From Candidatus Heimdallarchaeota archaeon (GTDB lineage: Archaea; Asgardarchaeota; Heimdallarchaeia; Hodarchaeales; Hodarchaeaceae), in contig JBHLSH010000027.1 of the NCBI GenBank assembly GCA_048881705.1, positions 1 to 41,562 on the forward strand: a stretch of 41,562 nt of DNA, given 5' to 3'. This document shows, in pieces, positions 1 to 41,562 of this stretch. Under the pieces are notes generated by a model that was not told the origin of the DNA, made no database searches, and saw nothing but the letters and a program-made list of their open reading frames with translations. The translations under genes were made by a program, and so were the position numbers. The number at the start of each line of letters is the position of its first letter. Position 1 is the stretch's first letter.

Positions 1-700
1 GGGATATGAGATATTATACTTGAGAGAGTTGACTAACGCCCAGGAAATTCCCCCCACAATACGATATTGGACAATTCAGCAAGCACGATGGGCAAAAGGA
101 TTTACTCAGAATCTGAGGAAGAATTTCAGACTGTTTTGGCAAATGGCACCTCCGAAATCTCGAATTCAGGGAGTTTTGCATCTTACCCAATATTCGGTTC
201 CAGCATTAATTCTGATTAATACAACATCAGGGGCGTTATTGCTGTTTTTTTCCGAAATTCGTGATTTTTGGTTGGTATTTTTTGCTCTAGGTATGTTATT
301 CACCATTGCCAGCGCATGTGGTGCGATTTCCTATGCTATTGCCCTGATACGTGCCCAACGTCCTCGGTACTTCATTCTTTTGATTCCATTGTTCTTGTTT
401 TGGGGATCTGGACTGATCATCAGGATGGCTCTTGGAGCTATGGCAGGATTAGTTAAAAAAGGAGGAGAATTTATACGAACTCCAAAGTTTAATCTATTAG
501 GAGACAGAAGACCAGCAAACGAACGTATGCCCATCGATATAATTTTTTTTGCGGAATTTGGTTACGCGCTCATTCTCCTCGCAGGTACCTTCCAGGCTGT
601 TCACCTTGGCGGATCCTATCTAACTCTAGGATTGTATTACAGTTTTTTATTACTTGGTACGCTGAATTTAATTGTCTCTGAGTTGAGACATGCATTATAG
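1..700 (+). CDS. GT2 processive glycosyltransferase (cellulose-synthase-like), C-terminal part; gene is cut by the window start
   Basis: QQARW (QxxRW) motif preceded by E-I-P, followed by several TM helices; the frame is open back to base 2. Confidence 0.8.
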   Translation, partial: GYEILYLRELTNAQEIPPTIRYWTIQQARWAKGFTQNLRKNFRLFWQMAPPKSRIQGVLHLTQYSVPALILINTTSGALLLFFSEIRDFWLVFFALGMLFTIASACGAISYAIALIRAQRPRYFILLIPLFLFWGSGLIIRMALGAMAGLVKKGGEFIRTPKFNLLGDRRPANERMPIDIIFFAEFGYALILLAGTFQAVHLGGSYLTLGLYYSFLLLGTLNLIVSELRHAL

Positions 701-749
701 GAAAGTCCGGCACACGTATAAAGCAATCTACGTACAACTCCAAAAATCT

Positions 750-1169
750 TTACCTAAGACCCCGACAACCATGCTTTTCTGGTAGGCGATGTTCTGCACA
801 AAAATAATCGTTACAGTAACTGCAAGTAAACCCCATTAAGGCTGAAGTTCCGCAGAAAGTGCACATCCCTCCCATAATAGTTTTTTTTGACATTTTAGAG
901 GGAGGTATAACGTTTGCCTGGAACGAGGAAGCTTCTTCTAAGGAGCGATACCGTAGATACTGGGAGGATCGTGGCGAGTCAGTTTTGGCTGGAAAAATAA
1001 TGTAGGAATAGCCAATAAGACAGCTAGAGATGATTGTGATGATACCCAATACAAATAGCTTGGTGCTTAGATCTAGAGGAAGAAGCAACACAGCAGCTAT
1101 TCCGCCGCCCCCAAAAATTCCAAATAATACAAGAGTTCCACGTTCCTGGGGAGTGAGAAGGTACGTCAT
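750..1169 (-). CDS. Membrane protein with C-terminal AN1-type zinc finger
   Basis: CTFC..FTCSYCNDYFCAEHRLPEKHGC matches the zf-AN1 pattern; two N-terminal hydrophobic helices; ATG at 1169 overlaps the upstream stop (ATGA). Confidence 0.85.
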   Translation of the reverse strand: MTYLLTPQERGTLVLFGIFGGGGIAAVLLLPLDLSTKLFVLGIITIISSCLIGYSYIIFPAKTDSPRSSQYLRYRSLEEASSFQANVIPPSKMSKKTIMGGMCTFCGTSALMGFTCSYCNDYFCAEHRLPEKHGCRGLR

Positions 1170-1807
1170 CCCACTAGAACACCTCCAAGAATACCAAGCG
1201 GATGGAAGATCCATAAACAGGCTGCTATTGCGAAAATCACCCAATAGGTACCTGGGTGCCATTGGATCACCTTCGAGCCATCTAGCACCGAGAATGGGAG
1301 CAAATTAAACACTGCTAGGTCTAAAGAAAATTTACTGACGTAAATTAAGAGTAATGTCCACCCAGGGAATAGGATGGCTGCCAGAACTAAAAAAAGGCCG
1401 CCCATGATTAGGCTAACCAAAGGGCCAGCCAACGAAATTCGGGCGTCTTTTCCCCCATTATATCCCCCTGAGGATAAAACAACGCCTGGAGCAATAATTT
1501 TAAGTGGTAGAAGCACCGAAATAAGGGATATTAGGGCTAATTCGGGCAAAAATCGAAATCTTGACTTCAAATGATAGGTTTGTGCAACGAATTTGTGTCC
1601 TAATTCGTGAAAAGGAAAGAGTGGAATTGAAAGAATTCCCAAAATTAAAAGATCAAATACGGAGCTAAGCCACGAGTCAAAATCAGATATTAATAAGTCG
1701 ACAAACTTTAATGGGGATAAAAACAAAGAAGCTTCAACCAAAACGAATAAACCAGTGGCGAACATTAGTTCCTGTTTCTCTTTCGGGCTAAAAGAATATA
1801 GACCCAT
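1166..1807 (-). CDS. Site-2 protease (peptidase M50) intramembrane metalloprotease
   Basis: HELGH (HExxH) and FNLLPFSVLDG (NxxPxxxxDG) motifs; multi-TM. Confidence 0.92.
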   Translation of the reverse strand: MGLYSFSPKEKQELMFATGLFVLVEASLFLSPLKFVDLLISDFDSWLSSVFDLLILGILSIPLFPFHELGHKFVAQTYHLKSRFRFLPELALISLISVLLPLKIIAPGVVLSSGGYNGGKDARISLAGPLVSLIMGGLFLVLAAILFPGWTLLLIYVSKFSLDLAVFNLLPFSVLDGSKVIQWHPGTYWVIFAIAACLWIFHPLGILGGVLVG

Positions 1808-1828
1808 AACCTTAATATCCCTTATTCG

Positions 1829-2035
1829 TTAGACGCGTTTGTTTTGGTTGGAAATCTGATTTATAAGGTTCTCCCAGGTACCTAGCTCAGATTTAAGAAG
1901 TTCTTCAATTGCAACCCGTAAAAAATGACTTCTAGACTCATACGAGCCAATACGTACCATTTCATCAATAATCGTGAGGATACGGTCAGGTATCTTGATA
2001 CTCACATGTTTTTGGCGGGTAGTCTGGGTTGTCAT
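1829..2035 (-). CDS. Ribbon-helix-helix (CopG/Arc/MetJ) transcription regulator
   Basis: VSIKIP..ILTIIDEMV..G.YESRSHFLRVAIEELL is a typical RHH pattern. Confidence 0.88.
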   Translation of the reverse strand: MTTQTTRQKHVSIKIPDRILTIIDEMVRIGSYESRSHFLRVAIEELLKSELGTWENLINQISNQNKRV

Positions 2036-2222
2036 TATCGACTATTACACCCTCTTATTAGCTATGATACCCTCGGTACTGAATTTGATAAAGCTATTGC
2101 CTGAGTTAGTCTTTGCACTTGGGTTTCTGACTTGGAATTTGAACGAAGACAATCACGAATTTTTTTATTCCAAGCTATATATCCTTGACCAAGGCCTATT
2201 TATTCAAAATGAGTGCTTAGAA

Positions 2223-3479
2223 TTGAAAAGTATCCTAGTACTTGCTGCTGGTGTCGCTATAGGAGATTTGAATCAGGATCCGCCGGCCATTGTTGATTTC
2301 TTTAGGTTTGATCGTGAGGAAACACCTACGGAGGAGATCTTGGAACGCTTCCTCACGGATAATGACCAACGAATCCGGGAATCTCTAGTAATACCAGATG
2401 AAGAGATTATTACTGATAATTCCCATGTAATTAAGTTTTTACGACGATCAGGTTATGAGAAAGCGCGTTTCGCAAACCCTGGCGAGCTTGTACCAATTAG
2501 ATCGGCTATCCCCCAATATATGCAAACACAAATGCCAGCTACCTCACCTACAGACCTGATTCGGGAAAAAGCTTTAGCCCTGACACGTTCAAGGTTAAAA
2601 GAACGAATTGAAACAAGGGACAGGTTGCTCGCCCAAGCCATCAATAGTATGGATGATGCCAATGAAATTCTAAATTTAATATACTCGCGCCTGGTTGAAT
2701 GGTACGGGTTACATTTTCCAGAGCTGAAAGACCTGGTTCGGGACATTGACCAATATATCAAATTGGTAGCAGGGATTGGTAATGATCAGCGCTCCAAACT
2801 AGACAAGTCCGATCTTGACCATCTGTCCGACCGCAGGCAGGACCTCATTTTGGATGCTGCACATAATTCCTTAGGTTCTGAGATTTCAGAGTTTGATCTT
2901 CGCCCGATTTCGCAACTTGCGCAGTTTGGTGTCGAGATTATCAAAATTAAGGAATCACTTGTAGATTATATTGACAAGTGCATGGCCGAGGTTGCCCCAA
3001 ACATCCAAAGTTTGGTGGGATCAAACCTCGGAGCCCGTTTGATTTCCCTATCGGGAAGCCTTGAGAGCCTCGCGAAAAGCTCTTCTGGGACTATTCAAGT
3101 TCTTGGTGCTGAAAAAGCGTTGTTTCGTCATTTACGATCAGGGGAAGATCCACCCAAACATGGCGTGATTTTTCAATCTCCTTACATTCATACAGCAAAA
3201 TTACACCAAAGAGGAAAGATCGCTCGCAGCCTTGCTGGGAAGCTAAGCATAGCGGCCCGGGTCGATTATTTTAATGGAGAGTTCGTAGGCGATAACTTAC
3301 TTCAGGAGTTAGAAAAACGAATCGAAGAAATCAAAACTAGCTCTCCTCAACCTTCTGACCGCCAAATGTCCCGAAAACGGGAGAAAAAACGGAAACAAAG
3401 AAAATACAAAGGAAAATCGGAAAAAAAAGGATTTTCAAGAAAATCTGGACGAAAATCTAAACGGACACCCGGAAAGTAG
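2223..3479 (+). CDS. nop5: Box C/D snoRNP scaffold protein Nop5 (Nop56/58)
   Basis: WYGLHFPEL, TIQVLGAEKALFRHL, PKHGVIFQ, GKIARSLAGKLSIAARVD. True start is probably the TTG at 2223, because ORF-track residues upstream overlap the RHH gene. Confidence 0.95.
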   Translation: MKSILVLAAGVAIGDLNQDPPAIVDFFRFDREETPTEEILERFLTDNDQRIRESLVIPDEEIITDNSHVIKFLRRSGYEKARFANPGELVPIRSAIPQYMQTQMPATSPTDLIREKALALTRSRLKERIETRDRLLAQAINSMDDANEILNLIYSRLVEWYGLHFPELKDLVRDIDQYIKLVAGIGNDQRSKLDKSDLDHLSDRRQDLILDAAHNSLGSEISEFDLRPISQLAQFGVEIIKIKESLVDYIDKCMAEVAPNIQSLVGSNLGARLISLSGSLESLAKSSSGTIQVLGAEKALFRHLRSGEDPPKHGVIFQSPYIHTAKLHQRGKIARSLAGKLSIAARVDYFNGEFVGDNLLQELEKRIEEIKTSSPQPSDRQMSRKREKKRKQRKYKGKSEKKGFSRKSGRKSKRTPGK

Positions 3480-3507
3480 AAGATTAGAAGCGTAGATTGA
3501 TTGTGAG

Positions 3508-4191
3508 ATGAAACTAGAAGAGACAAGAATCAAGGGAGTTTATTCGGTCAAAAGAGATCAGAAAACCCGATTTATCACTCGTAACTATGTCCCCGGTGTT
3601 TCCGTTTATGGTGAACCCCTTCTCGATATCGATAACTCCGAGTATAGGATATGGGATCCTCATCGATCTAAATTCGCCGCTGCCCTTGCTTCTGGAATGA
3701 AGAAACTTCCACAGATTCGAAACAAAAGCATTCTCTATCTCGGGGTGTCAACGGGAACTACTGCATCACATTTTTCAGATGCCATAATACCTGGAGGTAT
3801 CGTGTATGGAGTTGAATTCGCCGTCAAAGCTATGCGTCGATTTACAAGATTAGCCGAACAACGTCCTAATTTAATTCCGATCTTGGCGGATGCGCGCAAT
3901 CCAGGCGAGTATTCCATGTTTGTATTTGAAGCTGATCTAATCTACCAGGATCTTTCCCAGCCCGAACAGGCCAGTATATTTGGAAGAAATGTCATTGAAT
4001 ATTTGAAGCCCCAGGGTGTAGGGATTCTTGCTTTAAAATCCCAGAGTATTAATGTGGCTATCGAACCCGATGAAGTTTTCTCTCAGCAAATGGCCGAATT
4101 GGAACAACGTTTTGGGCTAGAAATCATGGAATATATATCCATTGATAAGTTTGCAAAGAAGCATGCCATGGTTGTGGTAAGAAACCCGTAG
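3508..4191 (+). CDS. flpA: Fibrillarin-like rRNA/tRNA 2'-O-methyltransferase
   Basis: YRIWDPHRSKFAAA, LYLGVSTGTTASH, PNLIPILADAR, directly downstream of nop5. Confidence 0.96.
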   Translation: MKLEETRIKGVYSVKRDQKTRFITRNYVPGVSVYGEPLLDIDNSEYRIWDPHRSKFAAALASGMKKLPQIRNKSILYLGVSTGTTASHFSDAIIPGGIVYGVEFAVKAMRRFTRLAEQRPNLIPILADARNPGEYSMFVFEADLIYQDLSQPEQASIFGRNVIEYLKPQGVGILALKSQSINVAIEPDEVFSQQMAELEQRFGLEIMEYISIDKFAKKHAMVVVRNP

Positions 4192-4203
4192 CTTAATTAT
4201 GGG

Positions 4204-4563
4204 TTAGCCATAATCCCTCCAAGTAAAGCCGCACTTCTTGCATCGGTAAAATGTAGTCGATGCTTCATCTCCGCTCCGCGTTTGAACCTGCCAGTATACC
4301 GCTTTGGTATGACCGCACTTCTGGCAGCTCACAGCTGCCGTAGGCATAGTCTCAACGGCGTTAGCGTCGTCGATAACGACCATCATCTCCTTTTCAGAAT
4401 CATGTCGGATTTTTTGCCTGATCTCAAAAGCCTCAGAGTTATTATCCGAATCTGTCCCAATAGTTTTTCCGCAGGCGGGACAACGCATAATAATCGTTCC
4501 ATCATCCTGTTTAACTGGAACTAGTAGGGCACCACAATCGCAAAAGCTCACTTTTTCCGCCAC
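4204..4563 (-). CDS. tfs: Transcription factor S (TFS/RpoM)
   Basis: Two zinc ribbons; QTRSGDEASTTFYRCKKC with the acidic DE hairpin. Confidence 0.93.
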   Translation of the reverse strand: MAEKVSFCDCGALLVPVKQDDGTIIMRCPACGKTIGTDSDNNSEAFEIRQKIRHDSEKEMMVVIDDANAVETMPTAAVSCQKCGHTKAVYWQVQTRSGDEASTTFYRCKKCGFTWRDYG

Positions 4564-4698
4564 ACTCTTTACTCAAAGGCAGGTTTTGCCAGATTTGGTT
4601 GATTTATTTAAGGTGCTTGATTTGAAAAACAGTAAAACAAAAAACGGATTACGATAAATCAAAAGGTAGATTGCTCAAAAAGCCTTAGGGGCACTAAA

Positions 4699-5007
4699 AT
4701 GCGAAGAAAAACCTTAGTTCCTTATGGAGAAACTACGATACTGGCCCTCAAGAATATGGCTAGTGAAACAGATTTTCGATTGATTGCGAAAATCAAGGAA
4801 ATTCGGGAAGGGATTCTGCTCCTTACTGATGATCACGAAGAGATTGATATTTCCGTAGAGGGTATAGAACTCCCTGATCTTGAAGTAGGTAATGTCGTGA
4901 TAGTTTTCGGGAAAAAGACGAGTTCAGGAATCTTAGGATCACAAATTCTTTGGTCAAATCTTGATTGGAAGCTATATACTGAAACACGGGAGCTAGAATC
5001 TCATTAA
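4699..5007 (+). CDS. Small OB-fold protein resembling RPA14/RPA3
   Basis: RRK N-terminus, RLIAKI, LTDD, LEVGNVVIVFGK and terminal helix ETRELE recall Thermococcales RPA14 (from memory). Confidence 0.6.
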   Translation: MRRKTLVPYGETTILALKNMASETDFRLIAKIKEIREGILLLTDDHEEIDISVEGIELPDLEVGNVVIVFGKKTSSGILGSQILWSNLDWKLYTETRELESH

Positions 5008-5354
5008 CCTAAGTTATATCGACGTCCGAGAAAGATACGAATTATTCTCTATTTCCTCCGCATCATAAAACGATAATGACCCTAAGCCGATGTTGTTTGG
5101 AGAACCGTCAGAGGAACTATTGAATTCAGAGGGGAAATAGGTTTTCAAAGAATACATTTATCACAACAAAGAATTTTCGCAAGTTAACGAGCATTTTTTG
5201 CCAATGTCAACTAGACTGACCATGTAATTAAATAAAACAGTGACTTAGTTGAGTCATTGCTCCTATCGAAGATGTACTGACATCATCGAAGAAACATGGT
5301 GGAGATCGATCTGTATTCTAGTGACATTCCCTCTCTGCCTTTGGAGGATCTCTT

Positions 5355-5807
5355 ATGAGCCTCGCTGGAGTTGCCAAACGAAACTATCAAAAAGAAATAA
5401 CAGCATTCACCAATAGACGGGTTGCTATTGTACTCAAAAACGGGAAAAAGTATACGGGGGAACTCAAAGGTATTAATCCAGAAACTCTTACTACCGTTCT
5501 CATTAAGGCCAAACGTGATGATGAAGCCACTGAGATTCATCGTATTTGCTTGAATGGAGATCAGTTGGCCGAAATTTATCTTGAAGAAGCTCCATTTGAC
5601 CTTCTTGGATTAAAAGAGGAATTGGAACAGATATTCCGTCGACCTGGAGACGTCAAATTGTTCGAAGAAGCCGGCCTATTGGTCATTCTAGAACGAGTCA
5701 AGGTATCGGAGAGCGGTGTAGAAGGAGCTGGGCCTGTAGCCGATCGAGTTCGCGCCATTTATAATCGATATGCTAGTATGAGAGAAGAAGAAAAAGATGA
5801 GGGTTGA
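5355..5807 (+). CDS. Sm-like protein with C-terminal extension (SmAP3 type)
   Basis: Sm1 motif VAIVLKNGKKYTGELKG, Sm2-like ICLNGDQLAEI, C-terminal domain ending VKVSESGVEGAGPVADRV. Confidence 0.88.
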   Translation: MSLAGVAKRNYQKEITAFTNRRVAIVLKNGKKYTGELKGINPETLTTVLIKAKRDDEATEIHRICLNGDQLAEIYLEEAPFDLLGLKEELEQIFRRPGDVKLFEEAGLLVILERVKVSESGVEGAGPVADRVRAIYNRYASMREEEKDEG

Positions 5808-5810
5808 CTA

Positions 5811-6179
5811 ATGATTATCAAGGCTGAACGTATGCGGATAGAAGAAGATCTCGACAATGGCCTTTGGATTGTCGATTTCCGGGACGAGGACGATACTGGA
5901 CTACGTGGGCGGATAGAAATTCCGACAATGCTAGCTAGTGATTTTGCGGATCTTAAGAAATTTCAAATTGAAGTCCTAGCTGAGCAAGATATGGCCGAAA
6001 AGCCTGATTATACTGGAGTTCGCATTGGTTACAATACCACTAGTTTTCGCGTGAAACCTACTGCAGAAGAACGAATCTACTCGTTTTCTGCCGGTGGTTT
6101 AATGCTTCGAGTGTTCTCTCGAACGCCAATCAAGGAATTACGGCCTGCCTTGCGGAAATTTGTCGTTCTTGTCCGTTGA
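5811..6179 (+). CDS. rpo8: RNA polymerase subunit Rpo8 (RpoG; RPB8 homologue)
   Basis: SFSAGGLMLRV resembles the RPB8 YVSFGGLLMRL signature; size fits; adjacent to the SmAP3 gene as in Crenarchaeota. Confidence 0.75.
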   Translation: MIIKAERMRIEEDLDNGLWIVDFRDEDDTGLRGRIEIPTMLASDFADLKKFQIEVLAEQDMAEKPDYTGVRIGYNTTSFRVKPTAEERIYSFSAGGLMLRVFSRTPIKELRPALRKFVVLVR

Positions 6180-6203
6180 AAATAGAAAACACCATTCACT
6201 GTA

Positions 6204-6333
6204 TGGTGCGGGGAGAGGGATTTGAACCCTCGAACGCCTATGCGAATAGATAGCTCAGTATTCAAGAATATTCCTAAACATTCTTGATTAACTCTTGAGT
6301 CTATCCCCGTTGACCAGGCTAGGGAATCCCCGC
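6204..6333 (-). tRNA. tRNA-Leu(CAA) with 42-nt intron at 37/38 (6252-6293); CCA encoded
   Basis: GCGGGGA..TCCCCGC-ACCA acceptor, ATAGA/TCTAT anticodon stem, CT-CAA-G loop, GTTCAAATCC; BHB central helix CTCA/TGAG. Confidence 0.95.
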
Positions 6334-6381
6334 AGGGATAATCGGCATCCAGCACCCGATACGACTTTAGATGTTACATTA

Positions 6382-6498
6382 TGCGGGGGGAGGGATTTTC
6401 AGCATCGAAACCTACTGGATTCGAGCATTTGAACCCTCGAACGCCTATGCGACTAGGCCCTCAACCTAGCTCCTTTGACCTGGCTGGGAAACCCCCGC
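6382..6498 (-). tRNA. tRNA-Leu(GAG) with 32-nt non-canonical T-loop intron at 59/60 (6396-6427)
   Basis: GCGGGGG..CCCCCGC-A acceptor, CTAGG/CCTAG stem with TT-GAG-GG loop; TTCAAA|intron|TCCC with BHB TTCA/TGAA and two AAT bulges. Confidence 0.92.
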
Positions 6499-6938
6499 TA
6501 ATGGGATGCCTCGGGGTTGCTATCGTTGTCCTTTCTTGAGTTTTTTCTCCTTTTTATGTTATTTCTTGGATTTTAGGGGAAAAAGAAAAAGTTTTCCCTT
6601 CCACAACTCCCAACTGGTTATCTGGACTGAAAGTTTTCCTTATGTGTTTTTTGCGGCTCCATAGTCCACAGTGCTTACAACTGATGATACTCAATTGGAA
6701 CATCCCATTTGAATTATATTGGCTGCGTCAAATTAGTTCAATAGTATATTCCTTGAATAATATCAGCAAGCAGAAAAAATAAAGTCATCATCTGTAAAAG
6801 ATTCAGAATTACCTATCTACTATGGTTTGATACATGCGCGATTTCTCGGCAATTATGCCTCAATAGTCATTAAATACCCGAGGGAATAACACCAGCTTAC
6901 AGGAGTGCTAGAAAGAGACTACGAGTGTTATGGTGTAG

Positions 6939-7682
6939 CTAACGTCTCACACGGCCTTTCCGTGGCCCCGTCCGACGCGCCGCAATCAAACCTACTTTTC
7001 TGCCAGGAGGTGCATGACGTGAAACAGTAGTGGGCTGACCAGGACCTTGATGTGCACCCCCGCCATGCGGATGGGAGACGATATTCATAGCTACGCCTCG
7101 TACTTTGGGAAATGCTTTGTGCCCTTTGGCGCGCATAAAAGCACGTTTGACCCCTGCCTTGAGAAATGGGCGATCTGGGCGTCCTCCACCTGCAATCATC
7201 CCAATCATGGCTCTTGCATTATTATGAACCGTCCGAGTTCGGCGAGAGGGTAGCTGGATAGTGGTTCCACCGGGAGATTGTCCTCGGATCAGTGCATGAG
7301 TGCCTGAAGACCGACAAAGGGCGCCACCATCTCCAGGTCGCATTTCAACATTACAGATCCAAGTTCCTTCAGGTATATTATTGACAGGAAGAATATTACC
7401 GATTTCAAGGGGTGCTTTGGTTCCTTGGGCACATACTTGTCCAACATGAACACCTTCAGGCGCAGGAAGGAAACATTCATTACCATCCTCGTATTGGACA
7501 AGCATAAGAGGGGTACCACGTCCAGGTTCGTGGATAAAATTGATTATGGTGAAATTAATTCGATCCTCTGTTTCGTTTTCTTTGACGGGAAGATATCTAG
7601 CTCTTCCACGTTTTCGATGGGAGAGAGATCGGAAGACAGGTGAGCCACGTCCCCGGCGTTGAACTAAGATTTTTTTTCCCAT
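6939..7682 (-). CDS. rpl2: 50S ribosomal protein uL2
   Basis: MGKKILVQRRGRGS, IHEPGRG, PKVRGVAMNIVSHPHGGG. Confidence 0.98.
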   Translation of the reverse strand: MGKKILVQRRGRGSPVFRSLSHRKRGRARYLPVKENETEDRINFTIINFIHEPGRGTPLMLVQYEDGNECFLPAPEGVHVGQVCAQGTKAPLEIGNILPVNNIPEGTWICNVEMRPGDGGALCRSSGTHALIRGQSPGGTTIQLPSRRTRTVHNNARAMIGMIAGGGRPDRPFLKAGVKRAFMRAKGHKAFPKVRGVAMNIVSHPHGGGAHQGPGQPTTVSRHAPPGRKVGLIAARRTGPRKGRVRR

Positions 7683-7770
7683 TCAGTCCACGTTCCATTA
7701 ATATCTTTGATTACGAGGGGTAACCATCTTCATATTGATAAGATTCTGATGATCTTGAGAAGATCTAAAT

Positions 7771-8067
7771 TTAGATAATTCCGACCTCTGTTGCCAGATC
7801 CAGGGCACTAAATTCAGATGTGAGTTTAATAAATGCTTTCTTCTTTCCTTGTGGCGTAATCAAGGTGTTAACCTTGGCAACTTCTACCTCATAGAGTTTT
7901 TCAAAGGCTTGCTTAATTTCATGTTTGGTTGCACGGCGATCTACAATGAAGACTAGGGCATTTTCATTGACATCATCCATTTTATTAAATGCCGCCTCCG
8001 TTATTAACGGATATTTCACAACATCATGAGGATCTCTGTATTTCAAGTTTGCACGTTCCGTTTTCAA
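7771..8067 (-). CDS. rpl23: 50S ribosomal protein uL23
   Basis: YPLITE, LVFIVDRRATKHEIK, KVNTLITPQGKKKAFIKL. Confidence 0.97.
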   Translation of the reverse strand: MKTERANLKYRDPHDVVKYPLITEAAFNKMDDVNENALVFIVDRRATKHEIKQAFEKLYEVEVAKVNTLITPQGKKKAFIKLTSEFSALDLATEVGII

Positions 8068-8089
8068 GAGTTTGTACTTAAATCAACCT

Positions 8090-8893
8090 TTAAGACCTGT
8101 CGGACGTCTCGCGAGATTTAAGACTGTCGATGGCAGAAACTGTCCAGAGAGTTAACCGACCTGGATGAGTACCTGGAGCTAGGTGCTCTACGTTCAATTG
8201 GTCGACTTGGACAATATCCACCCCCGGAAGATTTCTGCCCGCTAAACGAATGCCTTGGTCATTACCAATTACAACCAATACGGATTTTCCACGTTTATAT
8301 TTTCTACCACGCCGTTTTCCTTTTCCTGCTCGGATTTGTGAACTTCGTCGTTTTGCTTTGGCGATATCGAAGGAAAGCCCAAGGTTAGAAAGGGCTTGTT
8401 GAACTTCTCGGGTTCTTGTAATCGTTTCTAGGTCATTGGACACCACGAGGGGAAGAGATTTGATTTCCTCAATAATATGCCCCCGTGATTCTACAAGCAT
8501 GACATTTCCAGTTGCTGCTATGGCGGAATCCCTTGCTAGTTGACGTTCCTTTTTATTAACTTTTTCACTCAAGTTTTTGTTTCCATTGGGCGGATGCGTT
8601 CGTCTTCCACCTACTGTAAAGGGTGCAAAGGCACCTCTGCTTGCCGAATGGGTACGTGAACCTTTTACTCTTGGAACTCTTGCCGCTCCACGCCCTGGGC
8701 CCCAGCTTTCAGCAGTAGTACGTTTACCGGCCCGAGGATCAACTCCATGAGGTACCTGTCGATTGCGTCTACTAGCAAGAACAGCTCGTTTAATTATGTC
8801 AGGTCGAAAAGGCGTGAAAAAGACATTTCCCAGCCCGATTTTATCGATCTCTTTGCCCTTCAGATCAAACACAGGAACTTCGGTTTTCTTCAT
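8090..8893 (-). CDS. rpl4: 50S ribosomal protein uL4
   Basis: AESWGPGRGAARVPRV, GGRRTHPP, LAPGTHPGRLTLWT; likely ATG start at 8893. Confidence 0.97.
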   Translation of the reverse strand: MKKTEVPVFDLKGKEIDKIGLGNVFFTPFRPDIIKRAVLASRRNRQVPHGVDPRAGKRTTAESWGPGRGAARVPRVKGSRTHSASRGAFAPFTVGGRRTHPPNGNKNLSEKVNKKERQLARDSAIAATGNVMLVESRGHIIEEIKSLPLVVSNDLETITRTREVQQALSNLGLSFDIAKAKRRSSQIRAGKGKRRGRKYKRGKSVLVVIGNDQGIRLAGRNLPGVDIVQVDQLNVEHLAPGTHPGRLTLWTVSAIDSLKSRETSDRS

Positions 8894-8918
8894 TTCGATC
8901 ACAACTGGGAGAACAGAT

Positions 8919-9932
8919 CTAGTTTTTTGCACTGGTCGATATATAAGTAATCTGAAGGTCCTCGTCTTCAAAGTCAACAGGTTTTGATCGGATGGGATCC
9001 CTAAACCGTATCAAACGTTTAGTGGATCCTGGAATGCTTCCCCGTATGACGCAATGTTTTGCCACTTTGCCATACCGTTTAAAACCACTTACCGGAGTCA
9101 CTTCTTCGCCATCATCACCGATTTTTAGAATCTGTTTATTGTATTCCGTTCTGTTGAAATATCCAAGCTGTCCTGCACGTGGAACAGTCCACATTACTCG
9201 TGCAGGGTGCCATGGACCAATACATGCAACTACTCGTCGTCCTTTTCGGGTTTTTCGAGGTAGGATTTTGATACCGTGTCGCTTAACGGGACCTGCAAAT
9301 CCCTTACCTTTTGTTACAGAGTTAACATCAATGAAATCCCTTGGGCGATAAACGTCTGAGATTTCGATTTGGGTATCCAAAATCTCTATTGCATATTCAA
9401 AGGCGGAATCGACATCACCAGCGACCTTGATTTCTAGGATGTCAGGAGTTTTCTGGGCCAGACCAGCCTCTTTTGGGAGTGTATGAACCAACACTCTTAC
9501 CTCATTTAAGGTGCCCAATTCCTTTTTTACAACCGCAATCCGTTGGTTTTTTTTCATTTGATCTTTAGGTACCTTGATTCTTCGCGCCAGATCCTTGTCA
9601 AGTGTATCACCCCAAATCTGGGCTTTACATTTTATATGATTTGTAATTTCATCATAAGAATAAAGACGAATCGCAAAAACGTTCAAAGGAGGAGTTTCAA
9701 TGACTGTCACAGGAACAAATTGCTCCTGTTTATAAAATGGGGATCTTTTGTTGGCATTTATCATCGCAATGTGAGTCATTCCAGCTTTGTAACCTGCAAA
9801 GCCTAGTAAACGAGGGGTTTCTGTAGTTCTGAACGTTGGCCATGTCCTTATCCGCGATGTATGCCTTTTTGCCCTTTTTCTTCGATAGCCCAGCGATCCA
9901 CGGTGCGGAGCGTGTTTCTTACGATGACCCAT
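8919..9932 (-). CDS. rpl3: 50S ribosomal protein uL3
   Basis: PHRGSLG, GYKAGMTH, TKGKGFAGPVKRHG, IGPWHPARV. Confidence 0.98.
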   Translation of the reverse strand: MGHRKKHAPHRGSLGYRRKRAKRHTSRIRTWPTFRTTETPRLLGFAGYKAGMTHIAMINANKRSPFYKQEQFVPVTVIETPPLNVFAIRLYSYDEITNHIKCKAQIWGDTLDKDLARRIKVPKDQMKKNQRIAVVKKELGTLNEVRVLVHTLPKEAGLAQKTPDILEIKVAGDVDSAFEYAIEILDTQIEISDVYRPRDFIDVNSVTKGKGFAGPVKRHGIKILPRKTRKGRRVVACIGPWHPARVMWTVPRAGQLGYFNRTEYNKQILKIGDDGEEVTPVSGFKRYGKVAKHCVIRGSIPGSTKRLIRFRDPIRSKPVDFEDEDLQITYISTSAKN

Positions 9933-10262
9933 AGGTGATGTCTCCTACTTCTTGTGCTAGCAATGTCCTTAGCAAAATCCTAGTGGTAAAATACCTGGAT
10001 TATTCCGCAAACAACTATTAGATGCTTTTTCATTTCGACTATTAGATGATTTTGTGGATTCAAGTAGGGTATGAGTCCGGAGGGAGTAGGAAAAAATGCC
10101 GTCCTTCCGAGTTTATAAGATTGCTCTTCCTAGCTTAAACTAAAAGCGGGCCTAGTAAGGGCCGTGAGTATCGCAGCACATATAGAGAAAATTCGCTCAA
10201 CCACATATATGGAACAATCCACCCAATCACCAAAAAGGCTAGACTAGTGGAAACTGTTTGAT

Positions 10263-10904
10263 ATGACTCCAGACACAGAGGCACCTGACGAAAACAAATT
10301 GGTGCCAAATCTCTATTATGACAAAACAAAATTACTCTTGACTGTTAATAATCCCGAAGCCCGATATCTTCATGAGAACGGATTTTTTGGTAATTGGATT
10401 TCCGAGAATACGCTCTCATTGGCTCCTGAAGAAACATTACTTCTTTTAGATCGAGGAAGGATAGAAATATTTGATGCAACTTCAGGTCAACGGATAACAT
10501 CATCCGAGCTTGTTACGCATTTCTTAAGTGAAATGGTGGACTTTTGGCCACGATATCTGGTGTATAAAGATCTCCGTAGCCGAGGATATGTGGTGAAAAT
10601 CGGAACACGGGTAACGGCACCATTCCGAATATATTCTCGAGGTGGAAAACCAGGTGAATCAGTAAGCAACGTTTCAGTCTTTCCTCTTGCAGAAGGGAAC
10701 TTCCTAGATCTAGATTTTTTAGATCAAATTGTCTCTCAAGCAAGGATAGATCGAAAAAAGCTCTTACTGTCCGTCATAGATAGATTGGGAGACGTAACAT
10801 ACTATACAGCTTCCCAGCTAGAACTTGAACGAAATGAATTGGAATATGAATATAGGGATGAAGGAGTAGATATTACTCCTGATCTTCCAAAGAGACGAGA
10901 ATAA
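10263..10904 (+). CDS. endA: tRNA splicing endonuclease family subunit, probably structural/non-catalytic
   Basis: LSLAPEETLLL, YLVYKDLRSRGYVVK, FRIYSRG, RKKLLLSVIDRLGDVTYY; the catalytic His position is Val. Confidence 0.88.
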   Translation: MTPDTEAPDENKLVPNLYYDKTKLLLTVNNPEARYLHENGFFGNWISENTLSLAPEETLLLLDRGRIEIFDATSGQRITSSELVTHFLSEMVDFWPRYLVYKDLRSRGYVVKIGTRVTAPFRIYSRGGKPGESVSNVSVFPLAEGNFLDLDFLDQIVSQARIDRKKLLLSVIDRLGDVTYYTASQLELERNELEYEYRDEGVDITPDLPKRRE

Positions 10905-12799
10905 TGGCAGATATATATGAATTTAATTCAGAGTCGGCTACTTATGTTCCTGATACATCTGTCATTATTTCCGGCGAATTTAGAAAGTTCTTAACCGAGA
11001 AAAAAATCGAAACTGGCTCAAAAATCATTATTCATGCTTCATTACTAGCAGAACTGGAATATCAGGCCAACAATGGACGTAAAAGTGGGCTTGCGGGATT
11101 AAACGAAATCAGACGTTTGCGGCGGTTTTGCGATGAATATGACATTCTTTTTGAATATGCCGGCAGAAGGCCTAATGTATCAGAAATCAAACTAGCTAGG
11201 GCTGGGGAAATAGATGCACTAATACGTGATTTTGCTTGGAGAGCAACTGGTATACTAATAACATCAGATAAGATCCAACACTTAAGTACCGAAGCTATAG
11301 GAGGAGAAAGCATTTATCTTCAACCTTCGAAATCAGACCTTGAGAAAACTTTAGGTATAGAACGTTACTTTGATAGTGAAACATTGTCTGTTCACCTAAA
11401 ACAGGGTGCAAAGACCTATGTTAAACGTGGAAAGCCAGGCTATGTCACATTTGAGGCTTTTTCGGACGAAATATGCAGTAAAACGGATTTGAAGGAATAT
11501 GCTGATGAGATCATCCAGAAAGCACAGTTATTCGAAGACGCTTTTATTGAGATAGATCGACCTGGTTCCACAATTGTGCAATACGCCAATATGCGGATTG
11601 TGATTTGTCGTCCCCCTTTTGCTGATGGGTGGGAAATCACAGCAGTGCGTCCCCTTGTCAATCTTACAATCGAAGATTATTCTCTTTCATCAAATCTGAT
11701 GGATAGATTAATAAGAAGGGCCGAGGGAATATTGATCGCAGGCAGTCCTGGAGCAGGAAAAACAACCTTTGCACGAGCTTTAGCCTTATTCTATGAAAGT
11801 CATTCACAGGTCATCAAAACTATTGAATCTCCTCGGGATCTCGATCTGAAAACAGAGATTACTCAATATTCAAAAAACTTCGGTAAACGTACTGAAATCC
11901 AGGACATTCTCCTCCTCTCAAGACCAGATTACACAATATTTGATGAGATACGAGATACCGAAGATTTTAAATTATATAATGACCTTCGATTAGCAGGAAT
12001 CGGACTGGTTGGAGTAATCCATTCGAGTACCGCCATCGATGCTATCCAACGTTTTATCGGACGGCTAGAATTAGGTGTAATTCCCAGTGTTCTTGATACA
12101 ATAATCTATATCAAGGCCGGGATGGTTTCACAAGTTCTCGAAGTCAAAATGACGGTGAAGGTTCCTTCTGGATTGACAGAAAGTGACTTGGCTCGTCCCG
12201 TTGTGGAAGTTCGTGACTTTGAGACAAGCGAATTAGTTTATGAGCTATATACGTTCGGCGAACAGACAGTTGTAATTCCACTGGATGATATTGCTAATAG
12301 AATTGAGGAAATTGATGTTTCCACTCTTCAAGAAATTACCGAAGCAATTGAGCAGCTCACTCAGTACCCTGTTACCATCCATCCCAAGGGCCAGCATGGA
12401 AGGCGGTTTAGGGTTGAATGTGCGATTCAAGATATTCCTGTGGTGATTGGTCGTGGAGGAGAGACTATAAAGATGCTAGAAAAGACATTCGGAGTCAAGC
12501 TGGACATCGATAGAAGTAAATCCAATCCAATTCAGGCCAATTTTGACCAGCCTTCGCTATTACGCTCGAATATGCTAGGTCTCCATAAAAAAACTATCCA
12601 ACTGCGGTTTCCAAAGAAGATGAAGAATAAAGAGATTCAATTCCTACTTGAAAGGCCAAATGGAACCTTGAAACCATTCTATATGGCCACAACTGGAAGA
12701 TCAGGGAAAATTAAGCTCTCTTCAACAAGTGAGGAAGGTCAGCTTTTCAGAGATAGCGTTGAACCCGAGGGGCAACGAATCTTCTGGAAAGTGATCTAA
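10904..12799 (+). CDS. pinA: PINA-type PIN-domain/ATPase/KH protein (Holliday-junction branch migration)
   Basis: N-terminal PIN (VPDTSVII), Walker A GSPGAGKTT, DEIRD, KH motif VIGRGGETIK. Confidence 0.9.
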   Translation: MADIYEFNSESATYVPDTSVIISGEFRKFLTEKKIETGSKIIIHASLLAELEYQANNGRKSGLAGLNEIRRLRRFCDEYDILFEYAGRRPNVSEIKLARAGEIDALIRDFAWRATGILITSDKIQHLSTEAIGGESIYLQPSKSDLEKTLGIERYFDSETLSVHLKQGAKTYVKRGKPGYVTFEAFSDEICSKTDLKEYADEIIQKAQLFEDAFIEIDRPGSTIVQYANMRIVICRPPFADGWEITAVRPLVNLTIEDYSLSSNLMDRLIRRAEGILIAGSPGAGKTTFARALALFYESHSQVIKTIESPRDLDLKTEITQYSKNFGKRTEIQDILLLSRPDYTIFDEIRDTEDFKLYNDLRLAGIGLVGVIHSSTAIDAIQRFIGRLELGVIPSVLDTIIYIKAGMVSQVLEVKMTVKVPSGLTESDLARPVVEVRDFETSELVYELYTFGEQTVVIPLDDIANRIEEIDVSTLQEITEAIEQLTQYPVTIHPKGQHGRRFRVECAIQDIPVVIGRGGETIKMLEKTFGVKLDIDRSKSNPIQANFDQPSLLRSNMLGLHKKTIQLRFPKKMKNKEIQFLLERPNGTLKPFYMATTGRSGKIKLSSTSEEGQLFRDSVEPEGQRIFWKVI

Positions 12800-12882
12800 C
12801 AAAGGACGAAATTCTCAATTTCTGTTAAACTCGAATCTGAAATCCCGAAAGAAAAAAAGAGGAAGGTAAAGATCTGAAGATT

Positions 12883-14568
12883 CTATTCTTCCTTAAAAAT
12901 CTCGCGTAATCGTCTTAATTCACTGAGCATTTCTCCACGTAATTCTGCAATGGAAGTGGAACGCGCATCAGCGATTAGATCCAAGGGAGATTGATCCGAT
13001 ACAGGGGGAGCGGGTGTACTTGGTGCTGGAGGGGGAGTTGGAATAGAAGGTGTCGGAGCTGGTGTAGCTGGCGGAATGGAAGAGGAAGGCGTTGGAGGAG
13101 GCATCCTAGGAGTGGGTTGCGCTGCAGCTGGCCCAGGTTCATCGCTTAACACTGTTTCAATAGCGGTCGCCCGTTCTCCAAGTGCACTATCAAAAACGGC
13201 GGCCCTACTAGTTGCTTTATCTCCCAACTGCCTCCTTAGCCTTGATAGTCGGGATCGAACCACTTCGTCTCTGGTTTGGATCTGTTTAACCAAGGCCTCA
13301 TATACACGGGGGCGAAATTGATCCTTCCGTGCGGCTTCTTTGAAGTTTGCAACCAAGATTTTATTGGATTCAGTTACCAATTCAAGATACGTCCTTATCT
13401 CGCTGGGCGTTGCCTTAACACCTGGAAGAGAATCCAACGCTGGGCCAATCGACGGAGTGGTACCTCCAAAATGCTCAGTCTCGAAAAATATAATTGAACC
13501 CAGAAAAATTACGGCAATTAAGGTCATAACAGTTCCGTTTATGAAAAACACATCCCAGGTCATACCTTGGATTGTGTTGTCTAGAATTGACTGGCCTCCC
13601 AGGATAGCAGAAACCTCGGGTGAACCAGGTAGCACCTGAATGGCTGCGATCACTACCTGAATAACTCCTAGTAGAAGGATGAACAAGAATACGTACCTGA
13701 ATTTTTGAATAAAACCTTGGGCCTGCGGCGAGCTGCTGATTAGAAGCATTCCTAGGAAAAGGAATACGGCTCCAAAGCCTAGGAAAGCCCAATAACCAAA
13801 GCCAGTAACGATTTCCAAAGGTAAAATCCCAAGACCTAGAAAATCATCTAAGAACCCAATACTAGGGATGATATAGAGTATTACTCCTATAAGCGCCATG
13901 AGAAACCATAGGAATCGTAGAGTGTGCATCCTATCTCGAAATTCAGGGCTACCGCTGATAATCATAGGAAGAAGCCCCAAAAGCATTACGATAGTTCCAT
14001 AGAGGTAGAAATTCAGCCACATTGATACATCCAGATCAATAGAATCCGTTAATCCAAGGCTCATAAAATCATCGAGTTTGGTAACCAGACTAACAATTAC
14101 CAATAGGAAACCAATGAGAAAAATGAGCAGATAGACGAATTTCAGCCTCCAAATTCGCCAGCGGTCCTGGGCACTGAGCAAAAGCGTTGCAAATGCAAAA
14201 GTAGCAAAAATGGCTCCAAAATAATAATATTCCTTCCAGTCATGACGTGGATCCAAAGGAGTGAGAAAATTCGGAGTTAATAATGAATAAACCAATATCA
14301 ATAATCCTAATCCAAAAAGAAGTAGTAAATGAACATAAATTTGCCTTACAGAATTTTTTCCACCAGTATCAAGAGACACGAGAGCAGGGTAATATCCCAG
14401 TGCCAAAAAGAAGCCAAATACTACTAGATAACTGTAATCAAAGCCATAAAAAACACGAGGTGTCCCACCCATGCCGGTCCAGTATAATAGACCAAGCGCC
14501 ATGAGAAAAACACCCAGGCTGGCCAGAGTAACCAAAAGCTTTTGCGATCTTATAACAATCTGTCGCAT
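12883..14568 (-). CDS. Multi-pass membrane protein with cytoplasmic coiled region, Pro-rich linker and C-terminal amphipathic helix
   Basis: Roughly 10-11 hydrophobic segments, then a helical domain, PRMPPPTPSSSIPPATPAPTPSIPTPPPAPSTPAPP, and the tail SIAELRGEMLSELRRLREIFKEE. Confidence 0.8.
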   Translation of the reverse strand: MRQIVIRSQKLLVTLASLGVFLMALGLLYWTGMGGTPRVFYGFDYSYLVVFGFFLALGYYPALVSLDTGGKNSVRQIYVHLLLLFGLGLLILVYSLLTPNFLTPLDPRHDWKEYYYFGAIFATFAFATLLLSAQDRWRIWRLKFVYLLIFLIGFLLVIVSLVTKLDDFMSLGLTDSIDLDVSMWLNFYLYGTIVMLLGLLPMIISGSPEFRDRMHTLRFLWFLMALIGVILYIIPSIGFLDDFLGLGILPLEIVTGFGYWAFLGFGAVFLFLGMLLISSSPQAQGFIQKFRYVFLFILLLGVIQVVIAAIQVLPGSPEVSAILGGQSILDNTIQGMTWDVFFINGTVMTLIAVIFLGSIIFFETEHFGGTTPSIGPALDSLPGVKATPSEIRTYLELVTESNKILVANFKEAARKDQFRPRVYEALVKQIQTRDEVVRSRLSRLRRQLGDKATSRAAVFDSALGERATAIETVLSDEPGPAAAQPTPRMPPPTPSSSIPPATPAPTPSIPTPPPAPSTPAPPVSDQSPLDLIADARSTSIAELRGEMLSELRRLREIFKEE

Positions 14569-15017
14569 TAGAATTCCTCACATAACATATGGCCGCATTT
14601 TATGAATATTTAAAAAACCTAAGGGGCACGTCCATAAATCAGGTTCTAGTTCAGCTATGTTAGTGAGCTCCCAATTAAAGTTTTCCCATTAATAGTGGTC
14701 TCTATGTTAACCTCAATAAGGGGCAACCGAGATAAGTGCGCTAAGTGATCACTAGATGACGGTATCTTATCAAATACCCGACAATGATAGATAAGATCCT
14801 TAACCCATCTGTTGCCTAGTTCGCCGAAGATCTTCAAGTTTAAAGATGTCGCAACGGGATTACGGTGACCGGAGATTGTCCTGTAACGAAACTTATAAGC
14901 GTTCAAGAACTTAAACCTATTGCCTTAAACATCCAAAATCTAAAATCCAAAGGGTTGGTTTGTGCCAGCCAGTATAAAGCAAGAAAAAAAGATGCAAAAT
15001 CTAGTGTTACGCCTATT

Positions 15018-15132
15018 GCCGAGATATTCTAGCCCGGTAGGAAGCATGCCTGGAAAGCATGTGTGCTTTGCACTCGTGGGTTCAAAAGCGGAGAAACAGT
15101 TGGTTCTGTTGCTGGATTTCCCACTCTCGGCG
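15018..15132 (+). tRNA. tRNA-Ser(GGA) with 32-nt non-canonical T-loop intron at 59/60 (15087-15118)
   Basis: GCCGAGA/TCTCGGC-G acceptor, CATGC/GCATG stem with CT-GGA-AA loop, long variable arm GTGC-TTT-GCAC, GTGGG TTCAAA|intron|T CCCAC; lies upstream of rps13 as in other archaea. Confidence 0.92.
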
Positions 15133-15454
15133 TTTACCACCATCCTAGATTGCATAACTAGTTTAATCTTTTATAGTTAGCATGACTGAGATGGAGGGTG
15201 TTATGTGCTTAAGGCACGGAAATATTGCCAAGATACTGCGAGCCCTCGAGATGCTCGATTACAGAGGGAGAGAGTTTTTTGCTAGGAGGTTTTTTGCCCC
15301 CATCCTTCATGGTTTGATATTCTCCCGAAACACGCTACCCTCAAGAAATGAAAATATAAAAGAATCACATGATTCCCCTCTTGGTAAGAGGAAATTTCGC
15401 TGTCCAGCCCTATCATGGCACAATTTTAACAATTGAATAGCAGGATGAAAGAAC

Positions 15455-15907
15455 TTGGAGTATAACCATCAACTTCGGATTGTGGGCACTGATTGCCCAG
15501 GTGATTGGTTGATTAGCCGAGCTTTAACAAAAATAAGAGGCGTTGGTTATCGATTGGCAATCCAGATCTGTGAAAAGGCCGAAATAGATCCAGATATGCG
15601 TTGCGGATTCCTCACCGATGATGAGGTTCAATTAATAGAAGATATTATGGCTTCGATTGAACAATGGGGCGTTCCAATATGGATGCTTAATCGTCAAAAG
15701 GATCTTGTGACTGGTGAGGATCTTCATTTGGTGGGTACTGATTTAATAGATTCACTCCGAGTTGACGTCGAACGAGAAAAGAAAACACGCTCCTGGCGCG
15801 GAATACGGCATTATTTAGGGCTACCTGTGCGCGGACAACGGACGAAAACATCCGGCCGTAAAGGCGCTACTATTGGAGTCACTCGAAAGAAAAGAATGCA
15901 ACCGTAA
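15455..15907 (+). CDS. rps13: 30S ribosomal protein uS13
   Basis: LTKIRGVG, WMLNRQKD..TGED.H, SWRGIRHYLGLPVRGQRTKT. Confidence 0.98.
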   Translation: MEYNHQLRIVGTDCPGDWLISRALTKIRGVGYRLAIQICEKAEIDPDMRCGFLTDDEVQLIEDIMASIEQWGVPIWMLNRQKDLVTGEDLHLVGTDLIDSLRVDVEREKKTRSWRGIRHYLGLPVRGQRTKTSGRKGATIGVTRKKRMQP

Positions 15908-15920
15908 CGGTGATGAGAAG

Positions 15921-16460
15921 TTGGGTGATCCTAGAAGATTACGAAAAAAATACGTTGGACCGCGTCATCCATTTAGTAAAATCAGATTTGAGGAAGAGAT
16001 CAAGTATATCGGGATCTATGGTCTTCGTAACAAGAAAGAGATATGGAAGGCCCAAACAACCTTGCGTAAGTACAGATCTCGTGGTCGCAAATCTCTCGCC
16101 TTACCAGAACAACAGCGTGAAAAAGAGAGAGAAATCCTTGTTCAAAAACTGTATAAATTGGGCATCATGCCTGTAGAGGATGGATTAATAGATGAAGTTC
16201 TCTCTTTGTCCGTGGAACGCATTTTGGAACGTAGATTACAGTCCGTTGTACACGAACTGGGTCTTGCCAAAACACCTTGGATGGCTCGACAACTTATTGT
16301 ACATGGCCATGTTGCCATCGGAGACAGGAAAGTTACCTCGCCGAGCTACCATGTTAAACGCGGGGAAGAAGAACTGATTGCATATTCGCCAGACTCACCT
16401 TTCAATGACCCTTCCCATCCTGCCCTTACTCTGCCGACATCAGAGGGAAGATCTGGATAA
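15921..16460 (+). CDS. rps4: 30S ribosomal protein uS4
   Basis: TTG-GDPRRLRKKY, YGLRNKKE, LERRLQ, ARQLIVHGHV; GGTGA SD-like site upstream. Confidence 0.97.
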   Translation: MGDPRRLRKKYVGPRHPFSKIRFEEEIKYIGIYGLRNKKEIWKAQTTLRKYRSRGRKSLALPEQQREKEREILVQKLYKLGIMPVEDGLIDEVLSLSVERILERRLQSVVHELGLAKTPWMARQLIVHGHVAIGDRKVTSPSYHVKRGEEELIAYSPDSPFNDPSHPALTLPTSEGRSG

Positions 16461-16488
16461 ACACTTATGACTATGGAGACGAAAAATT

Positions 16489-16890
16489 ATGTCCAAAAAT
16501 GTAAAAGGGCCAATGCAAGCCATTGCCCATATCCTGAGCTCTTATAACAACACCATAATCACCCTTACTGATATGACTGGCGCAGAAACCATTGCCAAGT
16601 CCTCTGGAGGACAAGTAGTTCGAGCAGACAGGAATCAATCCTCACCTTATGCTGCTATGAAAGTCGGGCATACCATTGCCCGTGTTGCTAAGGAAAAGGG
16701 AATTCAACAGATTGTGGTTAAGGTACGGGCTCCAGGTGGTTCTGGTGCTCGAAATCCTGGCCCTGGAGCTCAGGCTGCCATCAGAGCCTTGGCCAGGTCA
16801 GGCCTACATATTACTCGCATCGAAGAGGTCACACCCATCCCCCACGATAGTACTCGCCAGCGGGGTGGGCGTCGGGGTCGAAGAGTTTAA
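16489..16890 (+). CDS. rps11: 30S ribosomal protein uS11
   Basis: [48 protein letters not shown]. Confidence 0.98.
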
Positions 16891-16919
16891 TTTCATAAGT
16901 TTCCCTGAAATCATAGGAT

Positions 16920-17921
16920 CTAAAGGACTATGTTCCGAGCTCGCCCCCATAAAGATGGATAACTATAAGGCCGCATAAAAACGGTTCGAGGGCGAGCACA
17001 AATGCCAGTTGAGCCGTTTAAGATTTCTTTGGTGCTCATCGTGCCTTGGGCAAAAGCAACTAACTCTCCCTTCATTGTCATTATAGCAATCATAGTTTTG
17101 TCAGAAATCCCATTTGTTACACGGACCACACCAGGAAGCGTCAGCGCTGCGCCGTGACAAATCGCATCAACCGCGGAATCACGAATAAAAAGTTTGGGAA
17201 GGCTAGAACAAAGAATCTCAGCTGGTTGTACAAATTTGCGGATTAGGGTTTCATCGCCTTCCATCTTGTAATAATACCATGCATCTCTGAGATCATCCAA
17301 TGTGACACATGTCGTCTCTGTGAACACCCCTGTTTGTGTTCTTCGAAGTTCAGCCATATGAGCTCCAGTGCCAAGAACCAGACCAACATCATAGCATAAC
17401 TTGCGAATATAGGTACCTGCTTCACATTTCACACGAAGTAGCCATAACTGGTTTGAAGGATCGTTTTCGATAAAATCTAGCTCGTAAATCTGCCGGACAC
17501 GCAATCTTCGTTTAACATTACTCCTTAGCGGAGGAGTTTGATATATCTTACCTCTGAAATCATCTATGACAGTAGCTAGTTGGATCTTAGAAATCGGTTC
17601 ATGAGTTTTTAAAACGCAAATGTATTCTTTACCTGAAAGTAGTAAAACCTGGAGAGCTCGCGTTGCACGTTCAAGAGCTACAGGTAGGCATCCAGTGACT
17701 GAGGGATCTAAGGTTCCCCCATGTCCCGCCTTTTTTAGACCAAGGATCTGCTTTACCCAGGCAGTTACTTCATGAGAAGTTGGATTGGCTGGCTTGTCGA
17801 TATTTATAATTCCTAAATCTAAAAGTTCGGGAATCGACCTTTCCTGAGGCGTTATTCCAAATGATGGGTCTGTTTCATATTCCTTAACCTTCTCATACAG
17901 AACCCGAGGATGAGGATCCAT
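16920..17921 (-). CDS. cbf5: H/ACA pseudouridine synthase Cbf5
   Basis: INIDKPANPTSHEV, GHGGTLDP, CEAGTYIRKLC, ELRRTQTG, C-terminal PUA domain. Confidence 0.97.
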   Translation of the reverse strand: MDPHPRVLYEKVKEYETDPSFGITPQERSIPELLDLGIINIDKPANPTSHEVTAWVKQILGLKKAGHGGTLDPSVTGCLPVALERATRALQVLLLSGKEYICVLKTHEPISKIQLATVIDDFRGKIYQTPPLRSNVKRRLRVRQIYELDFIENDPSNQLWLLRVKCEAGTYIRKLCYDVGLVLGTGAHMAELRRTQTGVFTETTCVTLDDLRDAWYYYKMEGDETLIRKFVQPAEILCSSLPKLFIRDSAVDAICHGAALTLPGVVRVTNGISDKTMIAIMTMKGELVAFAQGTMSTKEILNGSTGICARPRTVFMRPYSYPSLWGRARNIVL

Positions 17922-18085
17922 TATCTATCCCGTAATTTGGGCTTATAACCAGGCGGCCGTCAATTATAAAGCAAGACAGCATCGAGTGAGAGGAATTAAG
18001 AACGAAAGAAAACAGTTTCCGTCTTCTAGAACTAAAGCAAATGAAAAAGAGTTAAATTTTGTGTACGAGGAAATGTGCGCTTTAT

Positions 18086-18376
18086 TCAGGCCAGAGAGAG
18101 TGGTTGTTTGATTTCGTCTGCAATATTTGCTTTTTCGATCGCTGTTCCAATTTCCTCGTCTTTGGCTCCCCTTTTGATTTTCACAATGATGTCTAACGGC
18201 CGCAAATGCTTGATGTTACATCTTCGTCGTTTAACAGTCGAAACTCCACCTCCAGAGATCAAAACAAAATTCTTGTCAACCAAATCGACAATTACACCCT
18301 TCTGTAAAGCTTCACGGCCAGCAGTTTTCACTACGACTCTACCAACTTCAATTGCAGCCATTATCTTTACCTTCAA
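18086..18376 (-). CDS. rpl14e: 50S ribosomal protein eL14
   Basis: IEVGRVVVKTAGREA, VKRRRCNIKHL; next to cbf5 as in other archaea. Confidence 0.95.
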   Translation of the reverse strand: MKVKIMAAIEVGRVVVKTAGREALQKGVIVDLVDKNFVLISGGGVSTVKRRRCNIKHLRPLDIIVKIKRGAKDEEIGTAIEKANIADEIKQPLSLA

Positions 18377-18579
18377 TAAATTATATTCCCAGATTGGGGT
18401 TTTTTGATGCAGAAACAGTTGAAATATACTGCATCAACGGCGGAATGTTGACTTATTCTTCATACGTCCGGTTTTTCCCTGATTTGACCTTGGTTTTTAA
18501 CTTTCACGCATTCTTAAAACAAAAAAAGTTCAGACTTTTAATACAAATTCTCGTATCAAAAAATCCTCTGAGAGACCTC

Positions 18580-18587
18580 TTATAAAA
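18580..18587 (+). promoter_or_regulatory. Putative TATA box of tRNA-Thr
   Basis: TTATAAAA about 27-34 nt upstream of the tRNA 5' end. Confidence 0.5.
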
Positions 18588-18613
18588 TCACCTACAGTTC
18601 CCGGTCATTGTAG

Positions 18614-18708
18614 GCCGCTGTGGCTTAGCTGGTAGAGCGACAGACTCGTATGGTTCTACTCGAATCCGAAAGATCTGTTGGTCGGGGGTTCAAGTCCCCC
18701 CAGCGGCT
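18614..18708 (+). tRNA. tRNA-Thr(CGT) with 22-nt intron at 37/38 (18651-18672)
   Basis: GCCGCTG/CAGCGGC-T acceptor, ACAGA/TCTGT stem, CT-CGT-A, GGGGG TTCAAGT CCCCC; relaxed BHB. Confidence 0.94.
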
Positions 18709-18734
18709 TTCCATTTCTCTCGGGCGAGGGATAC

Positions 18735-19595
18735 CTATTTCACCCAAGTTGAATTCATAAAATCGTCGTATGTTACGATCTGGACAGGAATAAAGCTGTC
18801 AAGAATTTCGGTCATTTTCTTCACGCTAAATTGATAATCCTCCCATACACCCTGTTTTTTTTCTAGAGTTGGTAGGATAGATTCAAACTTCAAAAAATAC
18901 TCTTTCAATCTTTCTTTCCATACCCCGCGACCCCTTCTATCAAGTCTATAGATGATAGGGGTTGGTATTTCGTGGATATGAAGTTTAGCATGGGATGCAT
19001 AATTCCAGTAGACGAGGGGGAACGTATAGCCCTCCGCATCATCAAGACGTGCTGGAATCTTTGTAGTACGATAACCTTTAAGGCCACAAAAAGCATCTGT
19101 GACCTGAAGGTTTAAGCATCGATTTATCGCTCGTGTGAGAAACATATTGGTGAGATATCTATCAATAGGGACTGGAGTGTTTCGATCCCAGAATCGATAG
19201 GATAAATACCGGCTAGTTGATACTACGTCTATATCAGACTGATTTTCCATAATCTGAATAATTTCCTTAATGGTACTCGGCGCGTGTTGCAGATCTGCAT
19301 CAAACGTAATCAGGATATCAGATTTGTCTCGGGCATACTCAAATAGCGTGAGAATGGTTGCACCGTAGCCTCTGTTGATTGCAGTTCGGATGTAACTGAA
19401 CGGAAATTTGCGAGCCAACCTCTCATAAACACCTTGTGATCCATCGGTGCTGGCATCGTCGACCAAACAAATTTGAATGTCATAATCTTGGCATTCCTTT
19501 TCAAGAAATGCGTAAAGGGAACTTACACATTCTGCAAGGTATGATTCCTCGTTCCAGATAGGTATCCCTATGATTATTATCATCTTGTTTTCCAA
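18735..19595 (-). CDS. GT2 glycosyltransferase (Dol-P-sugar synthase-like)
   Basis: IPIWNEE, LVDDASTD, NRGYG, TFDADLQH (DxD), DAFCGLKGY. Confidence 0.9.
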   Translation of the reverse strand: MENKMIIIIGIPIWNEESYLAECVSSLYAFLEKECQDYDIQICLVDDASTDGSQGVYERLARKFPFSYIRTAINRGYGATILTLFEYARDKSDILITFDADLQHAPSTIKEIIQIMENQSDIDVVSTSRYLSYRFWDRNTPVPIDRYLTNMFLTRAINRCLNLQVTDAFCGLKGYRTTKIPARLDDAEGYTFPLVYWNYASHAKLHIHEIPTPIIYRLDRRGRGVWKERLKEYFLKFESILPTLEKKQGVWEDYQFSVKKMTEILDSFIPVQIVTYDDFMNSTWVK

Positions 19596-19717
19596 TTTTG
19601 AAAGAAATCCCAGGGCAAGACCAGAAACCTTTTGAGATATACTACTTAAAACCCTCGGATTCTTTTTAAGAAGCTTCTTAAAGTTCTCGATTCAAGATTA
19701 CAGATGAGGTCATCTTA

Positions 19718-20146
19718 TTGATGGACGAGGATCCCGTTCTTGCTAATCTTCTAAAGAAAAGGGCGTTATCTATGAAAAAAAATGCAGAGACATTTGCGAA
19801 TCTTGATCTTAATAGAGTAAATGACGTCACTGACGCGGATATTGACGAATACCTACGTACTTCTCCCGTACCAGTTCTAGTAGATTTTTCAGCTGACGCC
19901 TGGTGTCGGCCTTGCCAGGTAATGAACCCTATCCTTGAAGAGTTGTCTCATGAGTTTGCTAACCGGGTTTTATTCTTAAAATTGAACACAGATCATAATC
20001 CTGTTGCATCTAGTAAATATCGGATATTTTCGGTTCCTACGTTCATGGTTTTCAATGCCGGAAACCGAATCGCCCAACGAGTGGGGGCTTCACCAAAATC
20101 AAAATTCAAGGCCTGGATAGAGGAGGTTGTAGAGAGACTACAATAA
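19718..20146 (+). CDS. trxA: Thioredoxin
   Basis: VLVDFSADAWCRPC, FSVPTF cis-Pro motif. Confidence 0.92.
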   Translation: MMDEDPVLANLLKKRALSMKKNAETFANLDLNRVNDVTDADIDEYLRTSPVPVLVDFSADAWCRPCQVMNPILEELSHEFANRVLFLKLNTDHNPVASSKYRIFSVPTFMVFNAGNRIAQRVGASPKSKFKAWIEEVVERLQ

Positions 20147-20180
20147 CCTGATTGCTAATAAAATATGAGACGGGTAGCTT

Positions 20181-20249
20181 ATGAGAGAAAAATGGAAAAA
20201 AAAGCGCTTAAGAAGACGAAAACGGAAAGAACGCAAACGAACCCGTTGA
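20181..20249 (+). CDS. rpl41e: Ribosomal protein eL41 (eS32), 22 aa, absent from ORF track
   Basis: MREKWKKKRLRRRKRKERKRTR* closely matches eukaryotic [21 protein letters not shown]. Confidence 0.9.
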   Translation: MREKWKKKRLRRRKRKERKRTR

Positions 20250-20403
20250 TTTCTTGGTGTCAAGCCCTAGGATTTGAATAAGGAATTTTCCACCTCAATG
20301 TCTTCCACAGATTATTAAGCGTCAAACGTGAATAAGAGGTTGGAGAATTGCTCATAAAACTCCATGTGTCCTCTGCAACGGTCACACACTCCAATCTTGA
20401 TGA

Positions 20404-21543
20404 TTGGATGCGAAAAAAATGATTGTTGGTTTGATAGGCGCCCGCGGCACGGTACCAACAGATGCTATGGCCACTGTATCCTTTTTGGTAGATCACAAAT
20501 ATCTGTTTGAATGTCCATCCGAAATCATTCCAGCGTTTGATAGGTTCCAAAAAGAATGGGCTCGAATTTCTGTCCACAAAAGCCCTCCTCAACTCGCTGC
20601 ATTGGGACGTCCGACACTAGGTAAGGTTCGATATGTCATAATATCCCATCTCCATTATGATCATTGGGGTGGACTTCCTCACATTATTCATCGAATCCTA
20701 TTATTAGAACGAGAGGCGAGGGAGAGAAGGCCGCTATCGATTATTATCCCAAAGGGATCCACAATCCCATTTCAATTACGGATGCAAGCTTTGTTTTCTC
20801 TCCAAGAATCAAACCTACCACTTTCAGATGTTGAATTCTTATACTATTGGCTTACAATCGAAGTAGGTGCTGCTATTCGAAAAGTTGTACGTATAATTAG
20901 CATTGAGGATGGTGATGTTGTTCCTCTGGATCCTGGATACTTTTTATCCTGTAAAAAGAACCCTCATCTTGAAATTGGTTCTGTCGCCTATAAACTGATC
21001 TTCCGGAAACCCAAACTGGATGTAAACAGGGCCAAATCGCTGGAAATTCCTTTCAACAGAACCTTGAAACGGATTGAGAAAAGTCAATCTCCCGTTAAGG
21101 TAGGGGATATCTTCGTCTCCCGAAATGACATTTATTTTGATTTAACCAAGACATTATGTTATTCCGGAGATACAAATGTTGATTCAGGTTTATTTGAGTT
21201 CTTCAGAGATGCCCAAATTCTTATTCACGAGGCAACATATCTGACCAAACAAAAAAACTTCCATCTGGAGTCTCATTCGGATCTTGATAGTTTAATTCCT
21301 GAAATCGAGAAGTTAAAGGATCCAGCGACACTGTTGGGGTTTATCCCCATCCATTTTTCAACCCGTTATAAAGAAGAAGAAATATCAATGCATCTAAGCC
21401 AGCTTTCGAAAGACCGAATGAATCTTTGCCAAGTCATTAATCCTATTGTGACCTTATATGTCTTAATAACGGATTACGGGCACCTAGATTTCATTGAACG
21501 TCCTCAAAAATCACTTGCAAACCACTCTGAAACTGATCGATAA
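20404..21543 (+). CDS. rnz: Ribonuclease Z (tRNA 3' endonuclease, MBL fold)
   Basis: SHLHYDH, exosite-like insert, YSGDT, IHEAT, PIHFSTRY. Confidence 0.85.
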   Translation: MDAKKMIVGLIGARGTVPTDAMATVSFLVDHKYLFECPSEIIPAFDRFQKEWARISVHKSPPQLAALGRPTLGKVRYVIISHLHYDHWGGLPHIIHRILLLEREARERRPLSIIIPKGSTIPFQLRMQALFSLQESNLPLSDVEFLYYWLTIEVGAAIRKVVRIISIEDGDVVPLDPGYFLSCKKNPHLEIGSVAYKLIFRKPKLDVNRAKSLEIPFNRTLKRIEKSQSPVKVGDIFVSRNDIYFDLTKTLCYSGDTNVDSGLFEFFRDAQILIHEATYLTKQKNFHLESHSDLDSLIPEIEKLKDPATLLGFIPIHFSTRYKEEEISMHLSQLSKDRMNLCQVINPIVTLYVLITDYGHLDFIERPQKSLANHSETDR

Positions 21544-22361
21544 CCTACACTTTTGGCTAGCCTACGGAGAAGCTTGACGGTTCCCGATCCATACTGCATC
21601 GCCTTTTTAGGCTGCAAAATAGCTTTCTGAGGTATGCCAAGTTTGAATGCGCACTTACGGAGGATATTTTTGCGAATAATCACTCCTCCGGGCATCTGGT
21701 GGAGATGAGCGCTAATGGATTGAGATTGGGCATATTTAACGATTCGAGAGTCCAGATATGGATATATGGGTTTTAGCCCGAAAAAATCGGCAATTTTGGT
21801 TTCTATCTTTGTCTGCTGGATCATAAGTTTGTTAAAATCGTGATTCATAGCTTTTTGGGTTGCCTCCATCCCTTGTTCAGTATATAGGGTGATATATTTT
21901 TTGTAACCAGCAAAAAGTTCATCTGCACCTTGACCAAGAAAAACCGTCTTTAATTTCGGGATTTTCACCAAAGTGCGCATTCCAAGAAAGAGGGGGATAA
22001 CAATCGCAAGATCTCCTGGATTGGTTATAATTCTAAGCTGGCGTAAATCAGCGATAGCCTCAATTAAAATCCTTTCAGATAGATAACAAAGTGATAATGG
22101 AAGATTGATTGCTGCAGCCATCGTAAGAGCATTATTCAAATCATAACTACCTGGAGCTCCAACCGAAACTGCCTGTACCCCTGATGGAGGGAACTGAGAT
22201 ATTAGAATGTGAGCTATAACAGTGGAATCCAGGCCACCACTGTAAAGTAATCCAACCGTATCTTCCTGTTGCAAATAAGTTCCGATTGTTTGATGAAGTG
22301 ACTCAATAATTGTTTCCATTGACAGCTGATCCGTAATATAATTAAGAATCCAGGAATGCAT
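21504..22361 (-). CDS. Asparagine synthase C-terminal (PP-loop ATPase) domain protein
   Basis: LYSGGLDS, LGQGADELFAGY, PKKAMQYGSG; no glutaminase domain; start could be the ATG at 22319. Confidence 0.82.
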   Translation of the reverse strand: MHSWILNYITDQLSMETIIESLHQTIGTYLQQEDTVGLLYSGGLDSTVIAHILISQFPPSGVQAVSVGAPGSYDLNNALTMAAAINLPLSLCYLSERILIEAIADLRQLRIITNPGDLAIVIPLFLGMRTLVKIPKLKTVFLGQGADELFAGYKKYITLYTEQGMEATQKAMNHDFNKLMIQQTKIETKIADFFGLKPIYPYLDSRIVKYAQSQSISAHLHQMPGGVIIRKNILRKCAFKLGIPQKAILQPKKAMQYGSGTVKLLRRLAKSVGYRSVSEWFASDF

Positions 22362-22395
22362 CCATTTTAAAACAAGTGAGTCATTACCTCAGACC

Positions 22396-23091
22396 TTGAC
22401 GGTGTCGGATTTGGATCAAGCATCTCCCAAAAGCGGGCTGAGAAAGAAATATGAAGCGTTTTTTGCGCCGTTTGGGAGATTCCTCGCAGATACACGGCTT
22501 TCACCCAATATGATTTCTCTTTTAAGTCTAGGTACTAGTGTCATCAGTTGCCTTGCTTATGCTTTCGGTCCAGCAATTGGAATGACTGTAGGGTTACTGG
22601 TTGGAACTCTTCTCCTTGGGTTTTCTTCCTTACTTGATATGCTGGATGGAAGTTTGGCACGGGCTAAAGGTGTAACAGGCCATTTTGGAGCTCTTTTGGA
22701 TCGAACTCTTGACCGGGTATCTGAGTTTTTCTTTCTTTTGGGTATAATGTTGGGGGGATATGTTCACGCTGGATTGGTGTTTTTCGGTTTTGAAGGAATG
22801 GTGTTGGCTAGTTATGTTCGGGCCGCTGCGGAAGAACGTGGGGGCCTAAAGATGACTTCCACAATCGGAATTTTTGAGCGAAAGGAGAAACTTACCCTCT
22901 TAGCAATGGGGTGCGTAATTGAAGCCTTTTTTTATCAAGGATTCGTCTGGATGCCCCCTTCTTGGTGGCCCTTCTCATTTGGTATTCTGCCCATAGTAAT
23001 TATTGTAATTGGGCTGTTTTCGAACCTGTCTGCAATACAACGTTTACGTTACGCCCGCGCTTTTTATTCTTCTGGTAAAAAATCCCCGTAA
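22396..23091 (+). CDS. CDP-alcohol phosphatidyltransferase (archaetidylinositol-phosphate synthase-like)
   Basis: DMLDGSLAR..G..GHFGALLDRTLDR signature; multi-TM. Confidence 0.92.
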   Translation: MTVSDLDQASPKSGLRKKYEAFFAPFGRFLADTRLSPNMISLLSLGTSVISCLAYAFGPAIGMTVGLLVGTLLLGFSSLLDMLDGSLARAKGVTGHFGALLDRTLDRVSEFFFLLGIMLGGYVHAGLVFFGFEGMVLASYVRAAAEERGGLKMTSTIGIFERKEKLTLLAMGCVIEAFFYQGFVWMPPSWWPFSFGILPIVIIVIGLFSNLSAIQRLRYARAFYSSGKKSP

Positions 23092-23120
23092 TGATGATGC
23101 AAAGGGGAATCCTCGGATGA

Positions 23121-24434
23121 TCATCGGGGGCGGGTAATCTTGATCCTATTCTTACAGATTGGACATTTGGCGTTAATTTTCAACCATTCGGCAAGATGGG
23201 CATAATGGGCTGGCGATCCACACTCAGGACATCTTACTAAGGATCTATTCTCAGAAATTGGCATCCTGCATACGGTGCAAAATTCTTCGACTTCCTCCAT
23301 GAAATCGGTGTCAACGCCGTTAGATGTACCCACTTGAGAGCCTACGAGAATATTTGCTCTTCTTAAAAACGATTCTGCGGCCTGTGGAGCTAAGGAACGG
23401 GCACGATCCGCAGCACGACGATATAGTTTGGCTGCATACGTTGGATTGGTTTCTTCGTTCGCCAAACCCGCCTCTGCCAGAATAGGCGTAGGAGTGTCTG
23501 TTCCTAGGCTATCTAACAGCTCATCGTAAAGGGCTATTGCCTGATTAGTTTCTTTCTTTCGTAAAATATCTCTTGCCGAATCTAGGATTTTAAGAATCCT
23601 CTCATATTCCTTGATGGTTTTCAAATGCTTGGTAAATTGTTCTGGAATTATCTTCTTTTCCTGATCTGGCAGATTATCACTAATATTTTTGACGATAGCA
23701 AGACTCCTTCGCATTTGTTCTATCTCCCCTTTCTCTAAGTGATTAGTAACATTATTCAGATAATACTGTAGGGCAACCCCTGATTGTCCAGCTGAGGTCA
23801 CATATTGCCTAGCAACATCGTCCAAGCCTTTTTGCTTCATCTCTGTTGCTGCAGCTATTAAAACTGCATTTGCTTCCTCTTCCGCCCCAATTGTACGAAG
23901 AAGTTCAGCTGCTTCCATAAATTTCTGGTTATTGTACGCATGCTTTGCTAAATTACGAATTGCTTGGTCACGATCATGAATGAGAGAAAGATTCTGATCT
24001 ATTACCTGAATGGCTGCTGGAACGTAATCTATTCCTGAATCGGTAAAAACTTTGGCTGCAGCAAAAGGTTTTTTGGCTAATACAAATGCCTTGGCCGCAG
24101 CATGAGGATCCCGCTGTGCAAAGTTTGATCTTGCCAATCTAAGGAAAGCTCGCTCTAACTTCTGGCTAGGAAAACGGCTTTCCAGCCTCCTTAGGGCGAG
24201 TACTTGGGATCCTTCTGGGCTCCGAAGTACCAATTTCGCTGACTCTTCTAGAGAATGGCGAGCTAGGAGATCGAGTGCATCCATATATTGTCCTCGTTCT
24301 TCTAGGTTTTGAGCCTGCTGTATATACTTGGACTTATTCTTTCGGGTAGTTAACCAAATTATAATAACGATTACAGATCCAAATACTATAAGGAGACTTG
24401 GATTATCCATGCCACCCATCAATTGATTGAACAT
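23121..24434 (-). CDS. Membrane-anchored alpha-solenoid protein with C-terminal RING-type zinc finger (putative E3 ligase)
   Basis: N-terminal TM helix, Ala-rich helical repeats, CTVC..CPECGSPAHYAHLAEWLKINAKCPIC. Confidence 0.78.
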   Translation of the reverse strand: MFNQLMGGMDNPSLLIVFGSVIVIIIWLTTRKNKSKYIQQAQNLEERGQYMDALDLLARHSLEESAKLVLRSPEGSQVLALRRLESRFPSQKLERAFLRLARSNFAQRDPHAAAKAFVLAKKPFAAAKVFTDSGIDYVPAAIQVIDQNLSLIHDRDQAIRNLAKHAYNNQKFMEAAELLRTIGAEEEANAVLIAAATEMKQKGLDDVARQYVTSAGQSGVALQYYLNNVTNHLEKGEIEQMRRSLAIVKNISDNLPDQEKKIIPEQFTKHLKTIKEYERILKILDSARDILRKKETNQAIALYDELLDSLGTDTPTPILAEAGLANEETNPTYAAKLYRRAADRARSLAPQAAESFLRRANILVGSQVGTSNGVDTDFMEEVEEFCTVCRMPISENRSLVRCPECGSPAHYAHLAEWLKINAKCPICKNRIKITRPR

Positions 24435-24586
24435 GATTATTTTCCTAGATCCCAGCTTTTTTGCTTCTAGAACTGATGATTGAAGGTCATATCAAGGTCT
24501 TTTGAATTTACGCTTCTTGGAATATATACCTATCAAACCTTTCTACCACGGAGGATGCGGAGTACGAATCCCTTCGAAATAGAATA

Positions 24587-26845
24587 TTAGAGGTACGAAT
24601 CAGCAATTTTCTTGACAGTCTTTTTTATTAGACTCTGCGCGCTTTTCCACGTCAATCCTGTTTTTCCCAGGGTCTGTCCCCAAGTCCTACCTTGAAGAAT
24701 TCTAGAGACAAGCAACATTTCTTGAGCGGAACTAAGTTTGACAGAGTTTGCTATCACAAAGTGCATAACCGCCAATTCATACATCGCATCGACCGCGAGC
24801 AAGAAGTTTAAGTGCCCATTCAGATAATTGGTAAGCCTTAATCGTGCTGAAGCTGTTAACTTCGGTGTATAATTCTCAATGGGATAACAACCCTTCAAGA
24901 TCTGAATAACTAATTCCGGCCGCATTTCGAATAGGGATTGTTTCAGAAGGGCTATGAACTGTAAGGTAAAATCTGCCGATGCTTGTTCAATAATTCCTTT
25001 AGCAGATGAAGAGAGTGGAAGTACAAAAACTATATTCCATTCTCCTGAAACAGACGTCCTTATGGGACGAATATGAACCGATAAAAATCCAAATTTTCTC
25101 CAAAATTTCACCAATTTGGTTGTTGCTCCGTAACTCACGCCTATCCAGTCGTAATTACCTTTAAACTTAGTTATGTGCGCTTCGACTGTGAGTCGACCAA
25201 ATCCTTTTCCTAGCAACTTGGGATGGGTTGCGATGCGCACAATGCGTAGCCCGCGTAGTTTGGCAAAACTAGATGAAAAATGTCGAACAGCAGTGGATGG
25301 AATGAGATTCCCAGGGATAAATTCCCCCATGGCAATTCGTGAGATTTTTTGTTCAGAAAGCCCCCCTTCTTTGGCTAAATGACTTGCTGCAATGAAATTA
25401 GTACCTTTCGGATCTTTATCTTCCAAAAGCCCTAGCAAGAAATGTTGAGCTGAATCTGCCAACAATAATAAATCATTTGGCTGATTACGGTAGTGGGCGT
25501 ATACAAGCAGAGCAAATAAGTTCCTGAGATGATGGATTCCTTGATTTGAGAACAAAAATCTAGGATCACTATATTCCTGAAGAGTCAGCAGGGTACGATT
25601 GATATCTTGTTCCTTAATGTCATTTTTGCTCAGTTCAACATCCAGGAGGAAGGTATCATTTAGTAATTTTTCAATCAAATCCCCCTCTAGATATCGGATG
25701 GGTGTAAACAAATTGAAGATTCGGTGGGGAATGCGTTTTTGGCGGTCTAAATATTGAACTATTTTGTGCTGAAAACCTCTTCCAGAGCCTTCATAGCCGT
25801 GAATTGTTGAAATCAAAACCTTCTGTGCCTGAATCTGGATAATCGACCTTAATTTTTCGATAGGAAGGGCCGCTGCTTCATCAACAATAATCAAACTGGC
25901 CTTCGTTTGATTTGAAATTTCGCTCGGACTGATATAAGCAATTCTGAGCTTGTCTGAAATACGAACATCGGTGATTAGGTTCCTTTCTTTGATAGTCTGA
26001 AAATTGACTTGTTTTTCTCGGAGTCCTTTCCCCAAGAATTCGAATAAAACTTGAACATTGGATAAATCCGGTGCTGTCACTATCAAATGCCCGAATCGTT
26101 GATTCCTTTGATGATCATTGCCAATCAGATGAGAAAGCGTTATCCCAATAGTAGCTGATTTTCCTCGTCCTCTGTTTGCCACAACGACAGAGCAGCTATT
26201 TGGATCGGATGTATCTAACAAAATTCCCGTCAGGGCGGTAATCACTTCTTTTTGATCAGGAGTAACATCAAACCCATCAATTCTTGCCGTTAAATTTACT
26301 TTATGATGCATTGGATTGAATCGACGAAGAATTTCTTGACTAGGTAGATTCTCAACAATACAATGGGGATTTTGTTCGATGTTTTCGAGAAACCACCTCA
26401 ATAGATATGATTTCGGCCTGAACTCCTTCGTAGATGGAATTTGACTTCTGTTTACCCTTAAAATCCACTCCTCAGTAGGTAAACCGCAGATGATAACGAG
26501 TCCTCCTCCACAAACTGTTTCAATTAACAAGCTCACTTTGTTCGGATGAAATGTCCACCTCAGATCAAGTACCAGAAAATCTAATGTTTGCCCTAAAATC
26601 GGTGTAACATCTTTTGGAGAGATAACATGAACTCGTGTTAAGTATGGTAGGACTGGAAAAGCTTCATTGAGAATTATCGATTCACTGGGATCCCCCTCAA
26701 TGATGATTGCCCCCGTAATGCCTCGATTATTTTTCTCGTAAAAATGTTGGAGAAACGCTCCAATAGAGTGAGAGAGAACATTTGCATCCTGAAACAGGAC
26801 AAGACTCCTTTTATATGCTTCATGGTGATTCTGGGACAGGGTCAA
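24587..26845 (-). CDS. tmcA: RNA cytidine acetyltransferase TmcA/Nat10
   Basis: ANRGRGKS, VDEAAALP, STIHGYEGSGRGF, HYRNQPNDL, GNAT IVRIATHP..GKGFG. Confidence 0.95.
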   Translation of the reverse strand: MTLSQNHHEAYKRSLVLFQDANVLSHSIGAFLQHFYEKNNRGITGAIIIEGDPSESIILNEAFPVLPYLTRVHVISPKDVTPILGQTLDFLVLDLRWTFHPNKVSLLIETVCGGGLVIICGLPTEEWILRVNRSQIPSTKEFRPKSYLLRWFLENIEQNPHCIVENLPSQEILRRFNPMHHKVNLTARIDGFDVTPDQKEVITALTGILLDTSDPNSCSVVVANRGRGKSATIGITLSHLIGNDHQRNQRFGHLIVTAPDLSNVQVLFEFLGKGLREKQVNFQTIKERNLITDVRISDKLRIAYISPSEISNQTKASLIIVDEAAALPIEKLRSIIQIQAQKVLISTIHGYEGSGRGFQHKIVQYLDRQKRIPHRIFNLFTPIRYLEGDLIEKLLNDTFLLDVELSKNDIKEQDINRTLLTLQEYSDPRFLFSNQGIHHLRNLFALLVYAHYRNQPNDLLLLADSAQHFLLGLLEDKDPKGTNFIAASHLAKEGGLSEQKISRIAMGEFIPGNLIPSTAVRHFSSSFAKLRGLRIVRIATHPKLLGKGFGRLTVEAHITKFKGNYDWIGVSYGATTKLVKFWRKFGFLSVHIRPIRTSVSGEWNIVFVLPLSSSAKGIIEQASADFTLQFIALLKQSLFEMRPELVIQILKGCYPIENYTPKLTASARLRLTNYLNGHLNFLLAVDAMYELAVMHFVIANSVKLSSAQEMLLVSRILQGRTWGQTLGKTGLTWKSAQSLIKKTVKKIADSYL

Positions 26846-26876
26846 CCAGGCCTCTGCCGGTCTTGTGGGTCAGAAT

Positions 26877-27446
26877 TTATTGGATTTCGATTTTAGTAAC
26901 TTTCTTTTTTGTTTTCTCCAATATTTCATCGCAAACTGATATCGCAATCTCGTGTTCCTTTTTGATGCTCTTTACCTCTTTCAAGACCTTTTTTTGTTCA
27001 GAATGGGACAAGGCTTTTTCATCAAGGAGCTTTTGAAGTGTATTCAGGCGGGGAAAACTTGAACAACGTAATCGGTACTGGGAAGTCGACTCCCCCTTTG
27101 TACGACGAATGAAAGCTGCCACATCAGGTGCAACGCTATAGTACAGTCTAGGTCGTCCTCTACGAGATGGTCTATCTCGTCTCTCTTCACCTTTTATTAA
27201 ATTATGTTTTTTAAGAACCTCTAAATGTCTGATGATCGATTGTGGGTGGTCATCCAGTCTTCTAACCAGCTCGTTGACAAACCCCTCTCCTGCTGCAAGC
27301 TCAGCTAGCATTCGGCGTCTGGTTCCATTTGCCAATAGGTGGAGAATTTCGTCAATTTCTTCTACATCTAGAAATCCTCGGTTTTCGATCTTAAAGGATA
27401 ATATTTTCAGTATTAATTCTATTTCACTTAACGTGTCATCAACCAT
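26877..27446 (-). CDS. ArsR-type wHTH regulator, Phr/HSR1-like heat-shock regulator
   Basis: LANGTRRRML, FVNELVRRL, HLEVL, RGRPRLYY and a C-terminal coiled coil, as recalled for Pyrococcus Phr; downstream of hsp20-cdc48. Confidence 0.75.
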   Translation of the reverse strand: MVDDTLSEIELILKILSFKIENRGFLDVEEIDEILHLLANGTRRRMLAELAAGEGFVNELVRRLDDHPQSIIRHLEVLKKHNLIKGEERRDRPSRRGRPRLYYSVAPDVAAFIRRTKGESTSQYRLRCSSFPRLNTLQKLLDEKALSHSEQKKVLKEVKSIKKEHEIAISVCDEILEKTKKKVTKIEIQ

Positions 27447-27457
27447 ATTATGACCTC

Positions 27458-28246
27458 CTACACAAAAAACTGGGAATCCGGGTCGCTTGGTTTGTTTTGA
27501 TCCATTTTGCCTTCTAATGTGCTTGCATAATGGGCTTTGAATTCTTGGGCTTTCTCTTCCAATCTACTAAAATTCCCAGTAAATCCCCATTGCTCCGATA
27601 AGTGTAATAATAGCGCGTACGACGAAATCGGGTCATACTCTGGGAAAGTATCTACCACAAACACTTCTACTGGGATATTATTTCCCCAATAAGTTAGGAA
27701 AGAGCATGCGATCTGTCCACAGAGAGTAAACGAATCACCCGCGGTAGTCATCTCACTTGTTACCTCTAAACGCTGTTCATTTGAAGCAATTTTATGTACA
27801 CGAGGTTTTTTATCGATGGAACGATTACTGTTGTATACCCCATCCACCAACAGAATCTTTGTGACTTTATGTTGCTGGTAAAAACGAAAGAGCTCCTCTG
27901 CTATTTGATATCCAATTGCATCGGGAATGGCAAAATTGGTTGTAGCAAGGAAATAGGGGCGATCTCGAATTTCCAAATATTGAATTGTGATTGGAAGTAG
28001 TATGTCATTTGAGGACAATTGTACCATTTCGGTCATGTGGTTCGTAAAGAATCCTGCCAATTTGTTCATTTGTGAGGTCGTGCGTCGAATTTCATGAGCC
28101 ACCAAATGGCCAACTGAACCATAATACCCCAAAATTTCGATTGCCACGGCACCGACTGGCGGGACAAATTCGTTTCGAATGAGAAACCTTAGATTTTCCT
28201 CTTCTTCCATTTCTTCCAAGAGAGTTTCCACATTCGGTACTTCCAT
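27458..28246 (-). CDS. PAC2-family (proteasome assembly chaperone-like) protein
   Basis: ILGYYGSVGHLVAHEI resembles the PAC2 N-terminal G-x2-G-x-VG motif; PDPxxS-like EYDPISS; acidic C-terminus. Confidence 0.55.
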   Translation of the reverse strand: MEVPNVETLLEEMEEEENLRFLIRNEFVPPVGAVAIEILGYYGSVGHLVAHEIRRTTSQMNKLAGFFTNHMTEMVQLSSNDILLPITIQYLEIRDRPYFLATTNFAIPDAIGYQIAEELFRFYQQHKVTKILLVDGVYNSNRSIDKKPRVHKIASNEQRLEVTSEMTTAGDSFTLCGQIACSFLTYWGNNIPVEVFVVDTFPEYDPISSYALLLHLSEQWGFTGNFSRLEEKAQEFKAHYASTLEGKMDQNKPSDPDSQFFV

Positions 28247-28260
28247 ATTATATGCACAGT

Positions 28261-30456
28261 CTAATGGTTTTCATGAGGAGGTCGAATGAAATCAAGCGCT
28301 TGAACAACATCAGCAGGCTCTATCTCCAGTTTATACTTTTCAATCAATTTGGATATCGCGTCTGGTTGAACCCCATCAAGCATCTCCTTTCGATCTTGAA
28401 GAAATCGGTTAATAGAGACGAAAGTTGCACGACTTATCAGTCCTTTCAAATCTGCGCCGCTGAAACCTTCAGTTTTTTTTGCTAAGTCTTTCAATAACAC
28501 TTGTTTTGATAATGGTTTATTTCGAGTCAGTACACGTAGAATATTCTCTCTCGCGGTTGTATCGGGCAGAGGGAGCTCAATTATTCGTTCAAACCTTCCG
28601 GGCCTTAAAAGTGCTGGATCAAGCACGGAAGGACGGTTAGTTGCTGCAATAACAATAACATCCCGTAACTCTTCCAAGCCACTCATTTCCGTCAACAAAG
28701 TGGTTACGATACGATCTGAAGCACCCCCATTCAAGCCAGATCCAGAACGAGATGGAGTTAGGGCATCGATTTCATCAAAGAAAATGATGCAGGGAGCACC
28801 CAGACGGGCTTTTCGAAAGGTCTCTTGAATAATTTTTTCGCTCTCCCCCAACCACTTAGAGTGGACTTCTGATCCCTTTACATAGATGAAATTCCGCGAA
28901 ACCTCATTTGCGATGGCACGGACAAGTAGGGTTTTCCCAGTTCCAGGTTTTCCAATCAGAAGGATCCCTCGCGGCGCTTCTGCATCCATATAGTTGAACA
29001 GATCAGGATATTTTGCTGGCCATTCGATAATCTCCTTGAGCTCATGCTTAACATCGTCTAATCCTCCTACATCTTCCCATGTAACAGTAGGGATTTCGAG
29101 GAAAACTTCCCGGAGAGCACTGGGTTTAACCTCCGCTAAGGCATTATTGAAATCCTCTTGTAAAACAGTTATTTGTTCAATTATTTCAGCAGGAACATCT
29201 TCATCCCAAGTTATCTGGGGAAATACTCTCCGAATCGAACGCATAGCAGCTTCCTTGGTTAAGGAAGCCAAATCGGCACCGACAAATCCATGGGTACGAT
29301 CAGCCAGTAATTCTAAATCCACTTCATCTGCTAATGGCATTGCTCTAGTATGAATCCCCAGAATAACTAAACGACCATCTTTATTGGGTACTCCAATCTC
29401 GATTTCACGGTCAAAACGTCCCGGCCGACGAAGCGCGGGATCAATTGCATTGGGCCTATTCGTTGCTCCAATTACAACTAATTCTCCCCGGCCTTCCAAG
29501 CCATCCATAAGCGCCAACAATTGGGATACTACTCGACGTTCAAGTTCCCCTGAACTAGAGTCATCCCGTTTGGTGGCTATGCTATCAATTTCGTCAATAA
29601 ACAGGATACTCGGTGCCTTTTGTCTAGCCTCCTCGAATATATCTCTAATCTTCTGTTCACTCTCTCCATAAAATTTGGACATGATTTCTGGCCCAGAGAC
29701 CGTTATAAAATATGCATCAGTTTCATTCGCCACAGCCTTGGCTAGAAGTGTCTTGCCAGTTCCGGGTGGGCCATGGAGGAGGACTCCTTTTGGAGGTTCT
29801 ATCCCAAGTCTTTCAAATAGTTGGGGATAGCGCATTGGCAATTCAACCATTTCTCTGATCTTCTTGATTGTTTCCTCCATTCCCCCAATTTCTTCATATG
29901 AAACTTTGGGTACAACCTGCATTTTACTTAAAGTTTCAGAAAAGGAATCAGGAGTCTCTTTTACTTCAAATACAGTAGTTTTAACGATATATACTGAGTG
30001 TTCTCTTTCTGGGACAATCTTAAGAACTTTATAGTCAATATTTTGTCCCATGTAGGGTACCCGAAGCACGTCATCAATAGAAATCGCACGGTCTTGAAGA
30101 GTCTTTTGAAAATATCCAGTTACGTTACTTATTGTGAAATTAGACAATGGAGTTAGGATGATTTTCTCTGCTGGACTGAGGGATACCTTACTAACTGTGA
30201 CAATATCGTCCAGTCGAACCCCTGCATTTGATCGGGTCGCCGCATCAATCGAAATGGTTAATCCATATTCATCGGATTTAAATGCATGCCAAATTACCGC
30301 GGTCGTTTTCTTTTCCGTAGGTCCCTCGATCTCTATTATATCACCTGCTGATACCCCTAATTTGTTCATAATACGTTTTGAAATCCGTGCCCGACCCCGA
30401 TCAACATCTTGGTAGGCGGCTTCCTTGACTTTTAGCCTAACTGAGTTTGAAGCCAA
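28261..30456 (-). CDS. cdc48: Cdc48/p97 AAA+ ATPase
   Basis: N-domain DVDRGRARI, two AAA modules (GPPGTGKT/FIDEID; GKPGTGKT/FFDEID), ALRRPGRFD. Confidence 0.97.
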   Translation of the reverse strand: MASNSVRLKVKEAAYQDVDRGRARISKRIMNKLGVSAGDIIEIEGPTEKKTTAVIWHAFKSDEYGLTISIDAATRSNAGVRLDDIVTVSKVSLSPAEKIILTPLSNFTISNVTGYFQKTLQDRAISIDDVLRVPYMGQNIDYKVLKIVPEREHSVYIVKTTVFEVKETPDSFSETLSKMQVVPKVSYEEIGGMEETIKKIREMVELPMRYPQLFERLGIEPPKGVLLHGPPGTGKTLLAKAVANETDAYFITVSGPEIMSKFYGESEQKIRDIFEEARQKAPSILFIDEIDSIATKRDDSSSGELERRVVSQLLALMDGLEGRGELVVIGATNRPNAIDPALRRPGRFDREIEIGVPNKDGRLVILGIHTRAMPLADEVDLELLADRTHGFVGADLASLTKEAAMRSIRRVFPQITWDEDVPAEIIEQITVLQEDFNNALAEVKPSALREVFLEIPTVTWEDVGGLDDVKHELKEIIEWPAKYPDLFNYMDAEAPRGILLIGKPGTGKTLLVRAIANEVSRNFIYVKGSEVHSKWLGESEKIIQETFRKARLGAPCIIFFDEIDALTPSRSGSGLNGGASDRIVTTLLTEMSGLEELRDVIVIAATNRPSVLDPALLRPGRFERIIELPLPDTTARENILRVLTRNKPLSKQVLLKDLAKKTEGFSGADLKGLISRATFVSINRFLQDRKEMLDGVQPDAISKLIEKYKLEIEPADVVQALDFIRPPHENH

Positions 30457-30512
30457 AACTAGTCTACCTTTGATTCAAATGTTTTGTTGAAATTGATGTA
30501 CCAGGGTGAATT

Positions 30513-31136
30513 TTATCCCACGGGAACTTTGGTACTGTGTTCTTTGTCAGTCGATTTCTTCAATTCGACTTCAAGGACACCATTTTTAAATTTTGCAGCG
30601 GCTGATTCAGGAACAATGAGGCAAGGGAGATCCAATTCTTTGTAATACTTTCTGCTCATATCTTCAGAGCTTGCCTGAACTAGGAGACTATTCTCGGTTG
30701 CGGATAAATCAATATTCTCTTTTTGCACCCCAGGAATTTCCGCAATCACTCTCACAACATCAGTATCCTCAATTACATCAACCAAAGGCTCTCGTTCAGC
30801 AGAAGGTTGAAATCCTGTTCTTCCTGTCACTTGACGGGGATTATTGCCAAACCGTTCGATATGTGGTCGTCCATCGGGACCCGTGGTCATTCGAAAACCC
30901 CATACAAAGCCTGGTGGATTATTCTCAGCATCCTGTGGAGTGTTCATACTGAACCTTCTGAACAAATCCTCTAGGAAATAATCCATCTTGTTGAAAATAT
31001 CGTCAAAAGATACGCCACCGAATTGGTCAAAAAAATTCTCGAAAATATCGTCGAACGGGCTTCTCCCGCGCCTACGTCGGGGATACCGCCCGCGGCGGTC
31101 ATCTTCATCATTAGGGTCAGTTGTTGGATCAGACAT
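30513..31136 (-). CDS. hsp20: Small heat shock protein Hsp20
   Basis: GFRMTTGPDGRPHIERFGN, REPLVDV, AEIPGV, KFKNGVLEV, KVPV tail. Confidence 0.95.
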   Translation of the reverse strand: MSDPTTDPNDEDDRRGRYPRRRRGRSPFDDIFENFFDQFGGVSFDDIFNKMDYFLEDLFRRFSMNTPQDAENNPPGFVWGFRMTTGPDGRPHIERFGNNPRQVTGRTGFQPSAEREPLVDVIEDTDVVRVIAEIPGVQKENIDLSATENSLLVQASSEDMSRKYYKELDLPCLIVPESAAAKFKNGVLEVELKKSTDKEHSTKVPVG

Positions 31137-31184
31137 GTCACAATCTCCATCTTACGTGAATAATAAGTCAAATAAGGGCCGCTT

Positions 31185-31203
31185 ACCTATAATTAAAATA
31201 GGT
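31185..31203. promoter_or_regulatory. Inverted repeat ACCTAT-N7-ATAGGT overlapping the putative hsp20 TATA box
   Basis: Perfect 6-bp inverted repeat around minus-strand TTTTAATTATA, about 50 nt upstream of the hsp20 ATG. Confidence 0.45.
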
Positions 31204-31373
31204 TACCATAAAGTGTGAATAAAAAGAAAAGACATGAATATTCATCGTGAAATGGAGATTTCGCTCTTTTTATGAGATTATATGCGGAGCATCAGTCTCT
31301 AGTATTTATTAACGAATGGTGAATAATAATTTAATCTAAGTCAAGAAATAAATGCCTGAGTAATCAGCCTGAT

Positions 31374-32153
31374 ATGGGTGAATTTTTGTCAGAGCGTCCA
31401 TTGATCGTTTTAATGACCGATTTTGGCAACGATGCTTATACAGGAATCATGAAAGGTCGGATTATTCAGATCAATCCAGCGGCCAGAATTGTAGCTCTTA
31501 CAAACCACATTAAAAAGCACTCGATAAGACAAGGAGCGTTTATTTTACAGAAGTCTTACAGATACTTCCCTTATGGATCCATATTCTTGGTTGTGGTAGA
31601 TCCAGGCGTGGGAAGCATAAGGAAAGCCGTAGTAGCGCAAACCGAGAACTATTTTTTCATTGCTCCTGATAATGGCATACTCTCACCCGTAATTTCGGAA
31701 AGCAGAGCTTTGGATATAATCAAGCTACATATTCCATCTGACGCATCAACGACATTTCACGGACGCGATGTATTCGCTCCTGCCGCCGCCAAAGTTAGTC
31801 TGAACTATTCCCTTCTAAACCTTGGGCCGAAAACCAAACTGGATAAGAACATCCGCTTTTACTGGGATCCTGGATCTTTTACTGGAGAGGTAATTTTCAA
31901 GGATGAATTTGGTAACATTATCACAAACATACCTAAGCTCACTAAATTATACAGTACTGAGAAATTCATTGTCATTACAGAATTGTTTGAAGGTGAAATG
32001 CCATTAAAGATCTCTTATTCAGAAGGTTCTACTCATGAACCCTTTCTAATCTTCTCAAGTTTCGACACATTGGAAATTGCCCTCCGAGAAGGAAGAGCTT
32101 GTGATCTTATACCTGTTAGTGCAGGAGATCGCGTGACGATAACCCCTCTCTAA
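31374..32153 (+). CDS. SAM hydroxide adenosyltransferase (DUF62; chlorinase/fluorinase superfamily)
   Basis: LMTDFG, VVVDPGVGS, APDNG, STTFHGRDVFAP, DEFGNIITN. Confidence 0.93.
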   Translation: MGEFLSERPLIVLMTDFGNDAYTGIMKGRIIQINPAARIVALTNHIKKHSIRQGAFILQKSYRYFPYGSIFLVVVDPGVGSIRKAVVAQTENYFFIAPDNGILSPVISESRALDIIKLHIPSDASTTFHGRDVFAPAAAKVSLNYSLLNLGPKTKLDKNIRFYWDPGSFTGEVIFKDEFGNIITNIPKLTKLYSTEKFIVITELFEGEMPLKISYSEGSTHEPFLIFSSFDTLEIALREGRACDLIPVSAGDRVTITPL

Positions 32154-32346
32154 TAATCATCAACAAAGAACGAAAAAACTGCGCCTCTTGGCGTTTCCAA
32201 TCTTCTTAGATTGTAAGGAGCATAACCGCTAGTTTTAATTGCTCATGGGAGATCAAATAGATAATATCAAATAATCGAAAAGCCACATCTCGCGAAACCC
32301 CTACATTTCAGAAACCGACCCCATTAATATCAATGGAAGTGAAAAA

Positions 32347-33102
32347 TTGAGTTTAGTCGAAAGAATACGTAAGATGGAACTATCACTTGATGAAATAATA
32401 CCTAAGTTCCAAGGAAGGTTAGAACTAGTTCGTAAGGATCTAAAGGATTTAATAACTGGCATAGATGATTTGAAAACGCTTATTGCAGATAATCGTCGAA
32501 AATCAAATGATTATACAAGAGAGATTTCTGATCTATCTAATGACCTTCAAGCTTTTAGAAATGAAATCACCGAGATCGAGAAAGAGATTTCCCGATCACA
32601 AGATATGGCCAATACCGTCAATATGGAGACACAGGAATTAAATAGCGAACTGATGGCGGAGAGAAACCGGTTAGGAACTCTCGAAGGAGAGAAAAACGCG
32701 CTAGAACACAGTTTAAGTGAGCTCGAACGGGAGAAATCTGGATTACAGGAAATTCATGATCAATTCAAGCCGAAATTTGAAAAAGAAGTCGGCTTAATCA
32801 ATGAACGATACGCTTCGCTCAAGAAGAAACATGATTCGCTTGGTTATCGTTTCCAAGCTATGCGTATCCTCTGTTCTGAGGGTTATCTCGCGACCCCAGA
32901 GGTGAATATAGTAAGGTACCTCGCTATGAAGCCGTCTTCGACATCAAGCGTGACTGAAATTAAATCTACGCTTGGCGTTGATCCAACAGCGTTATCTACG
33001 GTTCTTCATGGCCTGGCCACACGGCAGGTACTTAAATTGGACGAGTCCTCAGGTAATGTTACAATACTTGCCAAAATTGATCTATTTGACGAGGTGAAAT
33101 AA
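32347..33102 (+). CDS. Long coiled-coil protein with C-terminal winged-helix domain (paralogue 1)
   Basis: About 175 aa of heptad repeats, then PEVNIVRYL..SVTEIKSTLGV..LSTVLHGLATRQVL.. Confidence 0.75.
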   Translation: MSLVERIRKMELSLDEIIPKFQGRLELVRKDLKDLITGIDDLKTLIADNRRKSNDYTREISDLSNDLQAFRNEITEIEKEISRSQDMANTVNMETQELNSELMAERNRLGTLEGEKNALEHSLSELEREKSGLQEIHDQFKPKFEKEVGLINERYASLKKKHDSLGYRFQAMRILCSEGYLATPEVNIVRYLAMKPSSTSSVTEIKSTLGVDPTALSTVLHGLATRQVLKLDESSGNVTILAKIDLFDEVK

Positions 33103-33104
33103 TA

Positions 33105-33839
33105 ATGGATACCGATACACTACGCGAGAAGTTCATTCGATCCGAGGAAGCGCTCAACAAACTCGCAGATGACATCAAACAGCTGGTTTCCAGTCAGAGT
33201 CAAGAACTACGAGATTCTCGTGATTACCTTGAAACCTTGATAGGAGAAAAAGAAGCTGTTGACTCGCAAATCAAAGAACAGGAAGCTAAAATTGCATCAT
33301 ATCAAGAAGATATCTCCAAACAAGGTAATTTAAAAGAAGCTTTAGTTAATAAACGATCTATGGTTTCAGAGGATAGCCAAAATAAGAAGATTAGGCTAGA
33401 GGAACTTCATCATGAATTAACCACAGTAAAAGATTCTGTTACTTCCACCAATCGTGTAATAGAACAATTAAGGATGGAAATTACACAGAAACGTGAGCAT
33501 ATTGGAGAGTTAATCCAGGCAAACCAAGAATTAGAAGAAAAATTAAAAATTGAGATGGATGTAAAGGTGACCGAGACGGGAAATCTAGAACAAGCTGTAG
33601 CTAATATGGAATCAGAAAATGCTGTAATCTCATATCTTCTTGAAGAGTCGGCGGAGGATATTCCTGAAGTGGATATTTTAGCCTCAGTAATGCAATTAGG
33701 TGAGGCCAGTAGAGATCAATTGAAACAATCCCTCGAAGGAATTGTGTCACCGGTCATGCTTACACGAACGCTCGGACGGATGGCTGAAAAAGGAATCCTT
33801 AACTTCGATGAGTCTCGTGATATTATTAGATATCAGTGA
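33105..33839 (+). CDS. Long coiled-coil protein with C-terminal winged-helix domain (paralogue 2)
   Basis: About 180 aa of heptad repeats, then PEVDILASV..SRDQLKQSL..LTRTLGRMAEKGIL.. Confidence 0.75.
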   Translation: MDTDTLREKFIRSEEALNKLADDIKQLVSSQSQELRDSRDYLETLIGEKEAVDSQIKEQEAKIASYQEDISKQGNLKEALVNKRSMVSEDSQNKKIRLEELHHELTTVKDSVTSTNRVIEQLRMEITQKREHIGELIQANQELEEKLKIEMDVKVTETGNLEQAVANMESENAVISYLLEESAEDIPEVDILASVMQLGEASRDQLKQSLEGIVSPVMLTRTLGRMAEKGILNFDESRDIIRYQ

Positions 33840-34911
33840 GGCGGAGATTATCACGATTTCCGAACTGAGTAATAAACCCGAAAATTTGCATGAAGATTGG
33901 GTTTTCCATCGAACTCTTTCATCAGGAAAAACCCAGTGTCTGGTATGTGCCCGCCATTGTCACTTGATTTCGGGAGAGACTGGATGGTGTGGTGCACGGA
34001 TGTGTCAGGAAGGGAAAGTTGTCCCTAGAACGTATGGTTTGGTCTCTTCCGTTGCTGTTGACCCGATTGAGAAAAAACCCCTTTACCACTTTTTACCTGG
34101 AACGGGTATTCTTAGTATTGGTGCTACTGGGTGTAATATGGGATGCCTTCATTGTCAAAACCATTCTATATCCCAGAGTCGCTCTATCGCTCATCTCCGA
34201 AGGGTATCTCCTCGTGAACTCGTAAATCACGCATTGGAAAGGAATTTGCCCTCAATCGCTAGTACATATAATGAACCCATGATTGCGTTTGAATATGTTA
34301 GGGATATTGGGAGGATTGCCCATCAGGACGGATTGAAAATGGTGGTTGTCGATAATGGCTACATTAACAGGGGGTTGGCAGAAAGACTCACAGCTTATCT
34401 AGATGGGGCTAATATTGACGTTAAAGGGTTTTCTGACGAATTCTACTGGGAAATCTGTGATGTGAAGGCATGGAAGCTCGTTTTGAAGACCTGTGAGACT
34501 TTTTTCAACCGGGGCGTGCATTTAGAGATAACTAACCTCATTATCCCCACTAAGAATGATGATATGGAGATGATCAGGGGTATGTGTGAATGGATCGTGA
34601 CCAAACTCAGCCCAAATGTACCCCTTCACTTCTCAGCGTTTCACCCAGATTATAGATTGAGGGATCTACCCTTTACTCCCATGAAAACATTGGAAGATGC
34701 CTTAACGGTTGCCAAGGACGTAGGGCTTAATTATGTATATCTTGGGAATGTTAGAGGTCGTAAAGGTAACGACACTTACTGCCATAACTGTCACAGCCAT
34801 TTAATCTCTCGTACCGGGTATTATACGAGGATACTTGGAATTACTGAAGGTAGGTGTGCTAAATGCAACACGAAAATCCCAGGAATCTTCTCTAATTCAG
34901 ATCCGGCTTAA
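33808..34911 (+). CDS. AmmeMemoRadiSam-type radical SAM enzyme (start uncertain)
   Basis: CLVCARHC, CGARMC, VDPIEKKPLYHFLPG, GCNMGCLHCQN, TYNEP, LHFSAFHPDY. Confidence 0.9.
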   Translation: MSLVILLDISEAEIITISELSNKPENLHEDWVFHRTLSSGKTQCLVCARHCHLISGETGWCGARMCQEGKVVPRTYGLVSSVAVDPIEKKPLYHFLPGTGILSIGATGCNMGCLHCQNHSISQSRSIAHLRRVSPRELVNHALERNLPSIASTYNEPMIAFEYVRDIGRIAHQDGLKMVVVDNGYINRGLAERLTAYLDGANIDVKGFSDEFYWEICDVKAWKLVLKTCETFFNRGVHLEITNLIIPTKNDDMEMIRGMCEWIVTKLSPNVPLHFSAFHPDYRLRDLPFTPMKTLEDALTVAKDVGLNYVYLGNVRGRKGNDTYCHNCHSHLISRTGYYTRILGITEGRCAKCNTKIPGIFSNSDPA

Positions 34912-35333
34912 ATAACTCTAATAGGGAGTTCTATTACCTTTCCCATACGTAGTGCGAATGCTTTGAGTTCTGGATCGGGTCCGTCTCCTCCGATTAACCA
35001 AGTGTAGGGATAAGGCCAATATTTCATGTAATGTATATCCTGCTGAGAAGGGGCGAGCTGGGCATTCTCGGGATGACTATGAAATATTCCTACCAACTCC
35101 CTTCCCTCTTTCTCGTATTTTATAATATGCTGATAGAATATTTCATAATCGATACTGAAACGAGTAGGTGATTCATCTATATTGAGCATTGGCTGGAAAT
35201 CTGTTACATTAACATGATTTTGGGGTTCCCATAATCCAAAGACGAGTCCTACAACTTCAATAGGTTGATTTTCTTTTAGTAATGATATAATTTCTTGATA
35301 ACAAGAACTAAAAATTGATATAGAAGGTGACAC
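34908..35333 (-). CDS. JAB/MPN+ (M67) metallo-isopeptidase
   Basis: E(VVG) plus IFHSHP....APSQQD (JAMM motif HxHx7Sx2D-like). Confidence 0.92.
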   Translation of the reverse strand: MSPSISIFSSCYQEIISLLKENQPIEVVGLVFGLWEPQNHVNVTDFQPMLNIDESPTRFSIDYEIFYQHIIKYEKEGRELVGIFHSHPENAQLAPSQQDIHYMKYWPYPYTWLIGGDGPDPELKAFALRMGKVIELPIRVI

Positions 35334-35382
35334 ATAACCACCTCCTTTATTTTGTCATATGAAGAGCCTAGGAACGTGTTTT

Positions 35383-36771
35383 TTATGGATATTCAGGATG
35401 AACACTATGCGGGGGAATAATCTTATCAGGAGAGTTCAAGGCTTCAATATACCGCTGCTGAGCCGCAGGTTCGCCGTGAATTGGCAAAATTTTGGTTGGA
35501 CTTGTATATTTCGCGACCTCGAGGAGTCCTCCCTGTGACGCATGGCCAGAGAATTGGAACCGCTTGACCTCCAATTCAAGGTTAACATTATAGAGGCCTC
35601 CAAAACCGTTGTTCAGCAAAATTTGTCTCTGCCCTGCGGCTATATCTGCTCCTACAGTCCCCTCAACTTGATAGCCCACAATATAAAGGCCATTTTTTGG
35701 ATCACTACCCAAATCGAACTTTCCCAGATACTCATAAATTGGACCGCCCTCTATCATACCCGATGTCGTCAATATGATAACTGGTTGTTCCTGATTTGCC
35801 AGGAATGCCCGTTTCTTATTTCTTCCTCCAGTTGGAAGGATCTCGTCAATTTTGTGGATACCTTCATGGTCAAACGGTGATTTGTATCCATTCTCTTTTA
35901 GAAAACTAAGTAATCGTTTGGATACCCATTTTTCGGTTAAATACCGGCCATAGATCTTGTTGATATCAAGAATCATGCCATCTATCCAGAGCTGATATGA
36001 ATCTAGAAACGTATCAAACTCCTGGATCAAGTAGGTTTGAATTTCTTGTGAACGACCCAATGCAAATGAGGGTATTATCGCTTTTCCCCCTCGGGAATAA
36101 CATTGTAATAATTTCTGCGTTAACTTTGAGGTTGTCTCCTTGCGTGATGGCAAGGGTCGAGTAGCATTGGTAGTTTCTGTAATCAATATGTCGATGGGTT
36201 CATCCAAAGAATCATTAATGAAAATCGGATCATGAAAAGGCGTTTTGGCGTCATTTATGTCTCCCGTATAGAAAATGCGGGTTCCATCCCAATCAAGCAG
36301 AATGCACGCGCTACCTAGTATGTGACTAGCATCATAAAATTCAGCGGAAATGCCATCCAAAAGCCGAAAGGATTGGTTGTAATTGTGAGGAACAGAATTT
36401 CGAAGGGCGTAATTGAGATGACGAAGACTATAATGAGTTTCTCCCTCGATTTTTAAATGGTCTTTCCATAAGATTTTCACGATATCTTTTGTAGGTGCCG
36501 TTAGATGGATGTCACCACCATATCCCCAACGATATAGGGCTGGAACATATGCTGAATGGTCTATATGAGCGTGGGAAACCAATACGACATCTATATCGGG
36601 GCTGAGGTCATCGAGCTGAGCGGGTGGAGACGATCGTTGATCTGATCTTCTCGGATGAAGTTGAATACCTGCATCCAAGATGATCCGTCTATCCCTGTCT
36701 GAAATCATAATACATGATTTCCCAACGGAGTCTGCGGCCCCAAGCACTGTAACTGTGAGCATTTCGATCAA
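35383..36771 (-). CDS. beta-CASP ribonuclease without KH domains (aCPSF2/aCPSF1b-like)
   Basis: SHAHIDH, SHILGS, TGD, ALGRSQE, TSGMIEGG, FSGHA, IHGE (motif C is His). Confidence 0.9.
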   Translation of the reverse strand: MIEMLTVTVLGAADSVGKSCIMISDRDRRIILDAGIQLHPRRSDQRSSPPAQLDDLSPDIDVVLVSHAHIDHSAYVPALYRWGYGGDIHLTAPTKDIVKILWKDHLKIEGETHYSLRHLNYALRNSVPHNYNQSFRLLDGISAEFYDASHILGSACILLDWDGTRIFYTGDINDAKTPFHDPIFINDSLDEPIDILITETTNATRPLPSRKETTSKLTQKLLQCYSRGGKAIIPSFALGRSQEIQTYLIQEFDTFLDSYQLWIDGMILDINKIYGRYLTEKWVSKRLLSFLKENGYKSPFDHEGIHKIDEILPTGGRNKKRAFLANQEQPVIILTTSGMIEGGPIYEYLGKFDLGSDPKNGLYIVGYQVEGTVGADIAAGQRQILLNNGFGGLYNVNLELEVKRFQFSGHASQGGLLEVAKYTSPTKILPIHGEPAAQQRYIEALNSPDKIIPPHSVHPEYP

Positions 36772-36959
36772 GCTATAAGGCGTATGATAGAGGAACGGTG
36801 GTTAATCAGGGTGAAAACTGGAGATCCACTGTTTTCTCTGCTGAAGCGACTAGAGAATTCCCACAATAAGAATTTTCGGTTCTACATTTCGAACCAATGG
36901 TTCGTCTAAGGAAAAATCTATATAACCAAAGAATTCTCTCCCTCCTTAGGTGTGCTTTG

Positions 36960-37667
36960 ATGCCAGTCGACCCACAACAAATACCGCTTTCAGGAATCCC
37001 CATTGGCATTTTTTTGATGTTTTTGGGTTCACTCCTGGGACTAATTCCTTTGTATGACCTTGGATTTATAATATTCCTTGGTTCATTAGCATTAGTGTTT
37101 ATTCAATGGATTAGTAGCGGGGGTATTGCAGAAATGTTAAATTGGCTTCCATTGATTCTGATTCTGGCAATTGTCTTAACGCTTTCGTCAGATTTCGTGA
37201 GTCAATCACCTGAAACTCAAATTTTTACATGGCCTTTGATACTCGTGGTTTTAGTGGTGATCCTTGGTTTCATGTTCGCCCAAGGAGGGGATCTAAGTTT
37301 TATTATGCCTTTTCTACCATTTTTATTAGGAATTGGTATAATTGGAGTGGTGGGCGGGGAATTATTGTGGCAAGACGCATTTAGGGGTTTAGCTTATAGT
37401 ATTGGCTTTCTAGGGATTGTTGTTGTGCTTATTTGGCTGCGAGTCCGTAAAACCCAACGTATGACACCCATAGTCGGGGACAAGGAACATATGATTGGAA
37501 AAACAGGACTAACTCTTAGTTTGATATCCCCTGATGTTGAAGGTCGCGTGAGGGTTGGAGGGACAACTTGGAAGGCCCAATCCGAGGTTAAAATCTATGA
37601 GAATGAGCCAATTCAAGTCGTTGGTATCGAGGGCTTAGTTCTCAAAGTCAAACCAAAATCAGGATAA
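36960..37667 (+). CDS. NfeD-family membrane protein (C-terminal OB domain)
   Basis: Multi-TM region, then MIGKTG..ISPDVEGRVRVGGTTWKAQS..VVGIEGLVLKVK; AGGTG SD-like site before ATG 36960. Confidence 0.85.
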   Translation: MPVDPQQIPLSGIPIGIFLMFLGSLLGLIPLYDLGFIIFLGSLALVFIQWISSGGIAEMLNWLPLILILAIVLTLSSDFVSQSPETQIFTWPLILVVLVVILGFMFAQGGDLSFIMPFLPFLLGIGIIGVVGGELLWQDAFRGLAYSIGFLGIVVVLIWLRVRKTQRMTPIVGDKEHMIGKTGLTLSLISPDVEGRVRVGGTTWKAQSEVKIYENEPIQVVGIEGLVLKVKPKSG

Positions 37668-37789
37668 CCTCTACTTCCTTGTTTTTTCGCTACTGTCCGT
37701 GTCAACGATCCCCCGGAAATTATATATTAGTCAGGATAAAATAATATCTATCGGATCAGAATCACGATTTTGGATCTGTGACGAGTCAA

Positions 37790-37863
37790 GGGCCGGTGGT
37801 CTAGCTCGGTATGACGGCTCCCTCACACGGAGCAGGTCGATGGTTCAAATCCGTCCCGGCCCA
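37790..37863 (+). tRNA. tRNA-Val(CAC), no intron
   Basis: GGGCCGG/CCGGCCC-A acceptor, GCTCC/GGAGC stem, CT-CAC-AC loop, GGTTCAAATCC. Confidence 0.96.
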
Positions 37864-37884
37864 TTTTCTTTTTTGGATGGTGAA

Positions 37885-40122
37885 TTATGTGGAAGATTCA
37901 AATGCATCCAAAATATACGAATATATGGTTTTTTCCTCTCCTGACGATTTGGCGAACAATCGTCGAACAATTAGCTCAGGCGTACTAGCTGCATATTGAT
38001 AATATACAGGGGTACGATCTACCAACAGCTCTAAATCCTCTGAAAGTCCTTGAGCTTCAATTCCATCAATCCTTAGAGGCTCTTTGCTGTATTTTGCAAT
38101 TTCTTGAGCGAGATGAGTGACGAAAATCCCCACAGAATGAGGTGATCGTCCTAATAAATCAAGAAAGGCGGCGATTACACGGGCAGATGCCCCCGGTTCA
38201 GAGATACTCTCCATTTCGTCTGCTAGAACCAAACGAGAATGCGGACTCATAATCATCTGCGAGAGGGTCTGTAACGTAGTTTCAAAAGCACCAGCATCCA
38301 TCTGGCCTGCTGCCTTACGATAGTAATGGAGTTCCTTGAATCCCCCCAACAACGCTTTTTCACACGGAATTGGGAGTCCCATCTGACCAAGGATTACCAT
38401 TACGGCAAGTGAAACGATTAAAGTTGTCTTGCCTCCGCTATTGGCACCAGAAAGTAAGACAATGCGTTCTCCGCTCACAACTCCATCGATCCTTCCAACT
38501 TCCCCTACTGCATAGGATACTGGCTGAACCTTTGCTCCGCCTTGTAGCTCCTGCTGGGTGAGAAACAGGTTACGACCGTTTTTAATTAATAATCCAGTTT
38601 TCGGAGATTCCCCAAGCTGAGGTAAGATCAATTGATATTCTGAAGCGAATTTTCCGAGCATAAAGAGGTAATCAAGTTCCAACATGTAATTTAATGCTTG
38701 TTTGGCAATGTTTTCATATTGTTTGAGTGTTTTGGCCAATCTAGTCTTTAGCTCAAAGGATTTGATGGCACGTCGTTGTCGAAGGTATGTCGTTAACCGG
38801 AAAACAATATCCTCAACGGGATCTACGGGATATCGAAGTTCCCGTGGAAATATTCCTACAAGGTATTCAATTTCCTCGTCCTGGAGGTCGAGGGCCTTGA
38901 TAAGACTTTCTTCCGCTTTATTTATGATCTCTTCAACTGCCATAAAGAGTTCGTCATCCAAGTATTCTCGAAGGTTCGTTCGACCACTTTCGGGAGCGTA
39001 TTGGGGATCTTCGGATGACATCCCCTTAATGAGAGCTAGTATTTTTTCTCCTCCGAGCTCAACTGTAGACTGTTGGAGCTTTTTCTCAAGAGCCTCATTA
39101 AGCCCGATAAGAACTTCATCGAGTTTAGCTTCAAATAGCGTTTCTGCCCGTAACAAACGGGAGTATTCCACATTTAAGTCTGAGGTTGGTTCACCAGATT
39201 CTTCCAGATTCCCCAGCTGTTCTCCCATTTCTCTTAACATCTCGAGATCGAGATTTTCGATATAGACACTTAACGCGGATGACGGTAGGGTTTGAAGGAG
39301 GTGGCTAAGGCCTGCAATTGATTCAAGCGTTCGCTTGTTTCTAGCGAAAAAACCTAGGGTTTTTTCCGGAACAATCTGAACTAGATCATTCCGGGCCGAC
39401 TCGGCGACCGTCACAACATTGGGAAGACTGTCATCGAGAAGGATATCAGAGCCAATCCAGATAATCTCATCATATCCTTTTGTATAATCGCTTATGCGCT
39501 CGATGTCATCAATCAGAGTAACCTCACAATGATAACCTACATCGGATGTGGAGAGATCGTTAAATAAATCTTTGTCGGGGGTGACAATTAATCTTGATGC
39601 AGTGTCAAGGCGTGTCTTTTGTTCCTTAAGAGGAGCTAAATTCCGCAAAAGTGTGTCATATTCCTTGAAAGAGTGAGGGGATGCCCCGATTAGTGATGCC
39701 AATTGTATTCCCCTATCAGCGACATTCTGACGGTTCCTGATTTTATCGTGTGCTGAAATAGGGAGGGGAAAGTAGAGATACAATTTTGAGCGAGAATATA
39801 GTGTATTTGCAAATTTAGCGATAATTTCAATCGTTTGATTGTAGATACGAATTGCATCCTCTGTTTTCAAGAAATTCCGAATATCTTCTCCCGTTTCCTG
39901 GAAATGCAGATTGCGGCACAAGCTTAAAGCGAATTTTTCCCCGATTCCTTCAATAGCTGAGAGTTCAGCTATCCGTGATTCGCGTAATGCCAGTAACACG
40001 GCAGCCTCACTTCCAAATGCGGCTACGAGCCTATCTGCCACAGAGGGCCCAATCCCACGAATATCTCGAAGGTTTGTTACACTCAAAGTCTGTTCCTTTC
40101 GCTTGGCTATCTTTTTAAACAT
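37885..40122 (-). CDS. Archaeal MutS-like ATPase with N-terminal helix-hairpin-helix (no mismatch-binding or Smr domain)
   Basis: HhH motifs IRGIG and IEGIG; LSGANSGGKTT, DAGAFE, LADEME, FVTH. Confidence 0.88.
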   Translation of the reverse strand: MFKKIAKRKEQTLSVTNLRDIRGIGPSVADRLVAAFGSEAAVLLALRESRIAELSAIEGIGEKFALSLCRNLHFQETGEDIRNFLKTEDAIRIYNQTIEIIAKFANTLYSRSKLYLYFPLPISAHDKIRNRQNVADRGIQLASLIGASPHSFKEYDTLLRNLAPLKEQKTRLDTASRLIVTPDKDLFNDLSTSDVGYHCEVTLIDDIERISDYTKGYDEIIWIGSDILLDDSLPNVVTVAESARNDLVQIVPEKTLGFFARNKRTLESIAGLSHLLQTLPSSALSVYIENLDLEMLREMGEQLGNLEESGEPTSDLNVEYSRLLRAETLFEAKLDEVLIGLNEALEKKLQQSTVELGGEKILALIKGMSSEDPQYAPESGRTNLREYLDDELFMAVEEIINKAEESLIKALDLQDEEIEYLVGIFPRELRYPVDPVEDIVFRLTTYLRQRRAIKSFELKTRLAKTLKQYENIAKQALNYMLELDYLFMLGKFASEYQLILPQLGESPKTGLLIKNGRNLFLTQQELQGGAKVQPVSYAVGEVGRIDGVVSGERIVLLSGANSGGKTTLIVSLAVMVILGQMGLPIPCEKALLGGFKELHYYRKAAGQMDAGAFETTLQTLSQMIMSPHSRLVLADEMESISEPGASARVIAAFLDLLGRSPHSVGIFVTHLAQEIAKYSKEPLRIDGIEAQGLSEDLELLVDRTPVYYQYAASTPELIVRRLFAKSSGEEKTIYSYILDAFESST

Positions 40123-40276
40123 GAATTCTAGAATTCTTTTTTGCTTTTTTCTCCTTTAACTCCCACACGGTACTAGTAAATTCGAAATTAAAGACGGTGT
40201 TGGGTTATATTTTCTCGACTCAACAGGAAATCTTCGATTCGCAATATTGACAGTCATAATCATTACCAATCGTTAA

Positions 40277-41191
40277 TTAAATCCCAAGCTTCGTGATTCG
40301 TTTCGGATTCACCTCGCGAATAAAAGTATGTAGCTCAGCAAACGAGCAATGATCACTATATGGGAAAAAATGAACATCAAGGCGTTTGTGGGCCAGTTTT
40401 ATTGCCCATCCCGTCGGTGATATCCGTAGTGCGTCCGAAATTTTGGGATGTAAGGAATTATCAATACCCTGGAGATTTTCAACCATTCTTCTGCTTCCAA
40501 CAAAGACCTGAACATCCTGGCTATCCGTGAAAATATCCCATTCTCCACCAATTTCCTTAAAAATCTCAATTTTTTGAGTAGGGGCCCAAATTTTTTTTCC
40601 AATAGCTTTACTAATTGTTTGAAACAAAATCTCTTTACCTATCTGGTAAGCGGACAACCAGACATTTCTTTCCGGGTAATTCCCCGGGGCATGGATTAAG
40701 GTAAGGATATCCGAAATAAGCTCTCTACGAGAAGGAAAATCATATTTGGGATCTCTTCCATACACGTAGTCCACGTATAAATGATCAGGATTTCTTATTA
40801 ATTCCATCTCTTCAATGATGACTGAACCAAGACGAAAATCGCCTGTATACACTTCCTTCGTTCCATCATTATCTTCTATAACAAACATCAAACTTCCCAA
40901 ACAATGATTGGCGTCTAGACAATGAACCCTAAAATCATCAAAGTCCAAAGATTGGCTAGGTTTGACGATTAGGCACTTTTCACGGGGAATTCGATGTAAA
41001 GCTTTGATAACCGCCGCTGTTTCTCGCGTACACACAACCGTAGAATCTTGAGCGGTAATAATATTCTTTAATCCTCTAGTATGGTCAGAATGGGCATGTG
41101 ATAAGAAAAAATACCCAGATGAAGGTCTCCTCCGATCGTGTCTACCAAAAGGAAATTCATCGAAATAACTTCTGGCGATCGAAGAATACAT
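40277..41191 (-). CDS. SNM1/Pso2/Artemis-like MBL/beta-CASP DNA nuclease
   Basis: FLSHAHSDH, ANHCLGS, YTGDFR, LYVD, YQIGKE, PTGW, PYSDHCSFAEL. Confidence 0.8.
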   Translation of the reverse strand: MYSSIARSYFDEFPFGRHDRRRPSSGYFFLSHAHSDHTRGLKNIITAQDSTVVCTRETAAVIKALHRIPREKCLIVKPSQSLDFDDFRVHCLDANHCLGSLMFVIEDNDGTKEVYTGDFRLGSVIIEEMELIRNPDHLYVDYVYGRDPKYDFPSRRELISDILTLIHAPGNYPERNVWLSAYQIGKEILFQTISKAIGKKIWAPTQKIEIFKEIGGEWDIFTDSQDVQVFVGSRRMVENLQGIDNSLHPKISDALRISPTGWAIKLAHKRLDVHFFPYSDHCSFAELHTFIREVNPKRITKLGI

Positions 41192-41379
41192 GTGGATTTC
41201 CTCTTGATATCTAATCGGGAAAATCTCTTGAATGGGTAATAAATGTGTTATGATTCAGTTTGGTTTATGAGTTTTCCAATTGGTTAATTTACGGTGGTAA
41301 TCCTTATTCCTTCTTGTCCAAGAACGTGGAACGAGTAAAAGGCATCATCCTAGATATTAAACCATCCAAAAGCAGATTG

Positions 41380-41393
41380 CGAAAATTTTTAAA
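41380..41393 (+). promoter_or_regulatory. Putative BRE-TATA promoter for the 5S-like RNA
   Basis: CGAAAA followed by TTTTTAAA, about 75 nt upstream of the 5S-matching sequence. Confidence 0.5.
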
Positions 41394-41465
41394 GACTCTT
41401 AGAATCGCCTTTATGTGAATCTAAAGGTACAGAATCTCACGCTGTATCATGACATCGAGATCCTG

Positions 41466-41562
41466 CCGGAAGTTAAGCCGAGCTCCGTTCTGATCTGTAC
41501 TGTTATGCGCGAGCTTACGGGAACATCAGAAAACGGGTATTGCCCGTTCATAGGGCTCGAGT
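41466..41562 (+). rRNA. rrf: 5S rRNA with halves in swapped order (3' half 41466-41537, 5' end restarting at 41543); cut by the window end
   Basis: GGAAGTTAAGCC..CGTTC..GTACTG..TGCGCGAGC..GGGAA matches the archaeal 5S 3' half; helix V TTCTGAT/ATCAGAA and a GCGA tetraloop are present; then AACGGG-TATTG-CCCGTT (helix I) and CATAG-GGCTCG (pairs with CGAGCT, helix II). Confidence 0.85.

Follow-up and report, generated by a model that had tools for sequence, protein, structure and literature searches.

A conserved, circularly permuted 5S rRNA gene in Asgard archaea, with bulge-helix-bulge motifs and a probable intron

Circularly permuted tRNA genes occur in Thermofilum pendens, and archaeal 16S and 23S rRNAs carry bulge-helix-bulge (BHB) introns. 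Permuted tRNA genes are also cited for Cyanidioschyzon merolae in a paper on a brown-algal mitochondrial 5S rRNA (PMC4267664). A permuted and circular SRP RNA was described in Thermoproteus tenax and T. uzoniensis (Plagens et al. 2015, PMC4731332). In a 2026 paper (PMC12918454), archaeal circularisation is described for 16S and 23S "but not 5S rRNAs". Danan et al. reported low-level circles of the colinear Sulfolobus 5S rRNA, which were not validated by RT-PCR; these circles were set aside as a different phenomenon. In the literature outside subscription papers, neither a permuted archaeal 5S gene nor a 5S intron was found. Although 5S rRNA is universal, its gene could not be predicted in the complete genomes of Heimdallarchaeum, as stated by the authors who describe them (PMC8813620). 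A permuted and interrupted gene would explain why standard tools miss 5S in Asgard genomes. Judged by its sequence, the locus described here appears to encode a functional 5S rRNA in such a permuted order, in an Asgard archaeon of the Hodarchaeales type. This permuted gene is real and conserved, and it is probably another case of BHB-processed permuted RNA genes.

Gene order, surroundings and spread

The window, i.e. the whole stretch of 41,562 nucleotides that was analysed, is the entire contig C27 of a 3.96-Mb bin (91% complete, 7.5% contaminated). The last 77 nt of the window are also the end of contig C32 on its minus strand. This join is unique, and joins of the same kind link many contigs of the bin. 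Positions past 41562 are given here in joined numbering, in which joined 41486 is C32 38827, counting down. The overlap starts one base after a difference at 41485 between this genome and its sister genome G001 (window 41485-41486), and the presence of a related strain in the sample may have led to the contig break. Contigs other than C27 carry the genes for 16S and 23S rRNA.

On the plus strand, the gene consists of a leader, the 3' part of 5S, an AUU cap, the 5' part, a 30-nt insert, a 7-nt piece, and a trailer. The 3' part (41472-41538) comprises the end of helix III, loop B, the 3' strand of helix II, helix V/loop E/helix IV, and the 3' strand of helix I, as indicated by its match to profile positions 45-108 and by its folds. 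Within 41466-41538, CCGGAAGUUAAG represents the 3' strand of helix III together with loop B. The cap (41539-41541) connects the native termini of the 5S rRNA and closes helix I, which is capped in the permuted relatives as well; fused native ends had been proposed in the first-pass annotation. It can be drawn either as the 3-nt AUU on 7 bp, with U41538 and G41542 paired, or as a 5-nt UAUUG on 6 bp. The 5' part (profile positions 5-43) starts within the window at 41542-41562 with the 5' strand of helix I, loop A, and the 5' strand of helix II, and from 41543 it reads CCCGUU-CAUAG-GGCUCGAG.

Past the window end, the 77-nt overlap leads into the minus strand of C32. There, 21 nt more of 5S run to CCGAA (joined 41563-83; C32 38750-38730), followed by the 30-nt insert, the 7-nt micro-exon C CCGG AA (joined 41614-20; C32 38699-38693), which is considered to be the mature helix III strand, and the trailer, with a T-rich run near joined 41671. 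The rest of the 5' part, followed by non-5S sequence, had been foreseen for this region, but the extra 30 nt in loop C had not. A complete canonical 5S starting at 41543, which would have contradicted the permutation, is absent: the C32 continuation is not a full colinear 5S. A tandem partial duplicate was rejected on the same ground.

A profile for which 30 colinear 5S genes of Asgard archaea were used matched the region in swapped order, with model positions 45-108 (E 5.7e-10) followed by 5-43 (E 6e-4). The best score among 200 shuffles was 2 bits, and the locus was the sole 5S match to this profile in the genome. With Rfam RF00001 it reached 17.7 bits, below the cut-off of 38 at which a colinear gene would be called, and no second copy was found in the genome. 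Failure at this cut-off is expected, because the gene is permuted, and it bears out the suggestion that standard 5S models would miss such genes. At the end of the window and in C32, neither 5S nor mtPerm-5S was detected by Rfam scans. In G001 the same gene lies on one contig without a break, so that the permuted order proposed earlier can be read there directly, and six single-contig genomes are also permuted. Identity to G001 is 97-100% in the gene, the insert and the trailer, compared with about 88-91% in the flanks.

A BRE/TATA-like archaeal promoter, putative in function, is located at 41380-41394 on the plus strand, with TTTAAAG at 41388-41394, and transcription would start near 41415. 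The TATA element had been pointed out before, and the TTTAAAG motif is found again at 14 loci of the genus, where it precedes the central helix by 78-85 nt. A scan for sigma-70 promoters and terminators, which does not cover archaeal promoters, gave nothing. The two flanking genes (metallo-beta-lactamase and MptE-like) are the same in about 14 relatives. The gene and its promoter point towards the MptE-like gene in this genome (G000) and G001, and in the opposite direction in about 14 genus members (window 40277-41562 and L007 versus L010-L027). This inversion of the 5S gene in the G000/G001 lineage is newly noted. Because the orientation is flipped in these two genomes, the intron-bearing lineage is also an inverted one. 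It should be mentioned that a Lactamase_B_2/DRMBL (SNM1-like) nuclease gene lies directly upstream of a HhH and MutS_V gene on the same strand (window 37885-41191).

A DNA search recovered the gene in 19 of the 21 members of the genus. Of the 83 genomes of the class, 79 matched a covariance model that represents the permuted precursor. In the phylum sample this model matched 108 of 151, or 87 after subtraction of 21 weak cross-matches in three colinear-gene families; in all these counts, related genomes are dependent samples and incomplete bins cannot show absence. RF00001 exceeded its cut-off in 49 of the 151 genomes, nearly all in the same three families. The swapped order was read directly in the sequence for 17 families. 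According to the permuted model, two single-contig genomes of the class (3.1 and 3.3 Mb) have two copies each. Two strong colinear 5S genes in the bins G023 and G006 (L002, L003) lie beside bacterial 23S rRNA on short contigs: they are bacterial contamination, which could be mistaken for Asgard 5S, and the annotation of these genomes is corrected in this respect.

Several further arrangements were seen among the relatives. G023 (L006) has two permuted copies in tandem, with their own BHB stems and different helix II sequences. At L284 (G009:C16, about 11205-11290), a decayed partial leader and 3' part lie about 350 bp upstream of an intact permuted gene. At L275, L276 and L242, expansions of about 30 nt are present in permuted genes, in the helix I cap (G175) and in helix IV (G146), and a colinear gene (G172) has an insert in loop B.

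The outer bulge-helix-bulge and the opening point

The splicing endonuclease EndA cuts after the second base of each bulge of a BHB. At the present locus, the leader arm GAUCCUG (41459-65, within 41452-41465) pairs with CAGGAUC of the trailer (joined 41622-28; C32 38691-38685, minus strand), and this stem extends to about 14 bp. On the leader side, the motif continues with the central helix CCGG (41466-69) and the bulge AAG, up to 41472; on the trailer side, it is formed by CCGG AAA (joined 41615-21; C32 38698-38692, minus strand). The outer motif is thus GAUCCUG-CCGG-AAG facing CCGG-AAA-CAGGAUC; its outer helix has 7 bp and its central helix 4 bp, and each of the two bulges is 3 nt long. Cuts are predicted after 41471 and after joined 41620, and joining of the ends would give the canonical CCGGAA|GUUAAG. 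Two features of a BHB-processed permuted RNA gene are therefore present: the 3' part comes first, and cuts at a BHB between leader and trailer would rebuild the canonical junction.

A possible pairing of the leader with the trailer had been raised in the first-pass annotation, and comparison among relatives strongly favours it. In an alignment of 33 genes, the leader/trailer stem is 95-96.5% paired, and all seven pairs show double changes. Its covariation score is 0.82, which none of 500 shuffles reached; slid controls gave 0.17 or less. At least five contiguous pairs are present in 33 of 37 distinct leader-trailer pairs, compared with 9% of cross pairings and 2.5% of shuffles. Among 53 permuted loci, the 4-bp central helix is perfect at 40 and mismatched at 12, and 41 loci yield circles of 119-122 nt. 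The junction sites at these 53 loci were picked for a canonical junction, so that only the pairing statistics are independent. Two registers of the BHB are in use, AA|G in some families and GA|A in others, and the junction that they rebuild is identical.

There are two copies of the helix III strand, one in the leader and one in the trailer. The trailer copy is paired with the 5' strand in all 132 pairs compared, with 15 compensatory cells; in the leader copy, 21 of the 132 pairs are broken (84% paired), with no compensation. The pairing and covariation of the trailer copy indicate that the mature RNA would use this copy. The opening point is then the AA|G bulge of helix III and not loop C, where it had been placed before; opening in loop C was rejected on the same covariation. 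The leader CCGG (41466-69) is best regarded as a duplicate that serves as the central helix of the BHB. When the precursor is folded without constraints, the leader CCGG pairs with helix III in the minimum-energy structure (-65.9 kcal/mol), and the BHB conformers are about 6 kcal/mol above this fold. A fold in which the leader pairs with the start of the insert was also considered and discarded, as it arises only when the trailer is cut off.

Variations of the opening point and of the leader occur elsewhere. In some genomes, a different BHB site in the vicinity of loop C serves to open the circle. The permuted 5S at L245, L256, L262 and L278 is opened at other positions, on the 5' side of loop C in three genomes of family f14. 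That of G044 is apparently opened at the intron site itself. In family f3 (L004, L005, L240, L247, L265), an additional hairpin separates the central helix of the leader from its outer helix, and several genomes have two permuted copies.

The insert in loop C

The 30-nt insert (joined 41584-613; C32 38729-38700, minus strand) splits the conserved C-G-A-A-C of loop C at about position 46/47. It has the shape of a BHB, with the central helix UCCG/CGGG (41578-81 with 41608-11), the bulges AAA and AAC, and an inner hairpin, and the insert region alone folds into this shape. Its removal in silico, together with that of the leader and trailer, restores UCUCAUUCCGAAC CCGG AAG, with no base missing or extra. 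The rebuilt 119-nt circle scores 64 bits (E 1.6e-19) on the colinear Asgard profile, compared with 48 bits when the insert is retained and 33 bits for the best genomic piece. The rebuilt ring folds as 5S. It has helices I-V, loops A-E and a length of about 120 nt, and its helices are recovered with covariation.

The insert pattern was present only in G000 and G001 among the 83 class genomes, and all other genus members in which loop C was read are without it. No second copy was found in the genome. Scans of metagenome and genome contigs gave almost only chance matches; a 5S context was found only in L195, which contains the G001 locus. The single difference between G000 and G001 within the insert is in the hairpin loop. 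In addition, five genomes of family f14, which seems to be Lokiarchaeia-like, carry 30-nt inserts at the identical site of loop C. The f14 inserts are of two or three sequence types and are unrelated to that of G000 and G001. All seven inserts are exactly 30 nt long, with invariant UCCG/CGGG, bulges AAN/AAC, and two to five closing pairs, which vary among G-C, A-U and G-U; their inner sequences are identical at 5-10 of 24 positions between groups. Excision raises the profile score by about 16-24 bits in all seven genes.

The insert is thus probably an intron, as judged from the 4-bp central helix, the two 3-nt bulges, the inner helix, and the recovery upon excision of the uninterrupted sequence of the relatives. 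The motif is of the relaxed HBh' type and not of the strict hBHBh' type, since U41577 and C41615 are unpaired and there is no contiguous outer exon helix. The 7-nt exon between the two splice sites makes sense only if it is ligated.

A clue to the origin of the gene might be given by a colinear archaeal 5S that has a 23-nt insert, a perfect BHB, in the helix III bulge (L295:8277-8414, minus strand; G187:C117). The same type is present on two metagenome contigs (L298 and L299, about 2420-2562). The motif is CACG GA|A ... CGUG AA|A, and its site is the junction of the second register, where many Asgard genes are permuted. NusA of the G187:C117 contig resembles Aenigmatarchaeota clusters, which is taken as a lead only; this contig looks DPANN-like and is probably a contaminant in its bin. 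The 23-nt insert possibly reflects the ancestral state, or it could be a retained expansion segment, because positions 52-53 tolerate such segments. A tandem duplication of an intron-bearing colinear gene would give an array that contains a permuted gene, and the permuted gene may have derived from a colinear 5S in this way.

Predicted processing and comparison with known systems

The proteins needed for the proposed processing are encoded in the genome. Genes for both subunits of EndA and for RtcB (the latter on C24) were found, in support of the earlier suggestion that these enzymes act on the precursor, and uL18 and uL5 are also encoded. The structural (beta) subunit of EndA, without the catalytic His, is encoded at window 10263-10904 and the catalytic alpha subunit on C28. 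Most named homologues of the subunit encoded in the window are assigned to Hodarchaeales/Hodarchaeota or Heimdallarchaeota, and some only to Promethearchaeota, which suggests a placement of this archaeon in Hodarchaeales, Heimdallarchaeia. The alpha subunit aligns to crenarchaeal EndA structures, and its specificity loop and the lysine of this loop are intact. The relaxed motif of the insert would need an EndA of broad specificity, and the specificity loop is reported to be present in Asgard and to allow cutting of relaxed motifs (PMC5829648). Many tRNAs have introns, several of them at D-loop, variable-loop or T-loop positions; intron-bearing tRNA genes were noted on C20, C42, C55 and C88, and at window 6204-6333 and 18613-18709.

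The following model is proposed. The gene would be transcribed alone from its own TATA promoter at 41388. The two-subunit endonuclease would cut after the second base of each bulge, making four cuts, at 41471/41620 in the outer BHB and at 41583/41613 around the loop C insert (joined numbering). Two ligations by RtcB would join the ends, with removal of the leader, the trailer and the 30-nt intron. The product would be a covalently closed 5S of 119 nt in which loop C and helix III are canonical, and uL5 and uL18 would bind it. Cutting and joining to such a circle, with removal of the intron, is considered probable on the basis of the motifs and their covariation. If such a circle is formed, it is somewhat more likely than not to stay closed in the ribosome. 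The full reading, in which the working 5S is a 119-nt ring made by two splicing events, such rings are common across Asgard archaea including Hodarchaeales, and the gene may go back to a colinear 5S that had a BHB intron in the bulge where the permuted gene is opened, is held tentatively, at a probability of about 0.45.

In a variant with the same cuts and ligations, the circle is only an intermediate, and its re-opening at the helix I cap yields an ordinary linear 5S. Permuted tRNAs have a circular intermediate, and a 23S circle of Pyrococcus furiosus is re-opened (PMC4267664, PMC12918454); moreover, the cap differs in length and sequence between relatives. However, the circles, at 119-122 nt, already have the length of mature 5S and leave nothing to trim, helix I has just 6-7 bp and is often capped by UUCG-type loops, and no BHB is seen at the cap. 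An engineered E. coli 5S with ends linked by a 4-nt connector functions in ribosomes (PMC7283268). Re-opening is thus possible but rather unlikely. Retention of the insert as an expansion segment, with only the outer BHB processed to give a 149-nt RNA, seems improbable. The uniform length of the seven inserts could mean a structural role, but the loop C expansion sites given in the published survey are 34-37 (PMC7812874), at a distance from 46/47. Furthermore, inserts of unrelated sequence keep the BHB geometry, and the exact loop is regained on excision, with the gain in score mentioned above in every case.

The option that the RNA is used in linear permuted form, with ends near loop C, the leader CCGG as helix III strand and no ligation, had been left open in the first-pass annotation and is even less probable. 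It agrees with the minimum-energy fold of the precursor, and the brown-algal mitochondrial 5S is permuted in its final product, as stated in PMC4267664. It is nevertheless disfavoured by the broken pairs of the leader copy, as opposed to the intact pairing of the trailer copy, and it does not need the trailer copy and the outer stem, yet both are kept across many families. Finally, it is hardly credible that the locus results from faulty assembly, or that it is a dead, partial copy and the true gene for 5S is absent from the bin. The gene does lie at a contig break in a bin that is incomplete and partly contaminated. Against this, it is contiguous in G001 and in the single-contig genomes, the shared flanking genes speak against a mis-assembly, and the permuted model matches nearly all class genomes. 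In addition, the two strong colinear matches, among 41 relatives, adjoin bacterial 23S rRNA on short contigs, and the 5S sequence is better conserved than its flanks.

If the mechanism of cutting and ligation into a ring holds, a circular 5S and a 5S intron exist, and the tRNA splicing machinery is essential for ribosome building in the archaea closest to eukaryotes. The linear 5S of eukaryotes would then either have kept the colinear state or have reverted from a permuted one.

Among the described systems, the 5S of Hodarchaeales is proposed to work like the Thermoproteus SRP RNA. The latter is found in one genus, with proof by RNA-seq and in vitro; the predicted Asgard RNA is an rRNA, occurs in most families of the phylum, and has an added intron. 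Permuted tRNA genes likewise have the 3' part before the 5' part, a BHB at the junction, and a circular product, but their circles need re-opening in the acceptor stem, whereas the Asgard 5S circle has no spacer to remove. The brown-algal mtPerm-5S (Valach et al. 2014, PMC4267664) shares the hairpin-closed helix I and is also missed by standard models. Its opening is at the three-way junction, its final product is still permuted, and the accessible part of that paper names no BHB or splicing; the new ends of the Asgard gene are not at this junction but in the helix III bulge. The 5S expansion segments (Stepanov and Fox 2021, PMC7812874) resemble the insert as hairpins in the helix III-loop C region, but in the accessible part of the survey they are described as retained and no BHB is named. 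The insert is similar to archaeal tRNA introns with relaxed HBh'/hBH motifs (PMC5829648) in its 4-bp central helix, two 3-nt bulges, short hairpin, and patchy presence. It differs from the BHB introns of tRNA, 16S and 23S in that it lies in 5S and leaves so short an exon, only 7 nt, between two splice sites.
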